Below, in pieces: positions 1 to 64,000 of a stretch of DNA of 64,000 bases. Position 1 is the first letter of the stretch. Each line of letters starts with the position of its first letter. The notes under the pieces were generated by a model that saw only the letters and a list, made by a program, of their open reading frames with translations, was not told where the DNA came from and did not search any database. A program made the translations under genes and the position numbers. This DNA comes from Terriglobia bacterium (lineage in GTDB: Bacteria; Acidobacteriota; Terriglobia; 20CM-2-55-15). The DNA lies in the NCBI GenBank assembly GCA_963664115.2, contig CAXWPJ010000009.1, positions 608,001 to 672,000 of the forward strand, in the 5' to 3' direction.

Positions 1-21
1 GCCTGGTGGGCCGGGATCAAC

Positions 22-561
22 ATGACAGACGCGATCCGTGCCGCCGAGGCGGTCCAACCGGGTCTTGAACCCATCAAGGTCGCCCATAGCAAAGACGAAT
101 TCTTTTTGAGCGGAAGCGACCTTGAGGAATTCGCCGACTTCACCCCAGACGACTCCACGGTGAACCTGATCCCGTATCGCGATATCTATCTGAAGGGGCA
201 ACGGGAAGTAGTAGATCGCTACGTAAGCTCCGATCACTCTGACAAACCATTCACCCGGTGGCGGGGGAAGCTCATGAACGATCCCATCGCAACGGTGATC
301 CGGAACGGCCAGGTCGTCGGCGTCTGGGAATGGGATTCCAAAGCCCAGGGGACTTTGAACTTCGAGCTCTTCGAGAAAGGTATCGCGAAAGCAGATCTCG
401 GCCGGATCTCCAAGCGTGCTGCTGAGCTTGGCCGGTTCATTAGAAAAAACCTGAAAGACGGCCGCCTGCAGGGGACCGATTCCAACCGGCAAATGACTCG
501 AATCAGCGACTTGAAAACATACTGGGGTCAGGGAGCCGAGGCGGATGTCCCTGCCGTTTGA
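22..561 (+). CDS. AlkZ-like winged-helix DNA glycosylase family protein, C-terminal part (probably starts before the window)
   Basis: LIPYRDIYL and VIRNGQVVGVWEW resemble the LLPxFDxYL and GxVVGxW motifs of the AlkZ/HTH_42 family. Confidence 0.6.
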   Translation: MTDAIRAAEAVQPGLEPIKVAHSKDEFFLSGSDLEEFADFTPDDSTVNLIPYRDIYLKGQREVVDRYVSSDHSDKPFTRWRGKLMNDPIATVIRNGQVVGVWEWDSKAQGTLNFELFEKGIAKADLGRISKRAAELGRFIRKNLKDGRLQGTDSNRQMTRISDLKTYWGQGAEADVPAV

Positions 562-856
562 GATCGATCGAACCGAAGCATCCTATTGGTGGCGCACTAA
601 CGTAATCGCAGGTGTGATTCTCCACCGCTTGATGTGGCTCTTCATTGCGGCTTCGGCCGCTCTGGTCTGGCAAAGTTATCAGGTACTGGGTTTCCTCGTC
701 GTCCTGGGAATGATTCCCTACGGGTTTTTTCTCCGATTTCTCTCCGCACGGGCCTGTTCAAATTTTCTCGAAGAACATCCCGAAACCATCGATGAATTCA
801 TAGAAAACAGAGTTATTACGCGTGCGGGGACTGACGATTCCGTTCCTGAGCGGTGA
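545..856 (+). CDS. Small membrane protein, hypothetical
   Basis: 103-aa ORF with two hydrophobic segments, overlapping the upstream stop. Confidence 0.55.
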   Translation: MSLPFEIDRTEASYWWRTNVIAGVILHRLMWLFIAASAALVWQSYQVLGFLVVLGMIPYGFFLRFLSARACSNFLEEHPETIDEFIENRVITRAGTDDSVPER

Positions 857-964
857 CCTGACCATCGTCAACGAGTTCGCGCCGTGGACGGAGTAGTCTG
901 TCCCATCTTCTTTACACCTGCCCATTTGTTGCGAGGATTCGCCAATTCTGGATATGATGGGTCC

Positions 965-2827
965 ATGGAGCGAAAACACTACCCCATAGCTGTGTTGATC
1001 CTCGCCATAGTCGCCATATCCTCGATGGCTCTGGGCTCTCTCGTCCGAACACCCGTAGAGACAACGCCAAGCACACACCTGCTTGCGGCTAACGGCTTAT
1101 CGACAAACCAGTACATGGATCACGTCCGGTTCCTGGCGGATCCTGCAATGGAAGGCCGCGGAAACGGTGCGCCCGGATTGGAAGACGCAGCGGAGTATCT
1201 GGCAGCCCAGTTCCGCGCTTGGGGACTGCGCCCTGCCGGCGAGAACGGAACGTACTTCCAGACCTTTGAGTTGACAACCGAAACTGAACTGGGACCGGCC
1301 AGTCGGTTGACCCTTGGAGAACGGAACCTCCTTCCAGGAGACGAGTTCCAGTCGGTCCGGTTCTCAACGCCCGCCAATGTCGGGGGTTCCCTGGTCTTCG
1401 TCGGTTACGGCATCACGGCGCCTGAAATGCATTGGGACGACTACGACGGGGTCGATGTCACCGGCAAGATCGTGGTGGTTTTTCGCCACGAACCTCAGGA
1501 ACAGGACGAGGACAGCCCATTTAACGGCACGGCGTTTACCTCCCACGCGTCGCTGATGAACAAAGCGATCAACGCCAGGCAACATGGAGCGGCCGGCATC
1601 GTGTTCATTCTGGACCCGAACAACCACGGAAGCGATGAAGAGGCGATCGTGGCGACCGCGACAGGCACTGCGACAGACAACTCCGGCATTGCGGCCGCGT
1701 ATGCGCGCGCGGAACCCGTGCTGTCCTATTTCGAAGCCGGAGGCTTCGATTTGCGTCAGATGCAGCGCGAGATCGATACCCAACTGGAATCCCGTTCGTT
1801 CGAATTCGCTGGCAGCACGGCGAACCTGACGACGGATATCCTTCGGATTCGAAAGCCCGTGCGTAATGTCTTAGCGGCCATCGACGGTTCGGACCCGGAG
1901 CTGAGGAATGAATGGGTCATCGCCGGAGCGCACTACGACCATCTGGGTCTGGACGGAGAGTTTTCCCTGGCCCGCGATGGGAACGGCCAGATACACCACG
2001 GAGCCGATGACAATGCGTCGGGTACCGCAGGCATTCTGGAGTTGGCACGGATTGCAGGACGAAATAAGGACTCTTTCAAGCGTTCGGTCCTGCTGATGGC
2101 GTTCGCGGGCGAGGAAGTAGGACTGCGTGGATCCAGCCACTTCGTCGCCGAACCCACGATCGATATCGAGAATGCCGTCGCCATGTTGAATCTGGACATG
2201 ATCGGACGGTTAAGAGATGACCATGTCTATGTGAGCGGTGTCGGAACCTCTCCAGATTTCAGGACAGCTTTGGAAGAACTCAACGAATCCGTCGGCCTGT
2301 CGCTGGACTATTCCAGTTCGGGAATGGGGGCCAGTGACCACATGTCGTTCAACATCAAAAAGATTCCCGTTCTCTTTTTCTTCTCGGGCCTCCACAGCGA
2401 CTACCATCAGCCATCGGACACGGCAGACAAGATCAATGCGGACGGAGCACGCAAGGTCCTGATGCTCGCCTACCAGATGCTGGGGCGTTTGGCCGCAGAG
2501 GTCGAACGACCTCTCTACACGGAGGTTTCAGAGCCCCGACCGGTCACTGGGAGTGGCGGGGGATATGGCCCGTACTTCGGGTCGGTTCCCGACTTTCGGG
2601 ACGACCTGGGCGGCGTCCTGTTTGCAGACATCAGTCCGGCGAGTCCCGCCGAGGAGGCCGGCTTCAGGGCCGGAGACCTCATGGTCGAATTCAACGGCAA
2701 GCAGATTCAAAACCTATATGACTTCACCTATGCGTTACAGGCCGAGGCACCCGGAAATACAGTAACCGTCGTTGTCGAACGGGACGGTGAGCCGATGAGC
2801 GCTGAGGTCACCCTGGGGACACGTTAA
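965..2827 (+). CDS. Secreted M28 family metallopeptidase with PA and C-terminal PDZ domains
   Basis: Signal peptide after ATG 965; GAHYDHLG, GADDNASG, GEE, NLDMIGR, SDH and DYHQPSD motifs; PDZ-like tail. Confidence 0.92.
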   Translation: MERKHYPIAVLILAIVAISSMALGSLVRTPVETTPSTHLLAANGLSTNQYMDHVRFLADPAMEGRGNGAPGLEDAAEYLAAQFRAWGLRPAGENGTYFQTFELTTETELGPASRLTLGERNLLPGDEFQSVRFSTPANVGGSLVFVGYGITAPEMHWDDYDGVDVTGKIVVVFRHEPQEQDEDSPFNGTAFTSHASLMNKAINARQHGAAGIVFILDPNNHGSDEEAIVATATGTATDNSGIAAAYARAEPVLSYFEAGGFDLRQMQREIDTQLESRSFEFAGSTANLTTDILRIRKPVRNVLAAIDGSDPELRNEWVIAGAHYDHLGLDGEFSLARDGNGQIHHGADDNASGTAGILELARIAGRNKDSFKRSVLLMAFAGEEVGLRGSSHFVAEPTIDIENAVAMLNLDMIGRLRDDHVYVSGVGTSPDFRTALEELNESVGLSLDYSSSGMGASDHMSFNIKKIPVLFFFSGLHSDYHQPSDTADKINADGARKVLMLAYQMLGRLAAEVERPLYTEVSEPRPVTGSGGGYGPYFGSVPDFRDDLGGVLFADISPASPAEEAGFRAGDLMVEFNGKQIQNLYDFTYALQAEAPGNTVTVVVERDGEPMSAEVTLGTR

Positions 2828-3942
2828 TGCTTCATATTGACAGGCGATTGATGGTAGCGGCTGTGGGATTGCTCCTGGCTGCATGCGGGACGACCGGTGA
2901 GCTCGATGATCAACCTGCCAGCACCGATCCGGGACCTGCGAGCTCGCCTGCCACCGCCCGGGCAGTTGAGCCTCACCCGGATGAAATCCACATTCAGAAT
3001 CCGAGACAACTGACCTTCGGCGGAGAGAACGCGGAGGCTTACTTTTCTTCGAACGGCGAGGACATCATCTTTCAATCCACACGCGACGCCAACCGGTGTG
3101 ACCAGCAGTACACAATGAAGACGGACGGGTCCGATCTGAGGCGGGTCAGCACGGGTGAAGGACGCACCACCTGCGGATACTACACGCCGGACGGGTTGAC
3201 GATCATCTACGCGTCGACTCATCTGGGAGCGCCGGAATGTCCGCCTGTTCCCGACCAATCGCTGGGTTACGTGTGGCCACTGTACCGCTCGTTCGACATC
3301 TTTGCGGCGAACGCGGACGGCACAGGCCTCCGCCGACTCACTGATGCCGATGGATACGACGCCGAGGGAACGGTCTCTCCCGACGGCGAGAAAATAGTCT
3401 TCACCTCGACACGAGACGGTGACCTCGACATCTACACGATGAATCTCGATGGCAGCGAGCAGACCCGATTGACCGATGAACTCGGTTATGACGGGGGCCC
3501 GTTCTTCTCGCCCGACAGTCAGTGGATCGTCTACCGGGCCAGTCATCCCACCGACTCCGGAGAAGTCGCTCAATATGAAGAATTGATAGCACAGGACCTG
3601 GTCCAGCCGGACAATCTCGAAGTCTGGATCATGAGGGCGGACGGGAGCGAAAAGCGCCAGATAACCTCTTATGGAGGCGCCAACTGGGCGCCGTATTTCC
3701 ATCCGAGCGGTGAAAAGATCATTTTCGCGTCAGATATGGACAACTTGAGCCCGCGAGTTCCCAACTTCGAGCTCTATATGGTCAATATCGACGGCACGGG
3801 CCTCGAGCGTCTGACCTTCGATGACTCATTCGACGGATTCCCCATTTTCAGCGCGGACGGCTCGCAGCTGTTATGGGCATCGAATCGATTTGCCGAGAAT
3901 GAGGGCAACACGAACGTTTTCATAGCCGACTGGGTGGAATAG
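2827..3942 (+). CDS. TolB-like PD40 beta-propeller lipoprotein
   Basis: Lipobox LLAAC; repeated SPDGxKIVFxS and RLT motifs. Confidence 0.88.
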   Translation: MLHIDRRLMVAAVGLLLAACGTTGELDDQPASTDPGPASSPATARAVEPHPDEIHIQNPRQLTFGGENAEAYFSSNGEDIIFQSTRDANRCDQQYTMKTDGSDLRRVSTGEGRTTCGYYTPDGLTIIYASTHLGAPECPPVPDQSLGYVWPLYRSFDIFAANADGTGLRRLTDADGYDAEGTVSPDGEKIVFTSTRDGDLDIYTMNLDGSEQTRLTDELGYDGGPFFSPDSQWIVYRASHPTDSGEVAQYEELIAQDLVQPDNLEVWIMRADGSEKRQITSYGGANWAPYFHPSGEKIIFASDMDNLSPRVPNFELYMVNIDGTGLERLTFDDSFDGFPIFSADGSQLLWASNRFAENEGNTNVFIADWVE

Positions 3943-3951
3943 GAGAACGAA

Positions 3952-4170
3952 ATGCCATTGTTTGAATATGTTTGTGGTGAGTGCGGAAGCAAATTCGAAA
4001 AAATCGTCCGTACCCACACCGCGTCCGTTGAATGTGTCAGTTGCAATAGCGTGAAGGTCGAACGTCAGTTGTCCGTCTTCGCCGTCGCTAGCGGTGGCAC
4101 TGAAAGTGCCCCTGCTGAATTCTGCGGACCCTGTGGAATGCCCGGACCGGGCTGCGGAAGCGTCAATTAA
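3952..4170 (+). CDS. FmdB family zinc-ribbon protein
   Basis: MPLFEYVCGECG...CVSC motif; RBS AGGAG. Confidence 0.9.
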   Translation: MPLFEYVCGECGSKFEKIVRTHTASVECVSCNSVKVERQLSVFAVASGGTESAPAEFCGPCGMPGPGCGSVN

Positions 4171-4303
4171 GAAAGTGACTCCAGGTCAGTGACACCCAAG
4201 ATTTCCGAACTCACCACGCGTCACTGGTCGCGCGTCACTCCGGCCGGTAGGCCCCCGACTCGAAGGGAACATTGCTTCTTGCGCGTGTGCTAAACTCCAG
4301 CTC

Positions 4304-7162
4304 ATGCAGGATTTAGCGCGCCGACTGCAGGAGAGAATCTCTGGTGAGGTCCGTTTCGATCCGGCCTCGCGTTTCCTCTACAGCACCGACGCCAGCATCT
4401 ACGAGATCGAACCGATCGGCGTCGTCATCCCCAGAAACCTTGAAGACATACTTGCGACTGCCGAGGTCGCGGCCGAGTTCGGCGTCCCCGTACTGCCTCG
4501 GGGCGGAGGGACCAGCCTCGCCGGCCAGACCGTCGGTCACGCCGTCGTCATCGACTTCTCGAAGTACTTGAATCGCGTTCTCGAAGTAAACACCGAGGAA
4601 GGTTGGGCATGGGTCGAACCCGGGGTCGTCCAGGAACAGTTCAACAAGCACCTGCACCCGATGGGATTCCTCTTCGGGCCCGACACCTCGACGGCAAGCC
4701 GCGCAACCATAGGCGGCATGATGGGAAACAACTCCGCCGGGTCACACTCGATCGTATATGGCAAGACGGTCGATCACGTTCTCGAAGTCGACGCCGTCCT
4801 GGCTTCCGGGGAGCGCCGGATCTTCAAGGAGATGGACTTCGAACATGCTCGCCGGAAGGGCGGTTTAGAAGGACGGATTGCCGACATCATCGATACGAAC
4901 AGAAGTGAGATCGAACGGCGATTTCCAAGCCTCATGCGCCGGGTCAGTGGATACAACCTCGACGAATTTTGCCGAAACGGGAAATTCAACCTGGCCAAGC
5001 TGCTGGTGGGTTCGGAAGGAACCCTGGCTCTGGTCAACCGCGCCAAGGTCCGGATCGAACCCCGGCCCAAGGCGACGGCATTGATGGCTGTCCATTTCAG
5101 CGACATCGTAGATTCGATTCGAGCAACTCAGTCCATTCTTCCTCTCGACCCGTCGGCGGTTGAGCTCATCGACGACGTCATCCTGAACCTCGCGAGGGGA
5201 TCACTGGAGTTCTCACGGCAGATCGGTTTCATCGAAGGCCGCCCCGGCGCGATTCTGCTGGTCGAATTTTACGGAGAAAACAGAAAAGAACTCGAAGCAC
5301 GCCTGGATCAACTTGAGAGCATACTCAAACGCGACGGGCTCGGCTATGCCTATCCCCGTTCGTTGGAAGCAGCCGGCCAGGCTGCGATGTGGAAGGTGCG
5401 CAAAGCGGGCCTCGGACTCCTCCTCGGCATGAAGGGCGAACGGAAACCGATCGCGTTCGTGGAAGACTGCGCAGTGGAACCCGATCAACTGCCTGAGTTT
5501 TTCAGTCGCTTTCGCTCCGTAGTGGACAAGTACGAAACCAACGCCGGTTATTACGGCCATGCCAGCGTGGGTTGCCTGCATATTCGCCCTCTGATAAACA
5601 CGAAGCTGTCCTCTGAAATCCGGAAAATGAAGGACATGACGAACGAGATTGCCGATCTGGTCATGGAGTTTGGCGGCGCCATGAGCGGTGAACATGGCGA
5701 TGGGCTCGCTCGAAGCCACCTGAATAAGAAGCTTTTCGGACCTCAGATATACCGTGCGTTCCAGCAAGTGAAGCGGGCCTTCGATCCTCTGAACCGGATG
5801 AACCCCGGGAAAATCGTAAACGCTCCCGAAATGGATCAAAACCTCCGTTACGGAGAGGCCTATGAAACGATCACGGTAAGCACGCATTACGACTTCACGA
5901 GAGAAGGCGGGTTCGCCACAGCTATCGAACTGTGCAATGGCAACGGCGCGTGCCGCAAGACGGGGGAAGGCACGATGTGCCCCTCCTACATGGTCACGCG
6001 TGAGGAGGAACACTCTACCCGGGGCCGGGCAGATCTGATGCGGGCCGTGCTTTCCGGAAAACTGGAAGAGCGGGAACTGTCGGGACAGATGCTCTACGAC
6101 GCCCTGGACCTTTGCCTCGAATGCAAGGCCTGCAAAGCCGAATGCCCGTCGAACGTGGACATGGCCAAATTGAAGTATGAATTCCTGGCGCGGCACAACG
6201 ACACCCACGGCACCCCCCTGCGTTCACTTTTGTTCGCCCACATTCACCGTCTCAACCGGGCCGCCTCCTGGTGGCCGGCCGCAGCGAATCAAATGATTAA
6301 GAGCCCGACTCTCCGGAGATTTCTGGAGCGGGTCTTGGGAATTGATGCCCGAAGGCAGCTTCCTGCGTTCGCAGATGAAACATTCGAAGCATGGTTCCGG
6401 AAGCGCCCCGTCCAGACGACAACTGGAAGTGCTCCCGTAGGCCGAGTGGTCTTGTTCCACGATACGTTCATGAACTTCAACCATCCAGAAGTCGGTCGAG
6501 CCACCATACAATTGCTTGAGGCCGCCGGTTACGAAGTGCAGCTCGCGGATCGGGTATGCTGCGGTCGACCGATGATTTCGAAAGGCCTGGCCGAAACAGC
6601 CCGCTCCCATGCCGCTCACAACGTGCGCGAATTTCTCGGGTGGGTCGACGCAGGTTATACGATCGTAGGTTGCGAACCGAGTTGCATTCTCACCTTCCGG
6701 GACGAATACAAGGATTTACTCCAGGGAGACTCCGTTCAGAAAGTTGCTGATGCCTGTTTGCTCCTGGACGAGTTCATTGACCGGGAAACACGTGAAGGGC
6801 GATGGCGACTCGAATTCGGTCCCTCCCGTGAAAAAGCCCTGCTTCATACGCACTGCCACCAGAAGGCCCTGGTTGGAAGTGCTCACCTGATTCGCATGCT
6901 CGGCGCCGCATACGAAGTATCCGAAGTCGATTCCGGTTGCTGTGGCATGGCGGGCTCATTCGGTTACGAAAAGGAGCACTACGACCTGTCGCTCCAGGTC
7001 GGTCAACGACGCCTGCTACCCGCAATTCAAAACGTCCCCGATGCCGTCGTCATAACGCCAGGAATCTCATGCCGCCAACAAATCCAGGACACAACAGGCC
7101 GACGTGCCCTGCATCCGGCGGAAGCACTCGTCCGAGCCTTGGAAAACAGCGCAGTCTCATAA
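4304..7162 (+). CDS. FAD-linked oxidase with 4Fe-4S and CCG domains (GlcD/GlcF-type fusion)
   Basis: PRGGGTSLAGQ FAD motif, SGEHGDG, CLECKACKAEC ferredoxin motif, CCG motifs. Confidence 0.92.
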   Translation: MQDLARRLQERISGEVRFDPASRFLYSTDASIYEIEPIGVVIPRNLEDILATAEVAAEFGVPVLPRGGGTSLAGQTVGHAVVIDFSKYLNRVLEVNTEEGWAWVEPGVVQEQFNKHLHPMGFLFGPDTSTASRATIGGMMGNNSAGSHSIVYGKTVDHVLEVDAVLASGERRIFKEMDFEHARRKGGLEGRIADIIDTNRSEIERRFPSLMRRVSGYNLDEFCRNGKFNLAKLLVGSEGTLALVNRAKVRIEPRPKATALMAVHFSDIVDSIRATQSILPLDPSAVELIDDVILNLARGSLEFSRQIGFIEGRPGAILLVEFYGENRKELEARLDQLESILKRDGLGYAYPRSLEAAGQAAMWKVRKAGLGLLLGMKGERKPIAFVEDCAVEPDQLPEFFSRFRSVVDKYETNAGYYGHASVGCLHIRPLINTKLSSEIRKMKDMTNEIADLVMEFGGAMSGEHGDGLARSHLNKKLFGPQIYRAFQQVKRAFDPLNRMNPGKIVNAPEMDQNLRYGEAYETITVSTHYDFTREGGFATAIELCNGNGACRKTGEGTMCPSYMVTREEEHSTRGRADLMRAVLSGKLEERELSGQMLYDALDLCLECKACKAECPSNVDMAKLKYEFLARHNDTHGTPLRSLLFAHIHRLNRAASWWPAAANQMIKSPTLRRFLERVLGIDARRQLPAFADETFEAWFRKRPVQTTTGSAPVGRVVLFHDTFMNFNHPEVGRATIQLLEAAGYEVQLADRVCCGRPMISKGLAETARSHAAHNVREFLGWVDAGYTIVGCEPSCILTFRDEYKDLLQGDSVQKVADACLLLDEFIDRETREGRWRLEFGPSREKALLHTHCHQKALVGSAHLIRMLGAAYEVSEVDSGCCGMAGSFGYEKEHYDLSLQVGQRRLLPAIQNVPDAVVITPGISCRQQIQDTTGRRALHPAEALVRALENSAVS

Positions 7163-7163
7163 G

Positions 7164-8276
7164 ATGTCAAATCTCATACAAGGAACAGCCACACTTGAAG
7201 GGACCGCCAGATTCGCGGACCGGTTCCCCAGAGCGGCTCCCGGGCATTTCCGGAAAAGCCTGGGACTGACGCTGGCGTCTATTGGAGTGGGCACGTATCT
7301 GGGAGAAGCCGATAGACGGACAGACGAGCTCTATAAGCAATCGATTGTACGAGCGGTTCAAATGGGCTCCAACGTGATCGATTCGGCGATCAACTATCGA
7401 TATCAGAGAAGCGAAAGAGCGATTTGCGCCGCGCTAAAAGATCTTCAAAAGGATGGATTCAGACGGGAGGAATTGATCATTGCAACCAAAGCCGGATTTT
7501 TGAGTTTCGACGGCGAACCGCCGTCCGACCCCAGCGAGTATTTCGAAAAAACGTATCTGAATTCCGGGTTACTTTCTCCAGGTGATATCGCCGCAGGCTC
7601 CCACTCAATCGCGCCAGCTTATCTTGAAAACCAGTTGAATCGCAGCCTCGAAAACCTTGGATTGGAAACCATCGATGTTTTCTACATTCACAACCCTGAG
7701 ATTCAGCTTGAAGAGATTGAAATCCAGGAATTTTCCAAACGATTGCACAGTGCCTTCGAGTTTCTCGAAACGGCGGTAGAGGCCGGTAAAATTCTGATGT
7801 ACGGAACCGCGACCTGGAACGCTTACAGGACCGCACCAGATTCCCGCGGCTTCTTGAACCTCTCCGACATTGCTCAATGGGCACGTGACGTTGGGGGACA
7901 GGATCATCACTTCGGCGCCATTCAACTCCCGTACAGTCTTGCGATGAGGGAGGCGTTCGCGCTGAGAAATCAGAAGGTCGGGAACACGCTTGTCTCAACG
8001 CTGGAAGCGGCCCACGAACTGGGCATCACCGTCATGGCGAGCGCATCAATGCATCAGGCTCGCTTAACCCGAAATCTGCCTGAGTTCCTGGGCAGGCATT
8101 TGCCGAACCTCGCCACAGATGCTCAGCGCGCGATCCAGTTCGCCCGGTCGACACCAGGAATCACAAGCGCCCTAGTCGGTATGAGCCGTCCCAACCACGT
8201 CGAAGAAAACCTCCGGTTGGTAGAAATTCCCCCTGTTCCCGCGGACAGTATTCAAAACCTGGTCAATGCTGCGTAA
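7164..8276 (+). CDS. Aldo/keto reductase
   Basis: IGVGTY, IDSAINY, IATKAG, SLENLGLETIDVFYIHNP. Confidence 0.9.
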   Translation: MSNLIQGTATLEGTARFADRFPRAAPGHFRKSLGLTLASIGVGTYLGEADRRTDELYKQSIVRAVQMGSNVIDSAINYRYQRSERAICAALKDLQKDGFRREELIIATKAGFLSFDGEPPSDPSEYFEKTYLNSGLLSPGDIAAGSHSIAPAYLENQLNRSLENLGLETIDVFYIHNPEIQLEEIEIQEFSKRLHSAFEFLETAVEAGKILMYGTATWNAYRTAPDSRGFLNLSDIAQWARDVGGQDHHFGAIQLPYSLAMREAFALRNQKVGNTLVSTLEAAHELGITVMASASMHQARLTRNLPEFLGRHLPNLATDAQRAIQFARSTPGITSALVGMSRPNHVEENLRLVEIPPVPADSIQNLVNAA

Positions 8277-9270
8277 CTACATCGAAGGTCGCGAACGGCG
8301 CTGGCACCAGCGAGACTCGAATCGTTTACCCAAACCGTTCGAGTGGGGCATCGAGCATCTGAATCTCAAAAACGGATCCGACCCGAGGGTTGCTTTGGAG
8401 GAATTTGCGGACGAAGCTGTTCAGGACAGCGAACGCTTCTACGCCTATTCTCCTACTGAGGATTATCAGTTCGACGGCTACACGCTTCAGTTCCCGAGCG
8501 CGGTCAAAACACCCCACGGCGTCAATAATACCGTCTGGGGACGCTTCTTTCCGGCCGCAGGGCCACTGGCCGTCATCGTGTTGCCTCAGTGGAACGCCCA
8601 ATGGGGAAGCCACATCGGTCTGTGCCGCGTTCTCCAACGCTTTGGCATCACAACGCTACGGCTGAGCCTGCCTTACCACGACCATCGACGGCCTCGGGAA
8701 CTGGAGCGCGCCGAACCCCTCGTGGGCCCAAACGTCGGGCAGACCATGGCGACAACCCGGCAGGCAGTGCTCGACGTGCGGCGCTGTGCCGACTGGCTCG
8801 CGAACCGCGGATACGACAGGCTCGGCGTTCTGGGCACCAGTATCGGATCTTGCATCGGCTTTCTGGCAATGGCTCACGATCCGCGCCTCCAGTACAACGC
8901 GTTCATACACGTGTCGTCCTACTTCGCCGATGTGGTGTGGGAAGGACTCTCGACCGGCCACGTTCGAGAGTCTTTGGAATCCTCCCTCCGCTTGGAAGAA
9001 TTGCGGCGGTTCTGGGCGCCAATCAGTCCATACCCCTTCATTTCGCGGCTCAGCAACGCTCCAAGGCCGATGCTTGTGATTTCGGGACGATACGATCTGA
9101 GCTTCCCGTATCATCTTACGCGGAAGTCCTTTGAGGATTTTGACCGGCATAGAGTCCCCTACGAACGCGTACTTCTTCCCTGCGGGCACTACACCATGGC
9201 CCTGTTCCCTTTCAGAGAGATCGTTGGATTTCAGATTGTGAAGTTCTTCAGGCGGTACAGGGGCAGTTAA
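8266..9270 (+). CDS. Alpha/beta hydrolase (ABHD18-like)
   Basis: GTSIG nucleophile elbow, GRYD, CGHY. Confidence 0.8.
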   Translation: MLRNYIEGRERRWHQRDSNRLPKPFEWGIEHLNLKNGSDPRVALEEFADEAVQDSERFYAYSPTEDYQFDGYTLQFPSAVKTPHGVNNTVWGRFFPAAGPLAVIVLPQWNAQWGSHIGLCRVLQRFGITTLRLSLPYHDHRRPRELERAEPLVGPNVGQTMATTRQAVLDVRRCADWLANRGYDRLGVLGTSIGSCIGFLAMAHDPRLQYNAFIHVSSYFADVVWEGLSTGHVRESLESSLRLEELRRFWAPISPYPFISRLSNAPRPMLVISGRYDLSFPYHLTRKSFEDFDRHRVPYERVLLPCGHYTMALFPFREIVGFQIVKFFRRYRGS

Positions 9271-9364
9271 GAATAGAATGAGAAATCAAAAGTTTCGAGT
9301 TATGAGATAAGGGATGGGGTTTGAAACTTCTGACGTTCAACCCTTAACTCCTGACTCTTAAGAG
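9265..9364. repeat. Heptamer-period inverted repeat element (GAGTTAx / xACTCTT type)
   Basis: 7-nt periodic arms; related arms at 41048-41094 and 42836-42898. Confidence 0.5.
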
Positions 9365-9378
9365 TACAATTCCTGGCC

Positions 9379-9513
9379 ATGACCTGTGATCTATGCAACG
9401 ACGATGATGGAAAAGGCACACACTATCACGCCTTCATAGACGGCAAGCATTACTGGATCTGCGGGCCTTGTAAAGAAAGGCTGAAGATCGAATCCGAACA
9501 CACCGACGAATAG
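9379..9513 (+). CDS. 44-aa CxxC...CxxC zinc-finger mini-protein (not in ORF track)
   Basis: MTCDLCNDDDGKGTHYHAFIDGKHYWICGPCKERLKIESEHTDE; TACAAT at 9365-9370. Confidence 0.6.
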   Translation: MTCDLCNDDDGKGTHYHAFIDGKHYWICGPCKERLKIESEHTDE

Positions 9514-9754
9514 TCCCGGGGCAGCGAAGACACGTGCTGCCCGTCGTTTACCTCTTTTCCATAAGATTTTTCACCGCAAAGGCGCGAAGACGCAAAGGTG
9601 AATTTTCAACACGAAGACACGAAGGTGACGAAGTCTATTTATCGCGGGGATCTGGGAAGAATATATTGACTGCGGAGATATGGAACAGCTTTCGAATCGT
9701 TCAGCGATACAAGGGACTCGTTTTTTGTCCGAGGCTCATCACGTGTCACTACAG

Positions 9755-10627
9755 TCAATCGCCTGCGGGATTCTCTGGGGAGTCGGCCGATTCCTCGGGG
9801 CCGTCGAGGAAGGCGATCGGAGCCCCGGTCTCTTCCAGGGTCTTCTCGGCAAGCGCCTTGGGCTCAAGTTGCTCGGCACTCGTGCTCAGGACAACGATGT
9901 CCACGCGGCGATTTAGTCCCCGACCCTCTCGGGTGTCGTTGGGCGCCACCGGACGGTACTCTCCGTAGCCCACGGCCGATAAGCGGCTGGGTGGAATCCC
10001 CCCCTGCGCAATCAGATATCGAAGAACGTTCGTTGCCCTCGACGTTGAGAACTCCCAGTTTGAAGGAAAGCGAGCAGTGCTGATCGGGATGTCATCGGTG
10101 TGTCCTTCGACGCGGAGGTCATACGGTAGATCGAGGAGCCTCGCGGCAATACCCTCGAGGGCTTCTAGAGCCTGCGCTTCGATCACTGCTGCACCCGGCG
10201 AGAAAAATCCCGCTTCGTTCAAACTAACAGTCAATCCGCGGGAATCAATGTTGAGGCGAACCTGCCCTTCCTCCACCTCCCTTTCGAGCATCTTCTCGAG
10301 ACGATCTTGTACCTGTTCCAACTCGTAGTCACCCTCCCCTTTTCCACCGCCCGGGCCGGGCATTATCACTATCGAGTCCAACATCGCACTCGCAGCAGCA
10401 TCTCCGTCCCCGAAGATAGCAACTGACGCAGCGGAGGGGCTAAAGATACCCAGCTCAGAGAAAGCAGCCTGGAAGGACCGCGCAACCTGGCCGGCTTTCG
10501 CCTCATCTTCATTTGAAGCCGCAAACATGACGACGAAGAACGCGAACAGGAGGGTGATGAAGTCGGCGTAGGACACCAACCACCGCTCGTGGTTGACGTG
10601 CTCCTCTTTCCTTTTGCGTCTCGCCAC
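9755..10627 (-). CDS. motB: Flagellar motor stator protein MotB
   Basis: WLVSYADFITLLFAFFVVMFA; OmpA-like GHTD...NWEFS...NRRVDI. Confidence 0.96.
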   Translation of the reverse strand: MARRKRKEEHVNHERWLVSYADFITLLFAFFVVMFAASNEDEAKAGQVARSFQAAFSELGIFSPSAASVAIFGDGDAAASAMLDSIVIMPGPGGGKGEGDYELEQVQDRLEKMLEREVEEGQVRLNIDSRGLTVSLNEAGFFSPGAAVIEAQALEALEGIAARLLDLPYDLRVEGHTDDIPISTARFPSNWEFSTSRATNVLRYLIAQGGIPPSRLSAVGYGEYRPVAPNDTREGRGLNRRVDIVVLSTSAEQLEPKALAEKTLEETGAPIAFLDGPEESADSPENPAGD

Positions 10628-10660
10628 TATCGCTCCTTTAATTACTCATACTGACTTGCG

Positions 10661-11431
10661 CTATTTCTTTTCCCGCATCTTCTGCAGTTCTTCGTCCAGG
10701 AAGGAAGACAGTTTTCCTTCAATCAAGCGGGGGTTCTGGCCCTCCAGAATACCCAGCGTTCCTTCAAGCATCATCTCTTTGATGATCATGCGTTTGCGGT
10801 GTTTGGCCTTCAGCTTCGCCGCAGCGGGCAGGAAGAAGATATTCGCCATGCCGACACCGTAGATGGTCGCCACGAAAGCCACAGCGATGCCGTGACCGAC
10901 TTCCTCGATGTCGTCCAGATGTTGCATCACCTGGATCAGCCCGAGCACCGCACCAATAATTCCAATCGTCGGTGCGTAACCACCTGCGGCTTCGAATATT
11001 TTAGCGGAAGTTTCGCCGCGCTCGTCCATGTAGCCCAGCTCGACCTCCATCGTCTCGCGGAGTTCGCTCGGCTCGCTGCCGTCAACCGCCATCATGATTG
11101 ATTTCTTGAAGAAAGGATCTTCCACATCGTTGCCATCTTTCTCCAGCGAGATGATCCCTTCGCGGCGCGCCTTGTTGGTGAAGCTGATGATTTGATCAAT
11201 GACCGCGTTCGGCTGAACGGTCTCTTCCTTGAAAACATAGATCAACTCACTCACTGCTCGTTTGAACGAGGACAGAGAAAAGCCGATCATGGTAGCCCCA
11301 ATCGTTCCGCCACCCACAATAAGTGCTGCGGTCGGTTGGATCATCTGAAAGATTGAACCACCTTCCAAGAACTGCCCGAACAAAATGCCAAACGTTGCTA
11401 CGGTTATGCCAAGTATCGTTCCAAGGTCCAT
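10661..11431 (-). CDS. motA: Flagellar motor stator protein MotA
   Basis: ARREGIISLE, APTIGIIGAVLGL, AFVATIYGV. Confidence 0.96.
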   Translation of the reverse strand: MDLGTILGITVATFGILFGQFLEGGSIFQMIQPTAALIVGGGTIGATMIGFSLSSFKRAVSELIYVFKEETVQPNAVIDQIISFTNKARREGIISLEKDGNDVEDPFFKKSIMMAVDGSEPSELRETMEVELGYMDERGETSAKIFEAAGGYAPTIGIIGAVLGLIQVMQHLDDIEEVGHGIAVAFVATIYGVGMANIFFLPAAAKLKAKHRKRMIIKEMMLEGTLGILEGQNPRLIEGKLSSFLDEELQKMREKK

Positions 11432-11504
11432 GGTTGTATTCCCTTACTACTGACGCCCATCTCCGGCCGCATCGGCCTGGATCCGGGTTAAAGAGCGATT
11501 CCTT

Positions 11505-11753
11505 TCACTCTCCAACGGTTTCGAGTTCCTCCATTTTTTCCTCTTCCGATCGCATATATACGTTGATTCCAGAGGAATTAATTGCTTTTCTGTATTCAAT
11601 CACTTTGCTGACGATCTCATAAGGCCGGTCTGCAACAACGAGCTTCTCTCCTGTAGTCAGGGAAATCACCGTGTCGGACTCACCCTCGATCGTCTTTATG
11701 AGCTCACAGTTGACCACCATTTCTTTCTTATTGATCCTACTGACCGTGATCAC
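11505..11753 (-). CDS. flbD: Flagellar protein FlbD
   Basis: MITVSRIN...NCELIKTIE...DTVISLTTGEK; RBS GGGAGG; directly upstream of motA. Confidence 0.9.
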   Translation of the reverse strand: MITVSRINKKEMVVNCELIKTIEGESDTVISLTTGEKLVVADRPYEIVSKVIEYRKAINSSGINVYMRSEEEKMEELETVGE

Positions 11754-11811
11754 GCTTTACCTCCCGCGTAGAAGTGCGACGGGCACATGTGGTCCGTCCC
11801 CTACATTCCAC

Positions 11812-11840
11812 TCATCGGCCGGAGAGTGGGGTTACTACAG
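11812..11840 (-). promoter_or_regulatory. Candidate sigma28 promoter for flbD-motAB
   Basis: CTGTAG-N15-GCCGATGA, same spacing as the fliC/fliD promoters. Confidence 0.5.
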
Positions 11841-12061
11841 GATTAATTATCGAAATCGAAAGCCCGGGGTTTCACGAATTAAATGAAGTTCTTAGGCTAT
11901 TGCAATTCGGGGGAGGGGAACCGGATCTGCCGGCCTGATGTGCAGGTTGGTTTGAAATCAAAAGGTTGATCAGAGCAATTCGCAAAGGGCTGAGGGCTTC
12001 CTTATTTCACTAGATCCGCGTAATCGGCCAATCTGCCCCGATTCGCGTAGTTCGCGGCTGA

Positions 12062-12763
12062 TCAGACTGCGGCTGTGGGGCTGAGGTCCTGTGCCTGTTG
12101 AATGAGAGCTGGAAGATCGAATTCCATGCCGCCCAGATTCCGGGCCACCTCCTGCACCCGCAGGTAATCGGGCAGCTCGTCCACGGTGAGACTCAATTCC
12201 GGGCACTTACAGGTGGGTCGGGGTTCGAGAAAGATTCCACCGGTTTGAAACGGGTTCTCTTTGGCATAGAGCGTCACATGCTCCCTCCAACGTTTTTCGT
12301 GAGCGGTTGCCGCCATTCTTGCCAGAAGCTTTCGCGTCAGGGCCTCGCCTGTCGTTCCGACGGGAAGCCCGTTTTCGATGACGTACTCGGCGCCGGTCTC
12401 CACAATATGATTCACGACGCGATCGATACTTTCAGGGTCCGTAAAAGGATTATCAGCAGTCACCCGGACGATGATGGCCGCGTCGGTCACTGTCGCGGCC
12501 CCAAGGTAGCGATCGAGCACGTCGTGCTCGCTTCCACGGAAACATTCAATACCGTGGCGGAGGCATTCCTCAACGATGATGTCGTCCCCAGGATGAACGG
12601 TGGTCGCGACGACCACATGATCCAGGCACTTGGTCTGACGCAGACGCTCGACCAGATAAGTCAATATGGATCGGCCATGGAGGGTCAACAGGACCTTACC
12701 CGGCAGACGGGTCGATCCCATCCGGGCCTGCACAATGGCAACAGTTCGCGGTTTTACTGCCAC
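12062..12763 (-). CDS. SpsF/PseF-like cytidylyltransferase (nonulosonic acid activation)
   Basis: QARMGSTRLPGKVL, RGSEHDVLDRY, RVTADNP; GTG 12763 after GGAAGG. Confidence 0.88.
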   Translation of the reverse strand: MAVKPRTVAIVQARMGSTRLPGKVLLTLHGRSILTYLVERLRQTKCLDHVVVATTVHPGDDIIVEECLRHGIECFRGSEHDVLDRYLGAATVTDAAIIVRVTADNPFTDPESIDRVVNHIVETGAEYVIENGLPVGTTGEALTRKLLARMAATAHEKRWREHVTLYAKENPFQTGGIFLEPRPTCKCPELSLTVDELPDYLRVQEVARNLGGMEFDLPALIQQAQDLSPTAAV

Positions 12764-14463
12764 GCCTTCCCGCCCGGAGACGCACCCAAAGTGGTTTCGA
12801 CCGCAGCAACGAGTTCCCCGATCCGGAAGGGCTTGGCAAGGCATGCAACGCCTGAGCTCGCGATAAATTCCTTCATTTCCCGGCTCGCAACATCCCCGGT
12901 GAGCAGGAGCACCCCGGTAGTCTTGCCCTCCGAACGCATCCATTCAATAAGCTCTCGACCACCGATTCCAGGCATCCGTAAATCACTGACGACCAAATCG
13001 AATTCCTTTTGCTGAAGCTGGGCTATGGCTTCCTCGCCGGAACCCACACATTCGACTTCACAGTCCGCGTTTGATAAGACGGCCTCCACAAGATCCAGAA
13101 TGTGGTGTTCGTCATCAGCGACAAGGATGCGACTTGGTCTTTCGTCACCGACCTCCGATTCCGGGTTGATCTCTTCTATTGGGAAACTCAGGCTGAACGT
13201 TGTCCCCCGGCCTTCGTCGCTGACGACAGAAATCTCTCCCTTGTTGGCTTCGACAAGTTGGCGCGAAAGGCTCAGTCCCAGACCCGTCCCGGTTTCCTTC
13301 GTGGTAAAAAAGGGCTCGAATATCTTGGCAATGTCGCCCTGGCCCAGACCGGGCCCATCGTCTTGAATGTGGATTAAGACGCGGTCTCCAGAAACCTCGG
13401 TTGATACGTCAACGACACCCTCGCCACGATCTTCTTCAATGGCCTGTACGGCGTTCGTCACGACATTCAGCAAAACCTGAGTGAATTCACAGGGATTGAC
13501 TGAAATTGCGGGGCGCTTCGGAGACAGATTCAATCCTATATTGACCGTGTTCAACGGCAGTTGATACGCCGCGAGCTCCAGAGTTTCTCTAACAGTCGAA
13601 TTCAGATCGATGATCTCAATGTCTGTTTTTCCAGGACGCGAAATGCGCAGTACATTCCGGACGATGCGTGCGCAACGCTCAGTTTCTGAAACAATTCGGC
13701 CGAGATTCTTCTTGTTTCCCTTGTCCGTGCGGGCCAGCAACTGGGCGAAGCCGAGGATGGTCGTCAAGGGATTATTCAACTCATGGACAATTCCCGCCAG
13801 TAGCTTGCCGACCGCAGACATCTTCTCGGATTGGGAAAGCCGGCTCTGATAGTCCCCGACTTGCTTGCTCAAGGCGGTTTGCTCGAGCTTGAGTGCGTCA
13901 AAACGACGGGTACGTTCAAGGGCCGCGGCAATATGCTCGGCCGCAGTCGAGACGATCTCTTCATCCTGATCAGAAAAAACCCCGGGCGCCGGGCTGCTGA
14001 GGTTGACAACGCCCACCACCCTTCCAGCGGTTTGCAGCGGAAAACTGATGAGCGAGTTGACGATGCCGGCGGATCCCGCACCTAATGCGAATCGCTCGTC
14101 CTTCGACGCCTCTTCGAGGCGGACGGGTTCGCACTGTGCCGCCACCCACCGAGTGACGCCATTGCCTCCATCCGGTGACATGATCGAATCGCTCTGAGAC
14201 AGCCCAGGATTGATAGCGGCCTCAGTCTGGCTTCCCACAACATCCAGAATTCCTGTATGTTCGTCGAGGAGCAACAACGAACAACTTTCCGCCGCCGTGT
14301 TTTCCAGAAGGAGACTGGCGACAAAATCGCCGGTCTCTCGAACGGATTCGGCGCGGATCAACCCCCGCATCAATCGGTCCATAAAATCATCCCTTCCACT
14401 ACGGGAAATAAGCCAGGCCGGTGCCTCGATTTCAGGTGTCGATTGGAGAAAGTGAGAAGACAT
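12754..14463 (-). CDS. Hybrid sensor histidine kinase (GAF-HisKA-HATPase-REC)
   Basis: HELNNPL, QVLLNVVTNA, DDGPG, FFTTKETGTGLGLS; receiver DDE...DLRMP...KP. Confidence 0.93.
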   Translation of the reverse strand: MSSHFLQSTPEIEAPAWLISRSGRDDFMDRLMRGLIRAESVRETGDFVASLLLENTAAESCSLLLLDEHTGILDVVGSQTEAAINPGLSQSDSIMSPDGGNGVTRWVAAQCEPVRLEEASKDERFALGAGSAGIVNSLISFPLQTAGRVVGVVNLSSPAPGVFSDQDEEIVSTAAEHIAAALERTRRFDALKLEQTALSKQVGDYQSRLSQSEKMSAVGKLLAGIVHELNNPLTTILGFAQLLARTDKGNKKNLGRIVSETERCARIVRNVLRISRPGKTDIEIIDLNSTVRETLELAAYQLPLNTVNIGLNLSPKRPAISVNPCEFTQVLLNVVTNAVQAIEEDRGEGVVDVSTEVSGDRVLIHIQDDGPGLGQGDIAKIFEPFFTTKETGTGLGLSLSRQLVEANKGEISVVSDEGRGTTFSLSFPIEEINPESEVGDERPSRILVADDEHHILDLVEAVLSNADCEVECVGSGEEAIAQLQQKEFDLVVSDLRMPGIGGRELIEWMRSEGKTTGVLLLTGDVASREMKEFIASSGVACLAKPFRIGELVAAVETTLGASPGGKAWQ

Positions 14464-14550
14464 CAAATGTTCGTTGTAATCAATCGATGACGCTTTAAAT
14501 CTTGATCTCAGCTTTGAGCTTCGGGTGAAATTCCGCCTGATCGCAGATCG

Positions 14551-15588
14551 CTAATTGATGAATGCGGTCAGAGACTTCGTTCGCGCAAACCGGCCTCGCG
14601 GTGCGCGGTTCCGCGTAATCTTCAACTCTTCCTCGCTCGCAAACAGGCTTTCCTCGAAACTCATCATGGTCAAATCTTTCTGAAATTTCCCAAGCTGGGA
14701 CGGGATGGATCGGCCACCCCTCATCTGGACGAGCCATGTGGCGAAATCCGCTCCGGAAGCAATTGTCAAAGGAATCCCTCCAGAAAATCGAGGATTCACT
14801 TCGATCAGGCTCACCGTGTGACCATCCCATTTGCATTGGATATTCGCCGCACCTACGATCCCCAGGCTTTCGGCGACGTTAGCGGCAAATTCCATAACTT
14901 GCTTGTGGTTCCGCGTGGTCCCTTTGTCGCTCACGCCCGCCCGTATCACCAGCCGTTCACGAGGTACTATAGACATCACCCGTCCTTCGAAGTCGGCGCA
15001 TACGTCGACCGTAAACTCCGCCCCCTCCAGGTAGTCCTGCACGACCGCGTCGGGCACGTACCGGCAGAAAAAGCGAAGCTGTTCTTCGTTGTGAGCTTCA
15101 AACACCTGAACACTTCCACGCCCACTTCTCGGTTTGACGACAACCGGATAGGTGATCTGTTCGAAATCGACGTCCGCGGCCAAACGCGTCGCCGGAGTTT
15201 CGATCCCGTTCATGAGCGCGAACTCATACATGCGGTACTTGTCGTTGGAGATCTCGGTCGTTTCTTCACTCGAAACCGACACCCAAACATCGTTTTGTTC
15301 AAAGCGCGCTCGGTTTCGGGCGAAGATCGGCAGTTCAACGTCGATCGTCGGAATGATCAGGTGAACGTTCTCAACATCGCAAATGCTCTCAATGATCGGA
15401 ATGTATTCGGGATCACTCGTCAGGGGCACGATGTGATTGCGATGGCCGAAGTAGAGAGCCGGAGACATCGAGTTAATGTCGGTGGTAATCACCCTACCTT
15501 TTCCGAAGCGCTCAACAGCCCTCCGAAAAGCCCTTACCAGACCGACACGACGTGAAGCAGCCGTGATGAGAACGTTTACAGATTTCAT
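14551..15588 (-). CDS. ATP-grasp domain protein (carbamoyl-phosphate synthase-like, glycan modification)
   Basis: VVVKPRSGRGS, VQDYLEG, IEVNPRFSGG. Confidence 0.85.
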   Translation of the reverse strand: MKSVNVLITAASRRVGLVRAFRRAVERFGKGRVITTDINSMSPALYFGHRNHIVPLTSDPEYIPIIESICDVENVHLIIPTIDVELPIFARNRARFEQNDVWVSVSSEETTEISNDKYRMYEFALMNGIETPATRLAADVDFEQITYPVVVKPRSGRGSVQVFEAHNEEQLRFFCRYVPDAVVQDYLEGAEFTVDVCADFEGRVMSIVPRERLVIRAGVSDKGTTRNHKQVMEFAANVAESLGIVGAANIQCKWDGHTVSLIEVNPRFSGGIPLTIASGADFATWLVQMRGGRSIPSQLGKFQKDLTMMSFEESLFASEEELKITRNRAPRGRFARTKSLTAFIN

Positions 15589-16628
15589 CCGATGGCATCC
15601 CACTGTACGGGCGCGTTTTCATCTATGGCGTTTCGCGCCTCGCGGCCCACGACATCATCCACGTGCTCCGGGGAGATCCCGACGGCAGGTCGAAGGGCAT
15701 ACAACATGTCCCTGGAAATCGTCTCTCCCGACGCGATCGGACGTTTTGCGTAAAGCGAACGACGGGACGCCGTCAGGTTCTGGCTCTCAGTTTCGGTGAC
15801 AAACTTGTCGCGCCGACCCAAAATCGGGCCAATCGCACGCAGTTCTTCGATATGTGTGCGCAATTGCTTGGTGTCGAACGAGACAGCGCGATCGGGGACA
15901 TCCCCTCGCGTGTCGAGCATGAAGTGGCGCTCGATGACCTGAGCACCCAGGGAGACGGCGATAATGGAGCCCATGCTATCCACGCTGTGATCGGAAAAAC
16001 CGACAGGCAGACCGAATCGATCCCGCAGGAACTCGATCGATTTCAGGTTCAACTCTTCCGGCTTGGGCGGATAAGCCGAGACGCAGTGCAGCAGGATGAT
16101 CTGGTGATTCTCCTCGGTGTATATCCAATCAATCGCTTTCTCGATCTCCTCGGACGAGCTCATCCCCGTCGACAACAGAACCGGTTTGCCCTTTCGAGCG
16201 ATATGTTTGACCAGAGGGCTGTGCGTGATGTCGCCTGAGGCTATCTTGAATGCCCCGACACCAAGTTCCTCTAAAAAGTCAGCACTCTCTTCATCGAACG
16301 GGGTGGAAAGAAACTCGATTCCCAATCGCTTCGCCTCGCTGTGTATCGTGCGAAAATCGTCGAAGCTCAGTTCCAGTTTCTTGAACAAGTCCTGCAGATC
16401 GACATCTTTGGTATGGGTGAGTTGCGCTCTCGTCTTGGAGTTGAGCTTGTCGGCTCTAAACGTTTGAAACTTGATCGCGTCGGCTCCGGCCCATTTCGCC
16501 CCGCGCACCATGGCCATCGCTTTCTCTTTGGAGCCCCCATGGTTGAGGCCGGCCTCGGCTACAAAGAACGTCTCGGCGGACTCGTTCTGCAAAAGGTCGA
16601 ACAGGTTAACTGTTACATTGTTAGACAT
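15585..16628 (-). CDS. NeuB/PseI/SpsE family nonulosonic acid synthase with SAF domain
   Basis: AEAGLNHGG, GADAIKFQ, KIASGD, LHCVSAYP, GFSDH, IERHF. Confidence 0.93.
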   Translation of the reverse strand: MSNNVTVNLFDLLQNESAETFFVAEAGLNHGGSKEKAMAMVRGAKWAGADAIKFQTFRADKLNSKTRAQLTHTKDVDLQDLFKKLELSFDDFRTIHSEAKRLGIEFLSTPFDEESADFLEELGVGAFKIASGDITHSPLVKHIARKGKPVLLSTGMSSSEEIEKAIDWIYTEENHQIILLHCVSAYPPKPEELNLKSIEFLRDRFGLPVGFSDHSVDSMGSIIAVSLGAQVIERHFMLDTRGDVPDRAVSFDTKQLRTHIEELRAIGPILGRRDKFVTETESQNLTASRRSLYAKRPIASGETISRDMLYALRPAVGISPEHVDDVVGREARNAIDENAPVQWDAIG

Positions 16629-17560
16629 AATTCTCTCCTAACGATTTCTCTGACTCGGAACAATCCCTGACCGTCGACCAGTCTGCGACCGGTTTCAGTA
16701 AGGTGACGCATCAGCGATGGGGTTTTGCGCATCTCCATTGCACGGTCGACAACTTCATCTGGATGAAGCACAGACATTTCGCCGGCGCTTCGGACAGCGC
16801 CTCTCTCTTCAAAAGCATTCGCCGTCTTGAGTTGGAGTTTATCGACGCTGAGCGCTATCGTAGGCACACCCGCCGCCAACATTTCATAAAGTGAAATTCC
16901 CGCGTTTGTAATCGCCAACAGACAACTGGATACAGCTTTTTGAATTTCGTCGCGACTGCGAATCCAACGAACCGCCGGGTTGGGCAAAGCCGAAAACTTT
17001 CGATCAAAGCCTTGGGTTGCACAGACCCGGAGACCTCGATCGCTAAGCGCATCTGCCACAGCGATTAGATACTCGGAATGGATTCCACCGCCAAGGGTTA
17101 GGAAGATCTCGTCACCCGTTTCGCCACGCTGGGGGGACCGGGGATCGACGACCGTGTAGTCCGGTCCCACGAACATCTTCCGGTCGGGATGCTTAGAATA
17201 GGGAACGATTTGAGTGATGCTGCCATCGATAACGACGTCAGATTCACACTGAGCCAATCCCAGATCACGGATGCTGATATGGCGGCAGCCCTGGCTCCTG
17301 ATAGTTTCGGTAACCGGGTGCGCGCGGCAAAGATCGCTTACAGTGATAGGCGGAAACCGGCCATCGAACTGAACCCTATGTTCGCGTTCGGAAAGGAACT
17401 GGGCACAGGGCACCGATAGAGGATAAAAGCTCACCGTCACGTCGGGATTCAAACCTTCCGCAATGCGAAGGCAACGGACGACATGTCCGTAGCCCACCTC
17501 GGGCCCCGCGTCCACGACGAATCCGATATCGGCTGCCTTGATTCTAGTTAACGTGGCCAC
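16613..17560 (-). CDS. PseG/SpsG-like nucleotide-sugar hydrolase (GT28 fold)
   Basis: VDAGPEVGYGHVVRC, TLGGG, AGISLYE. Confidence 0.82.
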   Translation of the reverse strand: MATLTRIKAADIGFVVDAGPEVGYGHVVRCLRIAEGLNPDVTVSFYPLSVPCAQFLSEREHRVQFDGRFPPITVSDLCRAHPVTETIRSQGCRHISIRDLGLAQCESDVVIDGSITQIVPYSKHPDRKMFVGPDYTVVDPRSPQRGETGDEIFLTLGGGIHSEYLIAVADALSDRGLRVCATQGFDRKFSALPNPAVRWIRSRDEIQKAVSSCLLAITNAGISLYEMLAAGVPTIALSVDKLQLKTANAFEERGAVRSAGEMSVLHPDEVVDRAMEMRKTPSLMRHLTETGRRLVDGQGLFRVREIVRRELCLTM

Positions 17561-18134
17561 GTGTCCTCTTAACCAAACTCTTCCATCCATCCAACACTGG
17601 GGCGATCTCATATTCCAGAACGTCGCAGACAGAAATCCAGAATCCGTTCTCCTGCGCAGAAATCAGTTCGCCTAAAGCTTGCTCCAGGGAGGCGATCAGG
17701 GCTGGCCGGGAATCTCCGCTCTCCTCATGGACCCAGCCCAAATCCTCCGAAAAAATACTGAACAGGACGGCAAGTGACTCCAGATACTGCGATAGCGCCT
17801 GGTAGGCCTGCTCCTGATCGCGGCTTTCGAACAGGCGAACAATCGCAGCGCCGGCTTCAGCGACCTGATCCAGTTCGCGATCCAGTTCCCCCAGTGCCTC
17901 GACCACGACACTGTCAAAGTCTCCACTTTCGATGTCAATCTGCTCCAGACCGTGGAGATCTTGGCCGCAAATTGTGCTGTCGCGGTAGCTCAATGTTTCC
18001 TGGGCGTCGAAATTTACACTCGTAATGCATTGACCTGCACTGAGATAGTCAGTCTCGAGCCAATCCAACAGCTCACCCCAGGTCGAGAGTTGCCCAGGCA
18101 CGTCGACGGGGTCCTGATTTAACCGGATGTTCAT
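17544..18134 (-). CDS. Acidic hypothetical protein in the flagellin glycosylation operon
   Basis: 196-aa ORF overlapping the next gene; C-terminal DVLEYEIAP. Confidence 0.7.
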   Translation of the reverse strand: MNIRLNQDPVDVPGQLSTWGELLDWLETDYLSAGQCITSVNFDAQETLSYRDSTICGQDLHGLEQIDIESGDFDSVVVEALGELDRELDQVAEAGAAIVRLFESRDQEQAYQALSQYLESLAVLFSIFSEDLGWVHEESGDSRPALIASLEQALGELISAQENGFWISVCDVLEYEIAPVLDGWKSLVKRTRGHVN

Positions 18135-18179
18135 CTTATGACTCCACTCGGAAGATTGATGACGGTCATGATTCCGACG

Positions 18180-19460
18180 TCAAGTTCCTTTTGCGCCGGT
18201 GCCCGCCGGAATGGCCGAGCCCCCGGGATTCAATAACTTCTGCTCCAAAACCTGCACTTCCTTTTCGAAGAAGGGCTGTGTCTGCAGACTCCACAAGATC
18301 TTCTCTGTTGCACTTCGGTTTCCTTTTTCCAGATACCGGTGGCCTTTTTGGAGCATCACCAGCGGACCGGACCATCGTGGCGGAACCAATCGGGGCTCCA
18401 TATTCTCGAAAATTTGGGACCATTCATTCGCGATCGACCGCCACGAGTAGTTGCGGAACGCTCGGCTGCGGGCGGCCTCGGACATTTGACGATGCCGGTC
18501 CCGGTTCTGCGCCAATCCGGTCACAGCCTCAACAAACTCACGACGGTAGCTTTCCGACGATGGCTCGCCATCGATGCAGTATCCCGTCTCCCCGTCGTTG
18601 ACCGTTTCCTTAAGGCCAGCCTTCGCGGAAGTGACGACAACGGCGCCACACGCCTGTGCTTCGATCGCCGCAATGCAGGAGGTTTCATCGAAGGTATTGG
18701 GATACAGCAGGAATCCGCTACGGGACAACTCTTCCAGCAGCAACTTCTGACCAACGCTACCGTGCATGGTCACACCGGGCTGCTCGGCGTCCTTATATAG
18801 AGCGCCATAGGATTCACGATCGTTCTCTTCAGACCAGCCATAGACTTTCATGCTACTGAAAACGTCGAGCGACATGCTGGGCACCTGCTCCCGGATTCGG
18901 GGAAACATCTCCAGCAAACCCTTGAGCCCGCGAAAGGGTGTGCTCGAATAAACCCCGTTGGTCCAGATCTTCTCCCGTTTGGCAGGAACGAGATCGGTCC
19001 GAAAGCCGTTGCGGGTGGCGATGACCTTCTCAGAAGGCAAGTTAAAGGTGTCGATGAAGGTCGTACGATGCCATTCGCTCACGCAGAAGTGAAGGTCGAC
19101 GTTCTCCTGGATTGCCGGATGGCCCAGGTTGGATATCGCGGGCTGGTCGAAGGCGTCACCCGTCCAGAAAATGGTTCGTGGCGCGATCCGGCCTATCAGA
19201 AACGGATCGAACGAACGGAAAGAAATAAAAACGTCCCATTGCGCGACCCGATATTCTTCGAAAAAGCGGTGGTGATGCTGGTAGTGAACCCCGTCGTAAA
19301 CCCCGGTTTCCGGGCAGTTACAGTAAACACGCACCGAATGCCCGATTGCGGCAAGTTCGCGCGCCATATAGACGATGCCACTCTCGCTACCTCCCAGAGG
19401 ACCCTCCACAGGCGAATTCCCGTGAAACGGGATGCCGTTGTTGTAGATCGCCACGTTCAT
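18180..19460 (-). CDS. Glycosyltransferase family 4 (GT-B)
   Basis: GGSESG, ETSCIAAIEAQACG (EX7E motif). Confidence 0.9.
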   Translation of the reverse strand: MNVAIYNNGIPFHGNSPVEGPLGGSESGIVYMARELAAIGHSVRVYCNCPETGVYDGVHYQHHHRFFEEYRVAQWDVFISFRSFDPFLIGRIAPRTIFWTGDAFDQPAISNLGHPAIQENVDLHFCVSEWHRTTFIDTFNLPSEKVIATRNGFRTDLVPAKREKIWTNGVYSSTPFRGLKGLLEMFPRIREQVPSMSLDVFSSMKVYGWSEENDRESYGALYKDAEQPGVTMHGSVGQKLLLEELSRSGFLLYPNTFDETSCIAAIEAQACGAVVVTSAKAGLKETVNDGETGYCIDGEPSSESYRREFVEAVTGLAQNRDRHRQMSEAARSRAFRNYSWRSIANEWSQIFENMEPRLVPPRWSGPLVMLQKGHRYLEKGNRSATEKILWSLQTQPFFEKEVQVLEQKLLNPGGSAIPAGTGAKGT

Positions 19461-21220
19461 GCTTGGTGAGTCCCTTCCTGCGGCACCGCTCTGGGCCGGG
19501 AACCTGCCATGTAAGACGTCAGGGCTGCGGCCACCCGGGGTTCGCTCCGTTTCTGACTGATCCAGTCGCGAAGCTCAGGCAACTGATCGGCCATTACCTG
19601 GAAGTGTTCCATCAGTTCGCCCCACATTTCCTTACGCTCGAGAATCAGACTCCTGTAAATCCAGTGATCCGTCGTCGCCTGACTCGAGGCGATGACCGCG
19701 TCGAGGTGAACGAGAGCGTCGTCGAGCAGGCCTCCCCGCGCTTCGTAAATGCTCAGCGTGGGTAGTAGAGCGGCATTACTGGTCTTCTCATAGCCGTAAT
19801 GCAGGTGGCGGGCGGCACGACCGAACTCACCCGCGTTCGCATAGACATGACTGACGTTGATCCGTGCATCGACGATGGCCTGATTGCCGCGAATGGCCAG
19901 TTCCAGGTGTTCCCGGGCTTTATCGTTGTCACCGCGTTCCAGGTAGGCCGCTCCCCGTAAGGATTCAGCCACCGCATCGCCGGGGTAGAGGTCACCGAGC
20001 AACTCCAGCGCAATGTCCGCGCGCTTGAGCTGAAGATTCGCCTTGACCAGCGCCAATCGGACATCCCGGCGCTCGGTGTGGTGGGTCAATAGGTCCTCCA
20101 GGATCGTGGCAGCCTCCTGGAAGCTACCGGCGTCAGTGTAAACGGCGGCGAGTTCCAATCCGGGTTCCGCAAAGGCCGGATCCAGGTGACGCGCTCGACG
20201 GTAGTAAGACACCGCCTTGTCCAACTGGTCCATCTTCCTGTGGGTGAGACCGAGGTTGAAAGTCGCGACAGGGTTCCCTATGTTCCGCTCCAGGCTAGTC
20301 CGGTAGTACTTCCGGGCCTGCTCGTGATCACCCAGCGCCAGCGATACGTTGCCGCGCTCCAGATGGAGTTCGAAGGTGTCCAACCCGCACTTGGCGGCAC
20401 GATCCAGAAGCTCCCCGGCTGCTTCGTGGTTGCCGAGGTTCTTCTCGGATATGGCACAGTGGAGCAAGCTTATCGGATTGCCGGACATCTCAAACGATTT
20501 CAGAAACGGCTTGCGAGCCTCCCCGTGCTGCTTCAGTTCCTGAAGCTGGATGCCGTAATCCATGTAGGCCTTCGCATTCGTCGGATCCTCTTTCAGTTTC
20601 TTTTTGCCTAACTTCAGATACAGGTGTTGCTTCCGGACGACGCAATCCTCTCCCCGAACCTTCCCAAAATGGTGAATGACGACCGGGAGACTGGAAAACC
20701 GCAGGCTCGGAGGCAGCCGGGTGGGGTCGACGATCTCGTGGACGGCACCGTGGAAACGCAGCTTCGGGTCGTTACGGAAAAAGCGAATCAGGGGGTTGTC
20801 GACAAACCCGGGATAGGGACGACCTTCTTCGTAGTCACTGGTATTGGGTTCCCAACCGTGGACTTGGTTTTTATAGACATAGTTCCGCTGAGTCAACGAG
20901 TAACCGTCGTTGGGCCCCGCCATCGCCTGTTCCAAATTCTTCAGGTCGCCCTCGGCGATGCATTCGTCGGCGTCCAGGACCAGGATCCAGGGATGGGTTG
21001 CTTCGGCGAGCGAGATGTTGCGCGCGTCTCCGAAATGGTTCGTCCATTCGCTGTGAATAATCTTCGGGGAGAAGGCCTCCACTCTCTCCAGAGTCCGATC
21101 CGTGCTCCCGGTGTCCACAATAATGACTTCGGAAACTATAGAAATGACACTTGAAACGGCCTTGGCGATCCAATCTTCCTCATTCTTAACGATCATGCAT
21201 AGAGATATTCCGTTCGTCAT
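19457..21220 (-). CDS. GT2 glycosyltransferase with TPR repeats (candidate flagellin glycosyltransferase)
   Basis: SLCMIVKNEE, VDTGSTD, LDADE, VHE, followed by TPR array. Confidence 0.9.
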   Translation of the reverse strand: MTNGISLCMIVKNEEDWIAKAVSSVISIVSEVIIVDTGSTDRTLERVEAFSPKIIHSEWTNHFGDARNISLAEATHPWILVLDADECIAEGDLKNLEQAMAGPNDGYSLTQRNYVYKNQVHGWEPNTSDYEEGRPYPGFVDNPLIRFFRNDPKLRFHGAVHEIVDPTRLPPSLRFSSLPVVIHHFGKVRGEDCVVRKQHLYLKLGKKKLKEDPTNAKAYMDYGIQLQELKQHGEARKPFLKSFEMSGNPISLLHCAISEKNLGNHEAAGELLDRAAKCGLDTFELHLERGNVSLALGDHEQARKYYRTSLERNIGNPVATFNLGLTHRKMDQLDKAVSYYRRARHLDPAFAEPGLELAAVYTDAGSFQEAATILEDLLTHHTERRDVRLALVKANLQLKRADIALELLGDLYPGDAVAESLRGAAYLERGDNDKAREHLELAIRGNQAIVDARINVSHVYANAGEFGRAARHLHYGYEKTSNAALLPTLSIYEARGGLLDDALVHLDAVIASSQATTDHWIYRSLILERKEMWGELMEHFQVMADQLPELRDWISQKRSEPRVAAALTSYMAGSRPRAVPQEGTHQA

Positions 21221-21340
21221 GGTGGCTAACAGTGCAAGCGGGGAGCCAAAACCTGATCCACCGACCGGCCACTCTAGGCGCAAGGAAATCAAAGGTTTTG
21301 GAAAGAAATGAGGAGGGGTGTCGGTTTTTTGACACTGGGT

Positions 21341-21369
21341 CTAAAGTTCGACACCCCCTGATTCGATAA
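21341..21369 (+). promoter_or_regulatory. Sigma28 promoter of flagellin 1
   Basis: CTAAAG-N14-TTCGATAA. Confidence 0.72.
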
Positions 21370-21427
21370 GGAGTGTGATGGTCTACAAGTGGACCGTCAG
21401 CCCAGCGGGGCTATGAACTCAAAACGA

Positions 21428-21441
21428 CCGCAAGGATGCGG
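21428..21441 (+). promoter_or_regulatory. CsrA-type GGA hairpin in the flagellin 1 leader
   Basis: CCGCA-AGGA-TGCGG, plus a second ACGGA overlapping the SD. Confidence 0.65.
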
Positions 21442-21474
21442 CACTAACAAGTAAACTTCACGGAGGAAGCTTAA

Positions 21475-22302
21475 ATGAGCTTTTCAGTAGTTACGAACCT
21501 GTCCTCGATTAACGCCCAGGCCACTTTGGAAGGTACCCAGATGGGATTGCAGCGGACTTTGGCCCGCTTGACATCCGGCTTGCGTATCAACAGCTCTGCC
21601 GACGACGCCGCCGGCCTGGCCGTGGCCAACCGCCACAAATTGGACAACACCGGCCTGACCGTCGGTATCCGGAGTGCGAATGACGCCATCAGCAAGCTGC
21701 AGATCGAAGACGGCGCGTTGAACAACATCGCCTCGTTACTCGATCGCGCTTTGACTCTGGCCAGCCAGGCGGCTTCGGACACCTTCACCGGTTCTCGGGC
21801 GACCCTGGATGCCGAGTTCCAGTCGGTGCTCGCCGAAATCACCCGAAACGCGCAGGCTGCCGGCATCGAAACCGGCAATGCGAACCTGAACGCACGGTCG
21901 GTTTTCGTTGGGAACACCCAGACCAGCACCTCCGCCAGCGTTACCTATGTTTCGTTTGCTCTGACCACAGCGGCCGACGCTCAGGGTCTGGGAGTCAGCA
22001 CGCAGAACATCACCAACCAGGCCAATGCCGCAGCCGCCATCTCAAGTATTCAGACAGCCGTCGGTAGCCTGGGTACAGTTCAGGGCCGCGTGGGTGCGGC
22101 GATGAACCGCTTGAGTTTTGCGGTTTCACAGGCGCAAACGATGTCGGTCAGTGTGCGGGCTTCGGAATCCCGAATCCGTGACGCCAACATCGCTGAGGAA
22201 GCGGCAGCATTGACGAAGTTCAACATCCTGACCCAGAGCGGTTTGGCCGCGCTGTCTCAGGCGAACGCTTCGTCCCAGTCCGTTCTTCAGCTACTCCGGT
22301 AA
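21475..22302 (+). CDS. fliC: Flagellin (short, 275 aa)
   Basis: RLTSGLRINSSADDAAGL; SRIRDANIAEE...LSQAN. Confidence 0.96.
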   Translation: MSFSVVTNLSSINAQATLEGTQMGLQRTLARLTSGLRINSSADDAAGLAVANRHKLDNTGLTVGIRSANDAISKLQIEDGALNNIASLLDRALTLASQAASDTFTGSRATLDAEFQSVLAEITRNAQAAGIETGNANLNARSVFVGNTQTSTSASVTYVSFALTTAADAQGLGVSTQNITNQANAAAAISSIQTAVGSLGTVQGRVGAAMNRLSFAVSQAQTMSVSVRASESRIRDANIAEEAAALTKFNILTQSGLAALSQANASSQSVLQLLR

Positions 22303-22410
22303 AATCTGGAGGCACCGGCGCCGAATTCCATGAACTCGAGTAGTTAGACATCGCAGGGAAGGATTTCGGCCGTCTGTACTCTGAATTTTTACGAAAATCT
22401 CCGGGGGTCT

Positions 22411-22439
22411 CTAAAGAGGCCTCCGGGGACTGCCGATAA
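22411..22439 (+). promoter_or_regulatory. Sigma28 promoter of fliD
   Basis: CTAAAG-N15-GCCGATAA. Confidence 0.85.
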
Positions 22440-22478
22440 CGTGGTTGCGAACGAGATTGAGAGATCGAGGAGACAACC

Positions 22479-23834
22479 ATGGCAGGCGAGATTAACTTTT
22501 CAGGATTCAACGGCTTTGACTTCGGCCAAATCATCGACGTCACGATCGAAGCCGAAAGCGCTCCCCTAAAAGCATTACAGGACAAAGACAGCGACCTCAG
22601 AAAGAAGGATTCCGCGCTGGGATCGTTCGGCCTCGAAGTGGCCGACCTGCAGGATCCCGTTGGTGATCTTGTTCTTGGTACAGTATTTACAGACCTTGAG
22701 GCGTCCAGCACCGACGAAGACGTGGCCACGGTGACGCTCGGGGACACCGCGGTTATCGGGGCCTACGACCTCAACATCACCCAACTGGCTAAAGCCCAGG
22801 TCACGGCATCCACAAACGGATACACGAACACGACCGATACCGCCGCTGATGGCGGCACGATTTCGTTCACGATCGGCGCTGCGACCACGACCGACATCAC
22901 GATCAGCGCCGCGACCTCGGTGGCCGAGCTCAAAACCTTGATCAACAACCAGAATTCGGGCGTCGTCGCCTCTGTGGTTAATGACGGCACGAACAACAAG
23001 CTCGTAATTTCCAGTCGAGCTACGGGAGCCACAAACGGATTCACGATCAACAACAGCCTGACCAACGGTGTCGCCACCGTCGTGGCGTTTGCGGTGGGAC
23101 AGAGCCCCTCGGTCGGCAACAGTCAGGATTCACAGGACTCCGCATTTACCGTAAACGGCCTCGCGATTTCCAGCGCTTCGAATACAGTAACGGACGCGGT
23201 TCCGGGAACAACCGTAAAGCTGGTAGCGACTGGAACGGCAACCGTCAACGTGGAAGCCGACTACGATACGCTCAAAGAACACGTCAAGACCTTCATCACG
23301 GAATTCAATGCCTTGAAGGAATTCTTCGATAAGCAGACCAAAATCGACAGCATCACCGGAAAACCGGGGCCACTGGCCAATGACTCGATTCTGCGGCAGG
23401 CTCTGTCCGACGTTAAGAACATCATACTCACATCGAATGGTAACAACGGTACGTACTCATACTTGACCGAAGTCGGCGTCGAGTTTAAGCAGGATGGAAC
23501 TCTGACGCTGGACGACGAAACGTTCGACACCGCAATCAATACGGCGATTACAGATCTCCAGAAGCTCTTTCAGGGTGACGGCACCGTGGACGGCGTTTTT
23601 GACGATCTGAAATCGGCACTCAACAACATCGACAACACTGCGGGGTTGATCAAAACGACGCGGGACGCGTTGAGCCAGGCCATCAAGAACCTCCGCGACC
23701 AGATTCTCGGGCAGCAATTGCGCCTGGAGCTGAGACGGACGGAACTCCAGAAGTTGTATGCAGCGGCTGATCTGACCATGTCCCGACTCACGTCACAACA
23801 GGGCGCACTGGGATCGATCGGCTTTGCGTTCTAG
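22479..23834 (+). CDS. fliD: Flagellar filament cap protein FliD
   Basis: N-terminal INFSG..FDFGQII, ITQLAKAQ, SNTVTDAVPG, coiled-coil C-terminus. Confidence 0.93.
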   Translation: MAGEINFSGFNGFDFGQIIDVTIEAESAPLKALQDKDSDLRKKDSALGSFGLEVADLQDPVGDLVLGTVFTDLEASSTDEDVATVTLGDTAVIGAYDLNITQLAKAQVTASTNGYTNTTDTAADGGTISFTIGAATTTDITISAATSVAELKTLINNQNSGVVASVVNDGTNNKLVISSRATGATNGFTINNSLTNGVATVVAFAVGQSPSVGNSQDSQDSAFTVNGLAISSASNTVTDAVPGTTVKLVATGTATVNVEADYDTLKEHVKTFITEFNALKEFFDKQTKIDSITGKPGPLANDSILRQALSDVKNIILTSNGNNGTYSYLTEVGVEFKQDGTLTLDDETFDTAINTAITDLQKLFQGDGTVDGVFDDLKSALNNIDNTAGLIKTTRDALSQAIKNLRDQILGQQLRLELRRTELQKLYAAADLTMSRLTSQQGALGSIGFAF

Positions 23835-23877
23835 ACAGCAGTACGGGCGAGTGCCGTACAACAAGAAAGAGGAGCCT

Positions 23878-24321
23878 ATGAACTACTCAAACTATCAATC
23901 CGATGCTTACAAGGAAACGTCGGTAACGACTTCCAACCAGACCAAGCTGATCGTCATGCTCTACGAAGGCGCGATACGTTTTCTTCGTGAAGCGGTTGGT
24001 GCCATCGAAAACAAGGACATCGGTGCCAAAGCCAAGGCATGTGATCGCGCTCTTGCCATCGTTCAGCACCTCCATCTCTCTCTCGACATGGAACGTGGCC
24101 AGGAGATCTCCGCCGATTTGGACCTACTCTACCGCTTCGTAATTTCTAAGATTGTGGACGGGTCGAGCCAACTGTCGTCGAAGAACTTGGATGAGGCAAT
24201 CAAAGTGCTAGACACACTCTGTACTGCATGGACTGAGTTGGCCCAGAAGGAGCAAGTGGAATCGGTCCCTACCGAACTGCTGGCCCAAGCTGCAAAGGGC
24301 CGGCTGGCGCTGCACGGATAA
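23878..24321 (+). CDS. fliS: Flagellin chaperone FliS
   Basis: LIVMLYEGAIRFL, LDMERG..I...L..LY; RBS GAGGAG. Confidence 0.94.
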   Translation: MNYSNYQSDAYKETSVTTSNQTKLIVMLYEGAIRFLREAVGAIENKDIGAKAKACDRALAIVQHLHLSLDMERGQEISADLDLLYRFVISKIVDGSSQLSSKNLDEAIKVLDTLCTAWTELAQKEQVESVPTELLAQAAKGRLALHG

Positions 24322-24335
24322 TTCAGGAGGAATAG

Positions 24336-24770
24336 ATGAATTCTGCTCAAATCATAACAAGCCTCGAACGCGAGAGGCAATTACTTGAAGAATTTCGCAG
24401 CGTATCCGAACAGCAACTCAGGCTCATCGGAGATGACAATATCGACGGTGTTGAAAACTTACTCGGACGACGGGCGGACCTGATGGTGGAACTGACCGCG
24501 ATCGAGTCCACGCTGGCCACGTGGATTGCCCAGATCCGTCATGACCCTTCGGTCACTCCTGAAATGATGCATGAGCTTCGGACTCTGAACGATGAAATCG
24601 TGGAGCTGGCCAAGGAAGTGGTGGCCATCGATGCTGAAACTCACTGGAAGCTCGACCTCATTCGCGAACGGACACAGGCCGAGTTGAAGGACATCGATAC
24701 GAGCGTCCGGGCGCTGACGCAATACGGGAACACCGTCGAGGCCCAACCGCGACTCGACATCGACGGCTAG
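24336..24770 (+). CDS. FliT/FlgN-like helical flagellar chaperone
   Basis: Helical ORF after fliS with RBS AGGAGG; assigned from position. Confidence 0.6.
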   Translation: MNSAQIITSLERERQLLEEFRSVSEQQLRLIGDDNIDGVENLLGRRADLMVELTAIESTLATWIAQIRHDPSVTPEMMHELRTLNDEIVELAKEVVAIDAETHWKLDLIRERTQAELKDIDTSVRALTQYGNTVEAQPRLDIDG

Positions 24771-24959
24771 GCGCGCACACGTTCTCCAGGTGCCCGACGG
24801 TTGATTTTGCCTACCCGGCAAATTTGACCCACCTCGAGGATCAAACTCGAAGCACCTCTCGCACTTCTTTATCACAAGAGCCTTGGCGTTCAGAAAACGC
24901 AGGAACTCTGCAGTCAACGTGCGCGAGAAAAATGACCGAACGATTTTCGTCACAAGAAC

Positions 24960-24988
24960 CTAAAGGTTTGTGACACCGGTACCGATAG
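24960..24988 (+). promoter_or_regulatory. Sigma28 promoter of flagellin 2
   Basis: CTAAAG-N15-ACCGATAG. Confidence 0.75.
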
Positions 24989-25035
24989 AGAAAGTATCTG
25001 GCCAAATGGTCAGGTAAGAGAAACGAGGGAGTAGG

Positions 25036-25051
25036 CCAGCACGGATGCTGG
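25036..25051 (+). promoter_or_regulatory. CsrA-type GGA hairpin in the flagellin 2 leader
   Basis: CCAGCA-CGGA-TGCTGG, plus ACGGAGG at the SD. Confidence 0.65.
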
Positions 25052-25077
25052 TTTCCAAAATCACGGAGGATTATTCA

Positions 25078-25908
25078 ATGAGTTTTTCAGTAGTCACCAA
25101 CCTTGCATCCATCAACGCACAAGCGACTCTCCAGGGAACCCAGATGGGTCTTCAACGAACACTGGCGCGCCTGACTTCGGGATTGCGCATCAACAGCGCG
25201 GCCGATGACGCCGCCGGCCTCGCCGTTGCGAACCGCCACAAGCTGGATAACACGGGTCTGACTATCGGTATCCGGAGTGCCAACGACGCGATCAGCAAAT
25301 TGCAGATCGAAGACGGTGCGCTCAGCAACATCGCTTCGTTGCTGGACCGGGCCCTGACTCTGGCCAGCCAGGCCGCTTCGGACACCTTCACGGGTTCCCG
25401 CGCAACCCTGGATGCCGAGTTCCAGTCGGTCTTATCGGAGATCACCCGAAACGCGACGGCCGCCGGTATCGAGACGGGCAATACCAATTTGAGTGCCCGG
25501 TCGGTGTTTGTCGGAAACACGACGACCAACACGTCGGCGAGCGTGACCTACGTTTCGTTTGCACTCACGACTGCGGTCGACGCTACAGGACTGGGTGTCA
25601 GCACGCAGGACATCACGAGCCAGGCCAATGCGGCGACCGCCATCTCGGCCATCCAGGCCGCGGTCGGAAATCTGGGAACGGTTCAGGGGCGTGTCGGTGC
25701 GGCAATGAACCGACTGAGTTTCGCCATTTCCCAGGCGCAGACGATGTCGGTCAGTGTCCGGGCATCGGAGTCTCGGATCCGTGATGCCAACATCGCTGAG
25801 GAAGCGGCAGCACTGACGAAGTTCAACATCCTCACCCAGAGTGGTTTGGCCGCTCTGAGTCAGGCGAACCAGTCGGCGCAGTCCGTATTGCAGCTACTCC
25901 GGCAGTAG
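25078..25908 (+). CDS. fliC: Flagellin, second paralog
   Basis: Near-identical protein to 21475..22302; ATG 25078 after GGAGG. Confidence 0.96.
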   Translation: MSFSVVTNLASINAQATLQGTQMGLQRTLARLTSGLRINSAADDAAGLAVANRHKLDNTGLTIGIRSANDAISKLQIEDGALSNIASLLDRALTLASQAASDTFTGSRATLDAEFQSVLSEITRNATAAGIETGNTNLSARSVFVGNTTTNTSASVTYVSFALTTAVDATGLGVSTQDITSQANAATAISAIQAAVGNLGTVQGRVGAAMNRLSFAISQAQTMSVSVRASESRIRDANIAEEAAALTKFNILTQSGLAALSQANQSAQSVLQLLRQ

Positions 25909-26003
25909 TAAAACTTTCGTGGGGGCGATAGCCGTCCCTGGCCTGATGACGCGACACCCGTAAGATCGCCCCCGAAGAACAGGCCAGCATAAACACACTC
26001 GAA

Positions 26004-26032
26004 GAAAAGCCCGGCTAAAGCCGGGCTTTTTC
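26004..26032. terminator. Bidirectional intrinsic terminator
   Basis: AAAAGCCCGGC-TAAA-GCCGGGCTTTTT. Confidence 0.85.
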
Positions 26033-26089
26033 GCGATTAGACACTACGCTGATTGTGCCACATATTTTTGGCAGGGCTGGGGATTCGGC

Positions 26090-26314
26090 CTATGAGGAGT
26101 GCTCCCCGCCTTTCGAACGCGAAAGCTCGTTTTCTGCTGTTGCGAGTCGATCCCTCTTAGTCGATAGTTCCTTATAGACCAACGACAGCCGCTTCCGTTC
26201 AGTCATCAGTTCCTGCTCCAGGGCTGCCAGCCGCTCTCTTTCAATTGATAAGTCCTGCTTCAGTTCGTCGACCCTGGCACTCACGCCGGTGAAATGGCCC
26301 GGGACATCCGGCAA
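26090..26314 (-). CDS. Coiled-coil hypothetical protein
   Basis: 74-aa ORF with heptad pattern; start codon uncertain. Confidence 0.4.
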
Positions 26315-26458
26315 TCCGACATCCTCGAAGGAGTCCTTAGCGGTTTGATTCGTTTTCGCCCTGAATGTAGCCTCAAGAAACCCCCGTCCGAAGCGTCGGT
26401 CGGGCTCTATATGACAACCTTCGGCCCATTCGTTCCAGGCATTGATAAAGACAAATCG

Positions 26459-27843
26459 GAGTTATTGTCAAAAGTGGTGTTTAGGAGATTGATTCAAGCG
26501 GCGGCCTGATCGACTTGTGTCGCTTCGACACCATCGTTGAATTTCACTCCGATGATTACCTTGCTCAGATCATCGAATCCTCGTAATCGTCGCCAATTGT
26601 TCTCAGCGCACTGGCCCAGTTTGAACATCATGTGCAGCATGCCATCCCGTGTCAGGCAACCTCTGGATCGCTTCGTTCGGTGTCGAATGGTGGCAAAGGT
26701 CGACTCAATGGGATTCGTCGTTCTGATGCTCTGCCAGTGCTTGGCCGGAAAGTCGTAAAAGGCCAGCAGTTCCTCTCTGTCTTTCTGCAGGCAGAGTGTG
26801 GCTTTCGGATACTTCGGTTCATAGGTTTCAATGAACAAGTCGAATGCCTTCTCGGCGTCTGCCTTCGTCTCGGCCTGCCAGATCGAGTGCAGGGCCTGTT
26901 TCGCCTTCGCCTGGACCGACTTGGGCAGGCAGTTGAGGACGTTCATGACTTTGTGCATCCAGCAACGTTGTTGACGTGTCTCGGGATAGATTTCCTCCAG
27001 TGCGGCCCAGAACCCCATCGCACCGTCACCGATGGCCAACTTCGGAACATTCATCCCACGGGACTTCAGCTTCAACAAGACCTCGCGCCAACTCTGTGTC
27101 GATTCCCGTACACCGTCTTCGATCGCCAGGAAACGCTTCTCTCCGCGTTCATTCACGCCGATCACGACCAATGCACACAACTTGGTTTGTTCCGCCCGAA
27201 GTCCGCTGTAGATGCCGTCGGCCCAGACATAGACCCAGCGATCTGCATCCAAACGCTCCTCGCATCCGAGGCGGTACTGTTCGCCCCAAACCTGTTTCAA
27301 CCGCGATACCGTGCTCGCCGACAGACCCTGCGCCTGGGGACCGACAAGAACTTTTAGGGCCTCACCCATCTCGCCGCTGGAAACGCCTTTCAAATACAAC
27401 CACGGCACCGCTGCTTCCAGCGACTTCGTCTTCCGAATGTACGGTGGTACCAGGGCCGATCGGAACGTCACAGCTTCGCCCGTCTTGGCACGGACCTTCG
27501 GGATTTGGACTGTTACCGGACCCAATCCCGTCTGCAGTTCGCGTTCCGGCAGATAACCGTTGCGTACCACCCCGGCGTTTCCTGTCTCAGTTCGCCGGCC
27601 ACCGTGCTGGGATAGCAGCTCTGCCAATTCGGCTTCCACTGCGCGTTGGATCAGTTGCTGTGCCCCAACTCGTAGTAGTTCTGTTACTGGATCCTCAATC
27701 GTTTCTCGACCTTCCGGTCCATTCACGTTACTCTTGCTCACAGTGGCGTATCTCCTATGGTTGCTTTGAAGTTTTGTCACAACAAATCAACCAGATACGC
27801 CGCTCTTATTCAATCCCTCAAACACCAGATTCGGTTATAACTT
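26459..27843 (-). mobile_element. IS256 family insertion sequence (~1385 bp)
   Basis: Imperfect terminal IRs GAGTTATTGTCAAAAGTGGTGTTT and GAGTTATAACCGAATCTGGTGTTT; matching copies at 50.5 and 52-53 kb. Confidence 0.93.
26494..27741 (-). CDS. IS256 family DDE transposase
   Basis: WADGIY, DGVRES, IGDG, QRCWMHK, RTTNPIES; GTG start after AGGAG. Confidence 0.95.
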   Translation of the reverse strand: MSKSNVNGPEGRETIEDPVTELLRVGAQQLIQRAVEAELAELLSQHGGRRTETGNAGVVRNGYLPERELQTGLGPVTVQIPKVRAKTGEAVTFRSALVPPYIRKTKSLEAAVPWLYLKGVSSGEMGEALKVLVGPQAQGLSASTVSRLKQVWGEQYRLGCEERLDADRWVYVWADGIYSGLRAEQTKLCALVVIGVNERGEKRFLAIEDGVRESTQSWREVLLKLKSRGMNVPKLAIGDGAMGFWAALEEIYPETRQQRCWMHKVMNVLNCLPKSVQAKAKQALHSIWQAETKADAEKAFDLFIETYEPKYPKATLCLQKDREELLAFYDFPAKHWQSIRTTNPIESTFATIRHRTKRSRGCLTRDGMLHMMFKLGQCAENNWRRLRGFDDLSKVIIGVKFNDGVEATQVDQAAA

Positions 27844-28797
27844 GAGTTCATTCGAAGAAATCCGACTTACAAGAAAGAACAAGCATGGTTCGTCGATCGC
27901 AGAGCTGATTGGTTCGACAAGCACGGAATCGATCTCACTCGAATCTGGCCCGGGGATATCGACGATGCTGATAAATTCGTCCAGGCGCACCTCCATTCGG
28001 ACGACGAGATCTTGGACTGGCGTCTCGGTGTCGACGCCGACCGTGAGGCGATCCACCAGAAGTGGGGAGTAAAGTGGCCGTTCGATCCCGATCTATCCCT
28101 TCCAGCCAGCCGCATAAACCCCGGGAACATCTCGATTCCAGATTGTTTGGATGCAGTGCCGGTCGATGAAGATGTGTATTTCGACGGTGAATCTGCCTCG
28201 GACCGCGCTCGACAGATTCGATCCGACCTGCGGACACATCGGCAACACATCAAGATCCTTCCGACTGACCATCCTGGCCAACCCGGGCCGAACGGGACGT
28301 GGCGTTCCGTTGCGTATCAGATTGGACGTGCTTTGACTTGCTACCTCGGAGATATGGCACCCGACAACTTTCTCGGTTCCAGGATCGTGATGGACGTAGA
28401 AGGTGAGTCACTCGTGATACGGAAAGTCAATTTACCCGGCGACGCCCCCAGCGACATTAGATCAAGCGAGTTTAAGGTCGATCCGAGTCTTGGACGGCTC
28501 GGAAACTACCGACGTTTCAATGAATACATGGAAACTTTCAGCTGGCCCGACGATGACGCCCGTTTCTTCAAGCCATGGAACCCGGTTCCATTGGAAACGT
28601 ACGAGGGCTATCTCCGAGTATGGGACACCCGTAAGCTCAACCCTGACGTCAATTTTGCCGAGATCGCACGGCGACTCGACGGGGACGAATACGCTAAAGA
28701 ATGGCGGCGTGAATCTCTAAGGAAACAGGCTGCCCGCCAGCACCGGAAAGCTCAGGAACTAATCGAAGGCGGCTTTCTCGAGATCCACTAATCCAGC

Positions 28798-28868
28798 CGG
28801 ACATCTGCCGTACACACCCCCTGTACCGCAGATGTCCGTTGACCTTTCCCACCTTGCCGAATTAAATC
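28798..28868 (+). promoter_or_regulatory. Inverted repeat abutting a sigma70-type promoter
   Basis: CGGACATCTGC.GTACA-N7-TGTAC.GCAGATGTCCG, then TTGACC-N17-TTAAAT. Confidence 0.55.
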
Positions 28869-28874
28869 GTATGT

Positions 28875-29096
28875 ATGCAGAACACAGCAGCCACGATTCC
28901 ATGCCCAACGTGCCGGCAGTCTCTTCGCGAGCAGCAAAGCAAGACCGGTAAACCGTATTTCATCTGTGGACCGTGCGGAGCTCAGATCTTTATCCGAATG
29001 CAATACGGAATCGATCTGTTGCACCAGACGGCCAGCGATCAGCAGCACGATCGGACAGAGAATCGGGGATTGGCCCATGCTGGGCCTGGAGTGTAA
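28875..29096 (+). CDS. Small zinc-ribbon protein
   Basis: CPTC-x17-CGPC in SKTGKPYFICGPCGAQIFIR. Confidence 0.7.
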   Translation: MQNTAATIPCPTCRQSLREQQSKTGKPYFICGPCGAQIFIRMQYGIDLLHQTASDQQHDRTENRGLAHAGPGV

Positions 29097-29109
29097 ATAA
29101 CGGGGAAAA

Positions 29110-29142
29110 TGAAAAACGGTGCGCGACAACGCACCGTTTTCA
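29110..29142. terminator. Terminator-like hairpin after the zinc-ribbon gene
   Basis: AAAACGGTGCG-CGACAA-CGCACCGTTTT. Confidence 0.7.
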
Positions 29143-29244
29143 GAGTTCTGAGGGCCAACCCGGTTAGGATCGGTAACAGAAATCAGTAGAAACCGAATTC
29201 TAGCACAGCAGCCTTCAGAGCTTCCCCATAAATAGCCCACAGCG

Positions 29245-29430
29245 GAACACCGTTAAGAACGGTTTCTGACGGTTTTCAGAACGGTTTTTTGAATTGTTTT
29301 GAATCTCGTTGGTTTTCGGAAAAACCGAAATCAAACCGTAGTTCTCTCGGAGTTCCCCTACGGGGAAACTTTTCACGGTGGAAACGGTTGATATTTTTCA
29401 AAATCGTTTCTAACGGAAATTAAACGGAAG
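29245..29430. repeat. AT-rich array of ACGG(TT/AA) direct and inverted repeats
   Basis: GAACGGTTT, GACGGTTTT, GAACGGTTTT, AAACCGT, AAACGGTT, AACGGAA, AAACGGAA. Confidence 0.65.
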
Positions 29431-29445
29431 GAGCGGAGTTTTTAA

Positions 29446-29886
29446 ATGCGAATCAAGATTCCTCTATCTGAAAAGACAGAACAGTTATTACCGACTGGCG
29501 ACTATGTGGCCGAAATCAACGAGGTCTCACCTGGCACCGCGAACACTGGAACCAAGTTCCTGAGAGTAGTCTTCGAGATCGTAGGACCGGATCATGAAGG
29601 CGCTCAGACGGATTGCCAGCTTTACCTAACCGAACGGGCAGCCTGGAAGCTGAACACGCTGCTCGCGGCAGCCGGAGTGGAACCCCAGGGCGACGAGATT
29701 GAGACGGCCGAACTTCTCGGATCGAAACTCCACATTCACGTCAACCAACCGCAGGACTCATCAGGGCAGCCAATGCGACCCGAAGTAACGAGTTTCAGAC
29801 GGTTGGACCCGACCCCGAACGGATCCGAACCGAACGGTCAACCGATTGAAAAACCGAAAATTACGGATGACGACGTTCCGTTCTGA
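29446..29886 (+). CDS. DUF669 family phage-type ssDNA-binding protein
   Basis: LLPTGDYVAEI...FLRVVFEI OB-fold pattern; SSB-like acidic tail DDDVPF; RBS AAGGAG. Confidence 0.8.
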   Translation: MRIKIPLSEKTEQLLPTGDYVAEINEVSPGTANTGTKFLRVVFEIVGPDHEGAQTDCQLYLTERAAWKLNTLLAAAGVEPQGDEIETAELLGSKLHIHVNQPQDSSGQPMRPEVTSFRRLDPTPNGSEPNGQPIEKPKITDDDVPF

Positions 29887-29898
29887 AACGGAACTCTG

Positions 29899-29956
29899 CG
29901 TGGCGTAGCGGCAAATGGAGCCGCAGCGGTACCGGTTCGATTCCGGGCGCTCACGA
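29899..29956 (+). ncRNA. tRNA-like element lacking an anticodon arm
   Basis: Acceptor CGTGGCG/CGC(T)CACG, TA linker, D-arm GCGGC-AAATGGA-GCCGC, 6-nt linker, T-arm CCGG-TTCGATT-CCGG, discriminator A. Confidence 0.6.
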
Positions 29957-30146
29957 ATGCCTGTCCTCCGGCCCGGTTAACCATTCCACGAGTGGGCAAC
30001 GGGGTCTGGCCGACGACGACCCACGACGGCGAACGGCATGCTGGTGCCGGATGGATGGGCGGCCCGGGGGTCCCAGGGGGCAGCGCCCCTTGGTGACCAC
30101 TCGGACACGACGAGTGGAGCGATGGCCAGAACAAGGCGAAACCGGG

Positions 30147-30182
30147 CACACCGGGGGCTATTGCTAGTAAGCCCCCGGTGTG
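30147..30182. other. Candidate double-strand origin hairpin for rolling-circle replication
   Basis: 13-bp perfect stem CACACCGGGGGCT/AGCCCCCGGTGTG with loop ATTGCTAGTA, 23 bp before rep. Confidence 0.55.
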
Positions 30183-30205
30183 TCTCAAAACGGAAACGAA
30201 ACACG

Positions 30206-30826
30206 ATGAAACGGAACAAAACTCAACAAATCGAGACGTTCAAGGGAATCGACGATCCCGAGGAATCTCCGCAGTATGTGGGCGGGCAGTGGCGCGAAAG
30301 GATGAGTGGGGGAACCGACCTGAAAGTGGAAGCACATCCTCCACACAACCATGAAGCTCGGCAGCGCATGAACGCAGAAATTCCGGATGAAATGGGACCT
30401 TGGCTCGAAGGCCTTGCGCCCTGGGACTGGTTCTCGACCTATACGTTCAGCCGCCTTGCGACCGCCGAAGGCGCACACACGATGTTTCGGAAGCACCTCA
30501 AGTGGCTCGAACTGAAAGCGGGTCAACCCGTCTATGCGTTTCGTGCAGACGAGTACGGTGCGTTAAACGGTCGTTTTCACCTCCACGCACTGATCGGCAA
30601 TGTCGCGCGTTTAACCCCATGGTGTGGCGAGAAATTGCCACCTGGAACCTGGGGTCTTCCCTGTTGCGGGGTTCACGGATGGCCCTGCGGCCACGCTCGA
30701 GTGCTGCCCTACGATCCCGAGATCGGCGCCGGAGGCTACGTCGCCAAGTACATCACGAAGGAACTCGGCGACTTCGAATTGATTGGCTTCCCGGCGTCCC
30801 CTCAACCCGTACTTCAAAGTGGGTAA
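30206..30826 (+). CDS. HUH endonuclease, rolling-circle replication initiator (Rep)
   Basis: Motif I WFSTYTF, motif II FHLHALI, motif III YVAKY; start uncertain. Confidence 0.82.
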   Translation: MKRNKTQQIETFKGIDDPEESPQYVGGQWRERMSGGTDLKVEAHPPHNHEARQRMNAEIPDEMGPWLEGLAPWDWFSTYTFSRLATAEGAHTMFRKHLKWLELKAGQPVYAFRADEYGALNGRFHLHALIGNVARLTPWCGEKLPPGTWGLPCCGVHGWPCGHARVLPYDPEIGAGGYVAKYITKELGDFELIGFPASPQPVLQSG

Positions 30827-30830
30827 GCCG

Positions 30831-31457
30831 ATGTCAACAAAGCCGCGACATCAATCAGACCCGTTGTTGGACCCGGACGACGTCATCCAATGGCCTCCAA
30901 CCTCCGAGACAGATGAGCAGGCAGTTCTATTGGTAACGCCCACTCTGATTGAACGTCGTGCCGCCGTTGACGAGGATTTCCGTTCGCGGGTATTCGGGAC
31001 CGACCAAGCTGTCATGGATACGCTTGCCCGTGCAGCGATGGAAGCGGGCATGTCTCTGATGGATCTAATTCATTCGGAGCTTGGCAAGTCAAAGTCAGAC
31101 AGAATCACAACCGTTTTGAAGGAAACACTCAAGCGTATCTACGATGCCGAAAAACATCGCTTGGCGCGTCGACGGGAAGTCGAGCGGATCCGGAGATCGC
31201 GTCCGGGACGCGTCGTAATCAAAGGCCTCCCACTCAAACGATTCTACCGAGTCCGCCGAAGGTTGCTCGACAGTTGGTCCAACACGGAGCATTTTCTGAA
31301 CGAAGCGCAATGCGACCTAGAGCAGGAAAACGGACCACACGTGAAGCTTGTCACCATGTACCGGTACGGCGGACCAAGGATCAATGTGGTCGCCGTGTTC
31401 CAGGTCGATGCCCCTGAGGAGGTAGTTCGAAATGGCAAAGAAGAAACGGAAGGATAA
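30831..31457 (+). CDS. Hypothetical protein of the integrative element
   Basis: 208-aa ORF 4 bp after the rep stop; basic central helix. Confidence 0.65.
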   Translation: MSTKPRHQSDPLLDPDDVIQWPPTSETDEQAVLLVTPTLIERRAAVDEDFRSRVFGTDQAVMDTLARAAMEAGMSLMDLIHSELGKSKSDRITTVLKETLKRIYDAEKHRLARRREVERIRRSRPGRVVIKGLPLKRFYRVRRRLLDSWSNTEHFLNEAQCDLEQENGPHVKLVTMYRYGGPRINVVAVFQVDAPEEVVRNGKEETEG

Positions 31458-31611
31458 GAAGAAACGGAAGACCCGATCTGTCAGTCTCGAAGGTTTCGAG
31501 ATCGGAACCGCAGAATGGTTTCCAGATTGTGAACCGACAACTTACGTCGACGGCTTCCCGGCCTACTGGATCGACGGAAAGTTGGTGATCTATATCCCCC
31601 TGGTCGCGTAA
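31432..31611 (+). CDS. 59-aa basic protein (not in ORF track)
   Basis: RBS GAGGAGGT; MAKKKRKDKKKRKTR...; stop abuts the excisionase ATG. Confidence 0.7.
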   Translation: MAKKKRKDKKKRKTRSVSLEGFEIGTAEWFPDCEPTTYVDGFPAYWIDGKLVIYIPLVA

Positions 31612-31860
31612 ATGATCGGCAAACCCATCGCACTCATCCAAGTCCCAAACCAGCGACTCTTTAGCGTCCGAGCCGCAGCCCAATACCTGGGGATCCATGA
31701 ACAGACTCTCCGAAAGCTAACGGAAGAGGGTGAGGTCCGGGCACGCCGATCAGGAAGCCGGCGCGTGTATGCGCTGGAGGATCTGGATTCCTACGTCGCA
31801 TCGCTTCCTGAGTGGTACGATGCCGGCGGCGAAGAATCCGGGACAGAAGGGAGGTCCTAG
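31612..31860 (+). CDS. Excisionase / HTH_17 DNA-binding protein
   Basis: FSVRAAAQYLGIHEQTLRKL...GEVRARR..SRRVY..EDLD. Confidence 0.85.
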   Translation: MIGKPIALIQVPNQRLFSVRAAAQYLGIHEQTLRKLTEEGEVRARRSGSRRVYALEDLDSYVASLPEWYDAGGEESGTEGRS

Positions 31861-32952
31861 ATGGGAATTCTTCGCAGGCGAGACCAATCCGGCGGTAACC
31901 GGATTGAACTCTCGAAGCGATGGCCGGACGGGTCCCGGTTCCGGCGTTACTTTCCAAACAAAACGATGGCAGCAAAGACGCTGGCCAGGATTGAAGAATC
32001 CATCGCCATGGGCACATGGCGCAAGCTCAAGGACGAGCTCAAACGTGGGATCGGAGACGATCTCACTATCAACCAATTGGCCGATCTTTACTTCGAATGC
32101 TACTGCAAGGTACAGAACAAACGACCCGAATTCAAGAAATACGCGCTGAAGCCGATCCGAGCCAAGCTCGGCAACGTTACGGTACGTTATCTACGTCGGG
32201 CAGACGTTTACGACTTTGTGCGGCAACGTTCGAAAGAGGTCGCGCCAGCAACGGTCAATCGAAGCGTGGGAGTGCTTAAGAACATGCTCACGTTCGCTCT
32301 GGATAACGAACTGATCGACCAACATCCCCTCATTCGGTTCCGCATGCTTCGCGAGGAGCCGAGGGCTATTCGCGTTCTAACGGTAGCCGAGGAACGTTGT
32401 TTGATCGATTCCATCGCTAACCCAACGATCGCCAGTTACGTTGCAATCCTGGGTGAAACCGGACTCCGCAAGGAGGAAGGGCTGAGTCTACGTTGGGCAA
32501 ACGTTAATCTGGTCGATCGAATGCTTTCGGTGGAACATACCAAGAGCGGTCGTCCACGTTACGTCCCCTTATCTGAGTTTGCGATCGAGCACCTTGGATC
32601 GTTGGTCCGACTGATCGATTGTCCCTATGTGTTCGTTAATCTCAAGACTGGCACCCGATGGAACGATCCGCGGGAGCCGTTTGAGGCCGGTAAGGAGAAA
32701 GCCGGCCTCTCCTGGGTCGGATTCCATGATCTGAGGCGCTACCGGGCGACTCAGTGGGTCCGCCAGGGGGTCGATCTCAAGACGGTGCAGGAACTATTGG
32801 GTCATGCCGACATTCAAACCACGATGCGGTATGCCCATTTCTCACCGGACCATGCCATTCAGAAAATCCGTTCCGTACAGCGATCTGAACAAGAAAACTG
32901 GGAGTTGGAGCGGGCGAAAAGCGGGAGGCGAATCCGAAGTGAGAGTCTTTGA
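31861..32952 (+). CDS. Tyrosine recombinase (phage integrase family)
   Basis: TGLRKEE, TKSG, FHDLRR, LLGH, TTMRY catalytic R-K-H-R-H-Y. Confidence 0.95.
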   Translation: MGILRRRDQSGGNRIELSKRWPDGSRFRRYFPNKTMAAKTLARIEESIAMGTWRKLKDELKRGIGDDLTINQLADLYFECYCKVQNKRPEFKKYALKPIRAKLGNVTVRYLRRADVYDFVRQRSKEVAPATVNRSVGVLKNMLTFALDNELIDQHPLIRFRMLREEPRAIRVLTVAEERCLIDSIANPTIASYVAILGETGLRKEEGLSLRWANVNLVDRMLSVEHTKSGRPRYVPLSEFAIEHLGSLVRLIDCPYVFVNLKTGTRWNDPREPFEAGKEKAGLSWVGFHDLRRYRATQWVRQGVDLKTVQELLGHADIQTTMRYAHFSPDHAIQKIRSVQRSEQENWELERAKSGRRIRSESL

Positions 32953-32979
32953 GAGGCGTAAAAGGGCTGTAACTCGTTA

Positions 32980-33063
32980 TGCCGAAAAGAAGATTCGAAC
33001 TTCCACGGGGTTGCCCCCACTAGATTCTGAGTCTAGCGCGTCTGCCAGTTCCGCCATTTCGGC
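32980..33063 (-). tRNA. tRNA-Leu(CAG)
   Basis: GCCGAAA acceptor, CTAGA-CTCAGAA-TCTAG anticodon arm, long variable arm, TTCGAAT loop; no encoded CCA. Confidence 0.95.
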
Positions 33064-33151
33064 CTATCTATTCAATTTAAATGGCCGCAACTGCGAAGTC
33101 AACCGAAGGCGGGGTTTGTAAAGCGCTTCCGGATGTGACACAAGTGAGGGC

Positions 33152-35335
33152 GTGGCACGCAGGAAATCGCCGGCCAGAAAAGCGGCGGCTAGGAAATCCC
33201 CAGCAAGGTTGCACAGCAGGGACTTCTCCAGGGAAGTGCTCCTCGACTACATCCGCAACCAAGCGGATCGGTCCGCAGGCTTCCGTCGTATTCTCGATGA
33301 CTTCGGCGCCGACAAGACCGATCGCAAACAGATCAAGGACATCCTCGATCAACTTGTCAAAGAAGATAAGCTCACCCGGCACAAAGGGAACCGATACGAG
33401 GCACCTCCGGCTCTCTCTCTGTACCGAGGGCGTATCTCGCTCCACGCAGACGGTTATGGCTTCGTTATGCCCGAGGAAAAGATTCCAGGCATAAGCGGCG
33501 ACATATTCATTCCCCCGTCAAAAACCGCTTCGTCGATGGACGGCGACCGGGTGGCCGTTGCGATCACGTTCCCAAAGAAAGCCGAAGGCCGCGTCGTACG
33601 GGTCGAAGAACGTGCCCGAACGAAAGTCGTCGGACAACTCCGATACGATGGGCGCGTCTACTTTCTTTCGCCGGCCGACGAAAAGCTTCCGGACAAGATC
33701 TTGATCAAAGGCGAGGTGAGCGAACACAAAGACAAGATTATCGAAATCGAGTTGACACGATTCGGTTCCGAGTCCGTTTGGCCCGCAGGAGAACTGGTTT
33801 CGGTGCTCGGCTTCATCGACGATCCCGATGTCGAAACAAGCATCATCATCAAAAAGTATGGCCTAAGGGTCAAGTTTCCTGAAGCGGTGGAAGAAGAAGT
33901 TTCACAACTACCGCTGACGCTGACCGACACTGATATTGCTGCACGGGACGATTTTCGGGACAGAGAAACGATAACCATCGATCCGGCGACGGCGCGCGAT
34001 TTTGACGATGCCGTCGACGTCGGGCAACTCGCGGACGGTGGATTCCGTCTGGGTGTTCACATCGCCGACGTCGCCCACTTCGTCGCTCCCGGTTCCGCTA
34101 CCGATAATGACGCGCGGGAACGCAGCTGTTCGGTCTATTTCCCCGATCGCGTCGTACCGATGCTGCCGGAGCGGATTTCAAACGATATCTGCTCGCTCAA
34201 TCCTCGTACGGATCGGCTGACGATGAGCGTCGTCCTGGACATTGGGACGGACGGAGCGATTCGCGGTCAGTCGTTTCACGAAAGCGTGATTCGTTCCGAC
34301 GAACGCATGGACTACGAAACCGTCCAGAAGATTCTGGACCGCGATACAGGACTGAGAAAGCGGCACCGACGGGTCGTCGGAACAATAGAGTTGCTCGAAA
34401 CGGTTGCGCGTCTGCTACTCGAACGCCGGACCAGGCAAGGAACCATTGGCTTCGACCTGCCGGAACCCGAACTGACCTATAACAATGAGGGAGGGGTCGA
34501 AAGCATCGTAAAGGCCGAGCACTACTTTTCCCATCGTATGATCGAAGAGTTCATGATCGCGGCGAACGAGGCCGTTGCGCGACTGCTCGAAACCGAAATG
34601 CCGGCGACAATCTTCCGCATTCATGAACGTCCCGATCCGGCCAAGGTCAGCGAGTTGGGCGAAACTCTCGCGTCGTTGGGTTTACGGTTTCGACCCCGCA
34701 AATTGACGCCTCGCGCTTTCCAGCAGTTCTTGAGTTCCATCGAGGGCCGGCCCGACGAGCGGATGATCTCGTTTCTCGTGCTGCGCTCCTTCAAACAAGC
34801 CGTCTATTCCACGAACAACGCGGGCCATTTCGGATTGGCCTCGGCCAGTTATACGCACTTCACCTCACCCATTAGAAGATATCCGGACCTGGTTGTGCAT
34901 CGCCTGCTCAAGACTTACCTGTCCGGGCGGCGGCGTTGGGGTTATTCACTCGTCGAACTCGACGCGATGGCGGCCACGTCCAGCCGAAGAGAACGTATCG
35001 CGGATCAGGCCGAGCGCGACCTCTTCGAATGGAAAAGGATGACATTGCTCGAAGCACACCTTGGCGACACGCTCGATGCAATCATCGTCAGTGTTTGGGG
35101 GAAGGGCGTCCGTGTGGAGCTTGTGGACTACTTTATAGAAGGCCTGGTGTCTGTAGATGACATGGATGACGACTACTACGATTTCGATGCCCGGTCGCAC
35201 ACGCTCATCGGCCGCGGGACCCGGAGAAAGTACCGACTCGGACAAAGGATCCGTGTTCGCGTTGCGCGCGTGGATAAGCTGTTGGGCCGCGCGTATTTCC
35301 TGCCGGTACTGGCCAAGGCTAATCGCTCCGATTAG
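33152..35335 (+). CDS. rnr: Ribonuclease R
   Basis: TIDPATARDFDDA, HFTSPIRRYPDL, C-terminal S1 domain. Confidence 0.95.
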   Translation: MARRKSPARKAAARKSPARLHSRDFSREVLLDYIRNQADRSAGFRRILDDFGADKTDRKQIKDILDQLVKEDKLTRHKGNRYEAPPALSLYRGRISLHADGYGFVMPEEKIPGISGDIFIPPSKTASSMDGDRVAVAITFPKKAEGRVVRVEERARTKVVGQLRYDGRVYFLSPADEKLPDKILIKGEVSEHKDKIIEIELTRFGSESVWPAGELVSVLGFIDDPDVETSIIIKKYGLRVKFPEAVEEEVSQLPLTLTDTDIAARDDFRDRETITIDPATARDFDDAVDVGQLADGGFRLGVHIADVAHFVAPGSATDNDARERSCSVYFPDRVVPMLPERISNDICSLNPRTDRLTMSVVLDIGTDGAIRGQSFHESVIRSDERMDYETVQKILDRDTGLRKRHRRVVGTIELLETVARLLLERRTRQGTIGFDLPEPELTYNNEGGVESIVKAEHYFSHRMIEEFMIAANEAVARLLETEMPATIFRIHERPDPAKVSELGETLASLGLRFRPRKLTPRAFQQFLSSIEGRPDERMISFLVLRSFKQAVYSTNNAGHFGLASASYTHFTSPIRRYPDLVVHRLLKTYLSGRRRWGYSLVELDAMAATSSRRERIADQAERDLFEWKRMTLLEAHLGDTLDAIIVSVWGKGVRVELVDYFIEGLVSVDDMDDDYYDFDARSHTLIGRGTRRKYRLGQRIRVRVARVDKLLGRAYFLPVLAKANRSD

Positions 35336-35356
35336 AATAGGGTGTTTGCTTGCCTA

Positions 35357-35429
35357 GCCGGCGTAGCTCAGAGGTTAGAGCGAAGGTCTCATAATCCTTA
35401 GGTCGGTGGTTCGAGTCCACCCGCCGGCA
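35357..35429 (+). tRNA. tRNA with CAT anticodon (elongator Met or Ile2)
   Basis: GCCGGCG acceptor, CTCATAA loop, GGTGG-TTCGAGT-CCACC. Confidence 0.92.
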
Positions 35430-35692
35430 TTAACGCGAGAGTCCCCCGGCCGCATGTCTCGACAGTGGGCTCGCACGGCGAGTGGAAAGCGCTGCACGAA
35501 GACGGGCACGGACTTAACACGGTCTGCGCCCTTTTTTGGGCAGACCTTGTTGATGTGTAGAAATGCGGAGTGAGATCTCAAATTGCGACACTCGGCAGGC
35601 GATCGGCCCGTTTCCGCGCTGATCGCCCGCCTCGTGGGAGATCTGAGGTAGCGCTAGTATTAACCGCCTCTCAGACAGAACAGGTCCAACCC

Positions 35693-36358
35693 TCAAGTTT
35701 TCTGCCCAGACACGAACAATCGCTCCATCTCGGAAGGTTCGGCGAACCAATGATCAGGATTATGAGGTTCGAGAGCTTCACGCACGAACGGTCCCCAGAG
35801 CGCCGCTCCGGTTTGTACACCGGCTGCGCGGCCGCAGGCCATGTCGTGCGGTGAATCGCCCACGAACACAGCCCGTTCAGCGGTAACATTCAAATTTTCG
35901 AGTGCTTTCAACACGGGCTCGGCGTGTGGCTTCGGGTTCCGCACGTCATCAGCCCCGATCAGGACCTCGAAGAGCCCGTCATAACCACCCAGCGCCAGCC
36001 CCCGTTCGAGCCCGCCGTGCATCTTGCTGGCGACCACGCCCAAACGATAGCCCGCTCCGTGTAAGGCCTTCACCGCATCGCACACCCCGGGATACTCCCT
36101 GACGAGATCGTCATGATGTTCCAAATTGTGTTCCATGTAGGTAGCTATCAGCGACTGGATCTCGTCCGGATCTTCCGTAAACTGGCGGAACTGGACCCGA
36201 AGCGGAATACCGATGTTCTGGCGCCACGCTTGCTCGGAAACCGGGTCGAGGCCGTGCACCCGAACGGTATGGCGATAACTTTCGAGGATGAGTTCGACGG
36301 TGTCGATGAGAGTGCCGTCGAGATCGAAGAGAACGGTTGTGATTGAAGAATGCCTCAT
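35693..36358 (-). CDS. HAD family hydrolase (PpaX/Gph-like)
   Basis: FDLDGTLID, KPHAEP, VGDSPHD. Confidence 0.9.
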   Translation of the reverse strand: MRHSSITTVLFDLDGTLIDTVELILESYRHTVRVHGLDPVSEQAWRQNIGIPLRVQFRQFTEDPDEIQSLIATYMEHNLEHHDDLVREYPGVCDAVKALHGAGYRLGVVASKMHGGLERGLALGGYDGLFEVLIGADDVRNPKPHAEPVLKALENLNVTAERAVFVGDSPHDMACGRAAGVQTGAALWGPFVREALEPHNPDHWFAEPSEMERLFVSGQKT

Positions 36359-36387
36359 CCGGTGATCTATCCGGTTATTCTTTCCCT

Positions 36388-36573
36388 ATGCCCTGCAAGT
36401 GCATCCAAGTAAGCAAAGTCCCTCTCCCCGGAAAGTCGGGAGTATACCAGTACACGTTCAAGTGCACGACCAGCGACGGACGCACGAAGAAGGCCGTTCT
36501 CGCCGAATCCGACGACCGGCGCGCCCGGATGGTCGCAGAAATCAAATGCGAACAGGTCACTGCCCGAGAGTGA
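36388..36573 (+). CDS. Small Cys-containing hypothetical protein
   Basis: MPCKC...FKC...IKCE; TATTCT 6 nt before ATG. Confidence 0.5.
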   Translation: MPCKCIQVSKVPLPGKSGVYQYTFKCTTSDGRTKKAVLAESDDRRARMVAEIKCEQVTARE

Positions 36574-36574
36574 G

Positions 36575-36610
36575 GGGAATTCGGGATATAGGGCTCTGAC
36601 CCCAATTCCC
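36575..36610. repeat. REP-like repeat, single arm (ATAGGGCTCTGACCCC)
   Basis: Same unit as the inverted pair at 40057-40146. Confidence 0.65.
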
Positions 36611-36659
36611 AACGTATTGATAACACGGCGTACTTGCATCATAATCGTTTCAATCAACC

Positions 36660-38030
36660 ATGAAAAACCCAACGCTGGTCGACAGAGTCGCCACGACGAT
36701 TGATAAGTGGCGGATGCTCTCCGCTGGGGATTCCCTGCTGATCGGAGTATCGGGTGGGGCCGATTCGGTGTGCCTGGTACATGTCCTCAGGGAGCTTGGC
36801 TTCAAACCCGGTCTGGCACACCTTAACCATGGCTGGCGCGGGCAAGAGTCCGACGAGGACGCCAGGTTCGTTGAAGATCTGGCAAAGAAGCTCGATCTGG
36901 ACTTCTTCGAACGCCGGAGCCAGGCGGATCCTGGCCAGGGCAACCGCGAAGCCACAGCCCGGACGAACCGGCAGGAATTCTTCCATGAAATCATGGAAAG
37001 CAACGGCATCGCCCGACTCGCACTGGGACATACGTCGGACGATCGGGTCGAAACCTTCCTGCACCACCTGCTCCGGGGTTCGGGAACCCGGGGTCTCGTA
37101 TCGATGCGCCCTCTCTCGGGCAAGATCGTCCGCCCCCTCATTCAATCGACTCGCCGGGAAGTTGAAGACTACCTCAAGGAAAGAAACCAAGCCTGGCGGG
37201 AAGACCGGACCAACGAAGATACCCGGTTCGTCAGGAACCGGATCCGCCACGTGGTCCTTCCAGAGTTGACTGCGGCGTTCAATCCCCGCCTTCAGGAATC
37301 GCTGTCGCGAACCATAGATATTCTCGAAGCCGAGGACGATTGGCTGGAGGGCAGCGTTCGTGAATGGCTCAAATCAAGAGCCTCCGGCGAGGGCGAGGCG
37401 CTGGTCGTCGATTTCGACGACCTCGGGTCAAAACCAATTGCCTTTGTCCGTAGGGTATTAATGGCCTCTTTGCGGTGGGCGGGCTCGTCTATGCAGGACA
37501 TCGGCTTCGATCATGTTGAAAACATTCGGTCTCTGCTTGAATCTGGTAAGAGTGGCCGCGTCATCGAGTTGCCGGGTCCAATCACGGTCGAGCGAAATTT
37601 CGGGCAACTGTTCTTCCGTCCGTCGGATTGGGTGCCTGCGGACTATGAGTACGAACTGACGATTCCGGGTGAGGTACACATCGCTGAAATCGGCACAATT
37701 TTCCAGGCTCACCTGCGTTCGCCCGACGCCCTAAAACCCAAGCAGGCCGGGGCCTTTGTCGATGGTGAATCTCTCGGACCGTGTGTTAAGATCAGGAATT
37801 GGAAAAACGGCGACTTCTATAATCCGATTGGCAGGCCGGCGTCTAAACTGAAGGAGTTGTTCCAGACGGAACGAATTCCGCAAAGGAAGAGGCGTCAGTG
37901 GCCGGTTTTTGTCGCCGAATCATCTATTGTCTGGGTAGCCTCTTTTCCCGTGTCCCGTGATTTCGTCCCGACGGGAACTTCCCGAAGCATCGTCGAGTTT
38001 GAGGCTGTGCCGTCAGCAAAGGTGATATAG
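36660..38030 (+). CDS. tilS: tRNA(Ile)-lysidine synthetase
   Basis: SGGADS, HLNHGWR, GHTSDDRVET, RNRIRH. Confidence 0.96.
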   Translation: MKNPTLVDRVATTIDKWRMLSAGDSLLIGVSGGADSVCLVHVLRELGFKPGLAHLNHGWRGQESDEDARFVEDLAKKLDLDFFERRSQADPGQGNREATARTNRQEFFHEIMESNGIARLALGHTSDDRVETFLHHLLRGSGTRGLVSMRPLSGKIVRPLIQSTRREVEDYLKERNQAWREDRTNEDTRFVRNRIRHVVLPELTAAFNPRLQESLSRTIDILEAEDDWLEGSVREWLKSRASGEGEALVVDFDDLGSKPIAFVRRVLMASLRWAGSSMQDIGFDHVENIRSLLESGKSGRVIELPGPITVERNFGQLFFRPSDWVPADYEYELTIPGEVHIAEIGTIFQAHLRSPDALKPKQAGAFVDGESLGPCVKIRNWKNGDFYNPIGRPASKLKELFQTERIPQRKRRQWPVFVAESSIVWVASFPVSRDFVPTGTSRSIVEFEAVPSAKVI

Positions 38031-38124
38031 CGCTGCCCCGGAAAACGTTTAGCGCTCAGGCTTGTCTAAATCATATGAGCCCGAACGCATCGAGATCGGG
38101 GTTGGCTGCTCTAGGGGGTTACTT

Positions 38125-40047
38125 TTGAATTCGACAACCAAGACCATTCTATTCTGGGTCGCGCTCCTGCTGACCGCTGTCCTTTTGTACCAGGTGGTTC
38201 AGCGAACGACGACCCGCGCGGAAGCCGAGTTCAACTTCAGCCGGTTCATGGAGGAAGTGGAACGCGGAGCGGTAAGAGAGGTCACGATTGCTGATTCCCA
38301 GGTCACGGGAGAACTCACCTCCGGCGAAGCCTTCAGGACATTCATCCCCATGGAGTACCCGGAGTTGCTGAGTCTCCTCAGGGAGAGGGACGTCGTCATC
38401 GAAGGCGTACCCTCCAACCAGAGCCCATGGTTGACGGCGCTACTTTCCTGGGCGCCGTTCTTGTTCATTATCGGATTCTGGATCTTTTTCATGCGGCAGA
38501 TGCAGAGCGGTGGGAACAAAGCCCTCTCGTTCGGCAAGAGCCGAGCCCGTCTCTTGACGGCCCATCAGAAGAAGATCACGTTCAAGGACGTCTCCGGTGT
38601 GGACGAGGCGAAAGAAGAGCTCCACGAAATTATTGATTTCCTGAAAGAACCCCAGAAATATCAGAAGTTGGGTGGCCGCATCCCCAAGGGCGTTCTGTTG
38701 GTCGGCCCTCCAGGAACAGGCAAGACACTTCTGGCGCGCGCCATCGCGGGAGAAGCCAACGTCCCATTCTTTTCGATCAGCGGTTCCGATTTCGTTGAGA
38801 TGTTCGTCGGTGTTGGGGCTTCCCGTGTCCGCGACCTTTTCGAACAGGGTAAGAAGAACGCACCGTGCATCGTATTTATCGACGAGATCGACGCTGTCGG
38901 ACGGCATCGGGGCGCGGGATTGGGCGGCGGCCACGACGAACGCGAGCAGACTCTGAACCAGTTGCTCGTGGAGATGGACGGGTTTGAGTCCAACGAAGGT
39001 GTCATTCTCGTGGCAGCCACGAACCGTCCGGACGTGCTGGACCCGGCATTGCTGAGACCCGGCCGTTTCGACCGGCGCGTTGTCGTACCGCGCCCCGATG
39101 TCAGAGGGCGCGAGGGGATCCTCAACGTTCACATCCGAAAGATCCCTTTGATGGACGATGTGGATCTCGGGGTCATCGCCCGCAGCACACCCGGCTTCAC
39201 AGGCGCAGACCTTGCGAATCTCATCAACGAAGCGGCTTTGAATGCCGCAAGGATGAACCACAAGGCCGTCGGCATGGAAGACTTCGAAACCTCGAAGGAC
39301 AAGGTGATGATGGGTGCGGCACGAAAGTCGATGATCATCAGCGAGCACGAGAAAATGGTCACTGCATATCACGAAGCCGGACATGCCCTCGTCGCGGCGA
39401 TGGTTCCCGGCGCAGACCCCCTACATAAAGTGACGATCATTCCCCGCGGCATGGCTCTGGGCGTGACGCAGCAGCTACCGATAGACGATAGACACACCTA
39501 TCCTCGCACCTACCTGGAAGGGCAGCTTGCGATCATGATGGGAGGGCGTTTGGCCGAAGATCTTTTCCTGGACACGGTGACGACGGGTGCCGGAAACGAC
39601 ATCGAACAGGCCACTGAATTAGCCCGCAAGATGGTTTGCAATTACGGTATGTCCGAGATCGGCCCGCTGACCTTCGGCCGCCAGGAAGAGCAGATTTTCC
39701 TGGGGCGCGAGATCAGTCAGCACCGGGATTACAGTGAGGCTACAGCGCAAGCGATCGACGAACAAGTCCGCAATTTCGTAATGCAGGGCTACGAACGCGC
39801 AAAAGGGATATTAACTGAAAACAAAGACGCGCTCATCCGCATTGCCGAGGCTCTGCTCGAAAGGGAATCGCTGGACGGTGTCGACATTCAGACACTGATC
39901 GATGGACAGCCCTTAAAGGAGAAACCGGCTCCGACACCGCCGCAGAAGGACGAGGACGAAAAGGGCGAGAAGAGCGAAAGCGCAGAGCCCGAAAAGGAAA
40001 ACGTCGTCCCTCCGATTCCGCCGCACGAAAACCCCTCGCCTGCCTGA
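38125..40047 (+). CDS. ftsH: ATP-dependent zinc metalloprotease FtsH
   Basis: Two TM segments, [17 protein letters not shown]; TTG start after GGGGG. Confidence 0.97.
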
Positions 40048-40056
40048 AGCACAGCG

Positions 40057-40146
40057 AAAATGGGGTCAGAGCCCTATATTCCGATTTAACGGATTGGCCA
40101 CCCGTGGAGTCATTAATTAGGTAAATAGGGCTCTGACCCTATTTTT
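40057..40146. repeat. REP-like inverted repeat pair GGGGTCAGAGCCCTAT...ATAGGGCTCTGACCC
   Basis: Two inverted arms with a ~42-bp spacer. Confidence 0.7.
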
Positions 40147-40159
40147 ATGATGAGTTACG

Positions 40160-40188
40160 AGCCAGAGGCCAGCGCTTCTGGCTTTTTT
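40160..40188 (+). terminator. Terminator-like hairpin between ftsH and folP
   Basis: AGCCAGAGGC-CAGC-GCTTCTGGCT-TTTTT. Confidence 0.6.
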
Positions 40189-40191
40189 CTT

Positions 40192-41031
40192 ATGCGCAAA
40201 AACTATAACTGGAAGTTGCCTCGCACTTTGATTGAGTTGGGCTCCCGAACTGCGATCATGGGGATCCTCAACCTGACACCGGATTCCTTTTCCGATGGCG
40301 GCCTCTACAACGACCCGGAGCAGGCCGTGGACCGGGCCTTAGAAATTGAGGCAGAAGGCGCCGACCTGTTAGACATCGGAGGGCAATCCACTCGCCCCCT
40401 CAGTTCGCCGCTTGGTGCGAGCGAAGAGGCACGACGGGTGCTTCCCTTGCTGGAACGAATCGTATCGACGATCAAGATCCCCGTTTCCATAGACACCTAC
40501 CACGCGGAAGTGGCGAGGCTGGCTATGTCCGCTGGAGCCCAGATAATCAACGATATCAGTGGCTTCCGGATCGACCCTGAAATGATAAATATTGCACGCA
40601 AAACCGGGGCGGGAGTGGTATTGATGCACAGCCGTGGCGACCGGGACGAAATCCATTTACAAAAGGATGGCGAAGGGCCCGATACGATCCGGGACGAATT
40701 ACTCCAAACCTCGGTGCATGCCGTGAGCAGCGGCATCGCTGCCGAAGCAATCGTTGTGGATCCCGGCATCGGCTTCTCCAAAGGCCGCGAGACCAGTCTA
40801 AAAGTCTTAAAAAGACTCGATATTTTTAGTACACTAGGCTATCCGTTACTGGTGGGCACGTCCCGTAAATCGTTCATTAAGGTAGATATACCTGTCGCCG
40901 AGGCTGCTGATTGGAGCACGGCGGCGGCCGTAGCACTGGCTATAGCTGGGGGCGCACAAATTGTTCGCGTTCACGATGTCGCCCATATGCGGGTGGTCGT
41001 GCAGGTTGCGGATTCCGTTCTCCAAGCCTGA
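40192..41031 (+). CDS. folP: Dihydropteroate synthase
   Basis: MGILNLTPDSFSDGG, DIGGQSTRP, DPGIGF, SRKSF, RVHDV. Confidence 0.96.
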   Translation: MRKNYNWKLPRTLIELGSRTAIMGILNLTPDSFSDGGLYNDPEQAVDRALEIEAEGADLLDIGGQSTRPLSSPLGASEEARRVLPLLERIVSTIKIPVSIDTYHAEVARLAMSAGAQIINDISGFRIDPEMINIARKTGAGVVLMHSRGDRDEIHLQKDGEGPDTIRDELLQTSVHAVSSGIAAEAIVVDPGIGFSKGRETSLKVLKRLDIFSTLGYPLLVGTSRKSFIKVDIPVAEAADWSTAAAVALAIAGGAQIVRVHDVAHMRVVVQVADSVLQA

Positions 41032-41095
41032 GGGGCGGAGAACCCGATCAAGAGTTAAAAGTTACCGGAAAAGCACTCTTAACTTCTAACTTCTT

Positions 41096-41902
41096 ATGCT
41101 CAACGATCTTTCATTGCCGGCACTCGATCTGTACGCGCTTCTCGACATCAGTGTCGTCGCGATCATCATCTATCAGGCCCTCCTCCTGATGAGGGGGACG
41201 CGTGCCGTCCAGATGGCGCTCGGTCTCACACTGGTCATCGCCTTCTTTTACGTGTCGCGGTGGAGCCAACTCGCTACGCTGTCCTGGCTGCTGACCAACA
41301 TCCTTTCCTATTTGTTCATCGCGGTCATCGTAATCTTCCAATCCGAAATTCGCCGCGCGCTGGCGCACTTCGGGAAGACGCCTTTCTTTAGCGGATTTTC
41401 TTCGATCAATCGTAGCGAGTTATACGAGGAAATCGTTTTGGCATCGACCACGCTGGCCGAACGACGCACCGGTGCGCTGATCGTGATCGAGCGGGACATT
41501 GGCCTGAAGAACTACATAGAAAGCGGCATCGCACTGGATTCTCTGATTTCATACGATCTATTGGTGACTGTCTTCGACCCGTCGGTCCCGCTGCACGATG
41601 GAGCAGCAATTATCCGGAACAACCGGATTGCGGCCACGGCTTGCTTCTTGCCTCTGACGGTCAATCCGATTCTGAGTAAGGAACTTGGAACACGACATCG
41701 CGCAGCCATCGGTGTCACCGAGGAAACAGACAGCGTAGCCATCGTCGTCTCCGAAGAAACCGGATCTATTTCGTTTGCCTCCAACGGAAAGATTGAGCGG
41801 TTTCTGGATGCGGACAGCCTCCGGCTGAAGCTGCGCGAGGCCTTCGGAAAGAAGACTCCGGACAAAATATTGAACCCGGTCACTTCACCGGCGGAATCGT
41901 AA
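41096..41902 (+). CDS. cdaA: Diadenylate cyclase CdaA
   Basis: Three TM segments, LHDGA, GTRHRAA, VSEETG. Confidence 0.95.
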   Translation: MLNDLSLPALDLYALLDISVVAIIIYQALLLMRGTRAVQMALGLTLVIAFFYVSRWSQLATLSWLLTNILSYLFIAVIVIFQSEIRRALAHFGKTPFFSGFSSINRSELYEEIVLASTTLAERRTGALIVIERDIGLKNYIESGIALDSLISYDLLVTVFDPSVPLHDGAAIIRNNRIAATACFLPLTVNPILSKELGTRHRAAIGVTEETDSVAIVVSEETGSISFASNGKIERFLDADSLRLKLREAFGKKTPDKILNPVTSPAES

Positions 41903-41906
41903 GAAG

Positions 41907-42836
41907 ATGTTTCCTTTTCGCCGTTTCCTCACACACAACTGGTTTCTGAAATTGTTTTCAGTGTTGGTCGCGGGTCTGCTCTGGCTGACGATCGCGAGCG
42001 AAACGAACTCGGTCATCAACCGAACGATTGCTCTGGAATTTCAGGGCATCCCGCTGAATATGGAGATCACCGGAGAAACGGCTACGCAAGTTGACCTTCA
42101 ATTAAGGGGGTCGTCCAGCCTGTTGAACGGAATTTCGCCGGCCGATGTTGCTGCTGTCATCTCACTGATCGGGGAAACTCCGGGCCCCAAGACCGTCAAT
42201 CTTTCTTCGGCAGACATCCAGACGCCGTTTGGCGTTGAAGTCCTTCGAATTGATCCGATTCGGATCCAGTTTGCCCTCGAACGCACGCTGACGCGGACGC
42301 TCCCCGTGCGGGTCGTTGTCGAAGGCGAGCCCGCCGAAGACCACGAAGTCATTACGTACTTCGTCACACCCAGCACAGTCAACGTGGTCGGTCCGGAATC
42401 CAATATACGCCCGCTGGAATCATTGCCCACGACATCAGTGCGTATTGACGGCTCGAGGTTAACCGTACGCACATTCGCTGATTTGAACATCGTAGATCCA
42501 CTGGTGAGACTGGAATCCCTGTCGCCTCACGAAGTGCAGGTTGAGATTCGCGAGGTCCGGGTGGATAGTCCTTACAGGGCTACGATGGATCCCTCTCTCG
42601 ACGATCCATCCCTGTGGCTCGTCGAACCGACTTCGATTACCGTAACTGTCCAGGGGCCCAAGAGCCTCATGACCGATTTTGATCCAAGCAATCTCTACTT
42701 CACGATCGACACATCGCTTCTCTCGCCGGGCAGCCACCAGTTGACACCCGAAATTCTTGGCATCAGTGATCCCTTTTCGATTGCGTTGCTAGAACCTGAG
42801 ACCATCGAGATCATGGTCCGCTCGGCGTCTCAGTGA
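41907..42836 (+). CDS. cdaR: CdaA regulator CdaR (YbbR domains)
   Basis: NWFLKLFSVL..LLW N-terminus, P..V.V.GP repeats; synteny. Confidence 0.88.
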   Translation: MFPFRRFLTHNWFLKLFSVLVAGLLWLTIASETNSVINRTIALEFQGIPLNMEITGETATQVDLQLRGSSSLLNGISPADVAAVISLIGETPGPKTVNLSSADIQTPFGVEVLRIDPIRIQFALERTLTRTLPVRVVVEGEPAEDHEVITYFVTPSTVNVVGPESNIRPLESLPTTSVRIDGSRLTVRTFADLNIVDPLVRLESLSPHEVQVEIREVRVDSPYRATMDPSLDDPSLWLVEPTSITVTVQGPKSLMTDFDPSNLYFTIDTSLLSPGSHQLTPEILGISDPFSIALLEPETIEIMVRSASQ

Positions 42837-42899
42837 TCAAGTTAAGAGTTAAAACCAAACGAGATAGAACCTGCGATTTATAGCTGTTAACTCTTAACA

Positions 42900-44261
42900 A
42901 TGACCAAACTTTTCGGCACAGACGGCATCCGCTCGCGAGCAGGCGACTTCCCACTCAACCCTCCTTCCATTCTGGCTATAGGTCAGGCCATCGGAGAACG
43001 CCTGGGCGGACCGATTCTTATTGGCCAGGACCCGCGGGCATCGAGCCCATGGATTGCAGCCTTGCTCAAACAGGGACTGGATAGCATCGGAGTCGAACTC
43101 GAAGATGCCGGCATGCTGCCGACTCCGGCAGTCGCGATCCTTACGAAACGGACCCCCGTTCGCGGCGGCATAATGATTTCAGCCTCCCACAATTCATACG
43201 AAGACAACGGCATCAAGGTCTTCGGGGCCGATGGAAGAAAGCTGGCCGAGGGCGACGAAACCGGTATCGAAACACGCGTCGGTGAACTCCTCGGCCTCGG
43301 TCAGGATTTATCAGCAACAAGGCAAGCGGACGTCGACCCGCATGATGTCGAGACGTATCGAAGAACACCGTGTGAGAACCACTACATGGAATTGCTCGCT
43401 GAACGCTTTCCCTCCCGACCTTGGCTGAAGGGATTCCGCATAATCGCAGATTGCGCAAACGGAGCGATGAGCACCCTCGCTCCGGCTCTCTTTGCATCTT
43501 GCGGCGCCGAAGTGTCCACGATTCATGCGAGCCCGTCGGGGGAGAACATCAACGCCGGGTGCGGCGCCCTGCATCCGGAAAGCTTGATCGACCATGTCAG
43601 GAAAAGTCGGGCGGATCTCGGAGTCGCTTTCGACGGTGACGGTGACCGATCCATCTTCGTATCCTCCACGGGTGAACTCGTGGACGGAGATGGGGTCCTG
43701 CTCGTCATGGCCCGCCGGCTCAAGAAAGACGGACGACTGACCCCTCCCGCAGTCGTCGGAACGTCGATGACGAACTACGGTCTCGAGCTGGCGTTCGCGG
43801 AGGAAGGGATAGCGCTCATCCGTGTGGACGTTGGCGACCGCTACGTTTTTCAGGAAATGTTGTCGTCTGGAGCACAACTGGGAGGCGAGCCCTCCGGCCA
43901 CATAATCTTCTCTGACTACGGCCTTTCAGGAGACGGACTGTTGACGGCACTGAAAGTCTCGGAAGCGATTGTGCGAGAAGAACTTACACTGGACGAACTG
44001 GTTCGGGGGTGGCAGTCGGCTCCACAACTACTCCGGAATTTGAGGGTCAGCGAAAAAATTCCCTTGGAATCATTGCCCACGGTCGGCGAAAAAATCAGCG
44101 AAATAGCTAAGCGGCTCGAGGGTCGCGGCCGGATTGTGGTGCGTTATTCAGGGACCGAACCTCTGCTTCGTATCATGATCGAGAGCGACTCCGCAGATAC
44201 GAACAACGCCTATGCGGACGAGCTGCTCGGCGTCGTAGAGAAAAACCTGCGAAACCCGTAG
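42900..44261 (+). CDS. glmM: Phosphoglucosamine mutase
   Basis: FGTDGIR, ISASHN, DGDGDR, VRYSGTEP. Confidence 0.96.
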   Translation: MTKLFGTDGIRSRAGDFPLNPPSILAIGQAIGERLGGPILIGQDPRASSPWIAALLKQGLDSIGVELEDAGMLPTPAVAILTKRTPVRGGIMISASHNSYEDNGIKVFGADGRKLAEGDETGIETRVGELLGLGQDLSATRQADVDPHDVETYRRTPCENHYMELLAERFPSRPWLKGFRIIADCANGAMSTLAPALFASCGAEVSTIHASPSGENINAGCGALHPESLIDHVRKSRADLGVAFDGDGDRSIFVSSTGELVDGDGVLLVMARRLKKDGRLTPPAVVGTSMTNYGLELAFAEEGIALIRVDVGDRYVFQEMLSSGAQLGGEPSGHIIFSDYGLSGDGLLTALKVSEAIVREELTLDELVRGWQSAPQLLRNLRVSEKIPLESLPTVGEKISEIAKRLEGRGRIVVRYSGTEPLLRIMIESDSADTNNAYADELLGVVEKNLRNP

Positions 44262-44279
44262 AAAACAGGAAGTCTACGC

Positions 44280-44308
44280 TTGACTCTGAAAGCAGTGCCC
44301 CCTATCAT
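44280..44308 (+). promoter_or_regulatory. rRNA operon sigma70 promoter
   Basis: TTGACT-N17-TATCAT; boxA TGCTCTTTGACAA at 44464. Confidence 0.75.
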
Positions 44309-44552
44309 TGTTTGCTGTGCCTGCGTACTTGAGTACCATCGTATGCAGGGTGGTGATAGGAACCGCTAAGTAACATCCGGCGGTCTTTTTTTACCCCTCA
44401 AAACCCTTAAAAGCTTCTGGCTGGACAGGTGTTTTCGAGCGCAGTTTGAGGCCTGAGAGCCTTTGCTCTTTGACAACGGAAAGCGTGCCTAAAGTCGAAT
44501 CTATAGCTGAGTCTTTGGCTAGCGAGCTAATTTGTATCAACTTTCAAGAGTT

Positions 44553-46085
<1,533 letters not shown>

Positions 46086-46282
46086 GAGTATTTTCACGCT
46101 TCGCAAGTCAGTTTTAGGATTCAGTTCCGGCTGACAGGTACGCTTTCCGCCTCAGACAGATTGAGGAAAATAACAGTAAAAACTCTGGCACTCGACAACG
46201 TGCCGGCGCCGTAAGTCAATGTTTGCGAACTCTACAGCGAGCAGGCAGGCGGAGCCGGCAACCTCAGTCGCTGAACCAACAG

Positions 46283-46356
<74 letters not shown>

Positions 46357-46425
46357 TTCCAACGGGGCCGGTAAAGGTGCAGTCTCTGACAGCACAACTT
46401 GAGCCCGAATTGTACGGGTGGTCCA

Positions 46426-46498
46426 GGGGATGTAGCTCAATTGGGAGAGCGCCGCCTTTGCAAGGCGGAGGTCGTCGGTTCGATCCCGATCATCTCCA
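46426..46498 (+). tRNA. tRNA-Ala(TGC)
   Basis: Cloverleaf with TTTGCAA loop in the ITS. Confidence 0.97.
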
Positions 46499-46791
46499 TT
46501 TGTCGGCCTAGCGGCCAACAAATGGGTGTTGTCCATTAACTTGGGGCCCACCGTCCGAAGACGGCCGGTACCCCCAAGTCGGGAGCACCCACAACCGTTT
46601 GGTTAGCAGTTGCGCTGCTATTCGGACTCTCTGGTCTTTGACAATTGAATATTGATGGGTAATTACTACGAAATGAATTCGTGGGACGGACCGCGCGTGA
46701 CGGCTGCTTTTTTAGGGTCGAAGCCAGCGGTTTGGTATTTCCTGCGGATTCAACTGAGTAGAACGAGCGTCTTAGGCAAATCTTTGGTAGT

Positions 46792-49787
<2,996 letters not shown>

Positions 49788-49912
49788 TTACGATCTAATC
49801 ACTACAAAACTTCGCCCTAACGGCGCTCATTACCCATCAATATTGAATTGTCAGGGACTGCCAATCCTGGGCTCGACCCAGGACATTGGTTCTTTGACGC
49901 AATTTATCAGGT

Positions 49913-50032
<120 letters not shown>

Positions 50033-50039
50033 TTTAATT

Positions 50040-50088
50040 AGAAAGCCCCGTTCAATCGAGTCTTCGGACATGGTTGGCGGGGCTTTCT
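50040..50088 (+). terminator. Terminator after the rRNA operon
   Basis: AGAAAGCCCCG...CGGGGCTTTCT. Confidence 0.75.
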
Positions 50089-50465
50089 CGGTCACCGGTC
50101 CCAAACATCCCCGTACCTCCCCCTTGACCCCTGCAAGACGACGTAATAGCATCGCGCCTTCATTACTAAATCGCTGATTTACTACAAGGGAGGAAGTTCA
50201 ATGTCCATAGCACGCACGAGCGCGGTGTCGATTGCGCTGCTGGTCGTAGGGATAGCACTTGCGCCTGTGGCAAACGGACAAATGTTTCAGGATGGGTCCA
50301 AGGACGCCACTGTGATCAAGCGGAGTAACGAGTTATAACCGAATCTGGTGTTTGAGGGATTGAATAAGAGCGGCGTATCTGGTTGATTTGTTGTGACAAA
50401 ACTTCAAAGCAACCATAGGAGATACGCCACTGTGAGCAAGAGTAACGTGAATGGACCGGAAGGTC

Positions 50466-51847
50466 GAGTTATAACCGAATCTGGTGTTTGAGGGATTGAA
50501 TAAGAGCGGCGTATCTGGTTGATTTGTTGTGACAAAACTTCAAAGCAACCATAGGAGATACGCCACTGTGAGCAAGAGTAACGTGAATGGACCGGAAGGT
50601 CGAGAAACGATTGAGGATCCAGTAACAGAACTACTACGAGTTGGGGCACAGCAACTGATCCAACGCGCAGTGGAAGCCGAATTGGCAGAGCTGCTATCCC
50701 AGCACGGTGGCCGGCGAACTGAGACAGGAAACGCCGGGGTGGTACGCAACGGTTATCTGCCGGAACGCGAACTGCAGACGGGATTGGGTCCGGTAACAGT
50801 CCAAATCCCGAAGGTCCGTGCCAAGACGGGCGAAGCTGTGACGTTCCGATCGGCCCTGGTACCACCGTACATTCGGAAGACGAAGTCGCTGGAAGCAGCG
50901 GTGCCGTGGTTGTATTTGAAAGGCGTTTCCAGCGGCGAGATGGGTGAGGCCCTAAAAGTTCTTGTCGGTCCCCAGGCGCAGGGTCTGTCGGCGAGCACGG
51001 TATCGCGGTTGAAACAGGTTTGGGGCGAACAGTACCGCCTCGGATGCGAGGAGCGTTTGGATGCAGATCGCTGGGTCTATGTCTGGGCCGACGGCATCTA
51101 CAGCGGACTTCGGGCGGAACAAACCAAGTTGTGTGCATTGGTCGTGATCGGCGTGAATGAACGCGGAGAGAAGCGTTTCCTGGCGATCGAAGACGGTGTA
51201 CGGGAATCGACACAGAGTTGGCGCGAGGTCTTGTTGAAGCTGAAGTCCCGTGGGATGAATGTTCCGAAGTTGGCCATCGGTGACGGTGCGATGGGGTTCT
51301 GGGCCGCACTGGAGGAAATCTATCCCGAGACACGTCAACAACGTTGCTGGATGCACAAAGTCATGAACGTCCTCAACTGCCTGCCCAAGTCGGTCCAGGC
51401 GAAGGCGAAACAGGCCCTGCACTCGATCTGGCAGGCCGAGACGAAGGCAGACGCCGAGAAGGCATTCGACTTGTTCATTGAAACCTATGAACCGAAGTAT
51501 CCGAAAGCCACACTCTGCCTGCAGAAAGACAGAGAGGAACTGCTGGCCTTTTACGACTTTCCGGCCAAGCACTGGCAGAGCATCAGAACGACGAATCCCA
51601 TTGAGTCGACCTTTGCCACCATTCGACACCGAACGAAGCGATCCAGAGGTTGCCTGACACGGGATGGCATGCTGCACATGATGTTCAAACTGGGCCAGTG
51701 CGCTGAGAACAATTGGCGACGATTACGAGGATTCGATGATCTGAGCAAGGTAATCATCGGAGTGAAATTCAACGATGGTGTCGAAGCGACACAAGTCGAT
51801 CAGGCCGCCGCTTGAATCAATCTCCTAAACACCACTTTTGACAATAA
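50466..51847 (+). mobile_element. IS256 family element, copy 2 (preceded by a duplicated 136-bp left end from 50330)
   Basis: Matches 26459..27843 in reverse orientation. Confidence 0.88.
50568..51815 (+). CDS. IS256 family transposase
   Basis: Protein identical to copy 1. Confidence 0.93.
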   Translation: MSKSNVNGPEGRETIEDPVTELLRVGAQQLIQRAVEAELAELLSQHGGRRTETGNAGVVRNGYLPERELQTGLGPVTVQIPKVRAKTGEAVTFRSALVPPYIRKTKSLEAAVPWLYLKGVSSGEMGEALKVLVGPQAQGLSASTVSRLKQVWGEQYRLGCEERLDADRWVYVWADGIYSGLRAEQTKLCALVVIGVNERGEKRFLAIEDGVRESTQSWREVLLKLKSRGMNVPKLAIGDGAMGFWAALEEIYPETRQQRCWMHKVMNVLNCLPKSVQAKAKQALHSIWQAETKADAEKAFDLFIETYEPKYPKATLCLQKDREELLAFYDFPAKHWQSIRTTNPIESTFATIRHRTKRSRGCLTRDGMLHMMFKLGQCAENNWRRLRGFDDLSKVIIGVKFNDGVEATQVDQAAA

Positions 51848-51999
51848 ACGATTGAGGATCCAGTAACAGAACATTACTGAGGCAGTTATACGAGTTGATC
51901 TGGGCCCCAGGCACAGAGCAAGAGTAAACCGGATCCAAGGCGTAACAGAACTACTACGGTTGGGGCCAGCGTGGAAGCCGAATCCCGAAAGAAGTCAGA

Positions 52000-53200
52000 A
52001 TGGCAGAGCTGCTATCCCAGCACGGTGGCCGGCGAACTGAGACAGGAAACGCCGGGGTGGTTATAACCGAATCTGGTGTTTGAGGGACGCAACGGTTATC
52101 TGCCGGAACGCGAACTGCAGAGTTGGGGCGGGATTGGGTCCGGTAACAGTCCAAATCCCGAAGGTCCGTGCCAAGACGGGCGAAGCTGTGACGTTCCGAT
52201 CGGCCCTGGTACCACCGTACATTCGGAAGACGAAGTCGCTGGAAGCAGCGGTGCCGTGGTTGTATTTGAAAGGCGTTTCCAGCGGCGAGATGGGTGAGGC
52301 CCTAAAAGTTCTTGTCGGTCCCCAGGCGCAGGGTCTGTCGGCGAGCACGGTATCGCGGTTGAAACAGGTTTGGGGCGAACAGTACCGCCTCGGATGCGAG
52401 GAGCGTTTGGATGCAGATCGCTGGGTCTATGTCTGGGCCGACGGCATCTACAGCGGACTTCGGGCGGAACAAACCAAGTTGTGTGCATTGGTCGTGATCG
52501 GCGTGAATGAACGCGGAGAGAAGCGTTTCCTGGCGATCGAAGACGGTGTACGGGAATCGACACAGAGTTGGCGCGAGGTCTTGTTGAAGCTGAAGTCCCG
52601 TGGGATGAATGTTCCGAAGTTGGCCATCGGTGACGGTGCGATGGGGTTCTGGGCCGCACTGGAGGAAATCTATCCCGAGACACGTCAACAACGTTGCTGG
52701 ATGCACAAAGTCATGAACGTCCTCAACTGCCTGCCCAAGTCGGTCCAGGCGAAGGCGAAACAGGCCCTGCACTCGATCTGGCAGGCCGAGACGAAGGCAG
52801 ACGCCGAGAAGGCATTCGACTTGTTCATTGAAACCTATGAACCGAAGTATCCGAAAGCCACACTCTGCCTGCAGAAAGACAGAGAGGAACTGCTGGCCTT
52901 TTACGACTTTCCGGCCAAGCACTGGCAGAGCATCAGAACGACGAATCCCATTGAGTCGACCTTTGCCACCATTCGACACCGAACGAAGCGATCCAGAGGT
53001 TGCCTGACACGGGATGGCATGCTGCACATGATGTTCAAACTGGGCCAGTGCGCTGAGAACAATTGGCGACGATTACGAGGATTCGATGATCTGAGCAAGG
53101 TAATCATCGGAGTGAAATTCAACGATGGTGTCGAAGCGACACAAGTCGATCAGGCCGCCGCTTGAATCAATCTCCTAAACACCACTTTTGACAATAACTC
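52000..53200 (+). mobile_element. IS256 copy 3 with scrambled 5' end (truncated transposase to 53165)
   Basis: Matching 3' ~1070 bp with intact right IR ACAATAACTC; mosaic 5' part. Confidence 0.75.
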
Positions 53201-54133
53201 TATGCGACTGCCGAAGAACATTACGCGGCGTTGAAGGCCCAGGCCGAAGCGACGGGCGGCCCCACAGTGCACACACGGGAAACAATGCCGGAGTGGGATG
53301 GATGGTACGCCCGAGGGGCGATAGACGACCAGTGGATTTACGGTCGTGACCTCCAGACGGCCACCATGTTGTCGCTATTGACACCTGAATATCAGGAGCG
53401 CATGGCCCAGTTGACCTACCACGAAGCCGTAACCAATTCGCCCCAGTGGAACGCTTCGTTCTGCTATCCGGAAGGATTGGTCCGGTGGTGGGGGGAGTTC
53501 ACCCTCAGGGACATCGAAGTCATGGTGACGCCCTATCAGGTCCAGTTTTTGAGCGGCGCCAGTCACAACTTTCTCCGCAGGGTCCACGTCGGACGGGAAC
53601 ATGTACAACAGGTTCCGCAGTGGTTTGGCGAGACCATCGGATTCTGGAACGGAGATACGCTCGTCGCCTGGACAGCCAATTCCCTGGGGTGGACCATGTC
53701 GCATTCGATGTTCGAATACAGTAGTGCGATGGAGATCGTCGAAGTGCTCAGACCAAATCCAGATGGGAACGGACTCATCGTCGAGGCCACATTCTACGAT
53801 CCGGAGGCCTTCACTCGCCCGCTGCAAACGATAACTCCTTGGAATTTCAGGACGGGACTCGATGATCCGGACACAAGATACACGTGGCATGAGTGCCAGG
53901 TCGAGGGAACGATTGTCAACGGTCCGGATGGTAAGCCGACGCAGGTCCTGCCCTTTGAGGAACGTTACATTGATTTCTTTGGCCGTCCGTGGGCACTGAC
54001 ATGGGAAAGGTACTTCGAGCAAGGATGGGACAGGCCGAACAATTGACGACGGCTGTCAGCGAAAAAATCAAGAAGAGCCGGCCATCCGGCCACACGGAAT
54101 CTTCGATCAAGAGGACAGACTGCTTTTGAATTC

Positions 54134-54363
54134 CTAAATGTTTCTGGAAGGGTCTCACCGGTATGTAAAATAGGGGGCCTTTAAAGCAGCGTCTTGAGAC
54201 CACCGTTGCTCGGCACAGAGCAACACAATCAAAGGGGGAAGAAGTCCATTCACTAAATGTTTCTGGAAGGGTCTCACCGGTATGTAAAATAGGGGGCCTT
54301 TAAAGCAGCGTCTTGAGACCACCGTTGCTCGGCACAGAGCAACACAATCAAAGGGGGAAGAAG
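54134..54363 (+). repeat. Perfect 111-bp tandem duplication of a promoter/leader region
   Basis: 54134-54244 equals 54253-54363, separated by TCCATTCA. Confidence 0.9.
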
Positions 54364-55431
54364 ATGGCGAATCGCAGAGACTTTCTCAGAACCATCGGTC
54401 GCGCAACAGCAGGAGCTTTAGTCCTCAGCCGTGTGCCTGGTGCCCTGGCTCAGTCACCTCGTCAAGTGTTGGTCAACGGTCGGGACACAACCGTTGTCGA
54501 CATTCATGCTCACTGCGTATTTCTTCGAGAGCTCGAGGAGAACCTCCCGGCCGCGATGCCGGCGAGGGCGGGCCTTCCCGACCTCTTGCCTATGGGACCC
54601 CATCGTTTGGAAATGATGGATGAACGCGGTATCGATATTCAGGCTCTCAGCGTAAACCAATATTGGTGGTACACGGTGGAGCGCGATCTCGCCCGGCAAA
54701 TTGTGAGAATTCATGACGAGGGTCTTGCGGCATGGTGTGACACCCACCCCGACAGATTCGTCGGCTTGACATCAGTGGCCCTGCAGTACCCGGACCTGGC
54801 GGCCGAGCAGTTGGAACACGCGGTCAATGAACTGGGATTACGCGGCGCATCGATTGGCGGCCACGTTGACGGCGAACAACCCACATCAGCGAAGTACGAT
54901 CCGTTCTGGGCCAAGGCCGAGGAACTTGACGTCCCTGTATTCATGCATCCCAACAACGCGCTCAACGTCGTTCGCGAGGGCGCTCTCGCCGGAAGGGCCG
55001 ATCTCGGCAACATCATCGGAAATCCCTTGGAAACGACGGTATTTCTTTCGCACATGATCTTCGATGGAGTTTTCGACCGCTTTCCAGGCCTGAAAGTCTG
55101 CGCGGCTCACGGCGGCGGATACATTCCGTCATACGTAGGCCGAACCGAGGTCGCCTGCGCCAGGAGGCCCAATGCAGAATGTGCCAACCAGAAAAACCCG
55201 AGCGAGTATCTGAGAGATCAGATTTTTGTCGACTCTATCGTGTTTGCCGAAGAAGGCCTACGTCATCTCGTTGCCGAAGTCGGAGTGAGTCAGGTGGTCT
55301 ACGGATCGGACCAACCCTATAACTGGCCGGACGCGATCGGCGTGATTACCGAGTCACCGTCTTTGAGCAATGCCGATAAGGAAGCCATCCTCGGGGGCAA
55401 CCTGATCCGCTTGCTGCGTATCAATATATAA
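54364..55431 (+). CDS. Amidohydrolase_2 family (ACMSD-like decarboxylase) with Tat signal
   Basis: NRRDFL, DIHAH, FMHP, HGGG, GSDQP. Confidence 0.9.
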   Translation: MANRRDFLRTIGRATAGALVLSRVPGALAQSPRQVLVNGRDTTVVDIHAHCVFLRELEENLPAAMPARAGLPDLLPMGPHRLEMMDERGIDIQALSVNQYWWYTVERDLARQIVRIHDEGLAAWCDTHPDRFVGLTSVALQYPDLAAEQLEHAVNELGLRGASIGGHVDGEQPTSAKYDPFWAKAEELDVPVFMHPNNALNVVREGALAGRADLGNIIGNPLETTVFLSHMIFDGVFDRFPGLKVCAAHGGGYIPSYVGRTEVACARRPNAECANQKNPSEYLRDQIFVDSIVFAEEGLRHLVAEVGVSQVVYGSDQPYNWPDAIGVITESPSLSNADKEAILGGNLIRLLRINI

Positions 55432-55470
55432 GGGCAGACAAGGTCGACATTTCCTGGACCGGAACACTGA

Positions 55471-56136
55471 ATGAAAGACGTTCTCGAAGCGGTTGAAATG
55501 GAGACCGGCCCGAATCCGACGACGAGCGTGATCTGGATGCACGGGCTCGGTGCCGATGGCCATGATTTTCCGCCGATTGTCGAGACGCTGAACCTGGGGC
55601 CCGCGCCCATTCGATTCGTCTTCCCCCATGCGCCCAAACGCCCGGTCACGATCAATGGTGGCTACGTGATGCGGGCGTGGTACGACATCCTAAGCCCGGA
55701 ATTCGGGGGCCGCGAAGACGAGGAAGGCCTGCGCGGGTCTCAGCAGTTGGTTGAAAACCTCATTGCACGCGAAGAGGAAAGGGGCTCGCCCCCTGAGCGC
55801 ATCGTACTTGCCGGCTTCTCGCAAGGCGGGGCGATCTCCCTTCAGACCGGTCTGCGCCACCCGAAACGGCTGGCCGGTCTGCTCGTGCTGTCAGCCTACC
55901 TGCCGATTTCCCGCACCCTTGCCGGAGAAGCGAGCGAAGAGAATCACGGCTTGCCAATCCTGATGGCGCATGGCACGCATGATCCTATCGTTCCGATCGA
56001 TCACGCACGGCGATCAAGCGAGATGTTGAGCAAGTTGGGCTACGCGGTCGAATGGCGTGAATATCCAATGCCCCACTCGGTCTCGCCCGAAGAGGTGGAC
56101 GACATCGGCGCCTGGTTCAGGCAGGTACTGGACTGA
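55471..56136 (+). CDS. Carboxylesterase / phospholipase (abhydrolase_2)
   Basis: HGLGA, GFSQG, HGTHD, MPHS. Confidence 0.93.
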   Translation: MKDVLEAVEMETGPNPTTSVIWMHGLGADGHDFPPIVETLNLGPAPIRFVFPHAPKRPVTINGGYVMRAWYDILSPEFGGREDEEGLRGSQQLVENLIAREEERGSPPERIVLAGFSQGGAISLQTGLRHPKRLAGLLVLSAYLPISRTLAGEASEENHGLPILMAHGTHDPIVPIDHARRSSEMLSKLGYAVEWREYPMPHSVSPEEVDDIGAWFRQVLD

Positions 56137-56563
56137 AAAGAGTTGCTTCTTCCATCACGCGGCGCTTACCTGTACTTCAGGGGTGAAGCAGTGTTTGCAC
56201 CCTTGTCCGGAATCCTCCGCCACGGAATTTCGTCCCCCGGAAAACAACAGTCCTCCAACCACGCTCGAGCCCAAGTCTGAGCGAAACAATCTCTTATTCT
56301 GCACGAAGGACGTTCGCAATCGATTTGGACCATCGCAGTACTCACATGCGAACTCTCGGGCCGAGTCAAAGGATGGCAACAGAACGACTGGTGTGCTGTG
56401 ATTCCACATTTGGCTTAGCGGTCGGGGTTCGGCTATACTGCGATTTGATTTCTATCCACACCACGGTATCAACCCCAGCGGGGCTATCCGTTCCCGGTCT
56501 GGATTCCTTTGCGGTAACAACTCCTTTACTGGACTCTTGCGGCCGGTTAGTTTGGAGAAGGTA

Positions 56564-58279
56564 ATGAATTTTCTGCGATTCAAGCGAGAAGCTAACGGAC
56601 ATCAAACTGTAGAAGTCCCCTTGCGCGGACTCGCGCTTTATGGCGAGCCACTACTCAATAAAGGATCTGCCTTCACAGCTGAAGAACGGCAACAGTTCGG
56701 ACTCGACGGTATGTTACCAGCCACGCAAAAGACGATGGCCGAGCAGGTTAAGCGAATCCGCAACATGTTGGATGCGCGTCCGGAGCCGTTGGGCAAGTAT
56801 CTGGAACTGGCCGCCCTTCAGGATAGAAACGAGCATCTGTTCTACCGTGTGTTGAGCGATAACATTGAGGAATTACTGCCGATCGTCTACACCCCGACTG
56901 TCGGTCTGGCCACCCAACGCTACAGTCACAATTTCCGGCGACAGCGAGGAATTTTCATCACCCCTGAGCATCGTGGCCGGGTCTCGACCGTCTTGCGACA
57001 AGGGGCTAGGTTCAGTAACGTAAAATTGATTGTCGCTACTGACAACGAGGCCATCCTCGGCATTGGCGACCAGGGCGCGGGGGGTATTTCCATTTGCATC
57101 GGCAAGCTCTCGATATACTGCGCAGCAGCAGGCATTCATCCTGTCGAAACCCTTCCCGTGAGCCTCGATGTGGGCACCGACAACGAAGAGCTTCTCAGCG
57201 ATGATGCGTATCTGGGATATCGCCATCCACGGCTGCGCGGCGAGGAGTACTTTGAGCTGCTGGACGAGTTCGTCGCAGCGGTCGCCGAGGTTTTTCCCGG
57301 GGCTGTCGTGCAGTGGGAGGACTTCCGGAAGGACAACGCTCTAGCGGTACTGCACCGTTACGACGGCCAGATAGCATCCTTCAACGACGACATCCAGGGC
57401 ACGGGGGCGATCGCTGTAGCGGCCATCATGTCTGCTTCCCGGGCGCTGGGACAGCACGTAAGGGACCAGCGCATCGTGATTTACGGCGCTGGCGCGGCAG
57501 GGCTGGGGATCACCGAACAGCTCCGCGCAGCGATGATTGCCGACGGCGGTACAGCCGAAGCGGCGCGGGGAGCGATTGCAGTTCTCGACAGCCGCGGCCT
57601 TCTCGTCGACGATGTCGCACAGAAGGAGGCCTACAAGGAAGAACTCGCTTGGCCCATGAGCGTTGCCGAGGCAGTTGGTCTGGGCGATCCAGTCCAGAGA
57701 GATCTCGCGGCAGTCATCCGCAACTTCAGACCCACAATTTTAATCGGCACATCTGGCGTCGCCCGATCCTTCTCCGAAGAAATAGTTCGAGAGATGGCTC
57801 GGCACGTGGATCGACCCGTCATCATGCCATTGTCCAACCCGACCGACAAAGCCGAGGCCATACCCGAAGACCTCGTCGCCTGGACTGAGGGCCGCTGCCT
57901 CGTGGCGACTGGAAGCCCGTTCCCCCCCGTTCCTTTGGACCAGGGCGAACTCAAAATCGCTCAGGGCAACAACGCGTTTATCTTTCCCGGCCTCGGCCTC
58001 GGCCTGATGGTGGGCGGAATCAAGAGCGTGACGCCCGCGATTCTGGCGGCGGCGGCTCGGGCACTGGCCGGCAAGGTTACCGAGGAGGAACTTCAGAGCG
58101 GCATGCTCTATCCGCGAACAGCCCGGATTTCGGAGGTGTCCCACGCGGTGGCCGTCGCAGTCGTTGAAGCCGCTGCCAAAGACGGCGGGAGCCGTTCCCT
58201 TTCAAAAAGTGAAGCCGAGAGCGCAGTCACTACTGCGACCTGGACGCCAGATTACCCTGAACTCGTGCCCGTCGACTGA
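56564..58279 (+). CDS. maeA: NAD-dependent malic enzyme
   Basis: LLNKGSAFT, YTPTVG, ILGIGDQG, FNDDIQGT, GAGAAG, LSNPT. Confidence 0.94.
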   Translation: MNFLRFKREANGHQTVEVPLRGLALYGEPLLNKGSAFTAEERQQFGLDGMLPATQKTMAEQVKRIRNMLDARPEPLGKYLELAALQDRNEHLFYRVLSDNIEELLPIVYTPTVGLATQRYSHNFRRQRGIFITPEHRGRVSTVLRQGARFSNVKLIVATDNEAILGIGDQGAGGISICIGKLSIYCAAAGIHPVETLPVSLDVGTDNEELLSDDAYLGYRHPRLRGEEYFELLDEFVAAVAEVFPGAVVQWEDFRKDNALAVLHRYDGQIASFNDDIQGTGAIAVAAIMSASRALGQHVRDQRIVIYGAGAAGLGITEQLRAAMIADGGTAEAARGAIAVLDSRGLLVDDVAQKEAYKEELAWPMSVAEAVGLGDPVQRDLAAVIRNFRPTILIGTSGVARSFSEEIVREMARHVDRPVIMPLSNPTDKAEAIPEDLVAWTEGRCLVATGSPFPPVPLDQGELKIAQGNNAFIFPGLGLGLMVGGIKSVTPAILAAAARALAGKVTEEELQSGMLYPRTARISEVSHAVAVAVVEAAAKDGGSRSLSKSEAESAVTTATWTPDYPELVPVD

Positions 58280-58376
58280 CACGCCCTTGTTTCCGTCAAC
58301 TTACCTTAAGGCCCAACAAAAGCGGTGGCCCCCAGGGCCAGCCTGCCGAACTTCCTGGGTCGCAAGGAATTAATCG

Positions 58377-59339
58377 ATGATTGACCGTATTGCTCTCGCC
58401 CTTTCCGGTGGTGTCGGAGGAGCAAAGCTTGCGCTCGGATTGTCCCGGGTGCTCGACCCTCAGGAGCTGGTGATCGTCGCTAATACGGGCGACGACTTTG
58501 AGCACTTCGGACTGCACATCTCTCCCGATGTCGACACGCTGCTCTATACCCTTGCCGGCATCAACAATCCCGAAACCGGTTGGGGAAGGGCGGAGGAAAC
58601 TTGGTCGTGCATGACTGTCTTGAAGAGATTGCGCGACGAAACCTGGTTCCGGCTGGGTGACAAGGACATCGCGATGCATCTGTATCGGACGGCCCGGCTA
58701 AAGAACGGCGCAAGTTTGAGCGAAGTGATCGATGGACTGCGAATACTGCTGGAAATCGGGCCGGAAGTGCTACCGATGAGCGATCAGCCGGTCCGAACAA
58801 CGCTCGAAACCAATGAGGGACTCATGCCGTTCCAGCAGTACTTCGTTCGCGCAAGTTGCAAACCGGTCGTGAAGGCGCTACGTTTTGCCGGTGTAAGCGA
58901 CGCGCAAATGACACCGCGTTTTTCACATTTGCTTCGCAGCAACGACTTACGTGCCATCATCATATGCCCGTCCAATCCTTACCTGAGCATCGACCCGATA
59001 CTGGCGATACCCGGAGTGCGGGAGGGGATCGCACGCTCCCCTGCCCCGACAATTGCAGTTTCGCCCATCGTAGGCGGTAACGCGATCAAAGGCCCCACCG
59101 CTAAACTCATGTCCGAACTCGGCGTTCCTGTTTCTGCTACGGCCATTGTCGAACATTACAAAGATTCGCTTGACGGATTCGTTCTCGATGAAGTGGATGC
59201 CGGGCTGGCCGGCTCGATCGAGGCGAGTGGGATTGCATGCGCGGTCACAAACACTGTCATGAAAACTCTGGAAGATCGAACCCGGCTGGCGAGAGTCGTT
59301 CTTGAGTTCGCCCGCACTTTGAGCCCGACGGTCCAGTAA
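58377..59339 (+). CDS. cofD: 2-phospho-L-lactate/PEP transferase (F420 biosynthesis)
   Basis: SGGVGGAKL, NTGDD, ISPDVD, WFRLGDKD, PSNPYLSIDPIL, KGP. Confidence 0.95.
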   Translation: MIDRIALALSGGVGGAKLALGLSRVLDPQELVIVANTGDDFEHFGLHISPDVDTLLYTLAGINNPETGWGRAEETWSCMTVLKRLRDETWFRLGDKDIAMHLYRTARLKNGASLSEVIDGLRILLEIGPEVLPMSDQPVRTTLETNEGLMPFQQYFVRASCKPVVKALRFAGVSDAQMTPRFSHLLRSNDLRAIIICPSNPYLSIDPILAIPGVREGIARSPAPTIAVSPIVGGNAIKGPTAKLMSELGVPVSATAIVEHYKDSLDGFVLDEVDAGLAGSIEASGIACAVTNTVMKTLEDRTRLARVVLEFARTLSPTVQ

Positions 59340-59361
59340 TCGACGTCTGGGACAGTTTAAG

Positions 59362-59781
59362 ATGTTTAACGAGTCCGAGGCCCGTTTCCTTCGCGAAATG
59401 CGGGTAGCCCGGCTGGCGACGGCCGACGCTTCCGGCCAACCTCACGTCATCCCCATTGTGTTCGCTTTTGACGGGCAACATCTCTATACACCCATCGATG
59501 AGAAGCCGAAGCGCGTCGCGCCTTTACGGTTAAAGCGTGTCCGAAACCTTCTCGAAAACAGTCAGGTTGCCATCGTCGTAGACCGCTACGACAGAGATTG
59601 GACCCAGCTCGCATGGGTTCTGGTGAGAGGAACGGGAGAGCTTGTCGAAGAAGGTGAGACGAGCCGCACCGGGATAAGCCTGTTAAAAGAAAAGTATGCT
59701 CAATACGAACAGATGCCCCTGGAAGGCCGCCCGCTGATCGTTGTTACTCCCGGTGAGGTCACGAGTTGGGGAAAGCTGTGA
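59362..59781 (+). CDS. PPOX-class F420-dependent oxidoreductase (Rv0121-like)
   Basis: VARLATAD..GQPHVIP, DEKPK, LKRVRN, YDRDWTQLAWV. Confidence 0.9.
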   Translation: MFNESEARFLREMRVARLATADASGQPHVIPIVFAFDGQHLYTPIDEKPKRVAPLRLKRVRNLLENSQVAIVVDRYDRDWTQLAWVLVRGTGELVEEGETSRTGISLLKEKYAQYEQMPLEGRPLIVVTPGEVTSWGKL

Positions 59782-59791
59782 TTCGCCCCTG

Positions 59792-61363
59792 CTATTCCCG
59801 CAAAGCGGCACGCTCAACCTTACCCGTAGCCGTCTTGGGTAGCTCGTCCATGAACTCGACCCACCGCGGACGCTTGTAGGGCGCCATGTGGGTCTTGCAA
59901 TGCTCGATCAGTTCGGCCGAAAGTTCGTCCGACGCAGCGATTCCCTCGCGAAGCGATATAAACGCCTTCGGTTTGACCAAACCATCTCCATCGGCCCGTC
60001 CCATCACGGCACATTCATAAACCGCTTCATGAGTCCGCAAGGTGTTCTCGATTTCGACCGGTGACACCCAGATGCCGCCCGCTTTGAGCATTTCGTCCCC
60101 GCGGCCGGCATAGTGATAATAGCCGTCCTCATCGAGGTAAAACTTGTCGCCCGTAAACAGCCATTCTCCCCGAAAAGCGTTCTGGGTTTTGTGGTACTGG
60201 TGCAGATAAAACAGAGCGAAGGTCTCTCCCTTGACCATCAGATCGCCAATCTCACCGACAGGCACTTCGCTGCCGTGTTCATCAAAGATCTTAGCCTCAA
60301 ATCCATCGACCACCTTACCGATCGTGCCGGGCCTGATGTCGTCCGGCCGGTTGGACAGGAAGAGTGCGATCGCTTCGGTCGTCCCCATTCCCTCGACAAT
60401 TTCCAATCCGGTCTTTTCTTTCCACGCCTCCCAGAGCGAAGCCGGCAGTGCCTCGCCTGCGGCAGCACACAGGCGCAACGAAGACAGGTCATAATTCTCC
60501 GCAAAGCCCTCAACGGCCAACATGCTGGCGTAACCGGTCGGTACGTTGAAAAGAAATGTGGGCTTGAAGCGATCGATGGTTTCCAGGATGTACACAGATT
60601 TTCGTGGGGGCTGGGAACACAAGACCGTACTCGCACCAACATGCCACGGGGAGAACAGGTTGACACCCAGGCCATAGGTAAAAAACAATCGGGCGATAGA
60701 AAACGTTCGATCAGTTTCGCCCAGACCAAGGGTATTGATCGTGTATAGCTGGGAACTGATCGGCATGTCTTTGTGGGCGTGCTGAATTCCTTTCGGACGA
60801 CCCGTGGTCCCGCTGGTGTAGTTCAAGGTGCAGAAGTCGTCCTGGTGGGTGGGCGCCCCTTCGCGTTCCTTTGATTCGCCAGCGATCCAATCCTCGAAAC
60901 TTATAGAGTCGATCTGCGTAATCGAGCTGGTAGAGCCGATGACAACAACGTGTTTGAGGAACGGCCGCTCGGCAAGCATGTCTGCGATTTTCCCTGCCAG
61001 CGTCTGGTGAACGACCAACACCCTCGCCCGACTGTCGTCCAGCATGTATGCGTATTCAGGTGCGGTCAGGGTGGTGCTCATACCGACAGCCACACCCCCG
61101 ATCTTCATGACGCCAAAGAAAGATGTGACCCACTCCGGAACGTCGAGCGAAAGAATTGCGACGAAAGTACCCATACGAACGCCACATTTCTCCAGCGCAT
61201 TACTGACCTGGTTGACCTCTTCGGAAACTTCCCGGAACGTCATCTCCCTTTCGAGGCAGTAAAGGGCTGTTTTGTCGGCGCGGGTGGCCAGGTTGTGTTC
61301 CAGAACGTCAATGCAGTTGTAGTGCAGGGGGAGGTCAGCAATCTTCATTATGTCGACAGTCAT
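59792..61363 (-). CDS. Benzoate-CoA ligase family acyl-CoA synthetase
   Basis: YTSGTTGRPKG, LFFTYGLG, GMGTTE, GIWVSPVEIE, LPKTATGK. Confidence 0.9.
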   Translation of the reverse strand: MTVDIMKIADLPLHYNCIDVLEHNLATRADKTALYCLEREMTFREVSEEVNQVSNALEKCGVRMGTFVAILSLDVPEWVTSFFGVMKIGGVAVGMSTTLTAPEYAYMLDDSRARVLVVHQTLAGKIADMLAERPFLKHVVVIGSTSSITQIDSISFEDWIAGESKEREGAPTHQDDFCTLNYTSGTTGRPKGIQHAHKDMPISSQLYTINTLGLGETDRTFSIARLFFTYGLGVNLFSPWHVGASTVLCSQPPRKSVYILETIDRFKPTFLFNVPTGYASMLAVEGFAENYDLSSLRLCAAAGEALPASLWEAWKEKTGLEIVEGMGTTEAIALFLSNRPDDIRPGTIGKVVDGFEAKIFDEHGSEVPVGEIGDLMVKGETFALFYLHQYHKTQNAFRGEWLFTGDKFYLDEDGYYHYAGRGDEMLKAGGIWVSPVEIENTLRTHEAVYECAVMGRADGDGLVKPKAFISLREGIAASDELSAELIEHCKTHMAPYKRPRWVEFMDELPKTATGKVERAALRE

Positions 61364-61367
61364 ATTA

Positions 61368-62168
61368 TTACGAGTCGTCTGAATGAAAATTCGGAGGACG
61401 CTTGCCCTGGATCGCGTCCACACCTTCGAGCAGGTCCTTACCAAAAAAGCCCATCATTTCCAGGGCCAGCGAGTGATCAAAAATCGGAGCCGCCTGAAGC
61501 AACCACTGGTTCAGGGCACGCTTGGTAAATCTGTTGGCATCAGTCGGTCCGGTTGCGACCTTTGTCGCCACTTCCATGGCCTTGTCGAGCAACTCGTCAT
61601 CAGGAGTGCAGAGGCTGACCAGACCAATACGTTCAGCTTCGGGTCCCTTGATGAAATCGCAGGTCAGCAAGTAATACTTGGCTTTCGCCATACCGCACAA
61701 CAGCGGCCAGATGATAGCGCCGTGATCACCGGCTGCAACTCCGAGGCGTGTGTGTCCGTCAGCCAGTCGGGCACTTTCGGCCATGATACTGATGTCTGAG
61801 AGAAGGGCCACCACGACTCCGGCACCGACCGCAACACCGTTCACAGCCGAAATGATAGGCTTGGAGCAATGCAGCATGTTGTAGACGATGTTACGGGCTT
61901 CATCGAGAATAGCGACGATCTCCTCGTAGTTTCCGTGGGATTCTTTCACTCGTTTGAGGTCGCCACCAGCTGAAAACGCCCTTCCTGCTCCTGTAATGAC
62001 CGCCACGCGCACTTCGGGGTCGCGGTCTATCATCGGCCAGATATCCACAAAAGCTTGGTGCATGGCCGCGTCGGCCATATTCAATTTGTCGGGTTTGTTT
62101 AGGGTTATCCAGAGAATGCCGTTGTCACGTCGCTCGAACAAGATGTCTTTAAAAACAGAATAGTCCAT
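61368..62168 (-). CDS. Enoyl-CoA hydratase/isomerase
   Basis: AFSAGGDL, AVNGVAVGAG, AAGDH. Confidence 0.92.
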   Translation of the reverse strand: MDYSVFKDILFERRDNGILWITLNKPDKLNMADAAMHQAFVDIWPMIDRDPEVRVAVITGAGRAFSAGGDLKRVKESHGNYEEIVAILDEARNIVYNMLHCSKPIISAVNGVAVGAGVVVALLSDISIMAESARLADGHTRLGVAAGDHGAIIWPLLCGMAKAKYYLLTCDFIKGPEAERIGLVSLCTPDDELLDKAMEVATKVATGPTDANRFTKRALNQWLLQAAPIFDHSLALEMMGFFGKDLLEGVDAIQGKRPPNFHSDDS

Positions 62169-62185
62169 TGAGAATTCCTTCTATT

Positions 62186-63868
62186 TCAAATGACCTGGCT
62201 GGAGTTATAAACGCCGTAAACGCCACGGAGCGACTCGCAGATTTCACCGATCGTTGCGTAAGCTTTGACACTATCGATCAACACAGGAATGAGGTTATCC
62301 CCGGCTCTGGCAGCGTCCCCCAGATCGCTAAGCGATTGTGTGAGCAGAGCGTCGTCGCGTTTTTCCCTGAGCACTGCGAGTTTCGCGATCTGTTTTCGCT
62401 GGGTTTCGGGATTGCCTTTGAAAACTGGGATCTCTTCGGTACCCTCACTCTGGTACTCGTTGAGACCGACCAGAATTCTGTCCTTCGTTTCGATCTGACG
62501 CTGATATCGGTAGGCTGCGTCGGACAACTCGCGGTGGTAGTAACCGTTGTCGATGCACGACACGGCTCCACCCAGGGCCTCGATCTTCTCCAGGTACTGA
62601 TAAACTTCAGCCTCAAGGGAATCGGTCAGGGACTCGATCGCATACGAACCACCCAGGGCATCCGCCGTACCGGTGATGCCGGACTCATTCGCCACGATCT
62701 GTTGGGTCCTCAGAGCGATGGTCGCGGCCTCCTCGGTCGGAATGGCATAGGCTTCGTCATAAGACGAGGTGGCGATTGTCTGTACGCCGCCCAAGGCTGC
62801 AGCCATTGTTTCGATAGCCACGCGAGCAATGTTGTTTAAGGGCTGCTGGGCCACCAGGTTGCCACCCAAGGTGTATGCGAAAATCTTCAGCTTCATTGTG
62901 TCTGGATTTTCAGCACCATAGCGTTCCCTCATCAGTTTCGCCCAAATGCGACGCCCTGCCCTGAACTTCGCCACTTCCTCTAGAACGTCTATACCCGCCG
63001 AAAGGAAGGTCCATATCTGCCCGGCGAAGTCGTCGATTTTTAGACCGCGACCGATTACTTCATCCACATAGGCCAGACCATTGGCGAAGGTAAAAGCCAA
63101 CTCCTGCGCCGCGGTGCTTCCGCTGTCGCGGATGTGATAGCCACTCATTGCCAAGGGCGTCCACGACCCCAAATTCCGGCCGCAATATTCGATAACGTCG
63201 GACGACAACTTCAGGCCTGCTTCCGGCGGAAGAATGTATGTGCCCCGCGCGATGTATTCCTTGAGCACATCGTTCTGCAGAAACATGCGGGTGTTCGCGA
63301 TATTGACGCCCTTCTTTTCGAATGCTGCGATGTACATGGCTGCGATGATCGGGCCAATGGAATTCGCCGTGGTTCGAATCTGGCGGACCTTTTCAAGGGG
63401 AATGCCTTCAAAGAGCCGTTCCATGTCGTCGAGGGAACCGATATGGACTCCCGTTACCCCCACTTCGCCTGCAGCGAGAGGGTGGTCGGCGTCATATCCG
63501 CATTGAGTGGGGAGATCCAGAGCAATAGAGAACCCGGTTTGACCCCGCTCAAGCAAGGCCCGGTAACGCTCGTTCGCCTCTTCGGCTGAGCCAAAGCCGG
63601 AGTACATGCCCATGACCCAGAAGTTGCCCCGATACATCGTCGGGCTGACGCCCCGCGTGAAGGGGTAGGTCCCTGGATAACCCAGCTTCTCTTCAGCGCT
63701 TCCCGCCTCAGCGCCGTTGCCGGAAATGTCCTCGCGGGTATAGGTTCGCTCCAGCGGCTTCCCGGAGATCGTCGTGAATTCGTCTCGCCGCTCAGCTTCA
63801 GCTTCGAGGTGCGGATCGACAACCTTGGCTTGCCACTCGGCTTTGTTCGTCACATTTTCGTTGGACAT
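62186..63868 (-). CDS. B12-dependent acyl-CoA mutase, substrate-binding (large) subunit
   Basis: PGTYPFTRG, QNDVLKEYIARGTY, SGYHIR, EVAKFRA; no B12-binding domain. Confidence 0.92.
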   Translation of the reverse strand: MSNENVTNKAEWQAKVVDPHLEAEAERRDEFTTISGKPLERTYTREDISGNGAEAGSAEEKLGYPGTYPFTRGVSPTMYRGNFWVMGMYSGFGSAEEANERYRALLERGQTGFSIALDLPTQCGYDADHPLAAGEVGVTGVHIGSLDDMERLFEGIPLEKVRQIRTTANSIGPIIAAMYIAAFEKKGVNIANTRMFLQNDVLKEYIARGTYILPPEAGLKLSSDVIEYCGRNLGSWTPLAMSGYHIRDSGSTAAQELAFTFANGLAYVDEVIGRGLKIDDFAGQIWTFLSAGIDVLEEVAKFRAGRRIWAKLMRERYGAENPDTMKLKIFAYTLGGNLVAQQPLNNIARVAIETMAAALGGVQTIATSSYDEAYAIPTEEAATIALRTQQIVANESGITGTADALGGSYAIESLTDSLEAEVYQYLEKIEALGGAVSCIDNGYYHRELSDAAYRYQRQIETKDRILVGLNEYQSEGTEEIPVFKGNPETQRKQIAKLAVLREKRDDALLTQSLSDLGDAARAGDNLIPVLIDSVKAYATIGEICESLRGVYGVYNSSQVI

Positions 63869-63879
63869 TCGAAGGTTCT

Positions 63880-64000
63880 CTAAGCGTCCACCTTGACGAT
63901 GACTGATTCCGCTTCGCCGATACCACCACAGATGGTCACGAGTCCGTAGAACGGCCGGTTCTCGCCCGAAGCCTTCCGGCGCCGACCCAGTTCGTGAACC
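63880..64000 (-). CDS. Thiolase C-terminus (partial, runs off the window)
   Basis: VHELGRR...YGLVTICGGIGEAESVIVKVDA*. Confidence 0.7.
   Translation of the reverse strand, partial: VHELGRRRKASGENRPFYGLVTICGGIGEAESVIVKVDA

Follow-up and report, generated by a model that had tools for sequence, protein, structure and literature searches.

An apparently IS256-split element at tRNA-Leu(CAG) in an Acidobacteriota genome: replication-integration half of a probable capsid-less rolling-circle element

The window, a 64-kb stretch of a Terriglobia genome, most likely harbors half of a 10.1-kb element residing at a tRNA-Leu(CAG) gene, namely the half that serves replication and integration. The intact form is predicted to excise and to be copied by a rolling-circle mechanism, requiring a helper to leave the cell; the present copy is likely immobilized. 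An integrative capsid-less rolling-circle element had already been proposed in a sequence-only reading of this DNA. Evidence for that core comes from att sites, an empty site in a congener, an HUH Y2 replication initiator (Rep), an origin-like motif, and Rep-recombinase-tRNA synteny, whereas the size, left border, and intactness assumed there had to be revised. We infer helper dependence.

Without the insertion sequence (IS), the element comprises 10,136 bp and continues beyond the window. It encodes an integrase of its own, and att direct repeats mark its insertion at the end of a conserved gene: the att core recurs as an exact direct copy on the same contig (C9), and the identity of the repeats begins at the anticodon loop of tRNA-Leu. 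The second att site lies together with five cargo genes ~600 kb away, with an att-att distance of 614 kb. In a congener (G002), the distal flank is joined directly to tRNA-Leu, representing the empty site. A 23-bp repeat pair is found beside both att sites; its E-value of 2.4 is weak alone, its position lends plausibility. The earlier left border at 26090 takes in host DNA: 26090-26458 covers the last part of a WbsX-family gene, and the ~5.5 kb estimated there become ~10.1 kb with the cargo included and the IS excluded. The right end had been placed accurately, the Int stop codon being located 27 bp from the 3’ end of the tRNA gene, and the open reading frames (ORFs) from 27844/28012 to 32952 are co-directional, as described (Table 1).

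Table 1. Features of the element half and its borders in the window (C9, same contig outside the window).
Feature	Position	Strand	Evidence or remark
Host WbsX-family glycosyltransferase gene, 3’ end, not part of the element	26090..26458	-	remainder C9:33157 onward; flagellin cluster
IS256-family IS, transposase 26494-27780	26459..27843	-	Transposase_mut 6e-63
FseA/RovC-like (DUF2285) transcription activator, 5’ end cut by IS	27844..28791	+	RovC_DNA-bd above cut-off, 3.8e-6
Inverted repeat 28798-28838 and TTGACC-17 nt-TTAAAT, candidate activator box/promoter	28798..28867	+	inverted repeat 94%
Zn-ribbon protein, 73 aa	28875..29096	+	weak Pfam zinc ribbons
Loose AACGG/CCGTT-rich non-coding stretch	29099..29427	.	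not conserved
DUF669 single-strand-binding-type protein	29446..29886	+	Pfam DUF669 7e-5, above cut-off; PHROGs SSB 4.9e-9
tRNA-like three-way fold without anticodon arm	29899..29955	+	not significant, not conserved
Predicted double-strand origin, 13-bp stem, loop ATTGCTAGTA, GTGT 30178-30181	30147..30182	+	family motif
HUH Y2 replication initiator (Rep), 206 aa	30206..30826	+	motifs, predicted HUH fold
orf, 208 aa	30831..31457	+	one non-self homologue, 58%
Putative 59-aa peptide, basic N-terminus	31432..31611	+	ORF list
Excisionase-type HTH_17 protein (Xis)	31612..31860	+	Pfam 1.5e-10; TIGR01764 above cut-off; PHROGs excisionase 1.3e-6
Tyrosine integrase (Int), intact	31861..32952	+	Phage_integrase 1.7e-26; R203, H289, R292, H315, Y324
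23-bp repeat, candidate Int arm site	32910..32932	+	91% copy at C9:26988-27010
63-bp att core	32969..33031	.	exact direct copy C9:26815-26877
tRNA-Leu(CAG), intact target gene	32980..33063	-	tRNA scan and Rfam

The TLC and RS1 satellites of CTXphi, PICIs, and PICMIs are small, capsid-less, chromosomally integrated, and helper-dependent; TLC and RS1 employ rolling-circle Reps and dif integration by XerCD, PICIs and PICMIs a primase-helicase. AICEs combine a TraB/FtsK translocase with Int, Xis, and a rolling-circle Rep. Unlike for the satellites, no helper was found for the window element. Profile searches of the element detected no primase-helicase module (the PICI/PICMI hallmark), and the module contains neither a TraB/FtsK translocase (the AICE hallmark) nor a Zot/pI ATPase with small hydrophobic coat proteins (the inovirus hallmarks). 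No hydrophobic or Walker-A ORF of at least 35 aa is present in 27844-33031, and an FtsK/Walker-A ORF, as in TcpA-type coupling proteins, is also missing from the cargo annotations. A complete set of mating-pore genes was found in neither module nor cargo by annotation and profile searches, in agreement with the earlier reading that virion, Zot, type IV secretion system (T4SS), and primase-helicase genes are lacking. Searches of the host genome, which is 97% complete, detected no VirB4, VirD4, or Zot, nor a double-jelly-roll (DJR) capsid and packaging ATPase, which the element lacks as well. The cargo (DUF5131 and TcmP, DuOB and two DUF488 proteins) presumably acts in DNA modification or defence and thereby likely repays its carriage.

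Rep displays motif I, the HUH motif, and YxxxY/K, the hallmarks of Y2 superfamily 1, with H125/H127 and Y178/Y182/K185 invariant among 26 aligned sequences. In Pfam it scores only to PF23343 (REP_ORF2-G2P, 4.9e-6, just under the cut-off), not to Rep_2, Viral_Rep, or Rep_trans. The predicted model (pLDDT 78) adopts an HUH fold, with a best viral Foldseek match of E 2.7e-9, named matches to microvirus initiators, and the HUH protein ORF119 of SIRV1 as best PDB match (Z 8.8, rmsd 3.1, 106 aligned). The HUH Y2 assignment made at first sight is thereby confirmed; a clade-specific C...CCxxH insertion is a possible Zn site. The hairpin region noted upstream of rep also stands (DNA fold z -3.5). The motif TTGCTHGWA-N8-GTGT, which is the predicted nick site and double-strand origin, lies 5’ of Rep. 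Of 36 clusters, 31 have a strict match and three a near match, counted in the loci from which the motif was derived, against a background of four matches in both strands of 4.9 Mb; two loci left out of the derivation carry it, too. A search of 401 genomes yielded three matches, all beside Rep, and none for a control pattern. By analogy to the pC194-type CTTGATA site, the nick is predicted between 30167 and 30168 (TTGCTAG^TA) (PMC10378824).

The compact order Rep-Xis-Int is kept, except that two further ORFs separate Rep from Xis. The per-ORF profile and structure searches proposed earlier assigned domains to the activator, DUF669 protein, Xis, and Int via Pfam/PHROGs, corroborating the latter three as first named. 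The activator was recognized correctly by its domain but is not intact. It carries a C-terminal DUF2285 and an AWEFLRRN-like motif, a motif of FseA-type activators (available excerpts of PMC10359603); a homologue was detectable neither by search nor in 100 related loci. Downstream, an inverted repeat with 17-bp arms (z -7.6) abuts TTGACC-17 nt-TTAAAT, a site not called by a promoter scan; it is a candidate activator box/promoter and could also be a terminator. According to the same excerpts, the FseA-PrdfS switch of ICEMlSymR7A resembles this arrangement in its DUF2285 activator, AWEFLRRN-like motif, inverted repeat next to the -35 box, and operon with an excisionase (PMC10359603). In contrast to ICEMlSymR7A as described there, the window element has no T4SS, its activator is broken by IS256 and was not found in relatives, and a near-perfect hairpin replaces two hexamers 16 bp apart (15-16 bp in the FseA-box comparison, where the repeat does abut a -35-like hexamer). 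One domain match and the FseA analogy point to a putative regulatory step. Zn-ribbon homologues of 127-129 aa (50-52% identical) lie beside Rep in L110 and L141, with a further family member in L111; L038 and L101 have DUF669 homologues next to Rep. The 208-aa protein has no Pfam/PHROGs family and no Atlas match; the 59-aa peptide lacks a Pfam/PHROGs family and a homologue in the 100 loci.

Two elements of the sequence-only reading were set aside as functional parts. The supposed tRNA mimic has a possible fold in which D-like and T-like arms join an acceptor-like stem, yet its z-score is -1.2, -0.6, or -0.9 according to where the bounds are set; it is not called by ARAGORN or Rfam and has no T-arm motif counterpart upstream of Rep in any relative. 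In the supposed repeat array, TRF finds just a 2.9-copy 12-mer. Nowhere in the genome is the motif denser than in the AACGG/CCGTT-rich stretch (13 versus a mean of 1.9), but it was picked post hoc; the density is not significant against shuffles, and the stretch is not seen in relatives.

Two IS256 copies, one in the window and one at C9:31772, split the element in two and break its FseA-like activator, so that the intact element implied earlier does not hold. They show swapped 9-bp target duplications and represent the sole reciprocal pair among the 48 full copies of the genome. The activator frame carries on across the IS site, with its start in the distal half, and the cut falls inside the AWEFLRRN-like motif. 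In the host WbsX-family gene, a 411-codon open frame spans the IS site; the piece at C9:33157 matches Pfam WbsX (2.6e-55), and both pieces are adjacent in all four congeners. Since IS256 breaks the activator and the att sites are 614 kb apart, the window copy is probably immobilized. Short-read contigs cannot bridge the IS, which means that the split may stem from a misjoin during assembly. It is possible, if rather unlikely, that the split is an artefact or a minority rearrangement and that the element is contiguous in most cells (11.5 kb with the IS), only the activator being broken. Around 50 identical 1.4-kb IS copies mislead assemblers, both element halves adjoin an IS in three of four runs, and further hidden crossovers are needed because the 601-kb middle piece starts and ends in two halves of one gene. 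On the other hand, IS-driven shuffling looks genome-wide, since 20 of the 48 copies have unmatched flanks; many CTAG-target repeats within the 601-kb piece could mask more crossovers, and in one run the module is present while neither the cargo half nor its flank is covered, absence in contigs being a weak indication.

The split element belongs to a recurrent family, and all 15 relatives whose genome records bear a title are Acidobacteriota. In 25 Rep clusters the sequence extends 2.5 kb or more past Rep; a co-directional tyrosine or serine recombinase follows 3’ of Rep in 24 of them and a convergent tRNA in 15, bearing out the synteny anticipated earlier. The proposed set of Int, Xis, Rep, and DUF669 holds for Rep and recombinase, but DUF669 and Xis swap among members. 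As judged from these loci, Rep, origin motif, and recombinase are the sole family-wide parts, with DUF669, Zn-ribbon, Xis, and activator interchangeable. Six complete att-bounded relatives of 4.7-10.9 kb reside at tRNA-Met, -Ser, and -Val, with variable, defence-like cargo (Eco57I RM, TIR, RES, HNH, AAA); searches across the family turned up neither a coupling protein nor a conserved transfer gene. The recombinase type switches several times on a quick Rep tree, as expected for a live modular family. A literature search retrieved no description of the family, its origin motif, or its virus link.

The same Rep and origin motif also occur on a DJR virus and on a circle of 1.28 kb (L072). This circular contig of 1,283 bp harbors nothing besides the origin, Rep, and one small gene, which suggests that the origin-Rep module is a sufficient replicon; it is comparable to Phasyl-type mini-replicons with their Y2 HUH Rep. 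L044 and its near copies form the only recombinase-less cluster, with one mismatch in the origin, and L044 is the only relative with a DJR capsid and packaging ATPase. The packaging-type ATPase follows Rep (phrog_2666, 2e-11; weak matches to phages Jorvik and SH1), and a 341-aa protein matches PM2 P2/PRD1 P3 clusters at 0.96-0.98, all top Foldseek matches listed being DJR capsids, for a model of poor quality (pLDDT 43). On the quick tree, the L044 Rep nests among capsid-less integrase elements (100% SH-aLRT), and its origin-Rep-SSB region shares 73% DNA identity with L054. The family might consist of satellites of tailless PM2/PRD1-like Acidobacteria viruses, with rolling-circle copies packaged in the helper capsid, a reading we regard as possible but rather unlikely. 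Element sizes do not exceed that of the L044 virus (roughly 11 kb), and transduction by a jumbo phage is on record for Pseudomonas islands that carry an inovirus Gp2-like gene (available parts of PMC12595487). However, a replication module in common signifies exchange, not parasitism; the window Rep belongs to a different clade from the virus Rep, the host genome yielded no DJR genes, the model of the capsid protein is of low quality, and IMG/VR provided no Rep relative, its three origin-motif matches being chance occurrences in coding sequence without Rep. Marginally more doubtful is the widest picture, an undescribed Acidobacteriota family in which a single origin-Rep cassette supports three ways of life, as a plasmid of 1.3 kb, as a capsid-less element of 5-11 kb integrated at tRNA genes, and as a DJR virus, and whose integrated members are tailless-virus satellites shuttling defence cargo.

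That the element is instead a decayed remnant of a larger inovirus or DJR prophage or ICE is highly improbable and already largely refuted: its Rep is related to microvirus/inovirus initiators and shared with a DJR virus, and FseA-type activators are known from ICEs, but the att sites enclose only 10.1 kb without fragments of virion or transfer genes, recombinase types change repeatedly on the Rep tree, and six att-bounded relatives with different recombinases and tRNAs are equally small.

The combination of genes, not recognized at first, is an architecture previously described for streptococcal IMEs with rolling-circle relaxases. In the available excerpts, these IMEs (5-18 kb) encode relaxases of the PHA00330, Viral_Rep, Rep_2, or MobT types, and 83 of 118 possess TcpA, 35 lacking a coupling protein (PMC5357655; PMC5704250). 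As far as those excerpts go, both groups share the size range, the Rep-excisionase-integrase run with a tyrosine or serine integrase, the tRNA 3’ ends, and the absence of a mating pore. The Acidobacteriota family differs in its phylum, the Pfam match of its Rep (PF23343), the lack of TcpA in any member found, the SSB slot, the FseA-like activator, the defined origin motif, and the Rep in common with a DJR virus. The I55/VPI-1-like islands, as excerpted, similarly combine an integrase, a phage-type rolling-circle-like gene, and defence cargo in capsid-less, helper-dependent elements, but are larger (23-55 kb, taken from element names), have an AlpA/YqaJ/RadC core, and belong to Pseudomonadota; packaging by a jumbo phage is shown there, whereas the Acidobacteriota elements are known from sequence (PMC12595487). 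Excerpts on tailless phages document module exchange between tailless phage types and a Y2 HUH Rep in PM2-like DJR prophages; the window element, unlike these, has its own integrase and neither capsid nor ATPase (PMC12715192).

The following life cycle is proposed for the intact element. Int would integrate it site-specifically at the anticodon loop, restoring the tRNA. By analogy, the FseA-like activator may bind the inverted repeat next to the -35 box and turn on the genes from Zn-ribbon, SSB, and Rep through orf and Xis to Int. Xis and Int would then excise a circle of ~10.07 kb, and Rep would nick the hairpin for extension by host helicase and polymerase, the DUF669 protein coating the displaced strand and the two tyrosines permitting re-initiation. 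Contig depth over the module resembles that of the flanks in all four runs, without excess, although depth is a weak measure. For transfer, the leading candidate, at somewhat under even chances, would be a ride on a conjugative element, Rep also serving as the relaxase in the manner suggested for streptococcal IMEs; packaging by a tailless virus and helper-free or rare routes are each a little less probable. The cargo would repay its carriage.

Since the window copy is likely a dead specimen, the value of the finding rests with the family. It defines a recurrent group of mobile elements in a phylum with a barely described mobilome and, with the predicted origin sequence and nick site, offers precise targets for testing; the 1.3-kb minimal replicon could seed a vector for Acidobacteriota. 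If DJR viruses package the elements, this virus group would have satellites, of which the literature search found none described. In the family, a replication cassette is caught moving among plasmid, integrative element, and tailless virus.

The plus-strand ORFs that the sequence-only reading had named, from activator to integrase (Int), are present in the ORF listing, and its co-directional module stands. Family scans assign most of the ORFs: a DUF2285/RovC activator, a weak Zn-ribbon (ZnR), a DUF669 protein (SSB in PHROGs), a REP_ORF2-G2P initiator (Rep), an HTH_17 excisionase (Xis), and a tyrosine integrase with intact catalytic residues. Two module ORFs received no family assignment; the orf following Rep matched no family and is blank in the Atlas, and for the activator a search of proteins of 173-552 aa gave no homologue at E 0.001. 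Between the end of Int and the 3' end of the convergent tRNA-Leu(CAG) lie 27 bp, the very distance proposed. Two further features of that reading did not hold. The tRNA mimic was rejected as a functional RNA (fold not significant, no tRNA call, not conserved in relatives), and the repeat array, assessed with a crude shuffle routine, was rejected as iterons, being irregular and not conserved in relatives.

The attachment site is a 63-bp sequence spanning the anticodon loop to 11 bp beyond the tRNA. No partner was found close to 26090, the left border once assumed; the one exact direct copy lies about 600 kb off on the same contig (C9 of G000, whose positions 608001-672000 are the window), and the att sites are 614 kb apart in the present assembly. 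The stretch from 26090 to the IS256 supplies the missing part of a host WbsX-family gene, and in 4/4 congeners the two parts of that gene adjoin, so that this border is abandoned. Five kb past the distal att copy lies a second IS256 whose 9-bp flanks are those of the window IS256 with left and right exchanged; among 48 full copies, of which 20 have unmatched flanks, no other pair is reciprocal. The pairing is confirmed because both interrupted genes continue across the sites: besides the WbsX-family gene, the activator frame runs on from the distal half into the window, the IS cutting inside an AWEFLRRN-like motif (motif from PMC10359603). In the congener G002 the site is empty, with the distal flank directly joined to tRNA-Leu. 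Paired flanks, rejoined genes, and the empty site therefore yield the full element order, att - DUF5131 - TcmP - DuOB - DUF488 - DUF488 - (IS) activator - ZnR - SSB - origin - Rep - orf - peptide - Xis - Int - att/tRNA, and a size without the IS of 10,136 bp instead of ~5.5 kb. In contigs of four runs (four studies, one possibly the source), which lack the power to bridge the IS or to separate circles from integrated forms, the module adjoins an IS in 4/4 and the cargo half in 3/4, and no circle of the element was observed. The activator is broken under either reading, genuine split or assembly misjoin.

The distal half is a candidate compact DNA-modification/defence cassette, of which a search of mainly open-access literature found no account. 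IS256 shows a genome-wide burst: the 48 full copies are near-identical, and in 20 the target duplications do not match. Repeats of other kinds that have CTAG targets run to dozens of copies, and the host genome looks heavily reshuffled. The WbsX-family glycosyltransferase belongs to a flagellin cluster, in which fliD/fliS-like genes lie between two flagellin genes that share 79% identity over 300 nt; a third flagellin gene lies in the distal region (L001), and the flagellar genes are divided between both ends of the 601-kb piece. In G002, four degenerate partial tRNA-Leu 3'-end copies lie 10-14 kb downstream, one followed by sequence 72% like the distal att arm of the element; they are read as scars of successive islands at one site.

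Coordinates of the element, its surroundings, and loci gathered for comparison
Feature	Position	Remark
Flagellin gene pair	window 21475-25908	
Third flagellin gene	L001:4074-4901	
WbsX-family gene	window 26090-26458; C9:33157-33825	IS-interrupted; whole in congeners
IS256	window 26459-27843	
Second IS256	C9:31772	
Distal att copy	C9:26815-26877	
Cargo half	G000:C9:27256-31313 (L001:9257-13314)	DUF5131 + TcmP pair, then DuOB + two DUF488
Activator	window 27844-28791	broken
IR/-35	window 28798-28867	putative promoter
ZnR	window 28875-29096	
SSB (DUF669)	window 29446-29886	
Origin motif	window 30161	
Nick	window 30167/30168	predicted
Rep	window 30206-30826	
Cys/His insertion of Rep	window 30623-30676	residues 140-157
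orf	window 30831-31457	
Peptide, 59 aa	window 31432-31611	
Xis	window 31612-31860	
Int	window 31861-32952	
att	window 32969-33031	
Partial tRNA-Leu copies	L112:3560-6992	congener G002
Candidate minimal plasmid	L072:1-1410	
Apparent provirus	L044:5500-17050	also L042, L046, L047
SpoVG-like relative	L141:9010-12686	G680:C1
CRISPR-like array	L026:3100-7850	
138-aa family / HTH_17 fusion	L017, L018, L019, L022, L029-L031, L033, L075, L097, L100	

An element at tRNA-Leu(CAG) that is predicted to replicate by rolling circle, would depend on a helper, and persists here as an IS-broken copy is the best explanation, and a fairly probable one. An FseA-like activator would drive expression from the IR/-35, where a promoter scan made no call; Int and Xis would excise the element, Rep would nick the origin and start rolling-circle replication with a host helicase, and transfer would depend on a helper. 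VirB4, VirD4, and Zot were not found in the host genome, and of its ATPase-family matches one lies among housekeeping genes and is read as a PhoH-like ORF, while the other, a 762-aa frame, is presumably FtsK.

Rep adopts an HUH fold in a structure model of pLDDT 78, which matches SIRV1 ORF119 among solved HUH domains (Z 8.8) and, among viral structures (best E 2.7e-9), microvirus Reps as named matches; Foldseek PDB matches are weak, as are the annotated phage matches, microvirus-type initiators. A search found 27 close homologues, and H125, H127, Y178, Y182, and K185 are invariant in 26 aligned Reps, together with C140, C153, C154, and H157. The latter make up an insertion (C-x12-CC-x2-H) that sits between the HUH motif and the catalytic tyrosines; it is possibly a zinc site, occurs in 42/146 representatives among the matches listed, mostly the closest ones, and marks the Rep clade bearing the origin motif. 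With the Rep profile, 43 clusters score at E<1e-30; relaxing to E<1e-10 raises this to 408. Searches for a second Rep in the host genome and for matches in 34 same-family genomes came back empty, and the plasmid collection gave no meaningful match; 400 other genomes sampled across the phylum gave one weak match, and 400 across the class 14 at E 1e-6 (5 strong).

In 31/36 clusters among the matches listed, the origin motif, TTGCT[ATC]G[AT]A-N7-9-GTGT, precedes Rep motif I by 70-440 nt; three others match with 1-3 changes and two lack it (the scoring set aside 11 clusters in which the anchor was missing and 8 whose flanks were short). The motif was derived from the same loci in which it was counted. 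It is absent elsewhere in 680 kb of loci among the matches listed and, with both strands counted, occurs four times in the 4.9-Mb host genome, once in the window. A stricter form was found in 3/401 class genomes, each time beside Rep (control 0), with possible overlap between these and the training loci. The motif is also present in two loci that the scoring did not include, three distant Reps lack it, and three origin-pattern matches in IMG/VR have no Rep. A 13-bp hairpin has the window motif as its loop, but perfect stems occur in only 13/38 upstream regions among the matches listed, so that conservation lies in the sequence and not in the stem. phiX174 shares the CTTG-A core of the motif, with the cut after G. 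In the window the nick is predicted between 30167 and 30168. The core is similar to CTTGATA, the site at which pC194-type origins are nicked (PMC10378824).

Rep scans recovered 15 genome loci, all titled Acidobacteriota, which points to that phylum for the host, at least 80 metagenome loci, and none in IMG/VR. These at least 95 loci form at least 55 Rep clusters at 90%, of which 30 were dropped (<2.5 kb downstream) and 25 were usable. Among the matches listed, a co-directional recombinase (called with HMMs built from Pfam-verified members) directly follows Rep in 24/25, 16 clusters having a tyrosine and nine a serine type, one of them both; a convergent tRNA lies within 3.6 kb in 15/25, and several other clusters finish in a partial tRNA copy. 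At tRNA-Met, -Ser, and -Val, at least six distinct elements are bounded by att repeats, with lengths of 5,473, 5,534, 6,932, 7,519, 4,718, and 10,935 bp. Cargo varies (Eco57I-type RM, AAA, MauJ, HNH; TIR and RES in unbounded loci). By tblastn in 100 loci among the matches listed, Int was found in 24, SSB and ZnR in 2 each, and activator, orf, peptide, Xis, and cargo in none; window genes other than Rep are not family-wide. The anticipated synteny of Int, Xis, HUH Rep, and DUF669 survives as recombinase after Rep, but not for DUF669 and Xis.

Seven clusters among the matches listed carry a SpoVG-like protein (Pfam E only 0.023), a putative SSB, in the slot beside Rep. The commonest accessory genes among these matches code for a small-protein family without annotation (median 138 aa), which 11 clusters have ~1.7 kb upstream of Rep, and for an HTH_17 fusion protein of ~400 aa (7 clusters); among membrane, ATPase, and structural proteins, no family proved to be conserved. 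In G680 (99% complete, 10 contigs), L141 combines a SpoVG-like gene, origin, Rep, a Zn-ribbon 52% like ZnR, and a serine recombinase, with no tRNA or att found within 19.5 kb; G680:C1 near 732 kb is a candidate for an intact relative. Directly upstream of the family element in L026 lies a long regular repeat array, CRISPR-like by eye.

The element fails the tests for inovirus, DJR (double-jelly-roll) prophage, PICI/PICMI, and AICE. The Charybdis preprint appears unrelated to the family. The closest plan is that of streptococcal IMEs with rolling-circle-type relaxases, 35/118 of which lack a coupling protein; they share with the element the compact relaxase-excisionase-integrase plan, size, and tRNA targets, so that the kind is already known (PMC5357655, PMC5704250). 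The element resembles such an IME in plan, mobilisation, the defining function of IMEs, being putative. Against the view that the combination belongs to no described family, the plan has precedent. In a search of mainly open-access literature, neither this Acidobacteriota family nor its origin nor a DJR link turned up, nor did any description of DJR-virus satellites.

The same cassette occurs in other settings. L072 measures 1,410 nt and repeats 127 nt at its ends, which makes it a 1,283-bp circle, and holds one small CopG/RHH-like gene, origin, and Rep; it is a candidate minimal plasmid, though a single contig that could be an assembly product, and related small genes occur in L037, L039, and L040. 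L044, the one usable cluster without a recombinase among the matches listed, continues from Rep to a packaging-type ATPase, a double-jelly-roll-like capsid protein (PM2 P2/PRD1 P3 clusters at 0.96-0.98 in the Atlas; Foldseek DJR matches from a poor structure model), and, read by eye, membrane proteins and a lysin-like ORF. It is apparently a ~11-kb tailless DJR provirus, as are three similar loci; all four have an SSB-like gene and no recombinase was found in them. Single-sequence queries, reaching close relatives only, found no relative of its capsid or ATPase in IMG/VR, nor did the capsid query in INPHARED. In a quick tree (L085 and L101 left out as too short), the L044 Rep nests among capsid-less integrase elements with 100% SH-aLRT, the window Rep lying in another clade, and L044 and L054 share 73% DNA identity over origin-Rep-SSB. 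Packaging of the elements is not implied; what these sequences show is exchange of the origin-Rep cassette between virus and integrative elements.

Follow-up and report, generated by a model that had tools for sequence, protein, structure and literature searches.

The window, a stretch of 64,000 nucleotides corresponding to positions 608001-672000 of contig C9 of this genome assembly (G000), contains the end of a glycosyltransferase gene, an insertion sequence (IS), the larger part of a regulator gene and one side of a small integrated element. The features around the IS are the following.

26090-26458, minus strand: 3' end of a wbsX glycosyltransferase gene, a 123-aa open frame, with the 5' part from C9:33157 onward
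26411-26458, plus strand: the 16-residue N-terminus joined to the regulator in the first-pass annotation, an antisense read-through of wbsX (summed BLOSUM score of -263 against nine homologue N-termini)
26450-26458, plus strand: copy of the 9-bp target at which the IS entered wbsX, with its twin flanking the IS at C9:33157
26459-27843, minus strand: IS256-family element of 1385 bp with imperfect terminal inverted repeats and a T in place of C as last base
26494-27780, minus strand: IS256 transposase ORF (PF00872, E 6e-63; NF033543, E 2.5e-91)
27844-28791, plus strand: 3' 315 codons of a predicted 336-aa FseA/RovC-like (DUF6499-DUF2285) gene, with codons 1-21 at C9:31700-31762
27844-27852, plus strand: copy of the 9-bp target at which the IS entered the regulator gene (codons E-F-I), with its twin at C9:31763-31771
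28798-28844, plus strand: candidate operator, a 17-bp inverted repeat (28798-28838) with 16 of 17 positions matching and a 7-nt loop, abutting TTGACC

The IS belongs to the IS256 family, as it encodes a Mutator-type DDE transposase on the minus strand and has 33-bp imperfect terminal inverted repeats. BLAST against its own genome delineates a common core of 1384 bp. Directly behind this core, 54 of 56 right ends have a C, the window copy has a T and one other copy a G, so the IS is 1385 bp long and the span of 26459-27843 given in the first-pass annotation is exact. About 49-56 copies of this IS256 are present in the genome, where repeats of at least 400 bp total 616 kb out of 4.89 Mb. The genome is thus IS-riddled and has undergone an IS burst. 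Two more copies of the same IS256, nested or truncated, are located at 50456-53213 of the window, just behind the rRNA operon, and two other elements with ends reading CTAG occur in about 76 and about 27 genome copies.

An exact 25-mer search identified 49 left ends of this IS in the genome, 26 with an exact 9-bp target duplication and 23 with none. The two flanks of the window copy are unlike each other (GACAAATCG and GAGTTCATT). The copy at C9:31772-33156 equals the window copy except for the last base and is bordered by the same two 9-mers in reversed order, which is the sole reciprocal flank swap among the 49 left ends. The window IS therefore has no matching target duplication, since its 9-bp flanks are exchanged with those of a copy 603 kb away.

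Left of the C9:31772 copy, a frame of 24 codons starts at C9:31700, begins with MPRK and ends with WEFI. While WEFI closes this piece, EFIRRN opens the window piece, and the overlap between both is the 9-bp duplication. Together, they contain an N-terminal motif resembling AWEFLRRN, which served as criterion in PMC10359603, and the W of WEFIRR is residue 21 of the C9:31700 piece, likewise in six of nine homologues. The intact gene is, as read from these two pieces, 336 codons long, with the first 21 at C9:31700-31762, and the IS insertion point lies within its core WEF[LI]RRN motif, in agreement with the initial claim of inactivation by the IS. A scoring profile was built from nine homologues only; P0002 was left out as it is the very same protein, and P0009 because its match is an artefact of repeats. 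The join with the C9:31700 piece scores 160.9 bits over model positions 1-298, the join across the window IS 138.8 bits starting at model position 22, and the body alone 138.2 bits. The C9:31700 N-terminus thus adds 22.7 bits to the body, compared to 0.6 bit for the N-terminus taken from the window flank. It also tops the 98 candidate IS left-flank translations with a summed BLOSUM score of 223, followed by -8 for the next one and -263 for the window flank.

The first-pass annotation had proposed that deletion of the IS restores an FseA-type activator of 331 aa. The 331-codon frame is indeed open, but its start is wbsX antisense and the true start of the regulator is 603 kb away in the assembly. 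Because an in-frame ATG within 100 codons precedes any stop in 24 of the 49 left flanks, such an open frame is unremarkable and expected by chance. Deletion of the IS fuses two unrelated genes at this site, hence the regulator is not restored, and the 331-aa protein is a chance chimera that takes its 16-residue start from wbsX antisense. The same annotation had named an unrelated N-terminus in homologues as the observation that would speak against the rejoined protein, and the homologues do carry another N-terminus. The WEFLRRNPxY motif it reported is present in the true gene (WEFI / EFIRRN), but its own join lacks the W.

The IS was also suggested to be a reversible off-switch, excision of which would give a working 331-aa activator. 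Such a role is extremely improbable. The frame that opens upon IS deletion is compatible with it, and phase variation via clean excision of IS256, a rare event, is known in Staphylococcus (PMC11178275). However, the wbsX-antisense N-terminus adds no profile signal and is devoid of the conserved W, and the matching duplication on both sides by which a reversible IS256 switch is recognized is missing, with the in-frame ATG attributable to chance. Precise excision of IS256 depends on the duplicated target. Furthermore, no IS-free allele is found among the joints listed for the contigs of six runs, contigs being prone to drop rare variants, and the terminal base of the window copy is altered; this T is also present in contigs of runs X1, X3, and X4, of which X1 is possibly the source sample.

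The downstream frame is, judged by its sequence, a genuine FseA/RovC-type gene, as the first-pass annotation had claimed. The body (27844-28791) matches PF10074 (DUF2285/RovC_DNA-bd) with 27.2 bits against a cut-off of 26.4, and with 29.2 bits in a whole-genome search, in which it is the single PF10074 match. PF20109 (DUF6499) matches neither of the split pieces; eight of nine intact homologues match it at E<0.1 and two of nine exceed the cut-off. A PDB sequence search with the family profile retrieved only RovC (6xz5; E 5.4e-4), covering both ends. For the 315-aa body, AlphaFold gives a model with a pLDDT of 68 and a poor middle part. The structural comparison recommended at first pass was run on this body and returned RovC as top match in both VIA-align (Z 7.5, rmsd 5.4 A, 142 residues aligned) and Foldseek (E 0.027, prob 0.96), although both results are below firm thresholds.

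All 315 codons are open with no frameshift, confirming the single reading frame proposed earlier, and the +1 frameshift signal TTTC was not found behind the WG codons in the stretch checked, which sets the gene apart from the frameshifted FseA subtype. About 61% of 4709 FseA homologues need a frameshift and about 39% are single-ORF (PMC10359603), and single-ORF FseA variants are also described in PMC4755241; an in-frame FseA version is therefore not new. The initial matches in PMC10359603 include 266 outside alpha-, beta- and gammaproteobacteria, and the AWEFLRRN helix is reported there as structurally essential in FseA. With the insertion in this very motif, the gene is a dead member of a known regulator family, split by a commonplace event driven by an IS.

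An expressed remnant, starting internally and acting as a lone DUF2285 antiactivator similar to QseM, is very unlikely. A 259-aa ORF from 28012 retains the DUF2285 part, QseM aligns to the body model with a Z of 5.6 (VIA-align), and the last 71 residues have a net charge of 0 (13 K+R, 13 D+E). Nevertheless, the PF10074 match is the only one in the genome, and a profile search found no intact DUF6499 protein elsewhere in it that could serve as target.

The wbsX gene on the other side of the IS is split in the same way. The minus strand at 26333-26458 matches PF14307 (WbsX) positions 320-350 (E 3e-13), the DNA to the right of the distant IS copy (L001:13158-13826) matches positions 87-322, and both parts read continuously when joined via the shared 9-mer. 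In four out of four congeners, fliS, wbsX, and fliW are located within about 12 kb, with flagellin beside wbsX in three of the four, while in G000 the distance from fliS to fliW is 597 kb. The wbsX 5' part is truncated at L001:13826-14370 by an apparent remnant of another transposase gene, and the wbsX-fliW spacing is about 1 kb in G000 versus about 7 kb in the four congeners. Two flagellin genes (window 21475-22302 and 25045-25908) surround fliD, fliS, and an FlgN-like gene.

Behind the regulator and its candidate operator, the integrated element continues with the following features.

28875-29096, plus strand: small Zn-ribbon protein, which relatives also keep immediately after the regulator
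29446-29886, plus strand: DUF669 protein (PF05037, E 7e-5)
30038-30826, plus strand: likely rolling-circle (HUH-type) Rep (PF23343 REP_ORF2-G2P, E 4.9e-6, 27.2 bits, under the cut-off of 27.8)
30783-31457, plus strand: ORF without a convincing family match
31612-31860, plus strand: excisionase-like HTH_17 protein (PF12728, E 1.5e-10; TIGR01764)
31861-32952, plus strand: tyrosine integrase (PF00589, E 1.7e-26)
32969-33031, no strand assigned: att site of 63 bp overlapping the tRNA-Leu 3' half, with an exact duplicate at C9:26815-26877 (BLAST)
32980-33063, minus strand: tRNA-Leu(CAG), the integration target

The att duplicate sits 4.9 kb upstream of the true N-terminus at C9:31700, which gives an element of 10,136 bp once the IS is subtracted. 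A presumed 14-nt motif of the tRNA end yielded nothing above chance as a guide to att; the site was located by BLAST. No relaxase, coupling protein or conjugation pilus genes occur among the main ORFs scanned between the att sites. The element is therefore no ICE and is non-conjugative, as initially claimed. Between the att duplicate and the true N-terminus (L001:7254-11314), it carries five intact cargo genes: DUF5131, TcmP, DuOB, and two DUF488 genes. In PADLOC, DUF5131 and TcmP match PDC-M30/M41, and DuOB and the two DUF488 genes match PDC-M45, which are candidate anti-phage systems, all with open frames. The contig depth of run X5 drops from 12 to 6.5 near L001:8840 (L001:8826-11799), suggesting a strain variant within the cargo. 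The AT-rich intergenic region at 29097-29445 of the window contains many AAACCG/AACGG repeats and an 11-bp hairpin and may be a replication origin. The host probably belongs to the Acidobacteriota, given ten matches over cut-off to TIGR03436 (an acidobacterial VWFA family) in G000 and none in 14 control genomes; a host outside Proteobacteria, as first claimed, is thus probable.

FseA binds an inverted repeat adjoining the -35 box of the excisionase promoter (PMC10359603). The repeat at 28798-28838 resembles this FseA-box layout, yet it may be a plain hairpin; a promoter scan made no call for it. No equivalent inverted repeat is present at the same place in the relatives L026 and L028. GTTAC/GTAAC repeats are located just upstream of the regulator in both relatives (L026:559-582; L028:2200-2235 and 3370-3395) and are putative binding sites.

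A word-based search with the body alone found no homologues, and a HMMER search of 1.84 billion representatives found 11, including P0002 and P0009. A metagenome scan confirmed three loci (L026, L027, and L028) out of 38 pattern matches. Two of these, L026 and L027, encode the same protein (P0010), hence there are two independent contexts. In L026, the regulator is followed by genes for a Zn ribbon, a SpoVG-like protein, Rep_1, HTH_17, and an integrase, and in L027 the regulator is preceded by genes for a methylase, Vsr, and GmrSD. In L028, the order is regulator (P0016), Zn ribbon, a weak G2P-like Rep, HTH_17, integrase, and tRNA-Pro. The shared order with differing Rep genes indicates that the module recurs and that its Rep genes are interchangeable. 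Both intact relatives head the same small, predicted non-conjugative module, consisting of putative activator, Zn ribbon, Rep, excisionase, and integrase.

Related integrases have matches in 10 other genomes and adjoin tRNA-Leu in all seven loci fetched from them. The regulator gene is missing from all 13 further loci with an integrase or a Zn ribbon that were scanned, which counts against the generality of the module. It was not found with the family profile in 400 genomes of the class, and PF10074 occurs in five of 400 other genomes of the phylum (one over cut-off), with no close relative among these five. Searches of viral contigs, plasmids and phage records, and of GTDB contigs by pattern, confirmed no relatives. 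Small elements with a Zn ribbon and an integrase are also found in related genomes (L043, L044, L045, and L046), with other ORFs of 270-420 aa or a Rep in place of an FseA-like gene.

The flank swap may be genuine or a mis-assembly. It is seen in this assembly only, because short-read contigs cannot phase a repeat of 1385 bp. On both flanks of the window copy, contigs stop within the IS in four out of four runs from four studies; on the left flank of the C9:31772 copy they do so in three of four runs, with X14 barely covering the site. The runs labelled as sponge metagenome contained 12-23% of the words, X14 having only short, low-depth pieces on L001. With a mis-assembly, which we regard as rather unlikely, a plain IS insertion with its 9-bp duplication on both sides would be present and the assembler would have crossed two near-identical IS copies. 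The repetitive share of the assembly (616 kb of 4.9 Mb) and the inability of the available reads to phase the IS are in line with this, as is the fact that a single crossover alone leaves both products on one contig unexplained. A second reciprocal swap that could explain them was not found, the end definitions of the other IS families being rough.

Three observations point in the other direction. The ends of contigs share 6.6-16 kb with other contigs, a sign that long reads were used, which could cross 1.4 kb and hence the IS; matched flanks are kept in 26 of 49 copies; and the X5 contig depths pair as assembled, with 21-27 on both window flanks and 6-13 on both C9:31772 flanks, a weak hint. 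The start of C9 (C9:1-22929) is a 99.8-99.9% duplicate of 14 kb of contig C10 plus 7 kb of C4, which hints at structural variants or assembly overlap. A plasmid nature of the 602-kb segment is unlikely, as it carries five called tRNA genes. With a real swap and a mis-assembly alike, the product proposed at first pass is wrong and the gene is broken. In case of mis-assembly, the knockout stands, but the IS could on rare occasions excise precisely and so give back the true protein of 336 aa, though not the 331-aa chimera.

Taken together, we consider it probable that the frame in the window represents what is left of the 3' part of an FseA/RovC-type gene, which was cut by an IS256 in its core motif and is now 603 kb from its true start in the assembly. 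By analogy with its family, this gene likely encoded the activator of the 10-kb tRNA-Leu element. One IS256 insertion entered the regulator gene and another one wbsX in the flagellar cluster, after which homologous recombination between the two IS copies may have exchanged the flanks. This recombination would have separated attL, the cargo, and the first 21 codons from the regulator body, Zn ribbon, Rep, excisionase, integrase, and attR, and would have split the flagellar cluster as well. As in its family, the intact protein presumably dimerised on an inverted repeat beside a -35 box, possibly the one at 28798-28838, and activated the downstream genes via the excisionase. In its present state the gene cannot give this protein, and removal of the window IS alone would give a wbsX-antisense chimera with neither the conserved tryptophan nor the N-terminal helix. 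Several observations weigh against the activator role: the net charge of 0 over the C-terminal 71 residues, compared to the +7 reported for the FseA domain (although the last helix is K/R-rich), the lack of a PF20109 match on either piece, the moderate structural support, and the lack of the candidate operator in L026 and L028.

With repeats covering so much of the assembly, a neutral hit during the IS burst is the simplest cause of the knockout. A selected loss of the activator, locking the candidate anti-phage cargo into the chromosome, would be compatible with a remnant of a dead activator, but we consider such domestication unlikely. The open frames of the PDC-M30/M41 and PDC-M45 matches and the presence of the insertion in runs of four studies fit with it; these PDC models, however, are candidates only. 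Moreover, with this IS present about 49 times and other repeats in dozens of copies, such a hit requires no selection, and the burst accounts equally well for the knockout, with the neighbouring wbsX hit too.

The central proposal of a reversible master switch gated by the IS is thus false, and the lesson is that the flanks of an IS should be compared with those of its other copies before one ‘repairs’ a gene. The value of the locus is modest: it adds small elements with a likely rolling-circle Rep, here in a probable acidobacterium, to the large conjugative elements in which FseA/RovC-type regulators occur. Among the papers listed in literature searches, none deals with FseA-type genes in small non-conjugative elements, though the supplementary homologue table of PMC10359603 may hold cases. 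ICEclc BisDC, considered as another DUF2285 holder, was dropped, as the domain has 0 occurrences in PMC7423338. It is possible, though doubtful, that small non-conjugative elements which integrate at tRNA genes and replicate by rolling circle form a family in which a single-ORF FseA/RovC master switch controls an operon of Zn ribbon, Rep, excisionase, and integrase via an inverted repeat at the -35 box, with the switch destroyed and the anti-phage cargo frozen in the chromosome in this host. The intact relatives P0010 and P0016, together with the candidate operator, allow a simple test.

Small size, tRNA integration, an integrase, an excisionase and a Rep, candidate defence cargo, and the lack of virion genes are shared with phage satellites (P4-like, PICI, PICMI). 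Hallmarks of satellites are a primase and AlpA, in place of which the element has a likely HUH-type Rep and an FseA-like regulator; no helper was identified. The inactivation of a gene by an IS256-family insertion is reminiscent of phase variation in Staphylococcus epidermidis, where the target duplication is intact and revertants occur (PMC11178275), whereas here the flanks are swapped and no revertant is seen among the contigs listed. With FseA (msi172-msi171) of ICEMlSymR7A from Mesorhizobium japonicum, the regulator shares the WEF[LI]RRN helix, the WG motif behind it, and the C-terminal DUF2285 helix-turn-helix (PMC10359603, PMC4755241), and both elements are tRNA-integrated with an excisionase and a tyrosine integrase. 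In contrast to FseA, it is encoded in one frame with no +1 frameshift, has 336 aa with a longer middle part, and is broken and split. The element itself differs from ICEMlSymR7A in its 10-kb size, its likely rolling-circle Rep, and the lack of conjugation genes, and no QseM or quorum-sensing genes were seen. RovC of Yersinia (PDB 6xz5), the sole PDB sequence match and the top structure match, is a single ORF like the regulator described here, but RovC turns on type VI secretion (PMC10359603), whereas the neighbours of this regulator are replication and excision genes.
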